Shown: positions 1 to 64,000 of the stretch, one piece after another
Layout: each line of letters starts with the position of its first letter
Position numbering within the stretch: position 1 is the first letter of the stretch
Assembly: GCA_964188305.1 (NCBI GenBank)
Contig: OZ076889.1
Length of the DNA stretch: 64,000 nt
Reading direction: 5' to 3' (one strand)
From: Podarcis bocagei
Lineage: Eukaryota
Translations under genes and position numbers: made by a program
Notes under the pieces: generated by a model
What the model was told of the DNA's origin: nothing
Databases searched by the model: none
Seen by the model: only the letters and a program-made list of their open reading frames with translations

Positions 1-2676
1 AGGAAAGGAGGAGGAGTGGCGTTATATGTCAGGGATGTGTATACCTGTGAAGAGATCCAAGATTTAGAACCTCAAAGCCAAAGTGAGAGCATTTGGGTCA
101 AAATTAAGGGAGAGAAGAATAACAGAGACCTCATTGTGGGAGTTTACTATAGATCCCCAAGCCAAACGGAGGACATAGATGATGCCTTCCTGGAACAGAT
201 GGCCAAGCATGCAAAAAGAAGGGAGATAGTAGTAATGGGGGACTTCAATTACCCGGATATTTGTTGGATGTCAAACTCAGCCAAGAGCATAAGGTCAAAC
301 AGATTCCTCACTGTCCTTGCAGACAACTTCATTGTCCAGAAAGTGGGAGAAGCAACAAGAGGAACAGCCATTTTAGATCTAGTCCTAACCAATGTTGATG
401 ACCTGGTTAGTGGGGTAGAAGTGGAAGGATCATTAGGCGCGAGTGATCATGCTCTTCTGAAGTTTACTATACAGCGGAAAGGAGCAGCCAAGCATACTAG
501 GACTCAATTTCTTGACTTTAAGAAAGCCGACTTCATAAAACTTAGGGAAGTGCTGGGTGAGATCCCATGGACAGTAATACTAAAAGGAAAGGGAGTTCAT
601 GATGGCTGGGAGTTTGTTAAGAGGGAGATAGTAAAAGCACAACTTCAGGCAATACCAATGAGACGGAAACATGGAAGGTGCCTAAAGAAGCCAGGGTGGC
701 TATCTAAAGGACTTTTAACTGAGTTAAGATTTAAAAAGCATGTGTACAAAAAATGGAAAAGGGGGGAAACCACCAAAGAGGAATTCAAACAAATAGCCAG
801 CACATGTAGACACAAAGTCAGAAAAGCTAAAGCACAGAATGAACTCAGGCTTGCTAGAGAGGTTAAAAGCAACAAAAAAGGCTTTTATGGGTATGTCTGT
901 AGCAAAAGGAAGAACAAAGAAACAGTGGGGTCACTCAGAGGAGAAGATGGAGAAATGCAAACAGGGACACAGAAAGGGCTGAACTACTCAATGCCTTCTT
1001 TGCCTTAGTCTTCTCCGATAAAGAAAACAATGCCCGACCTGAAGAATTTGGAACAAATGATTCAGCAGAGGAAACACAGCCCAGAATAACTAAGGATACA
1101 AGAGTACAAGAATACTTGGCTAGTTTAGATGTATTCAAGTCTCCAGGGCCAGATGAACTGCATCCAAGAGTATTAAAAGAACTGGCAGATGTGATCTCAG
1201 AAGCACTGGCAGTCATCTTTGAGAATTCCTGGAGAGCAGGCGAAGTCCCGGCAGACTGGAGGAGGGCAAATGTTTTCCCTATTTTCAAAAAGGGGGGAAG
1301 AGAGGACCCAAATAATTACCGCCCAGTCAGTCTGACATCAATACCAGGGAAGATTCTGGAGCAGATCATTAAGCAAACAGTCTGTGAGCACCTAGAAAGG
1401 AATGCTGTGATCACCAATAGTCAGCATGGATTTCTGAAAAATAAGTCATGTCAGACTAACCTGATCTCATTTTTTGACAGAATTACAAGCCTGGTAGATG
1501 AAGGGAACGCAGTGGATGTAGCCTACCTTGATTTCAGCAAGGCATTTGACAAGGTGCCCCATGATATTCTTGTAAAGAAGCTGGTAAAATGCGGTCTTGA
1601 CTATGCTACCACTCAGTGGATTTGTAACTGGCTGACTGACTGAATCCAAAGGGTGCTCATCAATGGTTCCTCTTCATCCTGGAGAAGAGTGACTAGTGGG
1701 GTGCCACAGGGTTCTGTCTTGGGCCCGGTCTTATTCAAAATCTTTATCAACGACTTGGATGATGGACTCAAGGGCATCCTGATCAAATTTGCAGATGACA
1801 CCAAACTGGGAGGGGTGGCTAACACCCCAGAGGACAGGATCACACTTCAAAATGACCTTGACAGATTAGAGAACTGGGCACAAACAAACAAAATGAATTT
1901 TAACAGGGAGAAATGTAAAGTATTGCACTTGGGCAAAAAAAATGAGAGGCACAAATACAAGATGGGTGACACCTGGCTTGAGAGCAGTACATGTGAAAAG
2001 GATCTAGGAGTCTTGGTTGACCAGAAACTTGACATGAGCCAACAGTGTGACGCGGCAGCTAAAAAAGCCAATGCAATTCTGGGCTGCATCAATAGGAGTA
2101 TAGCATCTAGATCAAGGGAAGTAATAGTGCCACTGTATTCTGCTCTGGTCAGACCTCACCTGGAGTACTGTGTCCAGTTCTGGGCACCACAGTTCCAGAA
2201 GGACACTGACAAACTGGAACGTGTCCAGAGGAGGGCAACCAAAATGGTCAAAGGCCTGGAAACGATGCCTTATGAGGAATGGCTAAGGGAGCTTGGCATG
2301 TTTAGCCTGGAGAAGAGGAGGTTAAGGGGTGATATGATAGCCATGTTCAAATATATAAAAGGATGTCATATAGAGGAGGGAGAAAGGTTGTTTTCTGCTG
2401 CTCCAGAGAAGCGGACACGGAGCAATGGATCCAAACTACAAGAAAGAAGATTCCACCTAAACATTAGGAAGAACTTCCTGACAGTAAGAGCTGTTCGACA
2501 GTGGAATTTGCTGCCAAGGAGTGTGGTGGAGTCTCCTACTTTGGAGGTCTTTAAGCAGAGGCTTGACAACCATATGTCAGGAGTGCTCTGATGGTGTTTC
2601 CTGCTTGGCAGGGGGTTGGACTCAATGGCCCTTGTGGTCTATTCCAACTCTATGATTCTATGATTCTATGATTCTA
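1..2676 (+). mobile_element. CR1 LINE, young copy running off the left edge: APE endonuclease + RT ORF2 with two lesions, 3' UTR and (TATGATTC)n tail
   Basis: ORFs 16-1008 (GDFNYPDI, SDH endonuclease motifs), 1116-1643 and 1653-2591 ([18 protein letters not shown]). 1-bp deletion at ~965 and CGA>TGA at 1641-1643 relative to the copy at 24490-26702. Octamer tail at 2651-2676. Confidence 0.97.
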
Positions 2677-4046
2677 ACATCAAAAACAGGATCTGTGCAC
2701 AACAGCACTCTCCCTCATGTGATCCCTAGCAACTGGTATTCATGGGTATACTGTCTCCAAAAGTGGAGGTAGAACCTGAAGATAAATATTACTGTAATGG
2801 ATATTCTTATGATTATCAAAAGTCAGTGAAGTCTCATCTGGTATACAATCCTAAGAAGCTCTTCTATGGAAGAGTATTGTCTATTTATTTTAGTTCAGCT
2901 TGTGAAAGAGAAGATTTTAATATATTACACCCATTAAATCCTACTATACCTGGGTTGTGGGGCAAAGATAAGCTGAATAGTGATGTTCTTGTGCAAATAA
3001 CTATCTGTCTGTTACTGTGAAGGAAAGGTAAAAGTATTTTGGGATTTTCTGCCTCAAGTGTCAAAATGATTTAAGTGGCTTAGGGTACAATGCACTTTGT
3101 GTTGTTCTTGGGTGGGTGTGCAATTAGCTGTTTCATTTCAGGCACCACATTTTGCCCAGATGCTTCCCTCCCTGCAGCTCCCCACTCATTGTGCATTGTA
3201 GATTGTAAACAAGTTGAGAAAAGGGACCTATGTGCATTTCCTACATAATGCTGTAAGGTGTTGTGCATGCTGATAGCTCAGCTGTAATGTGGATATGTTA
3301 TTATGCTTTATAATTTTACTGCTTTGTTGCTTTCTTGGTAAATAACTCTGAGATGCTGTGTGAAAAGTTAACTAGAAATGTTTTAGATAAATGCACATTT
3401 ACTTTGTGTAGTTTATCAGATATATTTGCTGTAGATTGAAGTCTGTTTTTACGCCACGTTGGCAGATTCCCTGTTTTAAAAAATGGCACCACAGTTATTT
3501 TTACAGGTGTTGGGTTGTTGTTTTTTAACACCATCAGCAAATGGGTAACTGCTTGTGTTGGTTTGAACATGTGCACTGTCCTATGCAGTGGGAACTCCTG
3601 CACAATCCAACGTATGTGTGCTCCACTGGGCTGCCCAAGAGGCAGGATGAGGCAGATGCCTCACATTGCACACCCCAGGGCTGCAATGAACCCCCCAGGG
3701 CACAGCCCAGCTTTGCCACCTGGTACTCTGGTCTAGGGGCAGATAGGGACCGGGGTTAAAACTCTGCAGAATGCCTCCCCTACTGCCGAGTAAGCAAGAG
3801 GGGAGGCATTCTGCCGCCCAGCTTTTTTACTACACAGGAGGGGGAAGAAGTCCCCCCAGTCAAGCAATGTGGTGAAGCTTTGGACCAGCTTTCCCCAAAG
3901 GAAGAAGCTGGTGCAAAGCCCTTCCACTGAATGGGGAGGGGGTATCTGGAGAAGCTCTTATGGAGACCCCCTCAATTGTGGGGGCAGCAATGAAGTATTT
4001 CACCTCAGGTGCGAAAACGCTTCAGACTTCACTTGGGCAGGGGCAC

Positions 4047-4135
4047 TAGGGTTGCCATATTTCAAAAAGTGAACATCTGGGCAAAAATGTTGTTGACCTT
4101 TTTTTAGTTTTGCTTTTTTTTTTTTGGTTTTTTTT
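4047..4135. mobile_element. hAT (Blackjack-type) MITE end, interrupted by the 4136-4869 unit and probably resuming at ~4870-4915
   Basis: TAGGGTTGCCATATTTCAAAAAGTGAA matches the reverse complement of the right end of the MITE at 34944-35089. Confidence 0.6.
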
Positions 4136-4869
4136 TTGCGTGTTCAGACCCAGAAACCTCCCCCTAAATAAATTCACACTTGACTCACACATGGTTTGGT
4201 TTTTGGCAGAATTTCAGCCACAACTTTCTTGATTACAGAAGGTAACTGGTTGCATAGGCTCTGGTTCGACTAGCTGCCTGCCATGCAGGTAGCGCTGACC
4301 CAGGGCACCAGCAGAGGTCAGCCAAGGATGAACACCTGGATAAGCGGAAAGCCAGGCATGGGCTAACTCCGCCACCCAAATGTCCCCCTGGACTCAGGCA
4401 CGGGCACAACCCCCTCACAGGGGTTGACCAAACCATCAAGTCCCTGGATTCCTTTAACGGAATACCCTTCACATAGTGATGGCGAGACCGTTCTCTCATG
4501 CCTATCACATGAACCAGTGCCTATCCGCAACCTTACAAGTTGTGACGAATTGCTACGTGGCAGCGAAACCCAAATGGCAACAGCCAATCAGCCAAGTGGG
4601 GGAAATTCCTGCTGTGCCCCTGTCCCAACGACAGACGACACACGGCGGCATAGCAAGGTCAAGTGCAAAGCCCTAAAAGTAGGGAGAGGTGTGGGGGGTT
4701 CTGAATGTACGCGCCGAAAGAGGAAGCTCTGGGTCATGTGCATGGGCATAAATAGGTCCCTCAAACCATTTGGACTGTGCCAGATTTGAGGGACCAACCA
4801 ATCGGGTGTTGTGGTCAACCAATTGTACCCACCACAATATGTGTCCTCTTTAAAGGAGGACCCGATTTG
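4136..4869 (-). mobile_element. Structured LTR-like unit, copy A (candidate DIRS/Ngaro-type terminal repeat)
   Basis: Shares GACCTTGCTATG, AGGAATT, CGTAGCAA..CGTCACAACTT, GCCATCAC, GGGTATTCC..GGAATCC and CTGTAATCAA(G)AAAGTTGTGGC blocks with 36316-37074. TATTTAT at 4754-4748. CAA at both ends. Confidence 0.7.
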
Positions 4870-5823
4870 GCAATTTTGAGCTATTTTTATGAAAAATCGG
4901 CAAAAACAACACTGCTGAGGTTTTGGAAACACAATATCAGGAGCAGGAGGTGTGCTCCCACTCTCTATCCATGCATTTTACATCATCTATAGAGGGCTCT
5001 GACATTCCTTCACTTCAGCTCTTTAAGGAGATAAAACCAAGTTGTGGTCTACTGACAGGGTTGCCAAGCAATAACTGGAAAATGTGTCATGTCAAAGTGG
5101 GAGGGATCTCAGCACAGCTTAAGTTCCACATCCTATATTTAAGTTCTTGCCTTGTTCATGTAACATTTTGAGTGTGATTTCCTACGACAGGTAAAAATAA
5201 GATTGAGGAAGGTACGGGTTTGATGAACCACACCTGCAGTTTTGCCCACTTGCGTGGATACTTTTAAGGAGCAGAACAGGCAACCCTGTTGACTGACTGT
5301 GGATATTTTGAATTATAGGTATTTTAGCAGCCAATGATGAGAACCCATGCGTACAGTAATTTATAGAGAGTGCTTGGTTAAAATTATCTCTGGAGATGCT
5401 GGGCTTGGAATGCAAGGGTTAAAACCAAAATAAAGTAAAATTTGTTTGGCTTTTTATGTGTGAACAGTTTTGCAATGCAATAGTAGTAGAACAAAGTGCT
5501 TGATTAAAAAATACAAGAAAAATCACCATTCTACTTCATATAAGAAGACATTTCCATTTATTTTACTTTTGTCATACCCTGAAGCTGCTCTGTTCATTTA
5601 ACACCTTTAATAGAATTCAGAAAGTGTGCTAAATGGAAAATGTAGTTTGTTCATTTGTTTCTTTTCTGTTCTTGAAATGAAGGGAGATGGGGCCATTATT
5701 CTGAATCTTTTTGACTGGTTTTGGTTTTAAGTGAATATTTCTCTGCACACACCCATCTTTCCAATACACATCACTCAGAATATTAGATCTATACCTTAAA
5801 ACACATATTGTCTCTCTTCAAGG

Positions 5824-5825
<2 letters not shown>

Positions 5826-5866
<41 letters not shown>
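5826..5866. repeat. (GT)n microsatellite
   Basis: Direct reading. Confidence 0.97.
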
Positions 5867-5867
<1 letters not shown>

Positions 5868-8800
5868 TCTTTTTTTATATCTGAGGAGAAGAAAAAAGAT
5901 ATCTTAAGACTGGTTTCACCTGCCCAAGTGGAATAATTGGAAATACATTTTCAAGTAAGGCTCTGCTTCACATTGTAGCATTTATTCTTCTCTTTCAGTT
6001 ATCCTACTTATTTGCATGTATTTTGCCCTGTTTTAGAAAGATCAAGTTGATGAATTACCTGATTACCAATTGGTGTCATGGCAGGTGTATCAATAAAACC
6101 CAGTGCCTTCCTCCAAGCACTGAGGCCTAGGCTGTACTTAGTCTTAATTAGTAATAACTCATGGAGCTGTGTAAGAGATGTTCAAAACAGTTTTATTCCT
6201 AAATGGTTGCTTGGCACCTACCGATCTATTATAGCGCATTTAGTGAGTTGCAAGGATACTGTTAGTATTATCCGTTTATGATATTTAGAATGTAGTAACA
6301 TTTATATCATTTTTTAAAAAAATATGGGAATATTGTTGAGTATTAACATGTGCTGCACAATGATGTAGCTCCATGAATAGGGGATAATTTATTTACCCCC
6401 CTCGCCCCGCCCCGAGTAGTAGAATTCCATGAAAAATCTGTTCAGCAAGTGCCACTACCTGCCTGAAGGGTGTGTGATGCTGGTTGTTTTATATGGAAGT
6501 TGTAGCTCTAGAAAGAACTATGTGAGTCTAACTGTAGGCATGAATTTGGGGAAAATTGTGGAGAAATCATGGTATGTGTGCCTGTATGTTTGTGGTTTGT
6601 ATCAAGCCCACTACAGTTTATTAGGCTTCCATATGTGCCCACAGAATTATAGTTGGCAACTCCACACATACCATAAATTATGGCCCATAACAAACTGTTT
6701 ATGAAATGAAGGTGTCACAATATTAGGTTTATTTTCTGCAGCAGACCAACAGAGCTACCCCTTCGGAAACTAATTGGACCCAGGCCTGTTTAGCTTCCCA
6801 GTCCTCACAGATAAAACCTGCCATTGTTGACTCCTATGTGTCAGTGACTGAAAGGGGGTTGGTTATCATTTTGTGGCTTCGTATAGCATTTTGTGAATTC
6901 GTATAAGTCAGCAAGGCATTTCAGAACACCTTCCGGACTTAAGGAAACTGTAACTTTTGACCTGAATTTCACATTTATGGAAATAGCCTCTCCACAAGCT
7001 ATTTGCACCAGATTATTCCTATTCTATTAAAGTTGATAAAGTTTTAACAGAATATGTAGGATGTTAATTGCACTCACACAGCAATGCTTTTAAAAAGATA
7101 GATGGTATTTTATTCAAATTAGACTATGTTTATAACTATACTTATAGTTTTGTAGTAATTGTGTTTAAAAAGCAGAAGCTAGCCATTGTGATTGGAGCCA
7201 AGATGAATATTAGCATTAAATACCTTTATAATGGGACTGCATTCATTCAAACTTAAAATGTGAAACTCAACACTGTATTTATTATCATGTAAGAAAAGAA
7301 AATTGCATATGTTGATGTTATTTGAATTTACCTCTTAATATTTCCATATCTCATGTATTCATGCATATCTACACATACAGACACATTATCTTTCTACCTA
7401 TCTATTTATGCACACACATACAATTTCAGTGTAGCAAATTGGGACAAGAGAGTCAATTGTTCTCTAAAACACAGTAGTAGCTGAAAAAATTATCCAAGTA
7501 AACTTTTGTCTGAATATGGGACCAGAGGTCAAGAAAAATACAGTTTCCAAGTATTTTTTTAATAAAAAAAATAGAATTACTATAGCACTTAATATATTTA
7601 AAATATCTCTAAGCGGTGTACAAAAAACTGAAACAGCAACAGAAAACACAGTTACATATAAAAATGTTGCAACAAATGAACTTTTTGGTGGAGCTGGGAT
7701 AAAAGCCCCTCTTCATTTTGCCACCCCAAAATGGGGGTGATAAGTGGGGTGAGTGAGTGGTTTGGAAATTGTGATTTGTTTCTGAGTAAGCATGTGCAGG
7801 ATTAGGTTACATGTCAAAATGCAAAACAGAGAGTGAGGACAGGCATTTCTTTCCACTATTATGGAATCCCATGAGTTGAACTGAGAAACATCTTGTATAA
7901 TCAGATTTCATTCCTTCAAAGGAGAAGCAGGATTGCAAACTTAATTGTTGAAAGAGCAACTTATCTGTTACTTGCAGAACAAAGGACAAGAATTTCCATT
8001 GTTGAAGAAAAATATTGTTGGGCTGTTTTTCTTTTTAAAACCCTGCCTTCATTGAATAGACCCCTCTCAGGAGACTTGAGAAATGAACCACAATCCCAAA
8101 AATGCTTCTGCTTTTTTTAATGTGATAGAAATGGGAGGAAAGTGCTGTACATAGAATACAATAGTCAATTCTTGGGTCCTCTTTTGTGTGAACCGTTTTC
8201 ACAATGTGTTCTTTCACAACCCTTAGGATGAAATTATGGACTGAGTGGGAAATTTAGGGATCCCTATAGCTAAAGCTCATGACCTGGAACTCTTCTATTA
8301 CCTCAGTGGGTCACTAGAGGTCTTTATGTTTGTAAGATCATTCACCCCTGGTTGAAGTACAAAAGTAGGAGGTCACAGAGATTCACTGGAACAGGAGCAC
8401 AGAGTGCTTTGAATAGCAGCAAAGCTATTTTCTTAGGGACATACACTTTGAAGAGATAAGCACAGAAAACACAGATCTGTCAAAGTGTACATAACCAAAG
8501 AATACAGAATGAGTAGAATTTTCAGATCTCAGTTCTTTGAGTGCTGATGCTTAATGTAGCCAAACTGGCACAACCACATGCTTAACAGGAAGGCACCATC
8601 AGGTTTTGGGGACCTTTCACACAGACCACTACTGAGTTCACAACAACCCTGCAGTACTATCTATTGCATTTATTCCCATTTTACAGCTTGGGCTGAGAGA
8701 GTACTGAAGTGCAGTATTGTCCATGGTTATTTCCCTTTTGCAGCTGAAGGACTATGCTGAGAGAGAGAAGTTATGACAGTCTTGCAGTGTAGTCCACTGA

Positions 8801-9140
8801 TATAACTAAATTGCAAACCTTCTGCTCTGTTGATTTGCATGTGGGCTAGTTGTGCTTTCAAATGTTCAGTAACTAAATAGATAAATACTGTACGTTTGCA
8901 CATGAAGCAAATAGATAAATACGTTTTGCACATGAAGCAAGACCAAAGTTAGAACAGGGACTTCTGCCTTGTATGGTAATTTTTGTTTTGTTTTTCTGAC
9001 TCCCTCAGATGACACATGTACACAGCAAGGATACATTTGGTCATAGGGCCATCACTTTTTAAAGCTAACATCTGGTTTGTAGGGGCATTCTTGCTTTGCT
9101 ATTCTGTATGGATCTTGTCAACAGGTAGAAAGGAAGTATA

Positions 9141-9639
9141 TGTCAGGAATGAGCCAGCTCCAAGCAAAGGTTTGCAGCCAACTGCAGAAAGCAGCCAGGA
9201 ACAGAGAGGCTTAGATGTTAGTCAGGCAGGGGAGAGCTGGCAGCTGCAGGCTTCGGCTCTTCCTGACCTGGATGGGCAAGCTGATAAGGCAGTAGCTGAG
9301 AGCAGGCTAGAACACAGCCAAAGCTTGCAGGAAGCACAAAAGGTGTGAACAGTCTCAGAGACAGCCTCTCAGGCCAGGAAGTGGTTGGAGCTCATCCGCT
9401 AAGTCCGAAGAGTCAGCAAATGGGAGGGCTGCTAGATAGGAAGCAAAACAAGAGATGTAAAAGTCGTAAGTTCAATATATTCTGTAGATGCCGGAAGAAG
9501 TCTTCAGAAGGGTCATCTTGAGTAATGATGCTGGAGGCTTTGTTAGAGCTGTCCAGAGCTATCTGTTTTTGCAATAAATCCTCATTTTAAATTACCTACG
9601 CTTACTGTGTTATCAAGCTGAGAACAGGGACTCCTGGCA
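9141..9639 (+). mobile_element. Solo LTR (Gypsy-like), 499 bp
   Basis: TGTCAGGA...TCCTGGCA inverted termini, 5-bp TSD GTATA (9136-9140, 9640-9644), AATAAA at 9573-9578. Confidence 0.8.
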
Positions 9640-10126
9640 GTATATAATTGAAACCATATTACTTTTCTAAGGCTTTGTAGTGAACCTTGCATGGAAATAG
9701 CTGGTTGGAATGCATGAGGTGAGTAAAAATAACATTTTAAATGGGGCTCATGGTGAGTGTAGAGAGAGAGGCGGGGAGGAAAGTGGACAGCTGGAAAAGA
9801 TGCCTATTTATGATCTAAGGAAGATCTGAGAAGAAGGCGTGAGAAGGATGTGGAAGCTAAGGGAAATACTTTGTAGAGGAAGCACTTTGCCTTCTGGTTC
9901 CTAGAAAGAAATCCTCATGCCAAAGAAAGGACTGAGAATGGAGTTGGGAAGATCCGAGAAGTCTAGGAGAAATTTTGACTTGAGTGGAAAGATACACCAT
10001 TTGCCACTGTAAAAATAAAAGCTAGGAAATCAAAATCAAAAGACAGTGTTCTAAAATCAAAACAAAAACAGCCAAGGAAGGAATGGCATATTGGCGTGGG
10101 GAGGAGATCTGTATTATTATGGGGAT

Positions 10127-10401
10127 GTTGTTGTTTAGTCGTTTAGTTGTGCCCGACTCTTCGTGACCACATGGACCAGAGCACACCAGGCACTTCTGTC
10201 TTGCACTGCCTCCTGCAGTTTGGTCAAACTCATGCTTCGAGAACACTGTCCAACCATCTCGTCCTCTGTCATCCCCTTCTCCTTGTGCCTTCAATCTTTC
10301 CCAACATCAGGGTCTTTTCTAAGGAGTCTTCTCTTCTCATGAGGTGGCCAAAATATTGGAGTCTCGGCTTCAGGATCTGTCCTTCCAGTGAGCACTCAGG
10401 G
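10127..10401 (-). mobile_element. RTE-BovB LINE, 5'-truncated 3' end
   Basis: Reverse complement matches the 3' part of 50065-50766, with a (CAA)n-type tail. TSD ATTATTATGGGGAT at 10113-10126 and 10413-10426. Confidence 0.9.
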
Positions 10402-11376
10402 ATATATAACCAATTATTATGGGGATATATAACCAATAAACTACATGAACCATGAGGTTTTCACCTTCCCCAGAATATGGGTGGGTGGGTGCGCACGCAT
10501 GCACAAATGTTAGAAACCTAGTTATGTTTATGTCACAGATATGGCAGGAAAGGACATTGGGCAGGATTCATAGCTTATACGGGGCTGCACTTCACGGCTT
10601 CAGTTCTAGCTTGGTTTGGAACCAGCTGTTGCAAACCTGAGGAGCCTTGGTTTGACTCATTCATTGTCTCTACAAATATCATTCCTGTATAAACCATATG
10701 GAGGGAAGACAGTGGTTCAAAATTCCAATCTTCCATAATATGTATCATGTTAACTTGCCTGTCACTTCACTGCCTCCGAGCCATTTTCTTCTCTCTCACC
10801 TTTCAATCTCTGTTTTAGTTGAGTCTTTTATAAATCAGAGCTTCTAATCCTGCAATTATATGCGCAGCTGGCTGCAGTTTCCACTGTGTCTCTGAGCAAA
10901 TGACTACCAGGGTCCCCTCTAACAGATTTCCTTACAGCTTACATGGAATATCAGATGTTTATAATGGTTCCCATCATGTTCTCGCAGCATCCTTCTGTCT
11001 TGGGAGACAGTGGAGGGCTGTGCTTTTGGGAGTGAAGTCAAACTGTTGGAAGGTTGCAGTGCCTGCTTTGGCTGTTGAGACTGATATGGTTCTGCTTTGT
11101 TACAAAATCCCTCCCAGTAAATCAGCAAAGCAACCCCGCAAGTGGATTGGGAACAGCTTAGATACTTTCATATACATGTCCTGTGACTATTTATAAAGCA
11201 ATTACATGCATCAGTTACTTCTGAATACCTAATTATAGGTACAAATAGTAGACTATGTCCTCAAAATGTGCTTCATTATTTTGTATTTGCTTATTGTTTT
11301 GTTTATTTTATGTCTTGAATCCCACCCTGGTATCTGTACACACGAAGCACAGATTACCAATAAGTGTAATTAATTA

Positions 11377-11635
11377 CCGTATTTTTCGCTCTATAAGACG
11401 CAGCAGACCACAAGACGCACCTCGTTTTTGGAGGAGGAAAACAAGAAAAAAAATATTCTGAATCTCAGAAGCCAGAACAGCAAGAGGGATCGCTGCGCAT
11501 TGAAAGCAGCAATCCCTCTTGCTGTTCTGGCTTCTGGGATAGCTGCGCAGCCTGCATTCGCTCCATAAGACGCACACACATTTCCCCTTACTTTTTAGGA
11601 GGGAAAAAGTGAGTCTTATAGAGCAAAAAATACGG
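11377..11635. mobile_element. Tc1/mariner-superfamily (Tc2/pogo-like) MITE
   Basis: TIRs CCGTATTTTTCGCTCTATAAGAC / GTCTTATAGAGCAAAAAATACGG, TA on both flanks, internal palindrome at ~11463-11539. Confidence 0.85.
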
Positions 11636-12172
11636 TAAATAATCTAACTAAATCTACTGGCCTGGTAGAATACCAGTTTTTTTCTTGGATTCATGTCAGA
11701 ATGAAACATTTTGCTTATATATAAGGAGTTTTAATTAGAACCAGGGCTGTAGCCATATTTTTTCTTTTCTTTTAAGAGGGCAAGAAATCCTGCTGGGGCT
11801 GGTTCTTTTGTGACAAAATGTTAATGGGTGTGTGCATGGACTCCAGGATACTTCACGTGGGCAGAGTTTTAATGGGTTATTGCTGGGTCTGATGATGCCC
11901 CTAAGGCTTTCTGCTGTAAAAGCACAGCACCCACCTCCTTTTTGCCACACAGAATCATTGACTGGGAAAAATTTTCCAGTGGCAGATTCAGCCAATCCAC
12001 CGTAAGGGTGAAGGATGACTTAGGATCCTCGTTATTTTCCTGGTTGAGATATGGAAATGTAAAAAACTGAAAATCTTGGTAGAACTACCTAGCCGAGGTA
12101 AAATGTTGGTCGTACCCTGTGGTTAGCAGTGGGGATGAAGAGAACAAAGTGGGGGGTGGGGATAATGAATTA

Positions 12173-12690
12173 CCGTATTTTTTGCTCAATAAGACACACT
12201 TTTTTCCTCCTAAAAGGTAAGGGGAAATGTGGGTGCGCCTTATGGAGCGAATGGCGCTGTGCAGAGAGGGAGAGCTGCGCAACGCCCGTTCAGTGTAGCG
12301 GGAGGAGGAACAGAAGGAGACCCTTCTGTTCCTCCTCCCGCTTCGCTGAAGGGATGCTGCGCAGCTCTCCCTCTCTGTGCAGTGCCTCTCCTGTGAAGGA
12401 AACGTACTGTGCAGAGAAGAACTGCACAGCGCCCCTTCAGCGACGCACCTGTCCTGGCTTCTGCCTTAGCAGCGCACAGTCTCTTCGGGCAGGGGGAGCC
12501 TTCATCCCGCTGCCCTGAAGAGGCTTGGCGCGGTTATCCCAGAAGCCAGAACAGCCACACAGTATCCCAGAAGCCAGATCCCTCTTGCTGTTCTGGCTTC
12601 TGGGATTCAGAATAATTTTTTCTTGTTTTCCTCCTCCCAAACCTAGGTGCGCCTTATGGTCTGGTGCATCTTACAGAGCGAAAAATATGG
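12173..12690. mobile_element. Tc2/pogo-like MITE, longer variant, inverted relative to 11377-11635
   Basis: CCGTATTTTTTGCTC...GAGCGAAAAATATGG, TA TSD, subterminal blocks shared with the 11377 copy. Confidence 0.85.
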
Positions 12691-13851
12691 TATCTTACTT
12701 AGCTAAAGAGTTGGGGGAGCACTAGTGTTCAGATTCAGATTAAACATCTAGCAATATGCAAGCAACTTACCTTCATCATTAAGAATTCAAGCACATTAGG
12801 CAATGTTGTGGTAGGTGATACGTTTGGCCTCAGCTGACACTGTAAGGCACAAGATCAGAAATTGATTGCTTTTAGCCACCTGAGAACTTAATCAGTCACT
12901 TTGCTATTTCCTCTTTGAAGTGTTTTGGTTACATGTTCAAAATGACAATGCTACGCTACGCTGGCAGTGGGAAGCATGCTGCCCAGATTGAATAGACCTG
13001 TTCATGTTGCATTTATGATCATCCACCATGTGAATAAGGAAAGGGAAGACATGTGAAAGAAACTGGCTCACAATGAAATGTCCCACTGCTGGCTATAGAG
13101 GTCAAAACATTGCATAAGCTTCTCCCCAGAAATGAGCACCATCAGCAACCCATCTCATGGAAATCTCACTCATCATTAAAAGCATTTTGCTCTTGGATGT
13201 TTCACGAGGACAGCCATCCACACATTTGCTGTGAAATCTTACTTGGAGGGAAATTGGGTGGCAGCTACAATATGAGGGTGTGAGTGAACACATGCAATTA
13301 TCCATTATGATAGCTGTACTCAAGATGTTGTCATCAGCAACTTTGTCAATGATTGCAATAGTACAAATATTTTAATGGTTCATAAGGCCCAACATTGACC
13401 AATTCTAGACTCACATGAGAATCACGTGAGCAGTTTTCTCCTTTCTGCAATGCAGATCACACTTACATGCCTAAATGATGCCTTCTCCACATGGTGGATG
13501 ATCACAGACCCCTGTGTTTCTGCTTGAGCAGATAGACACTAAACAAATGGAAATGAGCTTCAAGGTAAACCTAGAGAAATACCCCAGCATTTTCTGACTT
13601 CCCCAGTCTATTCCTAGTTACGCTGGTAGCGAGACCTATAAAATGATGGGATCAGGTGCTATTTTCCTTTGAAAGGATATTTTAATATCTCCATATGCAC
13701 TGTTCACCAAGTAAATTATTATTTTATCAGTGGGTGGAGAAATGCAAATGTGGAGGGCTTGAAAGGTGGGAAGTATTTTGTTTCTTCTGTTACCCCCTCC
13801 CACACATTCTGGGAGTTTTCCTTTAAGAGCCATCTTCATAAACTAGGTTTA

Positions 13852-14215
13852 AAAAGGTAAAGGACCCCTGGACAGTTACGTCCAATCAAAGGTGACTATG
13901 GGGTTGTGGTATTCATCTCGCTTTCATGCCAAGGGAGCCGGCGTTTGTCCACAGACAGCTTCCCGGGTCATGTGGCCAGCATGGCTAAACCACTTCTGGT
14001 GCAATGGGACACCGTGATGGAAGCCAGAGCACACGGAAAAGCCATTTATCTTCCCACCATAACGGTACCTATTTATCTACTTGCACTGGTGTGCTTTCGA
14101 ACTGCTAGTTTGGCAGGAGCTGGGACAGAGCAACGGGCGCTCACTTCATCGCAGGGATTCAAACCGTCGACCTTCCGATCGGCAAGCCCAAGAGGCTCAG
14201 TGGTTTAGACTACAG
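13852..14215 (+). mobile_element. Sauria SINE (Squam1)
   Basis: AAAGGTAAAGGACCCCTG start, GGTACCTATTTATCTACTTGCA core, GATTCAAACCG box. Same family as 17725, 18796, 35101, 41478, 42183. Strand is given relative to the AAAGGT-first reading. Confidence 0.9.
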
Positions 14216-15039
14216 AAACTACATCAGCTCCAGGACGGGGACAGATTGCCATTCATGCTAGGAGGATGCTGGGGAACAGGAGAGCTTTGGATGCTGCAGA
14301 ACCACAGCCTCACTCAGCATCCTCCTAACACATGTCCTTTTTGCCTGCCGCAGTGTTGGAGCACAAGCTCCTGGTGGGAATTAATTTTAGTTTTTGCTTG
14401 GGATGAGCAGTTTTTGCAATTAGGATTTATTCAAATATAATAGCCTACTCTCCGTTCAGCTGTTGATGGCCACAAACAAGCCTGTCCCAGTCAGGACATG
14501 ACTGACATGGAGTTACAGAAGATAGTTCCGCTTGTCATCTAAGATATGATGCCTGTCATCTCTGTGTGTTTTTTGTTGGATGAAATATAATTGCTCCTGT
14601 GGTTGACATTGATGAATGGTGTTGACTGGAATGCATTCTTCTGATTGCTTCAATGAACGATGCGTACACCATGCTGATTTCTGAGTGACATTAAAAAAAT
14701 ATCTGCTTCTTGGAGCAGCCTTATGATTAACCTCTAAACAATGGCATTGCTTTTGGGATACTAATATTTCAGCAGGGTTTTTGTTTTTTTGTTTTTGTTT
14801 TGTCAAAGTTCTTGCTTGTAGAAAGGTTAAGTCTTCTGAAACAGAAATTGTGTGGATAAGTAGATATATTAACTTTGTGATCATTCTGTTGCACTAGGAA
14901 TCACATTAGAGAAACATCCTTAACCTAAGAACTGAGCATTCCCACTATACTGTCCCACTGTAGCCATAAGGAAATGACCTTGCATACTCCAAATATTTTG
15001 AGCACTCCCCCAAGGTTGATTAAATAGGCTGTGCAAATA

Positions 15040-15440
15040 AATGAATTTATACCAAGGAAGCACTTCTTCATGCAATGCATAATTAAACTATGAAACTCGC
15101 TCCCACAGGAGCGAGGTGATAGCCATCAAATTCAATAGCTTTAAAAGAAGATTGGACAACTTCATTGAGGATAAGACTATTGGTGGCTACTAGCCATGAT
15201 GGATATGTTCTGCCTCCACAGCCAGAGTCAGTAATGCTTATGAATACCAGTTGCTGGAAAATGCAGAAGGAGAGTGTGTTCTATTGTTTGGGTCCTGTTT
15301 AAGGGTTTCTCACAGGCAAATGGGCAGCCACTGTGTGTGCAGGATGCTGGACTAGAATCATAGAATCATAGAATTCTACTGTGTGTGCAGGATGCTGGAC
15401 TAGATTGGCTATTGGCCTGATCCAGCAGGCTCTTCTTCTT
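15040..15440 (+). mobile_element. Old CR1-clade LINE 3' end
   Basis: Degenerate C-terminal ORF2 sequence (FF..Q...W.SLP...FKRRLD-like) followed by a CR1-type 3' UTR (GGATGCTGGACTAGAT..GGCCTGATCCAGCAGG). Confidence 0.7.
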
Positions 15441-15614
15441 TATATGCTGTTCGAAACATAATTGCCATAGTACTAATAATATTCAAATAGAGACAGTGCT
15501 TTATCCAGGTTTTCAAAGAACTACAAATATATTCTCGGCAATCCGTACAAGAATCCTGTGAGGTAGACCAGTAGCACTGTCCTCAAGAAAGAGATGTGAA
15601 AGATAGTAGTTGTG

Positions 15615-15615
<1 letters not shown>

Positions 15616-15652
<37 letters not shown>
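15616..15652. repeat. (TGAT)n microsatellite
   Basis: Direct reading. Confidence 0.95.
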
Positions 15653-15653
<1 letters not shown>

Positions 15654-16377
15654 GACTACTGTGCAAATTCATCATGGGTGACATGATATTTCCATCATGG
15701 AGCGCCTCACTCAGTTTCTTTACTTCTCCGTGTTGCATATTGATTTTAGTAGTCCCTCACGAAAAAGGATTTCTGTTACCTAAGTGATATGGACAGGGCA
15801 AGGATAAAAGGAAGAGCAAGGCCTAATAAAGCAGTAAGGAAAGACGCCAGTATGGTGTAGTAGATAATCCAAGATGAACACCTGAAGAAGGCTTGTAGAG
15901 ATAAACCATTCTGATGTCATGGGTTTGCAGCAGAAGGAAGGGACTGATGGAGTAGGTTGGTGTTAGAACACACAAGCAGAATGAGCTCCATTTACTAAAA
16001 CAGCTAAAACTTTGTTTGGGCTCTGAACAGACATGGAATCTAAGAAATGGTCCACGTCCCATTTTTGGTTTTGGTTACTTTTGTCAGGAAATTTACCTCA
16101 AGCTCATATATCTACTTATTAAATGAGAATATAAAAGCAGCTGAAAAGGAAGCAATTAAAACAGGCCTAGGGCATCCACTCTTACATGTACTTGACAAAC
16201 TCATTTTCTACCCTGGCTACTCATAATAACCTACTTATTTCCCCCACCCTTTCTTCTACCTGTTTCCCCTTTAAATTCTTGCTTCCACACACTTAACTTA
16301 GTTTGGCATGGTTTTCTAGAGCTCTCATATCTAGCATTGGCATTGTACCGACTTCTTCTCAGTTTCCAATTTCCAGT

Positions 16378-16473
16378 GTGGTATAGTTGTTAGAGCATAG
16401 GACTAGGACCTGGGAGACCAGGGTTCAAATCAACACACAACCATGAAGCTCACTGTGTGACCTTAGGTCAGTC
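16378..16473 (+). mobile_element. Old tRNA-derived SINE head, interrupted by a hAT MITE (tail remnant ~17085-17130)
   Basis: A-box-like TGGTATAGTTG, B-box GGGTTCAAATC, then GTGACCTTAGGTCAGTC. Confidence 0.65.
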
Positions 16474-17084
16474 CACTGGTGGAGGAAGAGGAGTGCAGGA
16501 GGGAGTGCACCGCCTCCAGCAGCGCGATCCCAGTGGGGTGCCTGTTGGGATGCGACCGGGGAGACGGGGGCATTTGGCAGGCCCCCAGCTGGCTCCAGCC
16601 ACCGGCCGGCAGCCGGGCGAACTCCGGTTCTCGGAACAGCATCAATCAGAGACACAAGCCTCAGAGACCTTTAGAGACTTGGCACGCTCTAATCAGCAGA
16701 GTGAATAACTTCTTACAACACAAGTGGCAGACAGAGACATGTGTAAGCATTATTTACAGGCGTTTATTCAGCATAGTTCAGGAACAAAGGAAAAAACATG
16801 TCTGCTTCCCTTCGTGTCCAAGCAAACAGCCGTATAGCAAAAGCAAAATACAACGGAAGTTCCCAGCAGACTGTGCTGGACTGTAAACAGGCATGTGACA
16901 CACAACAGACATGCCTGTTCCTAACAGTGCCATCGCGGCTGCCCCCTGCCTGCACTGGGTGCCATGCCCCTGCAGGCGGCATGCCACGCCTCCAGGACAC
17001 GCACCACACCCCTGTGAGTGCCCTGCCCCACCCCCGGGATGCGCGCCAGCCCCGCCCCACCTGCTCTCGGAAGCTCCGCCACTG
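16474..17084. mobile_element. GC-rich hAT MITE (CAGTGGCG-terminus family) carrying a solo LTR
   Basis: CACTGGTGGAGG.../...GCTCCGCCACTG termini, partial TSD GGTCA(GTC). Same termini as 29877-30255 and 60344-60690. Confidence 0.7.
16543..16926 (-). mobile_element. Solo LTR, 384 bp
   Basis: TGTTGGGA...TCCTAACA termini, perfect 5-bp TSD GTGCC (16538-16542, 16927-16931), AATAAA on the minus strand at 16763-16768. Confidence 0.85.
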
Positions 17085-17132
17085 GGTCATGTACCCTATC
17101 TTGAGCTCTTTGGAGGGAAAATGGGACATAGC

Positions 17133-17134
<2 letters not shown>

Positions 17135-17164
<30 letters not shown>

Positions 17165-17259
17165 ATTCTACCCCGTCCATCCGGCTGGATTTCCCCAGCC
17201 ACTCTGGGTAGCTTCCAAAAGAAAGTTAAAAATACATTAAAACATCAGTCATTAAAAAT
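17135..17259 (-). mobile_element. L2 LINE 3' tail with (TTTA)n
   Basis: Matches the L2 3' UTR seen at 27585-27680 and 44515-44570. Confidence 0.8.
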
Positions 17260-17403
17260 GATTCTTACAGAGTGGGGGGAGTTAAGAATACAGTTCAGAA
17301 TATGGAAGAGCTCTCGGGCACACACATTAGCACACTGTTCAAAAGTATGGTTACTGGAAATTGGTGTCTTGACCACTCAACACTGAGTCTACTTTGTCTA
17401 GAG

Positions 17404-17540
17404 CATTGTTTCCCAAACTTGGGTTTCCAGCTGTTTTTGGAATACAACTCACATCATCCCTAGCTAGCGGGACCAGTGGTCAGGGATGATGGGAATTGTA
17501 GTACAAAAAATAGCTAGAGACTCAAGTCTGGGAAACAATG
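17404..17540. mobile_element. hAT-Charlie (URR1-like) palindromic MITE
   Basis: TIR CATTGTTTCCCA, perfect 8-bp TSD GTCTAGAG, CATCATCCC..GGGATGATGGGAATTGTAGT core. Confidence 0.9.
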
Positions 17541-17724
17541 GTCTAGAGGGAGGGGGAGGGGGAGGAAGAAAAAGGAGATGAATCATGCTGATCAAGGTGG
17601 ATACAGAGCTCTTGAGCCCCATCTTGCCAAAAGATGCTGTCTTCTGGAAAATCCTTTATGCTCCTCTTTCCCCACCAGCTCTGGGGATCAAAGTCTCTTT
17701 CATTCACCTGCTTTGTTATCTTAA

Positions 17725-18083
17725 AAAGGTAAAGGACCCCTGACAGTTAACTCCAGTCGTGAACGACTCTGGGATTGTGGTGCTTATCTCGCTTTACTGG
17801 CTGAGGGAACTGACATTTGTCCGCAGACAGTTTTTCCAGGTCACGTGGCCAGCATGACTAAGCCGCTTCTGGTGGAACCAGAGCAGCGCAAGGAAACACA
17901 GTTTACCTTCCCGCTGGAGTGGTACCTATTTATCTACTTGCATTTTGGCATGCTTTTGAACTACTAGGTTGGCAGGAGCTGGGACCGAGCAGCAGGAGCT
18001 CACCCCATCGCAGGAATTCAAACCGCCGACCTTCCGATCGGCAAGTCCTAGGCTCAGTGGTTTAGACCACAGTGCCACCTGCG
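17725..18083 (+). mobile_element. Sauria SINE, full length
   Basis: Family motifs, 12-bp TSD TTGTTATCTTAA (17713-17724, 18084-18095). Confidence 0.93.
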
Positions 18084-18795
18084 TTGTTATCTTAAGCATA
18101 GGCTATTAGCACATGATGAAACAGATGTTAGACCTGTGGCATCAGAGACTGGGTATGTGTGTTCTTCCAGACCTAGCTCACATTTACAAAGACCTAGATG
18201 GCTTCTATTTTTTGTAGTTCCAAGGAGATTAAGCATTTCAAGCTTAGCTAAGGCTTTGGGACAGTTTTGTATACCAACCATTATGATTATGAAGCTAGTG
18301 TTGCCTGGTAGCAGAGTGTTCTTTTCTAAGCTAAATATTCATTCTTCACTCATACAGTTTATAACTTGATTTATACTGCACTGAAAGCATCAAAGGCTGG
18401 TACACATTTGCAGGCAACACTATAAAAATGGACAGGCAGTTTAGCAGGTTGAGGGAAGAAAAAAGTTTATACTTAGAAGTTTTGCGAGAGGCACAACATG
18501 TCTCTTATAAAAGAACATACATGAATACTTGATATGGAGAACACACATGAGTGTATACATCATAATAATATACCCAACAGTAGAATGCTTAATCTGTTTG
18601 CTTAACAAATAACACTGCACACTGTGAGAAGGAATAATAAGAGGACTTCAGCAAGAAAATACAGCAAGGTGAAAAGCCAGCTGAAAAGATCTAGAGCCTT
18701 AAAATCTGTTATTGGAAGAACTTTAGTTCAAATTGTAGACTGATAAAATGAAATTAACCCCCGCAGTGAAAATTTGCCATATGATATCTAAGATA

Positions 18796-19038
18796 AAAGG
18801 TAAAGGGACCCCTGACCATTAGGTCCAGTCGTGGCCGACTCTGGGGTTGCGGCGCTCATCTCGCTTTATTGGCCGAGGGAGCCAGCATACAGCTTCCAGG
18901 TCATGTGGCCAGCATGACTAAGTCGCTTCTGGCGAACCAGAGCAGCACACGGAAACGCCGCTTACCTTCCTGCCAGAGTGGTACCTATTTATCTATTTGC
19001 ACTTGGACATGCTTTCAAACTGCTAGGTTGGCAAGAGA
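18796..19038 (+). mobile_element. Sauria SINE, truncated at the right end
   Basis: Family motifs up to GCTAGGTTGGCAAGAG, flanking repeat ATGATATCTA (18781-18790, 19040-19049). Confidence 0.88.
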
Positions 19039-22000
19039 AATGATATCTACGTAAAATTAAGACTGGGGCACAAATAGGAATGGGAGAGAAACTTGTTTCA
19101 GTTCAGTTTTTCATGTGAAACTCCCTCATTCACACCTCTGAAAACAATAGTTGCATTTCAAGTCCTACAATGTTTGAAATTTGCATTTCTCCAAAATTTG
19201 TGATGGAATCATCCAATCAAATGTTTACAGAAAATATAGATATATAGATTATAGATAGATAGATGAAAACAACATACAAAATTCATTTTATTAAGGAACA
19301 TAAAAATTGCCCTTGCAAAATGTGTAATTTAGGAGAAAGTCATACTAAAATAAAGATTAATTTTCATAGAGAAATTTAAAACAACTTTTGCATACTTGAT
19401 GTGGAAATGTGGAGAACTGAACTTTGTAAAAATTAGAAACTGAGATAAACTAAAATGGACAGATATGTAGACACAAACTAGACAAAGAGAATGACAAATC
19501 ATATTATTCCACACAATGCTTGTGCTATCCCATAGACATTACCTTTGTTGTGGTGCCATGGTATCCTATATTTCCATAGTTCCCATAATTTCCCTGATTG
19601 GCTTCTCACTTAGCTATGTTGCAGGCACCCTTGGGTCACAGAAAGATGATTCATACAGGGATGACAGCAAGATTTCTATCTTGATTTAGTCCCATACTAA
19701 TGCATTCATTCTAGCACACACTTGACTTCATTGTTTTCTTCACAGTATAATGTGCATGCAAGGTTCGCCTATTTGAATGCAAAATAAAACTCTCAGAAGT
19801 AGATGTAAATTGTCCTCAATTTGTATTCAAATACAAGAAGGAAACTATTGAAATACAAAATAAGCAGTGCACTAACAAATATGCAAGCAAACAAACGTAA
19901 ATGTATTCATGCTTAGCAAGGGAGATTTCATAGTTTGTTTTACGGAACCTACCATACCAGGACAATTACACAGAAACTAACAGCTCACCCTCAAGTATTT
20001 GTTCTGTGATCTTATGCATGTAATTGAAAAGCCACAAGCATGCCAGCTACTTTCTCTGTGGTTTATATGAAGATGTAAATAATCCACTACTAAACGTCAT
20101 AAGGGCACCAGCCAAGATGCTTGATGATTCAAGAACAATTTGTCTCCAAGGTAACCTTTTTAGACAACAGATAACACACCACAGATAGAAATCTGTGGTA
20201 TGTTTAGGGAAACTAAAAACCCCAATAAAAATGATTTAAAAGTTATCATCTTACTCCACTGCAACTGCTTAGATAGTTCATAGGAACTCTGCTAACATTG
20301 AATACCCATCTCAGAAACAAGTGGGACCTCAGAATAAAATGTTGAAGGGTATCTATCCATAGTGTGTATGTGTTACTCCAGTTTGTGGCATCAAAGCTAG
20401 TTCTTGTGTGGCCGCTGCTGGAAATTAAGTTTTTTAAGTCAACACCCTTAACAAACTACAGTTCCCAAGATTCTTTGGGGGAAGCCATCCATGACACTTC
20501 CAAGTGGTATGATACTCCTTTAAATGTACAGTACTGGTGGGGCTCAGGTCAAGCATTGGGAGGAGATGGGGAGACAGAGCCAATGGTCATGACATCTGCT
20601 TGCTCAAATTTAATTGGGCTGTTACTTGAAGAGTGGGCTTTGGGGCTCCCCACTTTTTTGCACTTCTGCAAAGCTTTGGATTTCTCCAAGATCACCAATA
20701 CGTTCATGGTGTGGGTGGGTGGTTCTGTTTGGCCTGCATAGGAATTGAAATCTGTGGCAGCTGCTCAGCATTAATAGGAACGATGATGACTAATTCCTGG
20801 TTTCTTGCTAATTTCTAAGAATTATGCTAATAAAGCTGTTATAAACCTGTGCCTTGTGGTAAAAAGCCAGCCTTTTTTTGCTTCATTTCATTGAAGCTGT
20901 TGTAACCATCTTTAAGATCCCCATAGTCTTCAGAAACTTTGTGCCAGAAAACTTTTGAATAAGGATCTACTATAGAATGTTTTGAGCTCAAAAACATGTT
21001 TTTGTGCTACTGGAGTTTCTGCCCTACTCTCCCCCCTCCCCCCTTGCAATTTCCTTTTTTATTTTGTTTACCAAAGTTGTGCCTGAACATGGAGCAGAAT
21101 GTAGCTTCTGCCTTCTAATTAGAAAGTGGAAAAACTTTTGAATTAAGGTGACTTTCTCGTTCTCTCTCTTTGGAGGGTGAGATTTGTATTGGAAAGGATT
21201 GGCTGAAGGACAGATTTTCAAATGTCAGGAATAATAGCAAGTCATCCAGTCCACTCCCCTGGGTAAAGGTTAGTGTTCATTTTCCTACCCTGGAGATTCA
21301 CACTACTTAATTGTTCACCCTACCCCACCCTCTGTCAGGATTTTGTGACAGCCAGGAGCATGTGGGGCTTGCAGCTGAAAGGAAATGTCCTCCTCCTTAT
21401 GCTTATTATATTCTAGGTATAATATGTCAAGTGCAGCTCTGTCATTCATATTCCTATCATGCCAGATTTAAGAACAGGCCACACTGGTGTTTTCTTCTTT
21501 CTCTCCCCCAGCTCTTTCTTTATAAAAGTCATAAAGGACTGGGTGTATAAGAAATTTGAAGCACAGCTAAGGCAAGAACCTATCTCAAAAAGCTAATGCA
21601 GTCCAACCCTTGCAGCCGGCTGTATCCGACTACGCACATATAAGTATGCCTTGTAATTTAAAGCCTTGTTTGCAAAGGACTTCAAAGGAAGTTTTTTGCT
21701 GGATCAAGCTTAAAGTGCTGACTACCTGCCTGGCAAGCATCCGTAATTGACATGCTTGCAAATGGCGTGCTTTGCCCTCCCACTGGGTTTGAGTAGGGTG
21801 ACAAATGCAGAGTTGAGTTTTGAACAGAACGGGTTTCCTAACGTTGTCATTATTTCTTAATACGAATAGCAGGCTGCGAGCACCGCTTCTCCTCTTCATA
21901 TGCAATTAGCAAACCTGGATTTACTGACAGTATAGGCTTTCCGCCCCTTCTTCTCCCCCCCCCAACCCCATTGCATTTGAAATATCAGCTTGGAAATGCC

Positions 22001-23559
22001 AAAATGCGTTCTCGTGTACAGCTGGTATTTCAGCTGATGGGGCTCAGTAAGGCTGATTTATAGTTATTTCTACCTCGGTATTAATTTCCTTTTACAAAGC
22101 GCTAGACACATTCACAGCCACTGGCTGCCACATGCAGGCATTCACTTTTCAAAAACATCTCTTAAGAAGCATCGTTTGTCACAATCTCGGATAGAGGAAT
22201 TAGCTTCAGGAAGATATTAGGCCTGCAGTTAATAATGTTGAGCTCCCTCCTTTTCTAAAAACAAAAAAACCATCCCCCCTTCTCTGTTTCTTTCCATCCT
22301 GGGGTGATCGTCAGTATGAGATATACATGTCTGTTCATTTTCTAATGCCTGCTGATCAAAACCATGTCCCTTTGGGAGGGAAGAGGAAAGCTCATTCATC
22401 TTTATTATTAGGCCACCAGATTTGCATATTTTTGGTGCTGTCATCACTGCTGACAACGTAACCACTGTTCTTGCAGGAAGCCTGCCCTGTTTTGTACTCT
22501 TCTCACGAATTCTGACAGCAAACTGTTGCAGTGTCAATACATGTCCTTACCACATTGGGGAAGGGATAGATTGATTAATATGTAACATTAATTGAAATAT
22601 TTAATGCAAAGCACTGTGGAGTATCCCCCTCCCCTTTTTGCAATAGGAACAGGATTTCCTGTATACCATTTAGCACAATAATTTTCCATCCAGTCAAAGA
22701 AAGCAACAGGTTTTCTTCCATGATTCCTCCTCTGCTCTGCCCTGTGCTATTCTCACAACAACTCTGTGTGTGGTTTGGGGAGAGGTATAGAAACTCATGA
22801 CAGAGTGGCAGTTTGAACCTGGGTCTCCTCAGACATAGTCTGGCACTCTAACCACTAAACTGCACTGGATCTCAGGTGGTTTGCCTGAGTCACTTTACAT
22901 CATAACCTCAAGCTGGCCAAAACTGCATGCTTTGCTTTGGCATGCCCTTGCATACAATTGAGGTTCCCAAGCATGCCACTTAAGGATACCCAGCTAGATA
23001 CACTAATAGTCAGAGAAATATATAATGCTTGAGGTTGTGTTTACTTTCATGGCATGTGATTAATCCATTCTACATATAAGGTTAATTCAGTAAGCGTTAT
23101 GAATCACATACTATGTGATACACTAAGTGGTCATGTTACACAAACATACTGTAATTAGTTTTGCAGATATTGGAGGCGGGGGTAACCTTATGTCAGCCAT
23201 GACAAAACTTGGTCTTTGTAGACTCCCAACGAGATTAACTTTAGACAGTTCTAGAGGATAGTTTTAGCTGTAATGGCAGGAATAACAACTTGCTTCGTAC
23301 CAGCTAATGACTTGAAACTTGACTTGCAAAAATGAAGCTCCTTTGTTGGCTTAATCTCAACCCTCTCCTATTTCCCCATAAGGAACAGGGGTTTAGGATT
23401 ATGCTGCTTAAGGTCTACAGAAGTGCTACTAGGTCTAAAGTCTGGCCAAACCAGGCATGGAGTACAGTTGGAAGCATTATAAAAAAACTACTCTGCTGGG
23501 CGTCAGATGCGGTCACAGAATTAGCACAAGGGAAATGTTCTCTCAAGTGAGAATTAGTT

Positions 23560-24060
23560 CAGTCAAGGCCCTATACATCTCAAGACCAGGTTACTTGAGA
23601 GACTGCCTTATATACCAGTTGATTTCTGTGGCCTGCAGGAGAGTTCTTAAGCTCTCAGAAGCCTAATCTACATTGACTCTGTGCAGGGCTTTCAATATGA
23701 CTGCCTCTGCTCTGTGGAACTGGAGAACAGCATGCCTGTTGAGATACGACAGGTGCTCACTACCTGCACTTTCTGGAAACAATAAAATACTTTTTTGTCG
23801 CAGCAGGCTTTCCTGAACATTACCAAGATTTCAAAAAAGCTCAACAATTGTGTGGGTTCCCTAAAAAAATATCTCCACAACTTTCAGGGTGTCCTGGTTT
23901 TTTACTTTTTGAAATATAGAAACCTTATAAATGGGTGTTTGTCACAAATTTCTATTTTGTATTGTTTTAGTTTTGTTTTAAATACCTCGACCGCTCTTTG
24001 TATTTATAACAGTTTTCTGCTGTTTTCATTGTGAATCACTTTGAAAATTGCATAAAAGAG
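23560..24060 (+). mobile_element. Old L2 LINE 3' fragment
   Basis: Degenerate KAL..L.PGYLRD.L...LWNW..MP-like coding remnant resembling the 27820-28152 ORF, then an AT-rich UTR. Confidence 0.5.
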
Positions 24061-24489
24061 AACTGATGTTGTTGTTACTGCTACTACTACTACTAATGGG
24101 CAGTGCCTGACACACTGAATCTAAAAAGTGTTCTGTTGTTGTTTGTTTGTCTTTTTAATGGAAAGTGTAATTTTTGAGTTTGGACCAGACACATCAAAAA
24201 TCATGTGAAGTCACACCAAAGTCACATTTGGTCTGCCATCCTGATTCAGAACAGTGTTTGGCATCCAAATGTTGGCAAAGAGTGCCACTCCCACCTCACG
24301 AACCCTCATTCTAAGTATGGCAATGATATCTCGAGAGGCAGACAAACCCATGCCAAAAAATTGGGCCAAGTTACACAAAAGTAACGTTTCAGTCTGCTAT
24401 ATTGATTCAAAATGGCTGCTAGGATCCAAACACCAATGAAAACTTCCACCCTCATATTGAGAGCACTCAGCCAAATTTGGTGATGATAT

Positions 24490-26702
24490 TCATAGAATCA
24501 TAGAATCATAGAGTTGGAAGAGACCACAAGGGCCATCGAGTCCAACCCCCTGCCAAGCAGGAAACACCATCAGAGCACTCCTGACATATGGTTTTCAAGC
24601 CTCTGCTTAAAGACCTCCAAAGTAGGAGACTCCACCACACTCCTTGGCAGCAAATTCCACTGTCGAACAGCTCTTACTGTCAGGAAGTTCTTCCTAATGT
24701 TTAGGTGGAATCTTCTTTCTTGTAGTTTGCATCCATTGTTCCGTGTCCGCTTCTCTGGAGCAGCAGAAAACAACCTTTCTCCCTCCTCTATGTGACATCC
24801 TTTTATATATTTGAACATGGCTATCATATCACCCCTTAACCTCCTCTTCTCCAGGCTAAACATGCCCAGCTCCCTTAGCTGTTCCTCATAAGGCATCGTT
24901 TCCAGGCCTTTGACCATTTTGGTTGCCCTCCTCTGGACACGTTCCAGTTTGTCAGTGTCCTTCTTGAATTGTGGTGCCCAGAACTGGACACAGTACTCCA
25001 GGTGAGGTCTGACCAGAGCAGAATACAGTGGCACTGTTACTTCCCTTGATCTAGATACTATACTCCTATTTATGCAGCCCAGAATTGCATGGGCTTTTTT
25101 AGCTGCCGCGTCACACTGTTGGCTCATGTCAAGTTTGTGGTCAACCAAGACTCCTAGATCCTTTTCACATGTACTGCTCTCAAGCCAGGTGTCACCCATC
25201 TTGTATTTGTGCCTCTCATTTTTTTTTTTTTTTTTTTTGCCCAAGTGCAATACTTTACATTTCTCCCTGTTAAAATTCATCTTGTTTGTTTTGGCCCAGT
25301 TCTCTAATCTGTCAAGGTCATTTTGAAGTGTGATCCTGTCCTCTGGGGTGTTAGCCACCCCTCCCAGTTTGGTGTCATCTGCAAATTTGATCAGGATGCC
25401 CTTGAGTCCATCATCCAAGTCATTGATAAAGATGTTGAATAAGACCGGGCCCAAGACAGAACCCTGTGGCACCCCACTAGTCACTCTTCTCCAGGATGAA
25501 GAGGAACCATTGATGAGCACCCTTTGGGTTCGGTCAGTCAGCAAGTTACAAATCCACTGAGTGGTAGCATAGTCAAGACCGCATTTTACCAGCTTCTTTA
25601 CAAGAATATCATGGGGCACCTTGTCAAATGCCTTGCTGAAATCAAGGTAGGCTACATCCACTGCGTTCCCTTCATCTACCAGGCTTGTAATTCTGTCAAA
25701 AAACGAGATCAGGTTAGTCTGACATGACTTATTTTTCAGAAATCCATGCTGACTATTGGTGATCACAGCATTCCTTTCTAGGTGCTCACAGACTGTTTGC
25801 TTAATGATCTGCTCCAGAATCTTCCCTGGTATTGATGTCAGACTGACTGGGCGATAATTATTTGGGTCCTCTCTTTCCCCCTTTTTGAAAATAGGGACAA
25901 CATTTGCCCTCCTCCAGTCTGCCGGGACTTCGCCTGTTCTCCAGGAATTCTCAAAGATGACTGCCAGTGGTTCTGAGATCACATCTGCCAGTTCTTTTAA
26001 TACTCTTGGATGCAGTTCATCTGGCCCTGGAGACTTGAATACATCTAAACTAGCCAAGTATTCTTGTACTATCTCCTTAGTTATTCTGGGCTGTGTTTCC
26101 TTTGCTGAATCATTTGCTCCAAATTCTTCAGGTCGGGCATTGTTTTCTTTATCGGAGAAGACTGAGGCAAAGAAGGCATTGAGGAGTTCAGCCCTTTCTG
26201 TGTCCCCTGTTTGCATTTCAACATCTTCTCCTCTGAGTGACCCCACTGTTTCTTTGTTCTTCCTTTTGCTATGAACATACCCATAAAAGCCTTTTTTGTT
26301 GCTTTTAACCTCTCTAGCAAGCCTGAGTTCATTCTGTGCTTTAGCTTTTCTGACTTTGTGTCTACCCGGTTTGGCTATTTGTTTGAATTCCTCTTTGGTG
26401 GTTCCCCCCCTTTTCCATTTTTTGTACACATCCTTTTTTAATCTTAACTCAGTTAAAAGTTCTTTAGATAGCCAACCTGGCTTCTTTAGGCACCTTCCAT
26501 GTTCCCGTCTCATTGGTATTGCCTGACGTTGTGCTTTTACTATCTCCCTCTTAACAAACTCCCAGCCATCATGAACTCCCTTTCCTTTTAGTATTACTGT
26601 CCATGGGATCTCACCCAGCACTTCCCTAAATTTTATGAAGTCGGCTTTCTTAAAGTCAAGAAATTGAGTCCTAGTATGCTTGGCTGCTCCTTTCCGCTGT
26701 AT
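24490..26702 (-). mobile_element. CR1 LINE, young, 5'-truncated, with an uninterrupted ~710-codon ORF2 fragment (RT intact, endonuclease lost)
   Basis: ORF 24570-26708 nearly identical to the copy at 1-2676, FADD motif, (TATGATTC)n tail at 24490-24510, probable 9-bp TSD. Confidence 0.97.
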
Positions 26703-27462
26703 TGACAATATCTAAGCCTGCAGATAACTAAAAGACAGACAAACCACTTTCCAAAATATATAGTAGATTAACAACAACAGTAATAGCAATAACAGAAGCT
26801 GTACTACTCAGGAAAAAACCCAAAGACCTCAGTATACTGAGCCAATAGATTTTTGTCTATCAAATGCTGAGAATAATGATGGTTGTTCTGCCCATCATAT
26901 TGCCCTTATGAACCAGTTGATCACTGTCAAAGATAGAATTGTAAACAAGATGAACTATTAGTCTGGTCCAGAATATCAATACTTATCTCAGGCTTGAACG
27001 GCCTCCCCTCATTCTTCATTTTCAACGAGTGCAGAGATTGTAAAGCAACTTTATGCTAAATGTGAATCATGGGTTTGACTGCAGGTGATTTCATAGTTTA
27101 TTTAGCAGTCTCAGTTTCATCCCATGTGTAAAGGCTTCCACTTGGCTGCTTTAATGTTTCGTTGTAGGTTTTGAGATGTACTTTGCGTTGTACATTAATG
27201 CTTTCAAGATCAGTTCTGCTGTGCATACCATGATGGGCATTCAACATGAAATGTGTGGCTACACTCAAATGCGGCTTCCTAAAAAGGTGGGGGAAATTAA
27301 AGGGAATGATGGAGATGGCTGGTGTTTGGACGTGCCTTCTTGCAATTTTCATTATGAGCATGTGAGAAGAATGTTTTATTTCTGAGAATGGTAATGGGGA
27401 TGCAATGGTTCGTGAAAAGAAGTGCAGTTGCAGAACAGTGTATATGTGAGTATGTGTATAAA

Positions 27463-27487
27463 CACACACACACACACACACACACAC
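27463..27487. repeat. (AC)n microsatellite
   Basis: Direct reading. Confidence 0.9.
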
Positions 27488-27528
27488 TACATTCTGTTAG
27501 TTGTTATGAGGGCTGAGTCTTCATGTTT

Positions 27529-27529
27529 A

Positions 27530-27578
<49 letters not shown>

Positions 27579-28152
27579 TAATTTATTTATACCCTGCCCA
27601 TCTGGCTGGGTTTCCCCAGTCACTCTGGGCAGCTTCCAGCTGAATATTAAAAACAATACAGCATCAAACATTAAAAACTTCCCTAAACAGGGCTGCCTTC
27701 AGTTGTCTTTTAAAAGTAAAATAGTTGTTTATTGCCTTGACATCTGATGGGAGGGCGGTCCACAGGGCAGGCGCCGCTACTGAGAAGGCCCTCTGCTTGG
27801 TTCCCTGTAACCTCACTTCTCACAGCGAGGGAACTGCCAGAAGGCCTTCGGCACTGGACCTCAGTGTCTGGGATAGATGATGGGGGTGGAGACGCTCCTT
27901 CAGGTATACAGGACCGAGGCCGTTTAGGGCTTTAAAGGTCAGCACCAACACTTTGAATTGTGCTTGGAAACATACTGGGAGCCAATGAAGATCTTTGAGG
28001 ACCGGTGTTATATGGTCTCGGCGGCCACTCCCAGTTACCAGTCTAGCTGCTGCATTCTGAATTAATTGCAGTTTCCGAGTCACCTTCAAAGGGAGCCCCA
28101 CATAGAGCGCATTGCAGTAGTCCAAGCAGGAGATAACTAGAGCAGGCGCCAC
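27529..28152 (-). mobile_element. L2 LINE 3' fragment with (TTA)n tail
   Basis: ORF 27820-28152 LDYCNALYVGLP..LQLIQNAAARL..HITPVL..LHWLP is the L2-clade C-terminal signature. (AAT)n at 27530-27577. Confidence 0.93.
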
Positions 28153-28154
28153 TC

Positions 28155-29230
28155 TAGTTTGGAAGAGGGAGGAACTAATTGATGAAGTGGAAGTACTGGG
28201 AACCTTGGGTGGAAATGATCATGTTCTCTTGGGTTTCATGATACAGAGGCAGGGCCAAATTTAGGTGTGATGAGGCCCTAGGCTATTGAAGGTAATGGGA
28301 CCCTTTATATGTCCACAATTTGTCAACAACAAATTGTCACTGTTTTTTGTGTTGAATATATGCTATATAGTAATTTATGGACCTAATAGGTATCTAAATC
28401 CATTTGCACATGTTGCCATGCAACCATTCCCTGTAGAATGTAGGCACCCTATATATAGAAATGAGCAAACCCGTGATATTTTAGGAAGCAGATGTGGGCC
28501 ATGACATCATGGGAGCCTACACAACACAAAACACTGTTGCTGTATGTAGGCTTTGTTTTATTTTTATTTTTATCTTATATTTTTGAAATGTACATCCAGT
28601 TTTTTTCCTTTAATTTTTTTTGGGGGGCCCAAGAGAATGGGGCCCTAAGCTATAGCTTGCTTAGCTTATACATAAATCTGGCACTGTACAGAGGCAAGGG
28701 AAAGCTGAGTGTAGCCAGGCTTACACTCTGGACTTGAAGTCTGATTTCAGAAAGCTTAAGGAACTACTGATTCTTAAGATCCCATGGGCAGAAATACTCA
28801 AAGAGAAGAGAGTCCAAGACGAATGGGAGATTCTGAAAGGTGAAATACTGAAGGAAGAAATGCAGACATTTTCGGGGGGGGGAGTGGGAGGCATCTAAAA
28901 AAATCAGCAAGCTGCATAAGGAGCTTACAGCTGAGCTGAGATTTAAGAAGGGCATGCATAAGAAATGGAAGAAAGGGGAAATCATGAAGGAAGAGTATAC
29001 ACGAGTAGCCAACAATTACAGGAAGAAGGTCAGCCAGGCCAAAGCTCAGAATGAACTCAGGCTTACAAGAGAGGTTAAAGAGGATAAAAAACGGTTTCTT
29101 CTGCTATGTTCAAAGCAAGAGGAAGAACAAGCAAGTAGTAGGTCCTTTGTTTTAATTGAGATTCCTGCATCACAGGGAGTTGGAATTGATGACGCTCAGG
29201 GTCCTTCCACCTCTGCAACTGATGCTGTGA
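28155..29230 (+). mobile_element. Old CR1 with the RT domain deleted, interrupted by a hAT MITE
   Basis: EELIDEVEVLGTLGGNDH..FMIQR|QGK..TLD and [16 protein letters not shown] align to CR1 ORF2. At ~29150 it jumps to a CR1 3' UTR (GATTCCTGCAT..GGGAGTTGGA..CCTTCCACCTCT). Confidence 0.8.
28250..28686. mobile_element. hAT MITE, 437 bp
   Basis: TIR CAGGGCCAAATTTA / TAAATCTGGCACTG, perfect 8-bp TSD TACAGAGG (28242-28249, 28687-28694). Confidence 0.9.
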
Positions 29231-29876
29231 ACCTTAGGAACCACGAGACCGATCCTAATAAATTCATGCTATAGTTGATCCATACAAACCTCCATTCATT
29301 TATGTCATGTTCTGTTTCTATCTTACCTGTCTTCAGTATGTATAGAGAGATTAGGGTGTCTTTCACCCTGCTTAGCTTCAGCAAGGTTTCTCTGTTATGA
29401 TGTCTACCATGCCCTGCAATATTCTGAAGCTGAACGTTCTAAGCGTGTGTTTTACTTCATTATTTTAACTCCGTATTCTGTTTCTTCATTCAAAGAGATT
29501 GCAGGACAGTTTAGAACTTAAAAACACAAAAACACATAACATAGTATGTGCTTTATGTTACCCATTATCCTATTTTCCCCTACTTTTTCTGCTTTCATTT
29601 CTTTGTCAAATAGGCCTCTTCATTCCATTGCTTCTAGAAACGTGCCTGCCACTTTTAAAGCATTACATTTGCAAATTTATTGCTAATGGACTTTTAAACA
29701 TGCCTCTCCATGTTGTAAAGTACTTTTCCTTCTTCTACTCAGAAAAGGCATCGGTGTCAGTATAGGGAACCTTTCTTGTTGCTTCTGTTATTATGTTTAT
29801 GATAGCATTCCTACTGGATTGCTGTTTAGTGATATTGTATGAATTCTCCTTCTTTTTTGAAGTAACTTCATGATCT

Positions 29877-30255
29877 CAGTGGCGGAGGAAGGGGGTCGGG
29901 GTGCGGTTCACCCCAAGTATTATCACTGGGGTGTGTGTGTGTGTGACAAAATGAGTTGTTGTTTTTTTAAAAAATAAAAATGGGCTCACAAAACTTTTTA
30001 GGAATGACGTGGTAGCTTGGGCGCCTGCAGGTTCCGTGCTGCCTGAAACCGCAGTGTGGGACTTGTGTCTGCCTACTGCCTCTCCCTCAGCCACCCAACA
30101 GCTGAGGGGGAGGCAGTGGAGAGCCTCCAAGCGATGGAGAGGCTTGGCCCGCCTCCACGGGCAAATTGCCCTACACCCATGGACACAGATCGCCCCACCC
30201 CCAATTGCAGGACACGTCCCTGCACCATGCACCCGAGCGGCTAGCTACGCCACTG
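29877..30255. mobile_element. GC-rich hAT MITE (CAGTGGCG family)
   Basis: CAGTGGCGGAG / CTACGCCACTG termini, 8-bp TSD CATGATCT/CATGATCC. Confidence 0.88.
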
Positions 30256-32814
30256 CATGATCCTACTATTTTATGTGTATAATATTTGTTAGAATCATAG
30301 ACTTTAGGTATAGATAGGTCTGGGCGCTGTGATGGGCTGAATGAGGGTGAGTTTTTCATTTGAGACCATGAGAGGGCTTGATAGTGCCTGAAACATGCAA
30401 CAGAATTTGCTGCTATTGTTACTACTGCTATGGCACTGAATTTCATTCTCAAGCAGACCTGAACCATAGGTTCCAGATGGAATGATCCCACCTCCCCACC
30501 TCCAAAGACTACACAATTCACACTGGAGTTCGGGTAGAGCAAATGATTTTACCCCCAAACTCCATCAACACCTCCTGGAGCAATGTGAAGCAACTCGCCC
30601 CTAACTGTAGACTGTGATTCAGCAAAAAGAACTGAACAGATGTCAATTTGCTTATGGATGATGTTCAACTGCTACTGAAATTTTCTCTTCGGTGTCGTTT
30701 AAAAAACAAAACAACACGAAAATGTTTATTTACTTATTTTAAGGCTGAACCACTCAAAGGGTCCGCATATTGCAGCTATAAGTTTGTAAAGGAAAAGTTG
30801 CAGTCACCTGTTGGAACAAATGTCCATACGTTTCTGCTACTCAGTGTCAGGGACTGGCTCCCTTGACACTTATTTATTAATTGCATGGTCACCTCTTCAT
30901 TTTATTCTCACAACAGCCCTATGAAGTAGGCCAGACTGAGAGTCAGTGATTGACTTTCTGGCTGAGTGGGGATTCAAACCCATGTCTCTCATGCTCGCCA
31001 TCTTTTCTCCACCATGAACCCAAAGGAAAATTATTAGCAGCTGGAGGCAGGCAGTAGATCATCAGAAAGAGACCATCTGAATTCTCTCCATGCAACATGT
31101 GCATGCATTCATATACATGAATATGCTACTGGAGAACAAACGGACTGTATGACATGTCTTCCCTTCACAGAACAAATGAGAGAAAAACATTGTCTCTGCA
31201 AGCATCCACAAAGGCTGCCTGGACTATATGCGCACAATATTACAGCTGTGGGGGAGTCATTGAAGCTTTGCAGCCTAAGCTTTCCCACATCTGTTCAGTA
31301 AAAGCAGATGCTGCTTTCTCTGCTCTCTTCTTTCCGCTGCACTTTCACAGTGTAATGCACTGATACTGTAAAACATTGGTCGGGGGAGCATTAGTGTGAA
31401 AATGGTGCTGGAAAAAGAATTTGCAGGTAATGGCTGTTTCTGCACTGGGCTTTCTAAGTTCCCTGGATAGCATCACTTTCAGCAGTTGGCTCTCAGAGCT
31501 TCACTTAAAGCAGTGAGGAGGAAAACTAATCTTTTGTGCTTGCTTTTCTTCAGTGGCCCTGTCTCATACTCTGATCCTAATGGGGCGGAAATGAGCTCAG
31601 CTGCCTAATTCTATTAAAAATGCTGGCTGTTATTTGCACATGGATGCTCATATGCTTGCTTGCAGCCTTGCTGCTATAATGCCATAGCAAAATGGAAGTG
31701 AGCCAAAGTCCCTTACAGTCTGGATCTCTGTCTGTCTGTCTGTCTCTCACTGCACCAACACTACCCACACAAACCTTTCCAGCAATCTGCAATGAGATAA
31801 ACCATTGCACAGAGGTGAACTTGAAAAAAAGATACATGAAATCCCACTAGTTAATTCCCGAAAAGAAAGATGCCGTGGCCTAGAACGCACATTCACTACT
31901 CTGGATGCAAGAATCCTTAACTCCAGATGGGTAAGGGGGCAATCCTAACTATTGTCAGCTAGGCTAAGCCTCCCAAAGTCTACCTGAGAGGGATCAGGAT
32001 GAGGCAGAAGTGTAATTCTTCTGGCAAGGCAGCACTCTCGGCAACCTCTGGTACACTTGCAGAAAGTTACATAGGTAGATGATCCTGGTGGTGATTCTGC
32101 CAGTGCAAAGGGCTGAAACAGGACAGGTTGGAAATGTTAGGTATCTGTTATGCCACTGTGCAGTTCTTGGAGTCACAAGACTCTGTTGACATTCCAGAAT
32201 GTTGGAAATCTCACAGGAGACGGGAGACGGATGTTGATGTTACTGGTTTCCTGTTCAGTTGTTTTCTGACTCTCACAGAGAGCAGGTGCATATTCTTTTC
32301 TGTCTTGCATAGTTACAAACAAAGTAGCAATGTAGCACATATTTCTGGCTCTTTCTGCTGCTGTCTGGGTACTCTGCGCAATGGAGAGCATGCCTGAATC
32401 CTCATACAAAGGCTTAGGTTGTGAATCACCGTCGGAGGAGAGCCTGGATGGGTTCCGAAGATACGGCCGGAGGAGTAGCCATTACAACTCGATCGTGCGG
32501 AGGCTATGACAGGAAGTAGCCTGTAACCCACAAGATCCAAAGACCTCACACTTCCTAAACAAATCCACCAGATTAGACCCCATTGCTTCATTGAAACAGC
32601 CCCGTACTGTACCCCTTAACTGTACTAGTAAGGCAGAAGCTGGCTAATTTCCCACTAGTTCCAATGGAAGCAGAGGTGTAGGAAGGTCAGGTGGTATCTG
32701 GTGTGGAAAATTTCTTGTCACTCCCCCACATCAATTTTTTTTATATTTATTTTTTTTGCCTGCAAAAATGGTTTTACATTATTTCCTATATTCTTACAAA
32801 GGAAGAATTAATTA

Positions 32815-32817
<3 letters not shown>

Positions 32818-32847
<30 letters not shown>

Positions 32848-33000
32848 CTTTTATTTATATCCCACCCTCCCCGGCCAAAGTCAGTCTCAGTGTGGCTAAC
32901 ATCAGATACATAACGTTGGTATAAAATCAAACAATAATTAAATTACCTCTTAAAAACACGTCAAAATCAAATTAAAGACTCATTAGATGGCTTTCCGCAG
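32818..33000 (-). mobile_element. LINE (L2-like) 3' tail with (TTA)n microsatellite
   Basis: (AAT)n followed by TTTATTTATATCCCACCCTCCCC..CTCAGTGTGGCTAACA. Confidence 0.55.
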
Positions 33001-34943
33001 GGTTAGGGTTGGGTTGGGAACAGTAAGTGATCCACTGAATTGAAATTTCAGCTTCACGACATTTACCACCAATCTCTCCCCTACCCCATACTTAAGATTG
33101 TTCTTCCATTAGTGCTGGTTTTAAGTATTGGATACAGTATAACTCTGTAGATTTCAGGCAGGCAAAAGCATTCCCCTCTTTACATATACCTACAAATATT
33201 TTGTGAATCTTCTGGGGTAGAGGAGGGAAATTTTTATAATTTTTGTGTCGTCTTTAAATATGAGGTTGTTAAAGGTTTGGGTTTTTTTTCTCCTTTCTTT
33301 TGCAACAAAAAAGAATAACTGGCTTCCAATCATTTGGAATTTTGGTTTGGCTTGGTTTAGGCATGCCATTTTCTGGACAGAATGCTCTAGGGAATGATGC
33401 TACATCATGACGTAGAATTGCTTGCATTGGCATTTTTTATTTTTCTTTTGTGGGGGTGGTTGCTTCCATTGTGGTAGGTTTTTGTTTTGTTTCTTTGTTT
33501 GTTTAAAAAGGGGGGGGGCGCTTGACCACTTTGCATTTTAGAAAAACCTAACATGATTTAAATCCTTCTCTCCCAAACCCACCAAATATCACTCCATTTT
33601 TGCAAGGGACAAATGGCCCTGCCAAAGTGGAGGTGGTATATTCTGTGCATGTTTAGTATTGATGGCTTAGCTGGTTGCAGAGACAACTCACATTCTGAGA
33701 GACACTCTGTTCGTTGTTCTTGTTTAACTTCCATTCTCAACTTTGGGTTATATAGACTCATCTTAAAAACATTTGTAATTTGTTTTTATTTTAATACTGA
33801 ATGTGAGTGGTTCTGTTATTGTTTACATGGTTATGTGTTAGTTTGCACATATCTTTACGACAAATCAACTAAAAAATGATGAACACTAGCACTGACAATG
33901 CATCTTGCGGTTGAGCACTGACCAGTATTAAACCCTATAAGGATCTCTGCAAGACTGACTACTTTATATTGATCTCTCATTCTCACTCATTTACTGTTAT
34001 GATCATTTGCAACTAAAGCCCACTTTGAGTTTCCTAAGTGGGAAATGTAGATTTCAGTTGCCATCTATTTCGTGCCGAGCCTTCTGTCAATTTATTCAGT
34101 GTTCAGTACAAGTCAGGCTTGACGCTTCCAGTATAAGAAATGCACAATTCTGTACCTCTTGCTATGTCAAATGTTGCATCCTGAACAAACTCAGAGCATG
34201 CCCAGGTAATAGATGTGTTCAGTCATGCATTTCTTGCCAGGGGACTATGGGAAGATTATAGGTATTAGAAGCTTCAAAATCTGAAGTGAGTCATTTGCTG
34301 AGGAGGTAATTAATCCATTGCATTAAAAAAAAAAAAAGCTTATGGGTTTTCAGCAAAGTATGCTTGGACTTAAAAGAAAAATCGTGACTTAAAATATAGT
34401 GGATTTTGTCAAGGCTATAGTAATTTCACTCCTGTGGCCCGCATAATGCTTCTTGCCAAATCACATTGGGAATACCAACTCTGGAAGCTAGTTTACTTCA
34501 AAGGATTCATTTATTTGAATGGGAAAAGAGGATAGATCCTTAAAAGTTCACCAACATTATGCAGAGACGGGAACATTCATGATCTAAGTTAGCCAGTCTA
34601 AGTTGCATAGATTTTATGTCATTTTGGTTGTTCTGCTAAACCTCATTGAACAGCACAAGAACAAAGGTGTGCGTGCATGAGGACATCAAAGTATAATAAA
34701 TGTATATGGGCAAGGCTTGGTTTTCTTGTAGCTATATGCTGTTGATTTTATATGTGCGTATGTGTATATATAATTGTGCGCTTAGTCAACTGTGGGGAAA
34801 ATCAAAGTACAGGACATTTAATGTATGCTTGATTTACTCTGCTTCAGCTAGCCATGAGACAGAAGTCATGAAGGGCAATAGTTCTTGGTTTCATTAAGCA
34901 ATGTCCACACATTTTCAAGCAATAAATGCTGGGAAACATAGTT

Positions 34944-35089
34944 TAGGGCTGTCATACATCCGGAATTTCTCGGACATAGCCAGGATTAGTCCGTCAAAAA
35001 TGGCGTCCAGGTGAAAATTTTGGATATCGTTTAAAAAGCTCAGCAACCTTTGTGTCCGGATTTTCACTTTTTGAAATATGGCGACCCTA
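34944..35089. mobile_element. hAT (Blackjack-type) MITE, 146 bp
   Basis: TAGGGCTGTCATA / TATGGCGACCCTA termini, 8-bp TSD ACATAGTT (34936-34943, 35090-35097). Confidence 0.88.
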
Positions 35090-35100
35090 ACATAGTTAAT

Positions 35101-35471
35101 TGGACACGGGTGGCGCTGTGGGTAAAACCTCAGTGCCTAGGACTTGCCGATCGTATGGTCGGCGGTTCGAATCCCCGCGGCAGGGTGAGCTCCCGTCGTT
35201 TGGTCCCAGCTCCTGCCCACCTAGCAGTTCGAAAGCACTCTTAAGTGCAAGTAGATAAATAGATACCACTTTATAGCGGGAAGGTAAACGGCGTTTCCGT
35301 GTGCTGCGCTGGTGCTGGCTCGCCAGAGCAGCTTCGTCACGCTGGCCACGTGACCCGGAAGTGTCTCCGGACAGCGCTGGCTCCCGGCCTCTTAAGCAAG
35401 ATGAGCACGCAACCCCAGAGTCGGTCACGACTGGCCCGTACGGACAGGGGTTCCTTTACCTTTACCTTTTT
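35101..35471 (-). mobile_element. Sauria SINE, young and CpG-rich
   Basis: Family motifs, (CCTTTA)n end, 13-bp TSD TAACATAGTTAAT (35088-35100, 35472-35484). Confidence 0.94.
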
Positions 35472-36366
35472 TAACATAGTTAATCTGTGCATAGCAAAAT
35501 CCAGAAAATGGTATAATCCAAAAGGGAGTTTCATTTTGATGTGCAAGCCAGCTGGGGAGCTTCAAATCTGCTTGATCTGCTGTCAAAGGTAGACCAAACA
35601 AATTCCTTTCTCATCCCTACCTGGACAAAAATATATGAAAATGTAGAGCATTTACTTGTCAAACAACAACTCTCATGGGGCAAAGGTCTCAAGGGGTGGG
35701 GAGCCTTCTCCAAAGACACTTGTAACTGATTACCTGCTTCTGCACCAAGCTGAGGGGAGCGTGTCCATAACTAAGTACCCCCTACCTTCCCAGTTTTAAT
35801 CTAATTATATGCAGATGCACAATAAATGCATAGGCACATATTGAAAGCTGAGCAATGCCTTCTATTTTGGGCTACAATCCTAACCTCCCTTCCCTAAGGG
35901 CAAGCCCCATTGAATTCAGAGGGACTTCTGACTAGTCATAGTAAGGTTTGCAGCCTAAAGTCTTGCATGCGCATTCTCATATGTTGCACATCAGAGACTC
36001 CTGGAGCTTCAAAGGAATTCTGCCCTGGACTGGAACCCAACGTTAAGTAGTTTCATATGGACCAGTTGGCTGATCTCTAGGTACCATATGGACAGATGCC
36101 GAAAGAACAATGTTGATAGTTCTTGTGTTATCACAAAAAAGACGGAGAGCTGTGATGAGGCGGGGCTGGACTGAGCTCAGCCAAAATGGTTGTTCTTTTG
36201 GCTAAAGTTGACATGTCATCTGTGGTGTTTGGGACACTGCTATATCCAGTGCTATTTTTCTAGAAAAATAGGTGCTGAACTCACAATGAACTCCTCCCTT
36301 GCTCTCTTAAAATGGTAAAGCCATTTCCGCCTTGGAGGAGATGGGGTTGCGGGCTAACTCCTCCCA

Positions 36367-36509
36367 CACGTGCGCGGGGGCTGGCCTTTGCCCCCGCGCG
36401 AGCAGGGAATCCCCGGGCGTGTCACCGAGCCAGCCAGCCAATCAGCTGGCCGGGGAGGTGGGGCCTGGCCTATTTAAGGGCGGGCACGCCCGGAGACCGC
36501 CCTCTTTCC
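36367..36509 (+). promoter_or_regulatory. Predicted Pol II promoter of unit B
   Basis: E-box CACGTG 36367-36372, kappaB-type GGGAATCCCC 36405-36414, CCAAT 36438-36442, GC-box-like 36452-36463, TATTTAA 36471-36477, CTCTTTCC at 36502 (31 nt after the TATA start). Confidence 0.55.
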
Positions 36510-36569
36510 ACCTGGGCAGCCGAGAGGTTTTCCCGTCCCACCCACCCTTAGGCTTAGCTAGACACGACC

Positions 36570-36669
36570 TTGCTATGGACTTCGGTTGGTCGCCGCAAGG
36601 GGCCTGGTAGGAATTTTTCCAAGTTGGCGCAATTTTAGCCTTTTGGTTTTTTCGCCTACCTCGTAGCAA
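36570..36669 (+). ncRNA. Candidate ENE-like (U-rich internal loop) RNA structure
   Basis: GGTAGG-AA-T5-CCAAG...TTTGG-T6-CG-CCTACC (36606-36660), inside an outer stem TTGCTATG/CGTAGCAA, with UUCG- and GCAA-capped side hairpins. Confidence 0.55.
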
Positions 36670-37324
36670 ACGTCACAACTTCCATGGTTTTGGCGGTTAG
36701 GCAATGGCAGGGGGAATTGTTATGCAAATGAGAGGGGGGAAGGAAGCGCCATCACCTTCCCCAAATAAAAGGGGTAGTCCGGTAGAGGACTCCGGGGGCG
36801 TTGCCTTGTCCGAAACCTAGGGAGGTAAGGGCCTCCGGCACGCCCCCGAGCGGTGACACCCGTGGGATCCTAGTTGGCATACTTCAACAGGACCCCCACG
36901 GTTTGTGTACAACCCTTCCCGGTCTCCATGCCGGGTAGTCGATAGGAGCCAATGCCTAAAGCCAATACCTTTCAATTCTGTAATCAATAAAGTTGTGGCC
37001 TTTTATGCCCATTAACCTAAAATATTGTGTCCAGTGTCTTCATTTCATATGGGGGGGGGAGACTTGCCACACAATGGTGCCCACCTGAGAGGTGCTGGAA
37101 CTGAGTTGCAGCTGGAAAAAAAGCCCTGGCTATATCCGTCATGTTGACTGCTCTGAGAAGGCCTCTCTGTAGTGACTCTCTATCACCAAAGAAAGTCATT
37201 TTGGGAAGAACATAATGGATGGAACACTGCTGCAGTCTGATGGTGAGCTTTTTCATCTGTTGTTTTGAGAAAGAGAGAGATGCCATCAGTACACTAAATA
37301 CTAATGGGAACTCTCTAGTTAATT

Positions 37325-37510
37325 CATACCTGAACCATGAATTCACTTAGGTGACCTTAGGCAAGTCACTATCTCTCAATCTTGGCCTCCCTCTCTCCTG
37401 CATCTGTGATATGTGGATAATAATAGTAGCCTTTTTGACATGATTGGAGCTAGGGATTACAGAGTTTTGGATGTTTGCTGTGCTGTATAAAATGCCAAGC
37501 AGTATTATTG
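37325..37510 (+). mobile_element. Old MIR/CORE-like SINE fragment
   Basis: GTGACCTTAGGCAAGTCACT..CATCTGTGATATG.GGATAATAATAGTA resembles the CORE domain. Confidence 0.5.
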
Positions 37511-38195
37511 CTGAAAATAAATAAGCTGTTAACATTAAAGTTTGAAGGTTGCAGGCAAGTTATATGGAAAAAATAATTCTACCAGAAACCGCAGAGGAAT
37601 AACCTCTTATAATAACCACTTCAATAAGATCATGTCCCTGCCTGTTAATTAATGAAAGCAATAAGAATTGGTTTTGTTTCTTCTTTGGAAGTGTTTATAT
37701 TTGTGATAAAGGAGCCCCATAAGTAATTCATGTAAGCAGTTTTCTGTTTTTCTTATTAGCATTAGCTGTTTGACATAATCATCCTTTCCCCAGGATTGTG
37801 GTGTTCTTGTTCCTTGCAAATATTTATCAGCTGAAAACTGCTGACAGAATAGTGGCAGAGGACTCTTGTCAGCAGGTTCTTTAAATGGACACTAGGAAGA
37901 TGAAAATCATATGAAAAGTCATTCCTTGTCTGGCAGTTACTTGTAATGCCCTGTCTTATGAATATTTTAAATCACTTGATGAACATTAGAGCCAAGAATG
38001 CAGAATTGTGTATGTGAAAAAGGAAAAAGGAACGAAAAGAGGATTCTCATTAGTATGTCTAATTTGTGTGCATAAAAACCCAATTGCCCATTTGTGCCCA
38101 TTTGTTGTGTTTGAATATGTAGAATGAAGTTGAAAAATGATGCTGAGCTTAAACCAAAGCTCTATATGTTCACAGAGTGAGAAAACTCAGTGATT

Positions 38196-38198
<3 letters not shown>

Positions 38199-38233
<35 letters not shown>
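38199..38233. repeat. (TG)n microsatellite
   Basis: Direct reading. Confidence 0.95.
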
Positions 38234-38235
<2 letters not shown>

Positions 38236-38357
38236 CTTTCACTCTGACCTTTCCCAATATGTGGCCTAATTGTCTCAGGATGTAGAGTGACGACTTTTAC
38301 ACTCCCAGTGGCCACAATAACCACATGTGCTTGCCTGTCCATTTTCATATAAGCTGC

Positions 38358-39243
38358 TGTCAGAGCTGTCAGGCAGGCAGGATCACCCACAGGTCAGAAT
38401 GAAGACTCAAGACTCAACAGGAAGTCAGCTTTTTTATTCAGAAAAAGAAAGCAGAGTTCACCTTCACCTAGGCTCAACTACCCTAGTTGACAGGGCTGTC
38501 TTAAGCGTATGCGGCACTGGGGTACAAAGATATTCCTGGTGCCCCCCCAATTGCCCAGTCCCAGGAGCGTGGAGATGGCCAGCCACCTCAGCGTCTCACT
38601 GGCTCCGTCCCGAACTCGTGGTGCAGAAGAGCCCGCTACAGTTCTCTGACCGATGGGTGGGCTCTTCCCCGGACTCAACTCTTGGGCCCTGGACTCTCTG
38701 CCTGGTGCCCCTGAGAGCCTGGCACCCGGGTGCCCCACACCCCTAGTGCCTATGGGTAAGGCGGCCCTGCTAGTTGAAGATGTTGCTGGGACTGGGGTCT
38801 GGTCCCTGCTTCTTTCTCTAGCCCTCTGCCTCTGGAATCCTCCCAAGCAGACGTAAACTATGGTGAGGAAGAGGGACCCTCCTTCTGGGCATGTCTGGCC
38901 CATTGCTCAGCAACGTACAAGGCTCTTTGCAATGATGATGTCAGTGGATGAGGAGAATCCACTTTAGAAGGACTTGCCCACTGCTGTGAAATTGAGGCAA
39001 CGTCTGGCTCCTCTTGGTCAGAGTCTGCACTCCAACTGAGATCCTCGGCACCCCGTCCTGTCCTGGAATGGTGTTCTTCTTCTGACTCCCCATGCTCACT
39101 CCCACCTTGCCCCCTCCTGTGCCCCCTTCCCTGTGTCCCACCACCACTGCCCTGGTTCTAAGTCTTCTTCCTTTGTGTCATCCCTGGGGGGTTCTTGGGC
39201 TGGCACCTCCCACCGCTCTTCATCATCCAGCCGGTCCCCAACA
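38358..39243 (-). mobile_element. Probable old solo LTR (Gypsy-like) interrupted by a hAT MITE
   Basis: TGTCAG...CCAACA termini, degenerate 5-bp TSD GCTGC/GTTAC, AATAAA on the minus strand at ~38433-38438. Confidence 0.5.
38491..38769. mobile_element. hAT MITE (CAGGGCCGTCTTA family)
   Basis: TIR CAGGGCTGTCTTA / TAAGGCGGCCCTG, perfect TSD CTAGTTGA. Inverted relative of 48248-48556. Confidence 0.9.
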
Positions 39244-39830
39244 GTTACATATAAATCAGACCCTTGATTTTTTTTTAAATGTTGCAAGCAATGTATTACT
39301 CTTTGCTCCCTAAATAAATTGAGAAATCTTCCTGTCATGTAGCCCTGTTACCATTCTTAATCGTTCTTTTATAATTAATCCTCAGAATAGTTAATAATGT
39401 AGATTCCATTCCTAGCTTTGAAATAATATCTAGTTCGGTGAATGTATGATGGATGCTTTTAATAAAGTCAGTAATTATCTTTTATTGTTGATGGGTGCTG
39501 GTTTATTTTTAATTGTTCTTTTTGTTCTTTTGTGGTTAGAGAGCACTAGAGTGTTGGGTTTGACAAAGGATTGAGCTATTTTTAAATCTTTATATAATGC
39601 GGCTACAATGAGGTTAACAACAGACTAATATAGATGGGAGGGGGGACATACAAAAAAAAATCAGTGTTTTTGAATGGTACCTAATCCAAAATGTATTTAA
39701 ATAGATCCAAGATGAATTATAACTATGTAAATTGCCTCTTGTGGTCATGATCTTAAAGGATTCATTTGCTAAAGGATGCTCTTCCCATGCCAATTGCATG
39801 TGCCCCAGGCCTAATCTACACCATCTAGAT

Positions 39831-39966
39831 CAGGCATAGGCAAACTCGGCCCTCTGGATGTTTTGAGACTACAACTTCCATCACCCCTAGCTAACAGGAC
39901 CAGTGGTCAGGGATGATGGGAATTTTAGTCTCAAAACATCTGAAGGGCCGAGTTTGCCTATGCCTG
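39831..39966. mobile_element. hAT-Charlie (URR1-like) palindromic MITE; an older relative lies at ~40042-40177
   Basis: Long TIR CAGGCATAGGCAAACTCGGCCCT, TSD ATCTAGAT/ATGCAGAT. Confidence 0.9.
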
Positions 39967-41477
39967 ATGCAGATCATACCATGCAGGAAGCAGAGGTGTG
40001 AATAAAACTGCCCGCGCCAGTGGCAGCTTCATGGTTTACCATCAGCCTTCTCCAACCTGGTCTCCTGCAGGTGTTATGGACTCCAATTCCCATCAGTTAC
40101 AGCCAGCATGGAAAATGGTCAAGGATGATGGGAATTGTAGTCCAAAACATCTGGAGTGTTAACAGGTTTGGGAAGATAATAGCTCACACAAATGAGATTA
40201 ACCACATATAATGAACAAAATAACCAACATTGCCAGTTAGTTTGGCCTAGAGGAGAAATGATTTCCTGGCCTCAAATGTGACAGTTGTGAATTATGAAGA
40301 ACGTAACGTCCTCACAGCTACATAAAAAGCCCTTCCAATGAATGGAAGGGAAATATTAGTATTTAAATACCTTTGTGAAGGAGGGTCAAAATAAATATAA
40401 GCTTTGAATCCCCATGCCTTGCAACTGAAAGACTAATTTTCTGCCTGATAGAACTCTGTCACATACTTCTAGACTAAAGCAGTAGAAGATAATATTCTTT
40501 GTTTATTTTGTGTTTCTTATACTATCTGTAAAATATGGCATCAGTTGTGTATATAAAATTGTAGCTTATACATTGCTCAAACAAGCAACATTCATAACCC
40601 TTCTCCTTGCATTTATGGTCAACAAAACGTTTCATACCCACGTTTCAAAGAGAAGGAAAACTGACTGAAATGAATACAAGGGATGTGAACCATGGAATTT
40701 TTTTTAAAAAAACTGATTGCTCTTTTTTCTACTGCAAGATTCTAATTCTGTGTGACCATATAATTTGGAGAATATTTTTGTTTGCTTTTTTTGAAGTATG
40801 ATTCCTTTTCAATTCAAACCACTTAAAATGTATAGTGTAGCTGTAGCTTTCAAAACAGAAAAAAGAGCTCTGGTCTTAAGTCTCTTGTCTATTTGATTCC
40901 TCCAGTGGTTTGAGTATCTTAAAAATCAGTTCTGCTCTGCTTTCATTACCAGGAGTTCTGTAGTTCCTGAATTTGATAGAATATGTTATACCACCTCAGC
41001 TTGCTTATTACAACATGGTAATGAGTTATTTTTCCTCAAGAACAGCCTGAGAACAAGCAAGAGAGGAGAATATATTTTCAGTCCTTTATTTTTAAATCAA
41101 TTGGCCGTCAATATATTAAAGTGTGAAATGTGTCTAGTCAGGTTCTGATCTTTGGAATGAAGGGCTTCCTTACCCAGTGCAGTATGGAGGCTTTATGCTA
41201 GGGATAGAAAACACTGCATGTCAGTAGTTACATAATTTAATGAAGTGCTGAAGCCACTACCACATTCATGCCTGTTTTTTGGAGGAAGACAATGGGCCAG
41301 TAAGTCTTGTGCAGCAATAACATCGAAAAAAGAAAAGCTGAAGAGCTGAAGCAGAACAACAGATAAAAATCCAAATAATAGGCAGGTGAAAGCTCAAGAA
41401 TATTACAAGATCAAGCCACGATTAAAATGACCTCACAGAGCAGACTCAGTAATAAGTAGTAAGTAAGAAAATAAGTA

Positions 41478-41824
41478 GGGACACGGGTGGTGCTGTGGTC
41501 TAAACCACTGAGCCTCTTGGCGACGGGGTGAGCTCCTGTTGCTCGGTCCAGCTCCTGCCAACCTAGCAGTTTGAAAGCGCATCAAAGTGCAAGTAGATAA
41601 ATAGGTACCACTCTGGCGGGAAGGTAAACAGCATTTCCGTGTGCTGCTCTGGTTTCTGTGTTCTGTTGCGCCAGAAGCGGCTTAGTCATGCTGGCCACAT
41701 GACCCAGAAAAACTTTCTGTGGACAAACGCAGGCTCCTTCAGCCTTTAAAGCAAGATGAGTGCCGCAACCCCAGAGTCAGCTGTGATTGGACTTAACTGT
41801 CAGGAGTCCTTTACCTTTACCTTT
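41478..41824 (-). mobile_element. Sauria SINE
   Basis: Family motifs, TSD AA(G/T)AAAATAAGTA (41465-41477, 41825-41837). Confidence 0.92.
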
Positions 41825-42182
41825 AATAAAATAAGTACAAAACATACACCGGAAGAGAGTGGCATAGTTTATTGCAGTCATAGTGAACAATGGCAGCAAA
41901 CCTGGACTGAATTTAGAATGACATTTAGAGTGTCATGAACTAATGGCAAAAGTGTGGGTGGGGTGGGGTGGGAAGAAAAGTGTGTGGCTATGGGAGGAGG
42001 GCATGGGCATATATACCTGGTTGCACCAAGACCTGCTAGGAACAATAAGTATAACAATGGCTGATATTTGCCAAAAGATGGAGACAGTGCTGGGTAACAG
42101 TGAGTTCTCTTGTGTGTTTTCAGACACGGAGTATCGGCCATTGTTATGCTTCTTGGCCCCAGCTGGTTTTTGTGCAACCTTA

Positions 42183-42314
42183 AAGGTAAAGGTAAAGGGA
42201 CCCCTGACCATTAGATCCAGTCGTGACCGACTCTGGGATTGCAGCACTCATCTCGCTTTACTGGCCAAGGGAGCTGGCGTACAGCTTCCGGGTCACAGTG
42301 CCACCTGCGTCCCC
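42183..42314 (+). mobile_element. Sauria SINE with a large internal deletion
   Basis: Both ends present, 13-bp TSD TTGTGCAACCTTA (42170-42182, 42315-42327). Confidence 0.9.
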
Positions 42315-42527
42315 TTGTGCAACCTTACATGGAACCAAAAAGCCTGCATTTATATGTCTGCTATCTCTCCTGCCGCTGCATATTAAGATGGACCAGATGG
42401 TTTCAACAACAGCCAAAACCCCTTTTCTTTCTTCTCCCTGCATTGCACTGCTTACCACCTAGCTTGTTTAAGAGTACCAGAGAATTTGAAAATTTGCACA
42501 CTGTTTTGTGATGCTTTGGTTGGCCTA

Positions 42528-42772
42528 AGTGTGGTGTAGTGGTTAAGAGCGGTAGTCTCGTAATCTGGGGAACCGGGTTCGCGTCTCCGCTCCTCCACAT
42601 GCAGCTGCTGGGTGACCTTGGGCCAGTCTCACTTCTCTGAAGTCTCTCAGCCCCACTCACCTCACAGAGTGTTTGTTGTGGGGGAGGAAGGGAAAGGAGA
42701 ATGTTAGCCGCTTTGAGACTCCTGAAGGGGAGTGAAAGGCGGGATATCAAATCCAAACTCTTCTTCTTCTTC
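42528..42772 (+). mobile_element. tRNA-derived SINE with (TTC)n tail (Squam3-like)
   Basis: A-box TGGTGTAGTGG, B-box GGGTTCGCGTCT, GTGACCTTGGGCCAGTC, L2-like 3' end GCCGCTTTGAG..GGCGGGATAT, (TTC)n. Confidence 0.85.
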
Positions 42773-43791
42773 TAATTAAGGTATTGCCCTGTTGTGGATT
42801 TAGAGATTCTTATGGAGTAACATGACTGGCTATCTTTACTTTCTGTGTGACGCTGAAGCACTTTTTGGTTAGCTGAAGCCAATTACCCCTTCTTATGCCT
42901 TAATTGGATCTCTCTCCTGCTATAATATTGTCTTCTGTTTGAAGGCCCCGATTTCCCCTTACACTGATGACCTCATTATCATCTCAAGAAAAAAGTTGAC
43001 TATTGTGAATCTGCTACAATTAGAAGTATCCCACTTTCTGTTATTCCTTTTTCTTAACATTCCTTTTTGACGGATGAAGATGATTTTCTTTCTTGTTTCT
43101 TTCCTGTTCTGAGATTTTTTGGTTTGTAGCAAGCTGTGGAATTGGGAATTTTGATTTAGGCTCTTGTTAATAACAGCTATCCGCTTTGTCTCCTACTGCC
43201 AGGCAAGCAGAGGGGGAGGGAAGGCAGAGCTCGTATCAAAGCGTAGCACTCTGAATGAGAGGCTTCAGCTGAGCAATGGAGCTAAATGGAGACAATCAGC
43301 CACTGCCCTTTAGGTTAACTACCTGCTGCAGGAGTCTAATTGCAAGAAATTGTTCCTGTCACTAATGAAACAGCACTACTGAGTAGAAGATGTCCATATT
43401 GCTCTGAGCCCCCCAAAGCCCATCTTTTGTGACCCTGTCGATGGCACGCAGCACAGTTTATTAATGGTGTAGATGCCTACTGATTAAATTCTGTTTCCTT
43501 CCAGTAAGATACACAGGGACGATTCGGAAGGAAAAGAAATGAGCGTGACATATGGAATAGCTTTTAAAGAGAACTCTTCTCCACCTTTGATCTCTCAGAT
43601 CAATATATAATACTGCGAAGAAAAAAAAGAGATGAATGCACCTCACATACTGATGCTTGCCCCCACTCCATGCCTAAGAAACTGAGCAGGGGACATAGAA
43701 TGCCTTGACTTGGGTAAATTCTACTGGGTATCATTAGATGTGCAGTTGGCAGTAACGTATGTGTTTCAGATTGATCCAGCTTAATAGTGAT

Positions 43792-43865
43792 TAGATAGAT
43801 AGATAGATGATAGATAGATAGATATAGAGATAGAGATAGAGATAGAGAGAGATAGATAGATAGAT
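43792..43865. repeat. (GATA)n/(GA)n compound microsatellite
   Basis: Direct reading. Confidence 0.93.
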
Positions 43866-44015
43866 GGATGCTGTGCATTAAGCCACTATATTATTTATTT
43901 ATTTTTCATACTGCCCTTCATTCAAAGACCTCAGGGTGGTTTACAATATAAAAACACAAAAATACATACCATAGTATCAAACAAAAACAGTGCCCCCACA
44001 GTTTAAAAGACAATA

Positions 44016-44257
44016 CAGTGGTACCTCGGGTTAAGAACTTAATTCATTCTGGAGGTCCGTTCTTAACCTGAAACTGTTCTTAACCTGAGGTAACACTTTA
44101 GCTAATGCGGCCTCCCGCTGCCGCCGTGCCGCCAGAGCATGATTTCGGTTCTCATCCTGAAGCAAAGTTCTTAACCTGAGGTACTATTTTTGGGTTAGTG
44201 GAGTCTGTATTCTGAAGCGTCTGTAACCTGAAGCATCTGTAACCCAAGGTACCACTG
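44016..44257. mobile_element. Tigger/pogo-like MITE
   Basis: TIR CAGTGGTACCTCGGGTTA / TAACCCAAGGTACCACTG, TA TSD. Confidence 0.9.
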
Positions 44258-44359
44258 TAGATGATTGCATTAGCCAAAGGCCTGGGAGAAGAGGAATGTT
44301 TTCGCCTGGCACCTAAAGATACTTAATGAGGGCACCAGACGAGTTTCCCTGGGGAGAGG

Positions 44360-44573
44360 GAACCAGGCAGAGGGCCTTCTCAGTAGTGGCGCCCGCCCTG
44401 TGGAATGCCCTCCCATCAGATGTCAAGGATATAAATAACTGACTTTTAGAAGACATCTGAAGGCAACCCTGTATTGGGAAATTTTTAATGTTGAATGTGT
44501 TACAATTTTTTATGTGCTGCCCAGAGTGGCTGGGGAAACCCAGCCAGATGGGTGGAGTATAAATAATAATAAA

Positions 44574-44620
<47 letters not shown>
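44360..44620 (+). mobile_element. Younger L2 3' fragment with (TTA)n tail
   Basis: Reverse complement of 27585-27805, (TTA)n at 44578-44620. Confidence 0.9.
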
Positions 44621-44621
<1 letters not shown>

Positions 44622-45978
44622 GCAACAGGGGAGCGACCACAGAAAAGTCACATTCTCATGTGGCTGCCCTCCAGATCTCTCGCAGAGCCGTCACACAAAG
44701 AAGGGCCTCAGATAATGATCCCAGTGTCTGGGTTCAAATAATGATAGATGTTCATGTGGGGTGGTTTTCTGCAGAATAGTTTTGAAGCAACCATCAGTAT
44801 AAATGGCTGCTGGTCATATGAACACACTTTCTGAAGCTAGGAGAAGGCCATCTGACGGCAGTAAATGCTGCTTATGGGACCTAGGAAGTATTATAGGCCT
44901 GTGTACGTGCAATGTTGCATAATCATTATGAGTAATTAATAACAGATAGCTAACGATTATGATTTATAAAGTGCTTGCACTGCACAGTAACAAAATTTAA
45001 GACAGGCACTGGTCACTAACAAAAGGAAAAAAGAAATCAGAGGAACCCACTAGGAAGGGAAATTAAATCACCAATGGGTAGCTCAAGGTTACTCAACCTA
45101 TATGACTGCCGGTGCTCTATAGTTTTGGTCTGCACAATAAACTGTGTTTTGCAAAGCTAAATGCAGCTTACCAGCCACAGTTTGTAACTTATGAGGTGCT
45201 TGGCAACCAACAACTACCAAAAACTAAAACACGCAGGTTTATTAACCCCATAGAGGGACATCTAATATTGCTAGTGGGCTGCACCTGCCTTGGAGAATCA
45301 CAGCTTGGGAAGACTTTGGCTGTGGAATTTATGTTGGTTGATTCCTGTTCTGGAGGACAAGGGTCACCACTGTTTGAACTGCTGCTTTTGGCTACAGGTG
45401 GGAATGACAGGTAGAAAAAGGTGCTTGAATCATGTGACACTTTTGTTGCTTCACTTGCTTGACGTACTCTGTCACTGTCTTTATTCTTCAGGAGGTTGCT
45501 CTTTTTGCAGAAATGTACACTTTTAATTGCCTGTTAGTTGGCTGCCGAAATATTTATTGTTCACATTTTGTAAGCCCCTGTTGGCTAGGCATCTGTGATA
45601 AATAAAAGGATGGTGTAGAAAGCAATTTTTAATGTCAACCAGGAGAAGAAGAAAATAGAGAGATTGATCTTAGTTCTCATCTTTGTCTCTCTCTTTTTTA
45701 TTTCTAGAAAAGTCATGCTAAGAATCCCTCTTTGATTAATTGCTTTACATGCTTATTCTGTTGTGCTTTGTGCAGTATTACAGGAACCATGGGGTTGGAA
45801 AAGCTATCAGTCTCTGCATGAGAAACCTGCACTCGTTTAACTGAAGCATGTGGATTAAAATATTGTTTAGTTACATTTGGGCAGATGCTCGAAATGACAC
45901 TTTTGAAGAAATAGCAACCTTTGCTTCAAACAAAACAGGATTCTTAATTCCATGAGCCTAGTCTGCACAAACCGGGTT

Positions 45979-46851
45979 CTGATTCAAGGACCACCACCCT
46001 CCCCCACCTGCTTGGGGATAAGAAAGACACAAGGACACAGTATATAAGGTTAATGGGCTAGAAAAGGCCACAACTTTATTGATTACAGCATGTGAGAGGT
46101 ATTGGCTTAGGCATTGGATAAACAGCAGAGCTTGACTCTACCCCCTCAGGGAGGGGTGAGTCTAACAAGGGTTAACTACCAGTAGGGGGAGCCTGTTGAT
46201 GCAAATACAACTGTAAGCTCTCCCCTGATGTCACCGAGGGTCATGCCATGGCCCCCAGCCACAGCAGGGCATTGGACAGGATCCACGACCGCCGGATTCC
46301 TTTAATGGAATACCCATAAAGTGAAGGGGTAGGTGATGGCCACACCCTGCCCTTCCATACACCAGCAACATATTCCAATGCCTAACTGTCACACACTCTC
46401 ACCTCAAAATCAGCCCCGCTTCAAAAGTAATGCTAACACTGGGGAAATGGCAAGGCACACACACTCTCTCAGTCAGAATCATCCACCCAAGGGCAAAAAA
46501 ACCCCACACAGCCACGCCACCAAACCTCACAGCCGGAGCTGGTCACAAGCACCCACTTTGCAAGCTGCTGTTGCCTCCTGGAGCTTCCTTCTGCCTGCAA
46601 AAGAGCGAGCGACGACGTCCTGTCCTCCAGTCTTGACCTGTTGAAACCCGGCAGCACAATGAGGGGAAAGAGCTGCCGCGGCCGCATTTGAACAGCTAAA
46701 CCCCGCCCCCGAGCTTCCCTACAATTGGAAGACTAACTGGGGAGCGTGGTGCGGCAGCAATGACGGCAAGCAGGGGCCGGAACGCCCCCTGTGAAGTGCG
46801 AGAACGGCTCCAGATCGCAACCCCTCCCCTCCGGGAGGAGGAGAGGCTTTG
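45979..46851 (-). mobile_element. Structured LTR-like unit, copy C (candidate DIRS/Ngaro-type terminal repeat)
   Basis: Minus strand starts CAAAGCC..GGGGTTGCG and ends CCAATGCCTAAGCCAATACC..CTGTAATCAATAAAGTTGTGGCC..CCCATTAACCT..TGTGTCC, like copy B. The left boundary is approximate. Confidence 0.72.
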
Positions 46852-47487
46852 TAAACAACTCAGGCTCAAAGTCCTAGAAGACTCGCACACAACCTTGTCC
46901 TTGACAGCCTTGGACATCCAGGTGAAGGGATACCTGGCTACCGCTGTCAGGACCAAATAGCTTTGAGTAGGTGGAGTGTACAGGCCCCAAAGTATACCAG
47001 TTCCAGATCTCACTTACCATAGTAGTTTTGATATTCAAGTCTAGAAAAGCACTCTTTCACAACTGAAGGGTGGCCATGCAATATATAAGCATTTTAAAAA
47101 ATGGGGGTTCCACAATTAAAAACTCGCCCTCTCTGGTTGTCAACCACCTGAATTTGGTGGTACCCGAGGAAAGCCTCATCTGCTGACCTAAGTTCCCAGA
47201 CAGGTGGATATGGGAACAGGTGTGTTTTTTTCAGGTACCAAAGTCTCAGGCAGGTAGGGTGGTCGTAATGCTTGTATTCTCCTTGTGATTTAAGCTGGGT
47301 GGCAGTACATTTCCACACTTGCCTCCTTGTGAATAGTCCAAGTGCCTATTCCCGTAGGCAGGCCTTATTTGGTTATCCTTTTTGAATACAGCTGCTGGAT
47401 ATTCTAGAGCAGAGATGGGGAACGTGGCTTTCCAGATATTGTTAAACAGTAGCTCCCATCAGCACCAGCCAGCTGGGCACTATAGTT

Positions 47488-47848
47488 TGTTAAGGGTGTT
47501 AAGAGTTGCTAGGACACCCCTCACAGCCACAATTCCCAACACCTCTAACAAAGGATGGTTCACAGGATTCTCTGGGAGAAGCCATGGCTGGTGAAGCGGT
47601 ATAAGAAGTGTGTTAAATGTGTGGTGTGTTTGCAGGTCGCGAGGTACATCGAGAGAGCTGCGAAATTGAGGGCCACCATCTGAGTGACAGACCTGTTCAC
47701 CCGACGGACCTCCTTTGCCTGTTCTTTTCTTCCTTTTATCCCTATTCTCACTTTTAACTCTTGTACAGCTGTGGCCTGTTGGCTTTGCTAATAAAGTTTT
47801 GAATTTGAATTTGTGGTGTGTTTGCTAATTTTTAAGTCAGTCTTAAAA
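47488..47848 (+). mobile_element. Possible old solo LTR
   Basis: TGTTAAG start, TATAAG at ~47600, AATAAA at ~47789, GT-rich downstream, CTTAAAA end. No clear TSD. Confidence 0.35.
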
Positions 47849-48247
47849 GCCTCTCTCTCTCTTGAAACACTTCCTCTTAAAAGCTGCTATCTTAGCATTG
47901 GTTATATTTTAGTATTGACAGTTCTGTTGGTTGGGTTGTAATTGATATTGATATTTGTAAACCATTCCAGCTGGCCTAGGTTTTTAAGATTGCTAGCATC
48001 ATTGTTGTTGTCATGTTTATTTTATATGGGTCATATTCAACTGTCCAGTTCTGGTAGCAAAAGAAAGTGCATGGGGCTTCTCCTCTCACACATTCCTTTC
48101 AACTCCACCAAATCTGCTCTGGAGAATTAGGAGAACCCTTAAAAGAGAGTGAAGGGAGAGGAAAGAGGAGTTCATTCTGGTTGGCAGGCAGAAAGGCTTC
48201 CACTGATGGAACAATCTCCTTAGTGCTATGTTGAATTTTACCCTATC

Positions 48248-48556
48248 CAGGGCCGTCTTACTCATAGGCACTAGGGGTGCGGGGCACCCAGGCGCTGGGC
48301 TTTCAGAAGTGCCAGGCCAAGAGTCCAGGGCCCAAGAGTTGAGTCCAGGGAAGAGCCCGCCTGTCGATTAGAGCGCCGCAGCAGGCTCTTCTGCTGCAGG
48401 CGGCTCTGCACTGTGAGTTGGGGGGCAACCGAGCCAGCAAGATGCTGAAGTGGCCTTCCAACTCTGCCCTCCTACGTGCCTGGGACTGGGCAACTGGGGG
48501 GGGGGGGCTGGGCGGATCTTTGCAGCCCAGCACCGCATATGCTTACGACAGCCCTG
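48248..48556. mobile_element. hAT MITE (CAGGGCCGTCTTA family)
   Basis: CAGGGCCGTCTTA / TACGACAGCCCTG termini, perfect TSD ACCCTATC. Confidence 0.9.
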
Positions 48557-50064
48557 ACCCTATCTGTACTGCTTTATAATGTTATGAGTTGTTCTGGCTT
48601 TGCCCAGAAGTGCAGCTCACAAGATACTTTAAAAATAAAAATAAATTAAACACTTCTTTAAAATAGCAGCACACCGGGCCTGTTTCCCCATCCATGCAAG
48701 ATAAAATTATTTTGCATATTTAGAATGTTGAGCCAAATTTGTATTTGTTAAAACAGGCTTCAAAATAAATGTGACTATATTGAAGCTTTTTTCCTTCAAA
48801 AAAAATGGTCATCTATTTCATAGATAGAAACAGCACACCAGCTGCTCAACAAATCTATTCCTTGTTCATGAGCAGAAGTAAAAACAATGTTTTGCTTGTT
48901 CTCTTCTGCAACAATTTTTAGATTTTCTTCTTCATGTCACATGTGGTTTTTAGGACAGATGTCTACAGGTTTCCTTAGTTTTTTGTGTGTTTTGTTATTA
49001 TTATTTTTTAAAAAAATAAAATATCTTTCTTATATATTTTGCTTCTACAAACTAATACAAGGAGAATATAGAATTAGCAGGCAATATAATTTTATAACAC
49101 CTTGAAATATTTTTTTATTTAACAAAATGTAAATACCACCTGATAGCAGTAACACCTCAAAGAGGTTTGGAAAAAGAAACTCTTTAAAATTATCAGTAAA
49201 AACAGTTAAAAGTAGGCATTTAAAAACATTCAAAACTCATTAAACTTATAGAAAAAGCTAAAGTCAGATTTAAACACATGTAACTTCTACATGTCTGGAT
49301 AGGTATGCTTTAACAAAAATGCTTTAAGTAGGTGCCAAAAAGAGTACAGTGATGGCACCAGCCTGATGTCAGTAGAAGAGTTATGAGAAAAAGAGGAATT
49401 ATGAGTGGAAATTATATATAATCTATCACTATGGTATGCATGTCCATATGTGCTCTCATGGTGAACAGTTGGTGAATACAGTATTTGAGTTTTACTGTAC
49501 ACAGTATCGAAATGCACACAGTAATATTGTATATTATTGCATTCATAATAATGTACCACCACTGACATCTGCAAGGGATGAAGGTAACAAGACCCTTCCT
49601 GTGATGATTTAAGCTGGTCACAAGCCAGCTCTCTCAGGAAGAACTGGGTGGCAAGAGTTGCCCTGACTTCCTAACCTAGATGTTGCCACTGGATATGATT
49701 TGGGGATGAAGAGTGCTTCTGGGAAGGGACTGCTCCTCTGAAGTGTAACACAGTGACAAACTACCATGAACACTGGCGTGTACTGGAATTTGCTTTCTCC
49801 TCTTCTCTCCCATTCCTTTTTCCTCATGTGCCAAGGATCTTTAGATTGTGAGCCTGAGGAACAGGTGCATCAAATTTTGTAAGCTGCTTTAAGAGCCTTT
49901 CAAGAACAACGCACACTTTAATGTTCAAAAAGTTAAGATATGCACAATGGGCTGTTGGGGTCATATGGTGAAAGCTTGCATGCTTTCTTTCTAATAGAAG
50001 ACAGAAACAACAGGTAATGCAGTTCAAAGCATGTTACAAATAAGCCGCTTATAATTAGAATTAG

Positions 50065-50766
50065 AAGAGGAGAGCACAAAATATGGTCTGAAGCTCAACA
50101 TCAAAAAAACTAAGATCATGGCCACTGGTCCCATCACCTCCTGGCAAATAGAAGGGGAAGAAATGGAGGCAGTGAGAGATTTTACTTTCTTGGGCTCCAT
50201 GATCACTGCAGATGGTGACAGCAGTCACGAAATTAAAAGACACCTGCTTCTTGGGAGAAAAGCAATCACAAACCTAGACAGCATCTTAAAAAGCAGAGAC
50301 ATCACATTGCTGACAAAGGTCTGCATAGCTCAAGCTATGGTTTTCCCAGTAGTGACGTATGGAAGTGAGAGCTGGACCATAAAGAAGGCTGATCGCCGAA
50401 GAATTGATGCTTTTGAATTATGGTGCTGGTGAATCTTGAGAGTCCCATGGACTGCAAGAAGATCAAACCTCTCCATTCTGAAGGAAATCAGCCCTGAGTG
50501 CTCACTGGAAGGACAGATCGTGAAGCTGAGGCTCCAATACTTTATCCGCCTCATGAGAAGAGAAGACTCCCTGGAAAAGACCCTGATGCTGGGAAAGATT
50601 GAGGGCACTAGGAGAAGGGGATGACAGAGGACGAGATGGTTGGACAGTGTTCTCGAAGCTACCAACATGAGTTTGACCAAACTGCGGGAGGCAGTGGAAG
50701 ATAGGAGTGCCTGGCGTGCTCTGGTCCATGGGGTCACGAAGAGTCGGACACGACTAAACGACAACA
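50065..50766 (+). mobile_element. RTE-BovB LINE 3' fragment
   Basis: ORFs 50118-50432 and 50436-50624 (DFTFLGSMITADGDSSHEIKR, YGSESWTIKKADRRRIDAFELWCW, EKTLMLGKIEG), end GGGGTCACGAAGAGTCGGACACGACTAAACGACAACA. Confidence 0.95.
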
Positions 50767-50770
50767 TATT

Positions 50771-50836
50771 TAGAGGGGGCAAGAGAGTGGGGCCCTAAGT
50801 TATAGCTTGTTTAGCTTATACGTAAATCCGACACTA
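50771..50836. mobile_element. Orphan right end of the 28250-28686 hAT MITE family
   Basis: GGGGCCCTAAG.TATAGCTTG.TTAGCTTATAC.TAAATC matches 28640-28686. Confidence 0.75.
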
Positions 50837-51981
50837 TTTGGGCTGAATGTGTGTTGGCTCTTCTACAGATCTCACATCCAGTGATGGCAGTCAGTCATGT
50901 AGCAAATCCAGTGGAGATAATCCTTAAGACACACACATAAACAGCATTTATCTTCTGCACGGGGCTTCAGCTGCTACAAAGCAAGCTCTATTTGTTGATC
51001 TTATGAAAGGAATCCCATATATCGTTGGCTTTCTGTTCACCACATGAACATGCATTGTGGCTTGGATGCATAATGAGGCAGCAAATCTGAGTAAATTATG
51101 ACCAGGTTACATTTTGCAGAGGTCACAGAAAGCCAAAGAGAATGCAATTTTGTCTCCTTGTAATTACTTTTCTCTTCTAAATTACCTCCATACAAGAACG
51201 GTGGCTGAAAAGCACCAGGACATCTATTTAAATGAGTTCAGTAGCCCTGTTAGTGTACACCAAACATTTTTAATGCATGTTAGTGCTGGAAGAAAACTAT
51301 TTACCTAATCCAAACAACAAGATGTTATAAGGACTGAAGAAGATTCACTGTGCTAATATGTCTGCAGATGGTATGTCTGCATAGGCTTCATGGAATGAGT
51401 CAAGCAACACATTACATGGTCATTGTCATTTGTTCAAAGCATTTTGCACACACTGTTGTAGAGACCATAGGAGTGTTGTGAAGTTAAAAATACATTTCTG
51501 GTATTAAAAGTTTTCTGCATCTTCATACTAGTGATATTAGTTACTGGTCATGGTGCAGGTATGAAATTTTGCTTTATGCTAGTGTTGTTTTATTATGCAT
51601 TGTTTGCTTTTCATTATTTTGTACACTGCTTTGAGATTTTTGTACCTTAAACTGTTTTATAATATGAATTCATGATTCCCCTGAGAGTACCCAAGGCATT
51701 TTGATTCCTGATGAAGAAATTCAAATGGCAACTTCTGTGGTACGAAAATATAATAAGTGACATTATTGACCATTCATTGACCCAGACAATCCCATCCTAT
51801 AAGTCCTTCAGCTTTTCTTCCCTATGATTAATTGCCTCTCTGACCAAAATAACTGAGTTTTTCATCAAGTACTTAAATAGAACAACTATTATTTATTTAA
51901 GTAACCTTAATGTATTTCTACCAGCAAACTTAACATATGAGAAGAGAGAAAGGTGTACCTGTTGGATGCCTACTTACCTAA

Positions 51982-52320
<339 letters not shown>

Positions 52321-52599
52321 TAATGACTTAAAATGTTAAAGTAGTTGAAAACACAAGTTGTGATTATCAGTGTGTACACGTGCACACACATAGACAGCCA
52401 CAAAATGCAAGGGAGGCAATAATAAAAATAATCAATAAAAATAAAAATGTATATCACAATCTTGTAACTAGCCCTGAATGCCCTATTTAAGTTGATGACC
52501 TGAGCATTTCTGAATACTCCTTTCTTGTGGGTGGAAATTTTAGAAGAAGAAGGTATAAGTATTGTAAACAATAACTGCTTTTTCTCATGTCCTTCCTAG

Positions 52600-52709
52600 T
52601 TCCTGGACCTGTTCCCCTTGAATCGATTCAGGGTGGACCTTTTGAAGAGAAGATCTATGTTCAGTGGAAGCCACCAAATGAGACTAATGGGATAATTACA
52701 CTCTATGAG
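52600..52709 (+). CDS. PTPRT: PTPRT 110-bp internal exon (probably exon 9)
   Basis: Polypyrimidine tract, tag|TT CCT GGA.. encodes [37 protein letters not shown], then |gtaagg. In frame with the previous exon. Not in the ORF track. Confidence 0.95.
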
Positions 52710-55700
52710 GTAAGGGGAATTGATTGTTAGATGATGCAAGATGTACTTCTACCTGTGGTGAATGTGGTGTAGACGCCTTTTAGGTGTTGGCTGTGTGTCC
52801 CAAGGCCTGCATCTGGTGTTGGGAAGAAAAATCTATGAAAAATACTGCAGACCAAAACTCTGGAATAAAAGAGGCCTAGGCGCTGCCTTATTTCCAGGTA
52901 TAATTAGCACTACATGAGTAGTTTTACTGCATTGCATGTACAAATGCATTTACACTTAAATCTGTGTGGCTGATATTGTCTCATGCCCACCAGTTGGTGG
53001 TCATCTTCTGATATAGGTTCATAGATAATGGCATCCACCTTGCACCTTCTCTGTGCAGTGTCTGGCATTTGCTGTATGACAATGTATTTGCTAATAACTG
53101 CTTGGAATCTTAGGGCCTGCAGACCACATCTAGTCATTTTACTTCTCACTGTAATTCCTTTTGTTCTCTAGGGGAAAACAAATATCCTCTTTTCGTATGA
53201 GTTGAGTTGTTGGTAGAAATCCTTTCTGGGTTGGAAACAACCCACAGTCCTTACAATATGTACTCTTGGCCTGCATACAAATTTCCCTGAGCTTTTCTGT
53301 TAAGTGAAATAATAGTCTTTTGGGATCATTATCCACATCATAATGGATAACGGCCATAGCAGAGAACGGGGGGGGGGGAGGAGAGATGGGGTTGCCTGTG
53401 GGCAGGATATCATTATTACTTTAATTTTAATCCACTCTGAGAGTCCTGTGTGCTCAAGAGTGGGGTAATCATTACCAATATAAAATAGAGGAAGTGAAAA
53501 ATCAGCAGTGTTGACAAGGTAGCCAAATGAAGTTCATGAACTCTTGTACAAAACTTAGGTCCTGAACTCTGTATGACAGCAGCAAGGGATTAAATGTGAA
53601 TACTAAAATTCCATCTAGTTTCCTGCCTATAATTTTCTTGAAAGGCCCATTTGATGCACTGAAAGAAAATATTTTAAGGTAGAATACGATCTTGCCTGTT
53701 GCGTCTCATTTCAACCACTTCTATGACTGTAGCAATTCTACCAGTTGTCTGTGCTGTAAAAACAGATGGCAGAGGGCTGGCTGTTTGCAGCAAGGTTAAT
53801 GTGCTGAGCCTCTCACATCTGGAAACATGATTTTCGAAAGTGGTTTGGGTCAAAGTAAGAAATTGAGTTGAATAGTTTCAGCTGAGTCTCTGGTGGATGT
53901 TTGCACATGTCACTAAAAGGCTTCCACAATTTGTTCTTCCTTGCAATGTCTGGGCAAAGGAAATCCTCAGCTACATGAGGCATTAGTGTTGAACATTGCA
54001 GCTGAGGCACATGGCAGATTGGTACACGGGAAATGGTTTGCAAATGAATTAAGACAATACTGTTTTGTTTCACTGTTTGGCATGACAGGTGTGTTGCAGA
54101 TCCCAGAATGTGAAGGCAGATAATAAGCTGCACATTGAATCTTACCTCAGTGGAAACTGTTTTCTGGGAATTTGTATGATCTTGTGAGTTACTATGAAAA
54201 TAAAAGAGCAGCAGTTACAATGAGAAATATAACACCTTGTAATTTTTAAGAGACAGTTTGTCATTTACACTGCCTGCAGGTACAGAACACTGGAAGGGTT
54301 TTCCCACTCCTGAAGTTACTTGTCCGACTGAACAGATATAGAGTGGGGATGATGCATCATAAAAATCACCTTGGTTGATTCCACATAAAAGTGTTTAATT
54401 GATAATGGTCATCATTTATTCATTCAGCTTGTTATAGAGCTTCCAGATGAGATGGCTGAGAATGTGCACTGACCACAAAATTGGTTCAGGCTCTACTTCA
54501 GATCTGTTGGTCCACAGTGATTTGGAGATTTTTTCCTGTGTGTGTGTGTGTACACACACACACAATTTTAAAAATAAATCATGCAATTATGGCCAAATTA
54601 ATAATAAATGAATGAACAAGAAACTTCCCACACTGCAAATAAATAAGTTAGAAAGAATCCACCACTAGGAAACAAGAAATTGATAATTAAAGCCATGTTG
54701 TGGCTGCAAGGGGAGGAAATCTGTGGTTTAACAACTGTGAATGTGTGGAGAGGAAATTCACCTCTTACTGGATTTCAGGTGGGGGAGCAAGGGACCTAGG
54801 TCATCATAAAACTCATCTCCCCTCCATTTCCCCCTTTGCTTTGCCCTTCAGTCCCAGGCATGACATTACTGATATCACCTATTTAAGGAGGCATTTCCTG
54901 TTTCCTGGCGGTCTCTTTAATTACTTCATTTTATTTTATTTTTAGGGTAATTGCATAGCTGCATAATTATGATTATAAATTGGTTTTGTGTTTTTTTTTT
55001 TAAAAACGAGCAATTAAATAGTACACTGTAGGGTCATGGTGGTGACCCTACAGTGTGCAGAGTTGTGTCCTTAATGAATGAGCATTTCTTTTCCCCTGGC
55101 ACTTACACTTACCTAGAAGTAAATCCTACTGAAAACTACCTTCTAAATATATATGCTTAGGATAAAGCTGTATTGGGCAGGTTTTCATGTGGTGCAGAAG
55201 TGAAGTGGTCACTCTCGTGAAGTTCGTTCTTCATTTGACAACCAGGAGAGGCAAAATACATTAGAATGGAAGATTTGGAAGAGGGGAAGCTACTGCTGAT
55301 ATTTATCAAGAATCCTGTCATTTGGGGCATGCAAGGGAACCCAGACTGAAATACCCCCAATATTTTAGCTTCTAGATGCTAGTGGAACCATACAGTCCAT
55401 GACCCACAAAAGCTGGTGGCTTGTTCTTTCCAGGACTGGTCCTTTTATTAGGCAGAATGATGCAGGCATCTATCATGATGGGTGCTGGTGGTTGGGGGGG
55501 CAGGTGTGTAGCACTCTCTGCTTCCTTGGTCATTTTTCTTGAGTCCCTGACCATTTACCTATGTTGGAACAGAGATATGTGTGCACTGTGTACACTGTGC
55601 CTCTTAAGCCTGGGACAATGATATCTAAGGAAGTGTCTCACCCACTTCTCAGATACAGAACTGCTGAAAATATCATACGCCCCAGAGTTGCACTCTGTTT

Positions 55701-58700
55701 GTTTGTTTTTTGAGTTTGTATGGATGATTTTATTGGTTTTTTAAAAAAGAGTCTGTTGAGTGGATTTTATAATTTTTAGAACTTTTGTTTGTGTGTTCTG
55801 TTCTGTTTTTATTTTGTATACCACTCTGATGGTCTTATGTTGTCAAGCAGTCTATAAATTTGTATAATAATAATAATCTAACCTGCTGACTTCACATGCA
55901 GTGGAAGATGCTGTCTCATAACTGGTGTTGACATAATATTCAGCTCTCAGTCTAGTTTGACTTCCGTAAATTGAGTGAGGACTACCTTCTCCTTTGCCTC
56001 AGGCAGTAAAATGTCTTGAGATAGCCTTGAGTCTTTCTGGCAAAAGTTGGAATGCTATGCTTACCTAGACAGGCTGCCACCATAACATCTGTCCCAGTGC
56101 TTCAAATACAAGCTGTCTTGCCTAGCAGTTTTAGTTTGCAAGTTATTATCTCCTTGCCATAATGTTGATTCATTCAGTCAATCAATAACAATGGCTGACC
56201 TTACAGACTCTATACATCCAGACACTGTATAGCTAAATAGAGCCATGAGTGCCCGAAGGGACCAAAAAGCCATCAACGTAAACCCATCCTTCAAGGAGAT
56301 CATCATGTTAACAACCTGCAGATCTAAAAGCCTAACTATCTCCACACCCCTATGAAGACTTCTTACGATATAGGACACTGTTATGGCTAGCACATGCAGA
56401 CCAACTGTGAGAAGGAAGTTGCCAACATCAACCTCCAAGCCATGATAAATTTTGTCAGATATGGGGAAGAAGCTTTGGCCCACCAGTTGTTAGTGAGCTA
56501 CAACTCCCATCACCCCTGGCCATTGATCATGGTTGCTGGGGTTGATTGGAGTTGTAGTTCAGCAACATTTGGAGGGCCAAAGATTCCTTGCACCTATCTT
56601 TAGTTCATAAATAACTACCTCAAAGTGTAAAACAGTTTATGCTTCCAATGTCCCCGATGAGCCTTTTATGACTCCCTTGCTGCAGTGTAGTGTATTCTTC
56701 ACACAAACACTATTTGCAGTGTTTAATAAATCAAAACTACAGCCTTGCTAATTAAGAAAGAGGTTTTAAAACGTCGAGTTTCACTTTTCCCAGTGATTCA
56801 TTGAATCCAGGCAGAAAGGGGTTATAACACACATCACACAGAATGCACCCCCTCAGAACGCAGACAGAATCTATTCCAAAGTGGCAGGTAGCTAACTATT
56901 CAAGGCAGGCAGGCAGATGATTGTGGATGTGATGACTAGAGGATGTTGCTCAGATGGAGACATGGGTTACAAGAAAAAAGAGAGATCACAGTTGCATTTT
57001 AAAATCAGTCAGGAAAGAAAACTGATAGGTGACAGAGCTAAAGAGAGACACTTGATGTAGCGATGTGGAATGATTGCAGGCATGCCTGCGCAAATGTTTA
57101 AACTATGAATCCGATAGGCAGTGTAACTTTTGCAAATAAATAAATGTTTAAAATGGAGCAGAATGGATACTTTAAGTCTGATCCTTTAAGCATCTGCAGT
57201 AGTGGTGGGGCTAATGCAAAGACACACGCCCTGAACCCCAGCATAGTGATGTATTAGGAAAGGGATGTGGGTGTGTTGAGAAGCATTGTATGGATGCTCC
57301 GTTAAGTCCATTTGTGAATGGCAGACCTAATACAGTTCGTTAAGGTTTCTCTATTCCTCTGAAAGCTTCTCCCCTATGAGTCAAATGTTCAAAATGCCCA
57401 AGAGGCATCACTCTGAATGATGTAGACTGCATGATGAGGGCACTCCTGCAGCATTAATGTCATTGTCCTGAATTTGTAAATACAATTATGTCAAACGTAT
57501 TGAAGAAGATGATGACATTTACCCTAACCATAAATTTGTAAGCCTCGTAGCCACAGCCATCTGCGTTTCTGTGCCGTGTGTGTGTGTGTGTATTATGGAG
57601 GGAAGTTTTGAAGAGGACACAGATTTTCACAGGTTTTCATGGTATCTTGAGCTGCGTTCTAAGAACTAGTGTTCTTGTTTTTTTAAAATTTGAAATGCTT
57701 TTTTTAAAGTCACCGTGACAGTCTGGAGCAATGCAAGCATTCTTCTGTCCATCTTTCCCAGAATACCTAGTTAGCGGAAGAGAAGGGGGAATGAAGGCAA
57801 GCGGTTGGGAGTGGAATTAGGGTAGCAATGACACAGTTGACAAAAAGAGGGTTGGGGGTCCCGTACTGGCAGTGGGATCCATAAATCAGGATCTTCTTAT
57901 GTTCTTAAGATGCTACGTCAGGGGTAGAGGCATAGGTTGTGCCACAGCTGGTGTGTCAGCAGATCATGCTGCCTGCATCCTCTTGTTAACCTTCACACAT
58001 CCTTAAAATCCTGCAGTATCACTCAAATGTCATATGAGTGAAGCGAGCTATTCATATGTGACTTTCTCAGTTAATCTAATTGTGTCACACATTTCAAATT
58101 ATGGTAATTTAAAGATACCACACATGGGGGGGGGAATGAATTAATTATTAAGAATCAATTAAGCCTTGGCACTATTTAAACACGGGGCGGGGTGGATATG
58201 TCCTATATCTGAACTTAACCTTCTTTCTGATTTTCCTTCTTATTGCGTTCATAACAATTCTGCAGTTGCAATTAGATGACTCTAGTAGAATGTCTAATGT
58301 TTTCAAGGGGAAAGAGTTGGGATTCATTTTAAAGCATTTCTGCTTTTATCTCAGTCAAAAGGAGTTTGTAGTTACTGGTATGTATTTTAGCTTGCATTTA
58401 AATGCAGGCTTCTAGAATACCTCTGGGATTCATACAAGCCAGAAAGGATCCCCATCTCCACTTTTGTCCTTCAGGCTAGATGGAATGTATACTAGATTTC
58501 TTGCAGTTCCTTATTCATAAAAGATCCCCCCCCCCGACCACCAGTAGAGAAGAAGAATTGGTTCTTAAGAGTTTATAATCTTCCCAAGAGGCAAATTTGG
58601 GGGAATATAAATAATGTTATTTTTAAAACAATACAACATCTCCAACTTTGCATTAGGACACCATCACTACTCTAAAATGGAACAAAGACTAGAAAGCATC

Positions 58701-60157
58701 ATATTATTTCTTCAGTCAAACTGCCTTTACTTTGGCTCAATATTCTTTATCCTCCATTTAGCAAATAATGCACTTTTTAAAGGGAAAAAGAACTTATTTG
58801 GGTGTTGAGCAATTGGCTTAATTGTACTGGGGGTGGGCGGGAAGCAATAGTAATATCAAGGTGACATTCTTCATCGATATGGAGGGAAGGCAAAAGAAAT
58901 CACAATGAAATGGATAGCTGGGCTCCACCAAAATGCAGTCCAGAATCCCACCACCACTACCAAAGTGGTGGAAAATGGGTTTCTACAAGAAAGCAATTAT
59001 CTGATTGCTTCATCATTTGCCTTTCAACAATGTGGTGAACAATCCACATTCTACTGAGCAGAAAGGAAAACTGAGAATCCTCCCAGAGTAAAAAATAAAT
59101 TTAAAAATCACACTTCAAAGGTGTTTTTTTAAAAAGCCAGTCCAGGACACACATTCAGTTATGTGAAGATAACTCCTCAACAATTGAAATAAAAATCCCA
59201 GGCCTGTTTCTGTAAGCACCCAGCCATAACTATGGGGTGAGAAAGAGGAAAGGGGCTCTGTAGAGCAAATCCTAGAACAAACTCTGAGGAGCATCATAAG
59301 GGAATGTGCCTGTCTTTACTTGGGAAATGGCTACCTTACGGGCTCCATAGGCAGAATCAGTTTAAACTGGCTCCACCGAGCTCCAAGTTACCCTCACGCC
59401 AGTCCTGGTTCACCCTGTTCCAAGGTAATAAGGGAACAAATGATGGGTATTCAGTCCCAAAACAGCTCTAAAATAAACTTCTCTGTAAATTCTAAATACT
59501 GCAGTAGCTTCAGATGCCGTGTACAGCAAAAAGATGAAAAGAGAGAGGATTAAAAGCATTATGTGGATCATTTCTTCAGGATATTTAGAATCAGGCACAT
59601 TCCAGAGTGATCTCTCCTGTTACTGAGGCATTGTGGAATTCTGCATACTAGGTTTGTTAACCTCCTTCTGGAAACATTCTGCTGCTTCTCCAAATTGTCT
59701 TGGCTTCCTCCAGTTCAGGAGTATGGCCAAAAGCTCTTCTTATCCATTTTTTTTTTTAAATTGAATTGCTGAAGCAGTGCAAAGTGAAACTAATCTGGAT
59801 TGTACCACTGTAGACTGGAGGTGGGCAAGTGCATGACTGAATGTTCTGCCTACTAAAAAGTTATCTGCACACAGAAAGGAAAACGTCAGGGGGAAACGTT
59901 CTCGATTCACTGTCTCCCCGGTATAGAGATGGATGAACCCACTGAAGTCTGGCCCATTTGAGTTCTACATAGGGAGGTACATAAAATTCTGCAAGAAATA
60001 TGATTAAAAGCACATTGAGGCAGTCCGCAGGCTAAAGCACTGCCCTTTTTAAAAACCCTTTCTAAAGACTACCAAAATAATGTCACCTAAATATGTCACC
60101 CCAGCCTGGTGTAATTATTATGCAGGGCTTCTTACTGTCATACCCTTTGAGTTAGAG

Positions 60158-60293
60158 CAGGCATGGGCAAACTTGGCCCTTCAGATGTTTTGAGGCTACA
60201 ATTCCCATCATCCCTGACCACTGGTCCTGTTAGCTAGGATTGATGGGAGTTGTAGTCCCAAAACATCTGGACAGCCGAGTTTGCCTATGCCTG
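60158..60293. mobile_element. hAT-Charlie (URR1-like) palindromic MITE
   Basis: TIR CAGGCAT(G/A)GGCAAACT, TSD AGTTAGAG/AGTTAGCG. Inverted near-copy of 39831-39966. Confidence 0.9.
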
Positions 60294-60343
60294 AGTTAGC
60301 GTGATAGTACTTGTGTGGTGGCAGAGGCAGGGCGGAGTGGGGG

Positions 60344-60690
60344 CAGCGGCAGAGCTTATGCCCGCGCTGCCCAGGGCGAGCGCACTCCTGAGGGGGCTGA
60401 GGCACCCTGCCCTCCCAGGCGTGGGATAGCTTAGGGGTGGAGGAAGGGGGTGTGGTGGGGGCGGATGGCGGCGGTTGTCTTCGTGGGGGGGGTGACATTT
60501 GGCGCGCCGCCCGCCTGCGACTCCCAAGCCTCCCCCAGCTGTCAAAACAAAGCGGTACAGCACCCCCCTTACCCTGAAGGCTTGGGGTAAGCTTGGGAGG
60601 TGCGGGCGGGTGGAGTGCCAAATGTCACTCCCCTCAGCGAAGGCACCTGGGGCAGCCCACCCCCACCGCACCCTCCTTCCTCTGCCCCTG
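60344..60690. mobile_element. GC-rich hAT MITE (CAGTGGCG-related family)
   Basis: CAGCGGCAGAG / CTCTGCCCCTG termini, perfect TSD AGTGGGGG. Confidence 0.8.
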
Positions 60691-62395
60691 AGTGGGGGGG
60701 GGATGTTATATTCAACAGGAAAGTCACCTGACTTTGGAAAATCAGACAAAGCACCACTTTAAGGGCAAGGCACAGTGTGATGTCAGGCCTTGGTGCAGCA
60801 ATCTGAGCCAATCAGACAGACACCAAGGTGACTTTGCTGTTGTTGTACACCCTTAATTTCTAACACACCTGAAACATTGGCCAATATTTAAGAGCATCTT
60901 TTGGTTTCGCTTTTTCTACATGCATTCCTGCAGTACTGTAAAACAATTTACAGATGAGGTATTCTCTGTGCTTTTCCAAGGAGCCTATTTTTTAAAAAGA
61001 AAAAAAAAACTTATACAGTTCACAGGAAGCGCTGGCACAGCAAGTTGTATGTGTATTATAGCAAAATATTCTTAGCCCCAAGGACTGAGAGGGGTACAGT
61101 ACAGGAGATTGAATAACCTCTAGATGCTTTAATCTTATCAAAGCAATTTCTATAGTTGTCATTTTATGTGCTATTAAACTGAACAATGCTGTTCTCCAAT
61201 AAAGCCATTTGAAATAACAGCTCATTAAAATTGCTTCTCTAATATATAGCTTTCTAATTAATGTCAATGGGTTACAGAGCTTGGGAAGCAGAATTGACTA
61301 TAATGTTTGGGAAGTAGGTAAAATAAAAAATAATATATATTTTATCACTAATGACCTTTTAGTAAACCTAATGAAATCCTTAATGGTCTGTATACATCAC
61401 AGTAGAGCTCATGGTTGCTTTGTTATCCACTTCATTTTCCCACTTTACGTTTACGTTGCTCCATTTAGCTTTATTTATAGCCAATGAATAAAACACCATT
61501 TTCAGGGAAGCATGAGTAAGACGGCAGGAACCCAGAAAATAAGGTGGATTGTGATCATAATACGCTGTGGTCCCAGTTTGGAGGGCAAGGGGGCAGCTAG
61601 CTATGAATGGGGGGGGGGCACACCACACCTCCTTGTCTTTATTAGTATTGTTAGAAAAAAGTTGGGTGCCACCCCCCCTCTCTACCAAGCTGCAGCTAGA
61701 TTCCAAGGGGTTCCAGGCACTCACCTTGGGTCTATGGTCCTTTGCAGAATTCAGACACGGCAGAGACTGTCGTAGCTTTAAGAAATACAGTTTGTTCACC
61801 TATTTATGCCCTCAGTCTTTATGGAGGGAGTTGAGATCTTACAGCATGGTCATTTCAAGAGGGTCTTGTACCCCACAGCAGTGCAGCCCTGGATTCCAAG
61901 GCATGTCTCCCATTCCAAGGCATGTCTCCCATCCAGCCTGCAGCCAGCCAGCCCAAGATGGATCCCAGTCTTCCTTACTTCCTTCTTCTTCCCAGCAACA
62001 CTTGCTCAAGAATCTTTTCCTGCCACGTCACACCCAGTTACCTTGGCAACCTTCCAAACCCCCCGATCTCTCTTCCCACCTCAGGCAAGGGGGGAGGACA
62101 GTTCTTTTGCATTGCCAATGGTCCTCAGTGGCCCTCTAGTGTTTCTGAATGGCCCTACCTTGACCGAGTCATTTTGCACAGGCTTGCCCAGAAATTCCTC
62201 TGCAGCTTGTTTTTCTCCCTTCACATCCCCAATAATCGAAATCCCACCATTTATAAATTTCTAGAATTTAGGGGGGGCCCTCCCAAATCTATAACACTGA
62301 CCCCCCATTTAGCAAAAGGGACAGCTTTACACAGCTGTGCAACAGAAAACAGAACAGCTGCTGGCAACATTCAGGGCAATCCATCAAAGCAGATA

Positions 62396-62621
62396 CAGTG
62401 GTACCTCGGGTTACATACGCTTCAGGTTTCAGACTCCACTAACCCAGAAATATTACCTTGGGTTAAGAACTTTGCTTCAGCATGAGAACAGAAATTGTGC
62501 AGCGGCGGCGCAGCAGCAGCAGGAGGCCCCATTAGCTAAAGTGGTGCTTCAGGTTAAGAACAGTTTCAGGTTAAGAACGGACCCCTGGAACGAATTAAGT
62601 TCTTAACCCGAAGTACCACTG
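62396..62621. mobile_element. Tigger/pogo-like MITE, inverted relative to 44016-44257
   Basis: CAGTGGTACCTCGGGTTA / TAACCCGAAGTACCACTG, TA TSD. Confidence 0.9.
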
Positions 62622-62775
62622 TAATAGCACAGTGACACATTAACACAACAAAAGTTCCTCTCTAAGTGATCTCCAGCTTCTTGGATTCTTTCAGGACTTC
62701 TCTTTCCTCCTGTGGTATCCTCTGGTCACCATTCTACACCCCAGTATGGCTTACTCAGTTATCCACACTTGGCAG

Positions 62776-62944
62776 CAGTGGCGTAGCGTGGGGGGTGCAG
62801 GGGGGGCCGGCCGCACCGGGTGCAACATCTGGGGGTTAGGGTTAGGGTGCGCAAATCCACGGGTTAGGGGGCGCAAATCCACGGGTTAGGGGGCGCAAAT
62901 TACTTGCCTTGCCCCGGGTGCTGACAACCCACGCTACGCCACTG
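62776..62944. mobile_element. Young hAT MITE with internal GGGTTAGGG repeats
   Basis: Perfect 17-bp TIR CAGTGGCGTAGCGTGGG, perfect TSD CTTGGCAG. Confidence 0.92.
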
Positions 62945-63136
62945 CTTGGCAGCCAAGATGATGAGCTTCCATGGCATGTTTAAGCCAGAGATCTCCCACC
63001 CACTGTCTTGGACTGAATAGTTTTATTTTCAGAAAGTAAGCATGGGTTTAGGTTGCAAGCAGGTTAACACCTAGTGATTTTAATACTGTCACCATCCTGC
63101 CACATAGTCTCCTGATGTATGCCTAGCTGCAGTAAA

Positions 63137-63312
63137 ATATAAAAATAAATAAATATAAATAAATTGTCTAGTAGTACCTTAGATACCAACTAAGTTTGTT
63201 CTTGCTTACGTGTATCTGAAGAAGTGTGCATGCACACAGAAGCTTATACCAATAACAAACTTAGTTGGTCTCTAAGGTGCTGCGTCAGACCAACATGGCT
63301 GCCTGCCTGAAT
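63137..63312 (+). mobile_element. Penelope-like (PLE) short element with inverted arms and a decayed hammerhead motif
   Basis: Arms ACCTTAGATACCAACTAAGTTTGTT / AACAAACTTAGTTGGTCTCTAAGGT, core CTGAAGA-A-GTGTGCATGCACAC-AGAA-GCTTA, 14-bp flanking repeat CTAGCTGCAGTAAA. Confidence 0.75.
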
Positions 63313-64000
63313 CTAGCTGCAGTAAATGGATCTTCTCCCCCAATCCATGAATTCCAAGAGTAGTATGAAAATTGTAGGTGGGTGAATACAGTCATGTACA
63401 GATTGCAATTGAAATAATGATATTTTGATTCTCCAAAGAAATCACCCCCCCCCCAAGTTCATGTTTTGTCTAAAATTCAGTGTTATTCTTGATCAACCTT
63501 TAAATAAATTAGACCCCATACACAGCTTTGCCCCCGAGATACTTTGGTATAGTTGACTTTGTTCCTATTCTGTGTTGCCTACCATCCTTAGGCAACCCAA
63601 ATCTTAATATTACTGATATAATTAGATACCTCTGATCATATTACAATATGACATAATCATCCTGTTAAAATAATATGGAGATATCACATTTATCCAGTTA
63701 GCTGCTTAGATAAGAAGACACAATAATTTATTTGTACTTCACAAAATACAAGCTTTCTTTCAATTTAGTTGTCCATAATTTTTTATGTTATTGATGTGGA
63801 CATCTCCTAATCCCTAGCTTTACCAAAGAAAACTATATTTATACTGTCCCTATTATTTGATGTTAAAATATTCACTACTACATAGCTACTGTGTGTGTGG
63901 TTTTTTTTGGGGTGGGGGTAGGGAAATCACCAAGGAAATGTTTGCTCACTTGTTTCCCATGAAGATTAGACATCTTGGCTACTGCACCACAGCAGTGTAG

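Follow-up and report, generated by a model that had tools for sequence, protein, structure and literature searches.

ENEs are stem-loops in which a U-rich internal loop is bordered by G-C pairs; they are found in transcripts that end in poly(A) or contain an A tract, with which they form about five U-A-U triples together with A-minor contacts (PMC12501189, PMC13541005, PMC7583470). In mobile elements they lie behind hAT transposase genes, as in TWIFB1, and in transposable-element transcripts of plants and fungi (PMC13541005), and the transposon ENEs that have been cited come from plants, fungi, slime mould and one fish (PMC13541005, PMC7583470), the fish case being that of stickleback retroviruses (PMC7583470). 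An earlier reading of the present locus, made from the sequence only, had held that transposon-borne ENEs are reported mainly from plants and fungi, which is right, with the addition of the one fish case already cited (PMC7583470). In Evade RNA the ENE raises both stability and mobility, and the G-C pairs immediately beside the U tracts are essential (PMC12501189); the lower domains of double ENEs can have A-minor stems that are interrupted (PMC7583470).

The window analyzed here, a stretch of 64,000 nucleotides from contig OZ076889.1 of the lizard Podarcis bocagei (GCA_964188305.1), is free of N and contains three related copies of a repeat, termed A, B and C, of which copy B carries a hairpin domain with the outline of an ENE. 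The hAT ENEs of plants and fungi, such as that of rice TWIFB1 (Tycowski et al. 2016, cited in PMC13541005 and PMC7583470), resemble this domain in their hAT-type host, in the opposed U tracts between GC-rich stems and in preceding a poly(A) signal on the sense strand. Copy B differs from them in its amniote host, in possessing a single domain rather than the usual double domain of plants, in its AA/CG spacer, 3- or 4-way junction, 8-bp outer stem and distance of about 345 nt to the tail, and in that no transposase ORF was seen. The ENE of Evade (Copia93) in Arabidopsis likewise belongs to a transposon RNA, contains U-rich internal loops and is proposed to block deadenylation in favor of the element (PMC12501189). 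However, Evade belongs to the LTR retrotransposons and has four U tracts, placed in the spacer before its 3' LTR, and its ENE has been validated by melting, reporter and genetic tests (PMC12501189), whereas copy B is a DNA transposon with one pair of tracts and, as against both the Evade and the plant and fungal cases, is known from its sequence and a predicted fold.

Two further systems are comparable. The ENE of KSHV PAN RNA has a similar single-domain, U5-type loop with G-C pairs abutting one side of it, and in both cases the proposed partner is the 3' poly(A) tail in cis. In PAN the A-minor G-C pairs are placed directly below the loop, whereas in copy B a 2x2 mismatch intervenes, and the two show no match by sequence or covariance model. 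The MALAT1-like loci of lizards (Zhang et al. 2017, cited in PMC12941219) are comparable in that many triple-helix RNA stability elements are present in lizard genomes. In those loci a genomically encoded A-rich tract precedes a tRNA-like structure that RNase P cleaves (PMC12941219); copy B has instead a canonical AATAAA, no A-rich tract conserved in the family and no tRNA-like match.

The host element is probably a hAT-type transposon

The boundaries of the element were delineated from the target duplication, the inverted ends and a jump in read depth, and its terminal features are as follows:

36239-36246, no strand: left target-site duplication, 8 bp, GCTATATC; repeated at 37129-37136 (identity extending over 9 bases in total), the two occurrences marking the limits of the high-copy stretch
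36247-37128, plus strand: copy B, the whole probable non-autonomous hAT-type transposon, 882 bp
36247-36263, plus strand: left terminal inverted repeat, CAGTGCTATTTTTCTAG, matching the reverse complement of 37112-37128 at 14 of 17 bases
37112-37128, plus strand: right terminal inverted repeat, CTGGAAAAAAAGCCCTG, ending in GCCCTG
37129-37136, no strand: right copy of the target-site duplication

The match of CAGTGCTATTTTTCTAG to the reverse complement of the right end, CAGGGCTTTTTTTCCAG, was equaled by only 3 of 2000 shuffles. In a DNA run from the same or a sister species the depth is about 45 in the flanks and rises to 10^4-10^5 solely between about 36241 and about 37125, and the loose-end sequences of other copies finish with AAAAAGCCCTG (GCCCTG) before they diverge. 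The inverted ends begin with CAG and finish with CTG, fitting the CAG / YARNG termini of hAT elements; we take an 8-bp target duplication combined with such CAG...CTG ends to be the signature of the hAT superfamily. Copy B is thus probably an 882-bp non-autonomous DNA transposon of the hAT type. Pfam analysis of 33 ORFs, around A, B and C and elsewhere in the window, recovered LINE endonuclease and reverse-transcriptase domains only, with no transposase, gag, pol or recombinase; a tRNA scan recovered neither a partner for a primer-binding site nor a tRNA-like end, and the window holds no partner repeat in direct orientation.

These observations contradict one element of the sequence-only reading, which had placed the domain in a transposon terminal repeat and in the context of an amniote retroelement: the stretch is internal to an element that has its own 8-bp target duplication and hAT-like inverted ends, with no LTR partner, gag/pol or recombinase nearby. 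Accordingly, it is very improbable that the domain is an ENE in the terminal repeat of an LTR, DIRS or Ngaro-type retroelement of amniotes, where it would be present at both ends of the genomic RNA. The succession of a TATA box, about 500 nt and AATAAA does resemble a U3-R-U5 arrangement, but the 756-bp 'unit' so defined ends in TA..CA instead of TG..CA, has no inverted termini, target duplication of its own or partner repeat, and is bordered by the deletion breakpoints of a short form of the element (see below). Likewise, the adjoining segment TGGTGCCC, which looks like a primer-binding site, is the transposon's own subterminal part, homologous in copy A and lying inside the hAT-type ends, and no remnant of gag, pol or a recombinase is found nearby.

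The left subterminal part of copy B also contains a perfect 20-nt palindrome, CTATTTTTCTAGAAAAATAG (36252-36271), in the corresponding place of which copy A has ATTTTTCATAAAAATAG. By its form this palindrome may be a subterminal motif that binds a transposase or forms a hairpin.

Sequence and fold of the hairpin domain

The domain and its parts occupy the following positions:

36570-36669, plus strand: the reported 100-nt stretch, comprising an outer stem, a UUCG hairpin, a GCAA hairpin and an ENE-shaped arm
36606-36660, plus strand: the ENE-shaped arm, with a lower stem, AA+U5 (36612-18) facing U6+CG (36647-54), an upper stem (36619-23/36642-46) and an apical stem (36626-28/36638-40)
36629-36637, plus strand: the apical loop, which is the variable part

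On reading the sequence, the lower stem consists of GGTAGG (36606-11) and CCTACC (36655-60), the opposed tracts are T5 (36614-18) and T6 (36647-52), and the upper stem, CCAAG (36619-23) with TTTGG (36642-46), has four Watson-Crick pairs and one G-U. The whole is closed by an 8-bp outer stem of TTGCTATG (36570-77) and CGTAGCAA (36662-69) with one U-G pair, and includes the tetraloops UUCG (36581-84) and GCAA (36595-98), such that the arm projects from a 3- or 4-way junction. The stems, U tracts and tetraloops described by the sequence-only reading are therefore all present, and the architecture it had drawn coincides with the minimum-energy fold of the 100-mer as computed by RNAfold (-35.2 kcal/mol, z -2.5). 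The 55-nt inner arm on its own has an energy of -17.4 kcal/mol and a z of -3.3, and its fold makes up 80% of the ensemble (RNAfold).

When folded in contexts of 300, 511 and 756 nt the inner stems retain pair probabilities of at least 0.77, and mostly of at least 0.85, while the U tracts are unpaired with a probability of at least 0.87 in every context; the pair probability of the outer stem falls to 0.32-0.45 in the 511-nt context. A loop with about five U on each strand that is predicted to stay open is thus a property of copy B and, to the extent of the read data, of its near relatives. The immediate surroundings of the U tracts are asymmetric: on the upper side the pairs C36619-G36646 and C36620-G36645 abut them directly, and on the lower side an AA (36612-13) by CG (36653-54) mismatch separates them from the pair G36611-C36655. 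The evidence from the fold, together with the conservation described below, supports the view that the domain of copy B is a real and stable hairpin, kept within its subfamily, that has the outline of an ENE.

To gauge how rare this outline is, a descriptor, written after the fact, was defined with at least five U on both sides, an upper stem of at least 4 bp within 1 nt, a lower stem of at least 4 bp within 2 nt and at least two G-C pairs per stem. Over both strands of the window (128 kb) it matches a single site, the hairpin at 36570-36669. Dinucleotide shuffles yield 0.03 expected matches; in the fairer null, in which the 75 real T-run pairs are kept and their surroundings randomized, the expectation is 0.11 matches per 64 kb. 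At this rate the shape alone would be encountered thousands of times in a 1.5-Gb genome, and the weight of the hairpin hence rests on its context and conservation.

Conservation of the domain and its relatives in the window

The regions that bear on conservation are:

36566-36680, plus strand: conserved island, equivalent to the folded domain, delimited by position-wise depth
4538-4660, minus strand: copy A of the domain, a diverged relative, recovered by nhmmer, a covariance model and alignment
4855-4914, minus strand: left terminal part of copy A, CAGTGTTGTTTTTGCC...ATTTTTCATAAAAATAG, homologous to the left end of copy B by local alignment (5 of 2000 shuffles as good)
46024-46890, minus strand: copy C, a relative in which the middle block and the block with the poly(A) signal are present and a homologous hairpin is not

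The X4 depth rises from 2.2k at 36562-65 to 46k at 36569, drops to 8-12k in the apical loop (36629-36), reaches 234k at 36670 and declines to 23k at 36682. The edges of the island at about 36566-36680 thereby coincide with the domain that is closed by the outer stem. The 1-3-nt deletions listed for the domain concentrate at 36629-36636 and are seen in up to 16 of 34 RNA reads. Among the listed substitutions there are none in 36570-36669 as against nine in 36670-36714, from which it follows only that none of the listed majority alternatives to copy B falls within the hairpin. Of the 31-mers of copy B, about 30% are found in DNA runs under seven organism labels, indicating that the conserved blocks are common to related species.

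Within the window nhmmer recovers the domain in A and B alone. A covariance model built from B alone detects A with an E-value of 1.5e-5, and with the filters off all remaining matches have E-values of at least 1. In the model-guided alignment of A and B, 96% of the cells pair, compared with at most 58% when the partner is slid. Two pairs are changed on both sides, one in the lower stem from U-A to C-G and one in the upper stem from A-U to C-G, a covariation that 131 of 500 shuffles equal and that, coming from two sequences, has no statistical power. The sequence-only reading had noted that copy A (4550-4656, minus strand) keeps the same skeleton with different stem sequences and U3 tracts only, and both the sequence and the alignment bear this out: the lower stem is GCAG/CUGC, the internal loop is GAAUUUCC / UUUCG where that of B is AAUUUUU / UUUUUUCG, leaving a common core of AAUUU / UUUCG, and the U tracts are reduced to UUUCC / UUU. 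The minimum-energy fold of copy A pairs GAA with UUC, and its inner hairpin has a z of -0.05, no stabler than shuffles. At the corresponding place copy C carries a sequence that is unrelated to the domain and contains a U-loop hairpin. Neither of the old copies, A or C, yielded a convincing exact pair of target duplications or inverted ends; the right end of copy A (4095-4140, minus strand) is swollen by A-rich simple repeats (A11CCA12GCAAAACTA7), which render its terminus and target duplication unreadable.

This pattern of conservation raises a possible alternative, which we hold tentatively, namely that the domain is a structured RNA element other than a poly(A) clamp, whose U tracts or loop core, (GG)AAUUU / UUUCG(C), might serve as the docking site of a protein, from the host or the transposon, that acts in export, stability or translation, or might belong to a different tertiary motif. 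The correspondence of the island to the outer stem and the compensatory pairs would be accounted for by such a role, and the loops of A and B have AAUUU / UUUCG in common rather than the full U5/U6; moreover, neither the outer stem nor the flanking GACC / CGTCACAACT varies in sequence, which suggests sequence-specific recognition. Nevertheless, outside ENEs, to which they are specific, opposed U5/U6 tracts flanked by GC-rich stems are rare, the domain matches no known motif or Rfam family, and no protein partner can be named for it.

The internal module and the short form of the element

The interior of copy B, in which the domain is embedded, includes these features:

36316-37071, plus strand: internal module, missing from an abundant short (MITE-like) form, as delimited by read joints
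36438-36477, plus strand: CCAAT box (36438-42) and TATTTAA box (36471-77) in a GC-rich, promoter-like stretch with GC boxes, recognized by motif
36986-36991, plus strand: AATAAA inside CTGTAATCAATAAAGTTGTGGC, a block present in three copies of the window
37026-37041, plus strand: putative GU-rich downstream element, TTGTGTCCAGTGTCTT, recognized by composition

Many contigs and RNA reads contain joints from points between 36263 and 36315 onto 37071-37073. The letters between the joint points, together with the loose ends, represent a diverged version of 36278-36315, so that the effective junction is 36315/37072 and the joints point to an abundant short form of the same repeat that is devoid of 36316-37071. 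Its ends are at least 80% like copy B, while copy A is about 65% like copy B overall; as the ends and the interior of copy A have diverged together and the ends of the short form have remained this close to B, the short form would be a later internal-deletion derivative. From these sequence relationships it is best read as such, with the apparent borders of the 'unit' being its breakpoints. Splicing was considered as the origin of the 36315/37072 joint and rejected, as the skipped piece runs TA..CA. The short form itself looks MITE-like, with a joint at 36315/37072 that has no shared letters; it is known from reads and is absent from the window. Judging by the loose ends of the reads, its 126 nt (36247-36315 plus 37072-37128) are nearly palindromic, GAGGTGCCGGAACTCAC on the left facing GTGAGTTCCGGC on the right.

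The putative promoter and the poly(A) signal of the module both have counterparts in the relatives. Copy A has ATTGG and TATTTAT at the places that match the CCAAT and TATTTAA boxes of copy B, and the CTGTAATCAATAAAGTTGTGGC block occurs with 0-1 mismatch in three copies of the window against an expectation of 0, the depth at its AATAAA (36986-36991) being 205k. In copy B this AATAAA lies about 510 nt downstream of the promoter boxes. The hairpin is on the sense strand, approximately 70-170 nt past the predicted start, 326 nt upstream of AATAAA and about 345 nt upstream of the predicted tail. The sequence-only reading was accordingly correct in seeing AATAAA (36986-36991) downstream of the hairpin on the sense strand, to which the conserved block and the GU-rich element may be added.

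U-rich upstream elements are known to aid cleavage and polyadenylation, and the tracts could be an upstream enhancer of 3'-end processing at this AATAAA, with the hairpin merely presenting them. Such a function would suit their location, on the sense strand and ahead of a conserved poly(A) signal. It is nonetheless most unlikely, given that the usual distance of such elements from the signal is no more than about 100 nt, compared with a gap of about 330 nt here, that the tracts are shortened in copy A, and that two single-cell RNA runs gave no sign of cleavage at the site.

Two other segments between the hairpin and the poly(A)-signal block deserve mention. A second AATAAA (36764-36769), about 100 nt past the hairpin, is private to copy B, since most copies read C at 36763 and G at 36767. 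The genomic A tract at 36763-36770 was considered as a partner of the MALAT1 type and rejected, most copies differing at 36763 and 36767. An imperfect palindromic block, GGGTAnTCCnnTAAAGGAnTCC, is kept in all three diverged copies (36790-36815; 4445-4470, minus strand; 46290-46315, minus strand), in the version GGGTATTCC in A and C and GGGTAGTCC in B. It is more widely kept among the copies of the window than the hairpin domain, being present also in copy C, which has no hairpin.

RNA reads

Two single-cell RNA runs, each sampled to about 6%, yielded around 300 reads of the family apiece. Nearly all of these are only partly alignable, which indicates that they derive from copies other than B, and they are split equally between the strands. 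At this sampling no read falls on the private promoter region of copy B, no start or end pile-up or A-run loose end is seen near 37005, and no polyadenylated or strand-biased RNA of the family is seen in either run; fifteen reads continue past 37001 into diverged sequence of the family. The reads thus look like family copies read through inside host transcripts, and they neither show nor exclude autonomous polyadenylated transcripts in other tissues. A third run, which is RNA by presumption only, follows the depth profile of DNA and is uninformative.

Another alternative is that the domain has no function as RNA and is a passenger segment, its copies being alike through the recent amplification of particular deletion derivatives and its U runs and stems having come together by chance. 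Non-autonomous hAT copies need just their ends, the read joints attest to many deletion variants, the shape is expected by chance 0.11 times per window, copy C does without the hairpin, and sparse RNA reads from both strands are what read-through copies in host transcripts would give. What makes this alternative rather doubtful is that the edges of the island are those of the outer stem with the variability lying in the apical loop, that copy A, which is only about 65% alike, retains every helix with two compensatory changes, and that the fold has a z of -3.3 and is robust in context.

Searches for further copies and other repeats of the window

Searches of Rfam 15, a collection not confirmed to hold an ENE model, with a 1.4-kb segment, with 121 nt alone and with the whole window returned chance-level hits only and no plus-strand family on the hairpin at E-values up to 10. 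Searches with the pseudo-ORFs that run across the hairpin returned no homologues, the three hits of an exhaustive search being long proteins matched over short stretches only. Exact-pattern scans of metagenome, viral and prokaryote collections gave either 0 matches or 17 chance matches that share only 20-30 nt. In a sample of 42 kb from Podarcis lilfordi (GCA_947686815.1), reached via the LINE protein of the window, neither nhmmer nor the covariance model detected the hairpin, the short form or the block with the poly(A) signal, from which it appears that the family is too sparse for blind sampling.

The window includes repeats of other kinds. Two inverted LINE copies with endonuclease and reverse transcriptase (16-2698, plus strand, and 24463-26702, minus strand) are 96-98% complementary over about 2.2 kb; the latter retains an open frame of 713 aa, and their best protein matches are reverse transcriptases of Podarcis muralis at 95-97% identity. 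A repeat family of about 120-150 nt (17388-17511, 39815-39974 and 60142-60299) contains inverted arms in its interior, such as those at 39823-39888 and 39909-39974; it is MITE- or SINE-like and unrelated to the hairpin.

The hairpin as a candidate poly(A) clamp

We consider the hairpin of copy B a candidate ENE-type poly(A) clamp, a model to which we would assign a probability of about 0.3. Under this model the module would be transcribed from the CCAAT/TATA promoter over some 500 nt to the AATAAA with its GU-rich element, and the resulting RNA would be polyadenylated; the domain would presumably also be located in the 3' UTR of the transposase mRNA of an unseen autonomous parent. With the GC-rich stems keeping the U5 and U6 tracts of the long arm open, these tracts would then form a triple helix of U-A-U triples with the poly(A) tail that is added about 345 nt downstream, and the tail so clamped would be deadenylated more slowly, as in plant and fungal hAT ENEs such as TWIFB1.

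Several lines of evidence are consistent with this proposal. The fold is stable (z -3.3) and robust in longer contexts, the descriptor is matched at this site alone in 128 kb of both strands, and two C-G pairs abut the U tracts on their upper side. The island matches the outer stem, with the drop in depth and the listed indels falling in the apical loop; copy A, despite being about 65% alike, keeps all helices with two both-sided changes, and the block with the poly(A) signal is kept in three copies. Furthermore, the ends are of hAT type and ENEs are known in plant and fungal hAT elements: as they have been described behind hAT transposase genes, a hAT context in place of a retroelement raises the prior for an ENE.

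Against this have to be set the loop of copy A, which is just UUUCC / UUU on an arm with a z of -0.05, and copy C, which does not have the hairpin though it keeps other blocks. The AA by CG spacer below the U tracts is at odds with Evade, in which adjacent G-C pairs are essential, and there is no Rfam family match at E-values up to 10. The RNA reads are few, come from both strands and have no poly(A) ends, the hairpin is 345 nt from the predicted tail, and a non-autonomous DNA transposon does not depend on an RNA of its own for movement. Finally, the shape is expected about 0.1 times per 64 kb by chance, and two sequences give the covariation no statistical power.

Implications

A working ENE in an amniote hAT transposon, tentative as this is, would be the first poly(A)-tail clamp among the mobile elements of reptiles, birds and mammals, and the second among those of all animals. 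Were the domain not an ENE, it would still be a cleanly delimited, conserved RNA domain in an abundant transposon, which is of modest interest. Lizard hATs are known for horizontal transfer, and an ENE in this family, if true, would fit a picture in which intronless and possibly horizontally transferred hAT transposase genes gain ENEs for the stability of their mRNA. It would also tie in with the unusual load of triple-helix RNAs in lizards and would provide a compact stability element of vertebrate origin to test. If validated, it would extend the RNA-stabilizing strategy of ENEs to the amniotes.

Follow-up and report, generated by a model that had tools for sequence, protein, structure and literature searches.

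A predicted RNA fold in the terminal repeats of Podarcis bocagei Ngaro retrotransposons as a candidate replication signal

Background

The question raised by this locus is whether three divergent sequences in the window (the whole 64,000-nucleotide stretch of Podarcis bocagei DNA analyzed here) share an RNA fold and, if they do, which element carries the fold and what the fold may do for it. A preliminary description had proposed a multibranch domain conserved by compensatory changes in three copies (A, B and C) and had offered packaging or reverse transcriptase (RT) recognition, export, an internal ribosome entry site (IRES) and an unrecognised ribozyme as candidate functions. Published systems are compared on the basis of excerpts of the papers cited.

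The host element

All three copies are terminal repeat units of Ngaro tyrosine-recombinase (YR) retrotransposons, whose layout in Podarcis bocagei (genome 1.6 Gb) is A1-gag-RT/RH-YR-hydrolase-B1-A2-X-B2. Loci L031-L034 contain A1, the gag-like, RT/RH, YR and hydrolase ORFs and then B1, A2, X and B2, one of them without the gag part; seven of eight further loci have the same repeat layout, and where the domain is intact in these their RT/RH is 55-80% identical to that of the first element. A genome search with copy B gave 40 scored matches over ~760 bp at 88-100% identity, and in four of these, which are L031-L034, a second copy of the 3' half lies directly upstream. The genome holds at least 6,480 B copies, counted with two disjoint exact motifs at the B poly(A) signal (2,952 + 3,528; reversed controls 0 and 2), and the three copies are therefore members of a family with thousands of copies and not three isolated loci.

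The elements have split direct repeats, RT/RNase H and YR ORFs and an SGNH hydrolase after the YR, a layout that matches the excerpts of the published Ngaro descriptions (PMC9210276, PMC3783388, PMC8547959, PMC7192593). In Pfam the RT ORF matches RVT_1 (E=3e-10), the YR ORF matches Phage_integrase below the Pfam cut-off (E=4e-4) and has a HSFRIG..RW..Y motif in its translation, and the hydrolase P0003 has no match, while its homologues P0010 and P0012 match Lipase_GDSL_2. Two other classes were rejected: DIRS1-like elements have inverted terminal repeats and an ICR, and the repeats here are direct; LTR retrotransposons and retroviruses have two complete LTRs, gag-pol and a DDE integrase, instead of which we found split repeats and a YR. 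The Ngaro SGNH hydrolase, described as lacking a proven function in the excerpt consulted (PMC9210276), has relatives in 2,578 clusters at 50% identity. When metagenomes and viruses were scanned, the hydrolase alignment found zero relatives, and a motif scan of metagenomes returned four stretches, the one examined of which (L260) is not an element. No tRNA gene was found in four full elements.

The features of the copies in the window are as follows.

36317..37074 (+): copy B, a solo A-X-B terminal Ngaro unit, matching A2-X-B2 of full-length L032 at 90% identity over 767 nt
36317..36531 (+): repeat A, matching A1 and A2 of L032, predicted to act as promoter
36438-42 (+): CCAAT of repeat A
36471-77 (+): TATA-like TATTTAA of repeat A
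~36502-09 (+): pyrimidine initiator-like CTCTTTCC of repeat A
36532..36690 (+): spacer X, present solely before B2, with none following A1 or preceding B1
36672..36681 (+): X motif GTCACAACTT, complementary to 36990-36999 with one G-U
36691..37074 (+): repeat B, from the start of B1/B2 identity
36691..36696 (+): TGGCGG, whose GG at 36695-96 marks the fixed B1/B2 junction and is predicted to bulge out where the lower stem meets the closing helix
36697..36708 (+): closing helix P1, 5' strand, 95% of cells paired, both-side changes in 5/12 pairs
36735..36762 (+): hairpin P3, which holds GCCATCAC in the lineage of copy B, swap test p=0.001
36770..36775 (+): central helix Pc, 5' strand, partner 36912-36917, swap test p=0.0005 in 20 lineages
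36776..36791 (+): hairpin P4 with loop G(U/G)UA(A/G)A, conserved more than any other inner motif, top covarying pair 80:93, two-set E=0.001 and 0.038
36792..36853 (+): arm P5 with the inner GTCC/GGGC motif, swap test p=5e-5
36855..36910 (+): arm P6 with GACA at its base, swap test p=5e-5
36912..36917 (+): central helix Pc, 3' strand ACCCTT, covered by the same swap test
36918..36940 (+): TAGTC and the variable hairpin P7, which some lineages lack
36948..36969 (+): P1 3' strand (36948-59) and lower-stem 3' strand GCCAATACC (36961-69)
36970..36999 (+): in the B1 context the pairing partner of the hydrolase ORF end, with AATAAA at 36986-91 and AAGTTGTGGC at 36990-99
45976..46850 (-): copy C, with A at 46850-46634, a unique 248 nt replacing X, and B from 46386
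4135..4837 (-): copy A, a solo A-X-B unit of another lineage

Repeat A ends ~20-35 nt past the pyrimidine tract in the eight full elements with A1. B1-type copies of the copy A lineage follow the hydrolase ORF and have RT/RH and YR remnants upstream. The 248 nt of copy C (46387-46633, minus strand) replace X exactly, from the A end to the last G of the GG junction; they are unique in the genome search and may be a leader, captured or extinct, that became joined at this junction. In the lineages folded, X (36532-36670) has a conserved structure of its own, formed by a CTTGCTA/TAGCAA helix and an inner pairing of the GGAATTT/TTTTTCGCC type.

The fold and its conservation

The domain occupies the first ~280 nt of repeat B, and its architecture, read by hand, is a lower stem, the GG bulge, the closing helix P1, hairpin P3, a helix Pc that closes the P4/P5/P6 junction, and variable hairpins. 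The strand coordinates first given for the closing helix were correct, and it pairs at 12/12 positions in C, 13/14 in A and 11/12 in B, where the A·A mismatch is private to this copy and the helix of its relatives is perfect. Its reported difference in sequence from copy to copy was not borne out: P1 is the most sequence-conserved part, B and C sharing 10/12 bases of the 5' strand, and among the three copies the compensatory changes proposed for it occur in A only. The 5-bp hairpin, GCCATCAC, GACA and A(C/T)CCTT are all present (GCCATCAC is missing from several other lineages), and GGGT does pair with A(C/T)CCTT, as a nested central helix and not a pseudoknot. The loop and motif variants listed for the copies were also found, but two of them, ATTAAA as the loop in C and ATCCTT in A, are not what most members of the respective families have and look like decay after insertion. 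A pseudoknot, a group I/lariat-capping core and an RNase P-like fold, all compared as generally known topologies, were rejected; the GAC/GUC pairing breaks in other lineages and GGGT/ACCC nests.

Conservation was examined across the genome by reducing 303 poly(A)-motif sites in loci L001-L259 to 259 usable domains, 73 representatives at 94% and finally 21 lineages with a mean identity of 51%. In a swap test, the pairing energy of each helix with its own partner strand was compared with that of partner strands swapped between lineages, with permutation p-values that ignore relatedness. All six helices tested passed at p≤0.001, with own and swapped energies (kcal/mol) of -18.8 and -15.9 for P1, -14.1 and -12.3 for P3, -7.7 and -6.5 for Pc, -3.9 and -2.2 for P4, -26.2 and -21.0 for P5, and -23.2 and -17.1 for P6; three non-helix controls gave p=0.57-0.96. 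Swapped partners still reach substantial energies in the G-rich and C-rich arms, as expected if the domain were functionless and its G/C-rich runs folded by chance, but own partners beat swapped ones where matched controls do not. The IRES proposed earlier has the domain in the wrong place, downstream of the last ORF and with no ORF after either copy. We regard an IRES or a domain of no function as highly improbable.

In a structure-blind alignment of 30 hand-picked representatives, 95% of the P1 and P4 cells are paired and 8/17 pairs show changes on both sides, a result reached by none of 500 shuffles, while slid controls gave 24-51% paired. When all ~36,800 column pairs were scanned blind for covariation against a home-made tree-based null, none was significant; the best of them (80:93, E=1.75) falls in P4. 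Restricting the test to 21 proposed pairs gave three at E<0.05, and the four inner P5 pairs (GTCC/GGGC) failed in it on the blind alignment. Blind RNAalifold returned P1, the lower stem, P4 and three other pairs only, recovering mainly the stalk and P4 because the arms shift register. Some elements whose repeats are near-identical lack hairpin P3 or P7 (P3 in L187, whose B1 and B2 are 99.5% identical), and the core is therefore taken as the stalk, Pc, P4, P5 and P6. Selection on the fold, as first proposed, is thus supported by the swap tests and the pair counts, although the blind scan did not reach significance, and this support extends over the one genome in which the fold is shown.

All three domains also fold better than 100 dinucleotide shuffles, a comparison that the preliminary description had called for, and they do so on both strands, with z of -3.6 (B), -2.3 (C) and -5.7 (A) for the sense strand and -4.7, -3.7 and -5.2 for the antisense strand in the same order. 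X and B folded together reach z = -1.7 only. Because the antisense strand also beats its shuffles, shuffles alone cannot choose the strand, and the structure could matter as single-stranded DNA, in circle closure or recombinase loading; DIRS-1 cDNA is described as single-stranded in the excerpt consulted (PMC7192593). This reading is very improbable in our judgment: the sense strand tolerates G-U substitutions, the sense fold is the more stable in 11/12 lineages, the pairing is arranged around the poly(A) signal, and CAA(A), the recombination core, lies ~100 nt away at the B end.

The B1/B2 junction

Among 42 neighboring B pairs two are unrelated insertions and were left out. In the remaining 40, the identity between B1 and B2 starts directly before P1 and extends to the repeat end, being 100% in 19; it begins at (T)TGGCGG in 36, at GG in three and 3 nt further out with a mismatch in one. 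The GG is unpaired in the RNAalifold prediction, between G-C/C-G pairs and P1, and is kept in 257/282 copies. Over the folded part, an element's own B2 is nearer to its B1 than the B1 of any other element in 33/37 cases, with four ties, and in one lineage of 18 elements B1 and B2 diverge by 0.1% within elements and 10.3% between them. In lineage A, B2 was absent after all ten B1 copies examined. Elements L146, L152 and L154 have a few extra bases before the GG in B2 that are missing from B1, which places the identity boundary at the GG itself.

Since B1 equals its own B2 with identity from the GG onward, and since independent copying of the two from one RNA would let them drift, these comparisons suggest that one template likely supplies both B copies in each cycle, down to the GG. 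No AATAAA-type site that could end an RNA at the start of B2 was seen in X. As an alternative, a new self-cleaving ribozyme (or a nuclease guide) could cut its own foot in B2 to leave the template end or primer, with the B1 hairpin and long stem switching it off. A cut at the B2 start would explain the single templating; B1 does carry an inserted hairpin immediately ahead of the junction, and TGGCGG occurs there in a second register; and the fold has a compact junction with an invariant loop. Against these points, the hammerhead core motif, CUGAnGA, occurs in 0/12 lineages on either strand, in line with the initial remark that the domain does not match a hammerhead; Rfam, with its HDV, twister, pistol, IRES, epsilon and RRE families among others, gave no match at the three copies or 13 other loci apart from one chance match (E=5.6); few unpaired bases inside the domain are invariant; and four RNA-seq reads span X into B, though these may be host-gene read-through. 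A ribozyme of a novel kind is kept as a rival, one that we consider quite unlikely.

Two outer pairings around the poly(A) signal

B1 is preceded by the stop codon of the hydrolase, a first TGGCGG and a hairpin. In this context the end of the hydrolase ORF pairs with the stretch between the lower stem and AAUAAA, over 11-27 bp in 12 lineages, so that the last hydrolase codons (P0003 family) form one strand of the B1 stem. Own partners in this stem give -29.5 kcal/mol and swapped ones -19.4 (p=5e-5; control p=0.71; 12 lineages). The stem covers the AAU of AAUAAA in 6/12 lineages; in lineage D it has 11 bp and stops short of AAUAAA. In the B2 context, GUCACAACUU of X can pair instead with AAGUUGUGGC just past the hexamer, with a pair probability >0.8 in 6/8 lineages and of 0.16 and 0 in the other two. 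The X motif is exact in 136/166 copies, and the pairing is without covariation support because both motifs are nearly invariant.

A full template requires read-through at B1, and the B1 stem is therefore a candidate control of poly(A) use, by analogy with retroviral poly(A) choice as described in part in PMC3694450. The same context would suit a nuclear export, stability or 3'-end processing element (RRE/RexRE/CTE-like) required at the ends of B1- and B2-terminated RNAs; the repeat boundary would then coincide with the fold only through selection for the whole module in each copy, with conversion making the copies equal. The long stalk and multibranch head, the size of 250-330 nt, the position directly before AAUAAA, and a B1 stem that covers or approaches the hexamer all fit, and HTLV-1 RexRE offers a precedent of a large fold acting on polyadenylation (excerpt of PMC3694450). 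However, an export element alone does not explain a base-precise junction in 40/40 pairs, the near absence of divergence between B1 and B2 or the invariant GG, and we judge it unlikely.

RNA-seq was sampled in four runs, 6-12% of each being read and 59-120 reads aligning per run. Low-depth reads from related subfamilies lie over B and X; near AAUAAA they are sense-biased in two bulk runs (52 vs 7 and 20 vs 7), and no reads lie over A at 88% likeness in the four runs. At this depth the reads gave no called start, end or poly(A) site. They resemble the L228 subfamily. Loci L227 and L228 are hydrolase-B1 fragments followed by LINE-like sequence, with many near-identical genome matches, many of them on contig C19, and are possibly Ngaro pieces carried by another element or repeat.

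A candidate replication signal

Of the four functions first suggested, RT recognition or packaging is the best match, since the B1/B2 junction is precisely where the fold begins. The explanation that we favor, with somewhat better than even confidence, is that the fold acts as a replication signal, with priming or a strand switch at its GG, combined with a context-dependent control of polyadenylation. Transcription from the A1 promoter would give an RNA with two copies of the fold. In the B1 copy, pairing with the end of the hydrolase gene in a long outer stem would leave AAUAAA partly hidden and so permit read-through to B2; in the B2 copy, spacer X would close the domain, the element's RT or Gag would bind, and a new B2 would be copied from B1 down to the GG. 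Minus-strand synthesis may begin at the B2 GG, in the way that hepadnavirus epsilon uses its bulge (variant a), or the plus strand may start at the B1 GG in the manner of a polypurine tract, with the redundant 3' copy discarded at circle closure (variant b). Both variants would yield A-X-B minicircles and would thereby explain the excess of solo units described below. Several points count against a replication signal, among them that frequent gene conversion could also equalize B1 and B2, that the X pairing is weak in two of eight lineages and invariant, and that the best pair of the blind covariation scan did not reach significance.

A more specific version is only a tentative proposal, namely that the fold is the priming signal of split-direct-repeat YR retrotransposons, that reverse transcription starts without tRNA at the GG bulge, primed by a protein or by this RNA, that the B1 context silences both priming and polyadenylation, and that the thousands of solos are integrated minicircles and not remnants of recombination. 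The predicted lower stem, bulge and upper stem are epsilon-like. Snap-back priming by GUUGUGGC on X was rejected, as it would skip X bases that B1 cannot restore.

Solo units

We classified 60 motif sites, the first 30 matches of each of two motif searches on one contig, and found ~43 A-X-B solos (37 called by script and six by eye, two script calls having been removed), four sites in two full elements, one B1-only site and 12 unclear or incomplete sites. The 79 hydrolase-selected loci comprise 37 full, 35 B1-only and seven broken elements. In the excerpt consulted, published solos are ascribed to recombination (PMC8547959). The repeats available for it here are 390 bp long and 760 bp apart vs 220 bp long and 7 kb apart; recombination would be expected at least as often between the 390-bp repeats and so to leave mostly B1-only elements, and the solo excess therefore suggests another source, for example integrated minicircles of reverse transcription.

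Most solos have only the shared CAA(A) core at both ends. Seeming target duplications of 3-6 bp flank L006, L011, L012, L026 and copy B (AATGGT; 36311-36316 and 37073-37078), which is unexpected for YR integration.

Relation to known systems

The element is of a known kind, while its RNA domain, the two contexts of the domain and the junction appear undescribed. It resembles the amphibian Ngaro with an SGNH hydrolase, Xenopus DIRS-53_XT, in the order A1-ORFs-B1-A2-B2, in its gag-like, RT/RH, YR and hydrolase ORFs and in identical repeat pairs, but the B repeats are 360-440 bp long here and 152 bp there (excerpt of PMC9210276); the latter are too short for the fold, which may therefore not be general. 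Published Ngaro elements likewise have solo AB units (excerpt of PMC8547959). A fold in B, a structured X of ~150 nt, a fixed GG junction and two context-specific outer stems set the present elements apart from Ngaro as published in the excerpts consulted. The mostly open-access literature covered describes no RNA fold or fixed junction for Ngaro repeats, squamate DIRS/Ngaro included.

Hepadnavirus epsilon, in the excerpts consulted (PMC3748129, PMC8903280, PMC5541001), shares the lower stem, bulge and upper stem, the occurrence twice within the RNA and a role that is here a candidate one, RT binding or priming; it differs in its ~85 nt, against ~280 multibranched nucleotides without an Rfam match and with a candidate active copy at the 3' end. 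HTLV-1 RexRE and the HIV-1 polyA hairpin also place a terminal-repeat structure where it bears on the choice between two identical poly(A) sites (excerpt of PMC3694450), whereas in the present elements AAUAAA comes after the fold, and the strand that hides it belongs to the end of a coding sequence, beyond the repeat. The SIRE of T. cruzi VIPER is a solo made of A2, a unique spacer and B2, like ours, but with a spacer of ~30 bp and no fold reported in the excerpt consulted (PMC6681497), which states that the origin and mobility of SIRE are open.

The primer of DIRS-1 reverse transcription is stated as unknown in PMC7192593 (excerpt), and no description of Ngaro priming was found in the literature examined. 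For this question in the DIRS order, the present results single out one dinucleotide, a defined RNA domain and a pair of alternative outer stems, and several elements with 100% identical repeats make it directly testable. The proposed replication signal would supply a mechanism by which solo AB units, SIRE among them, could arise, and would bring in an RNA family that Rfam does not contain, with thousands of copies bearing predicted promoters in a lizard genome.

Other repeats in the window

Two RT-bearing non-LTR fragments, which we take to be CR1-like, lie inverted and 22 kb apart at 469-2698 (+) and 24463-26711 (-) and are 96-98% identical. SINE copies, presumably Sauria-like, occur at 13852-14192, 17723-18084, 18795-19037, 35104-35270, 41548-41818 and 42187-42295. 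Palindromic MITE-like repeats with sub-threshold mir-5408 matches are found at 17388-17513, 39815-39974, 40069-40152, 56475-56578 and 60142-60299.
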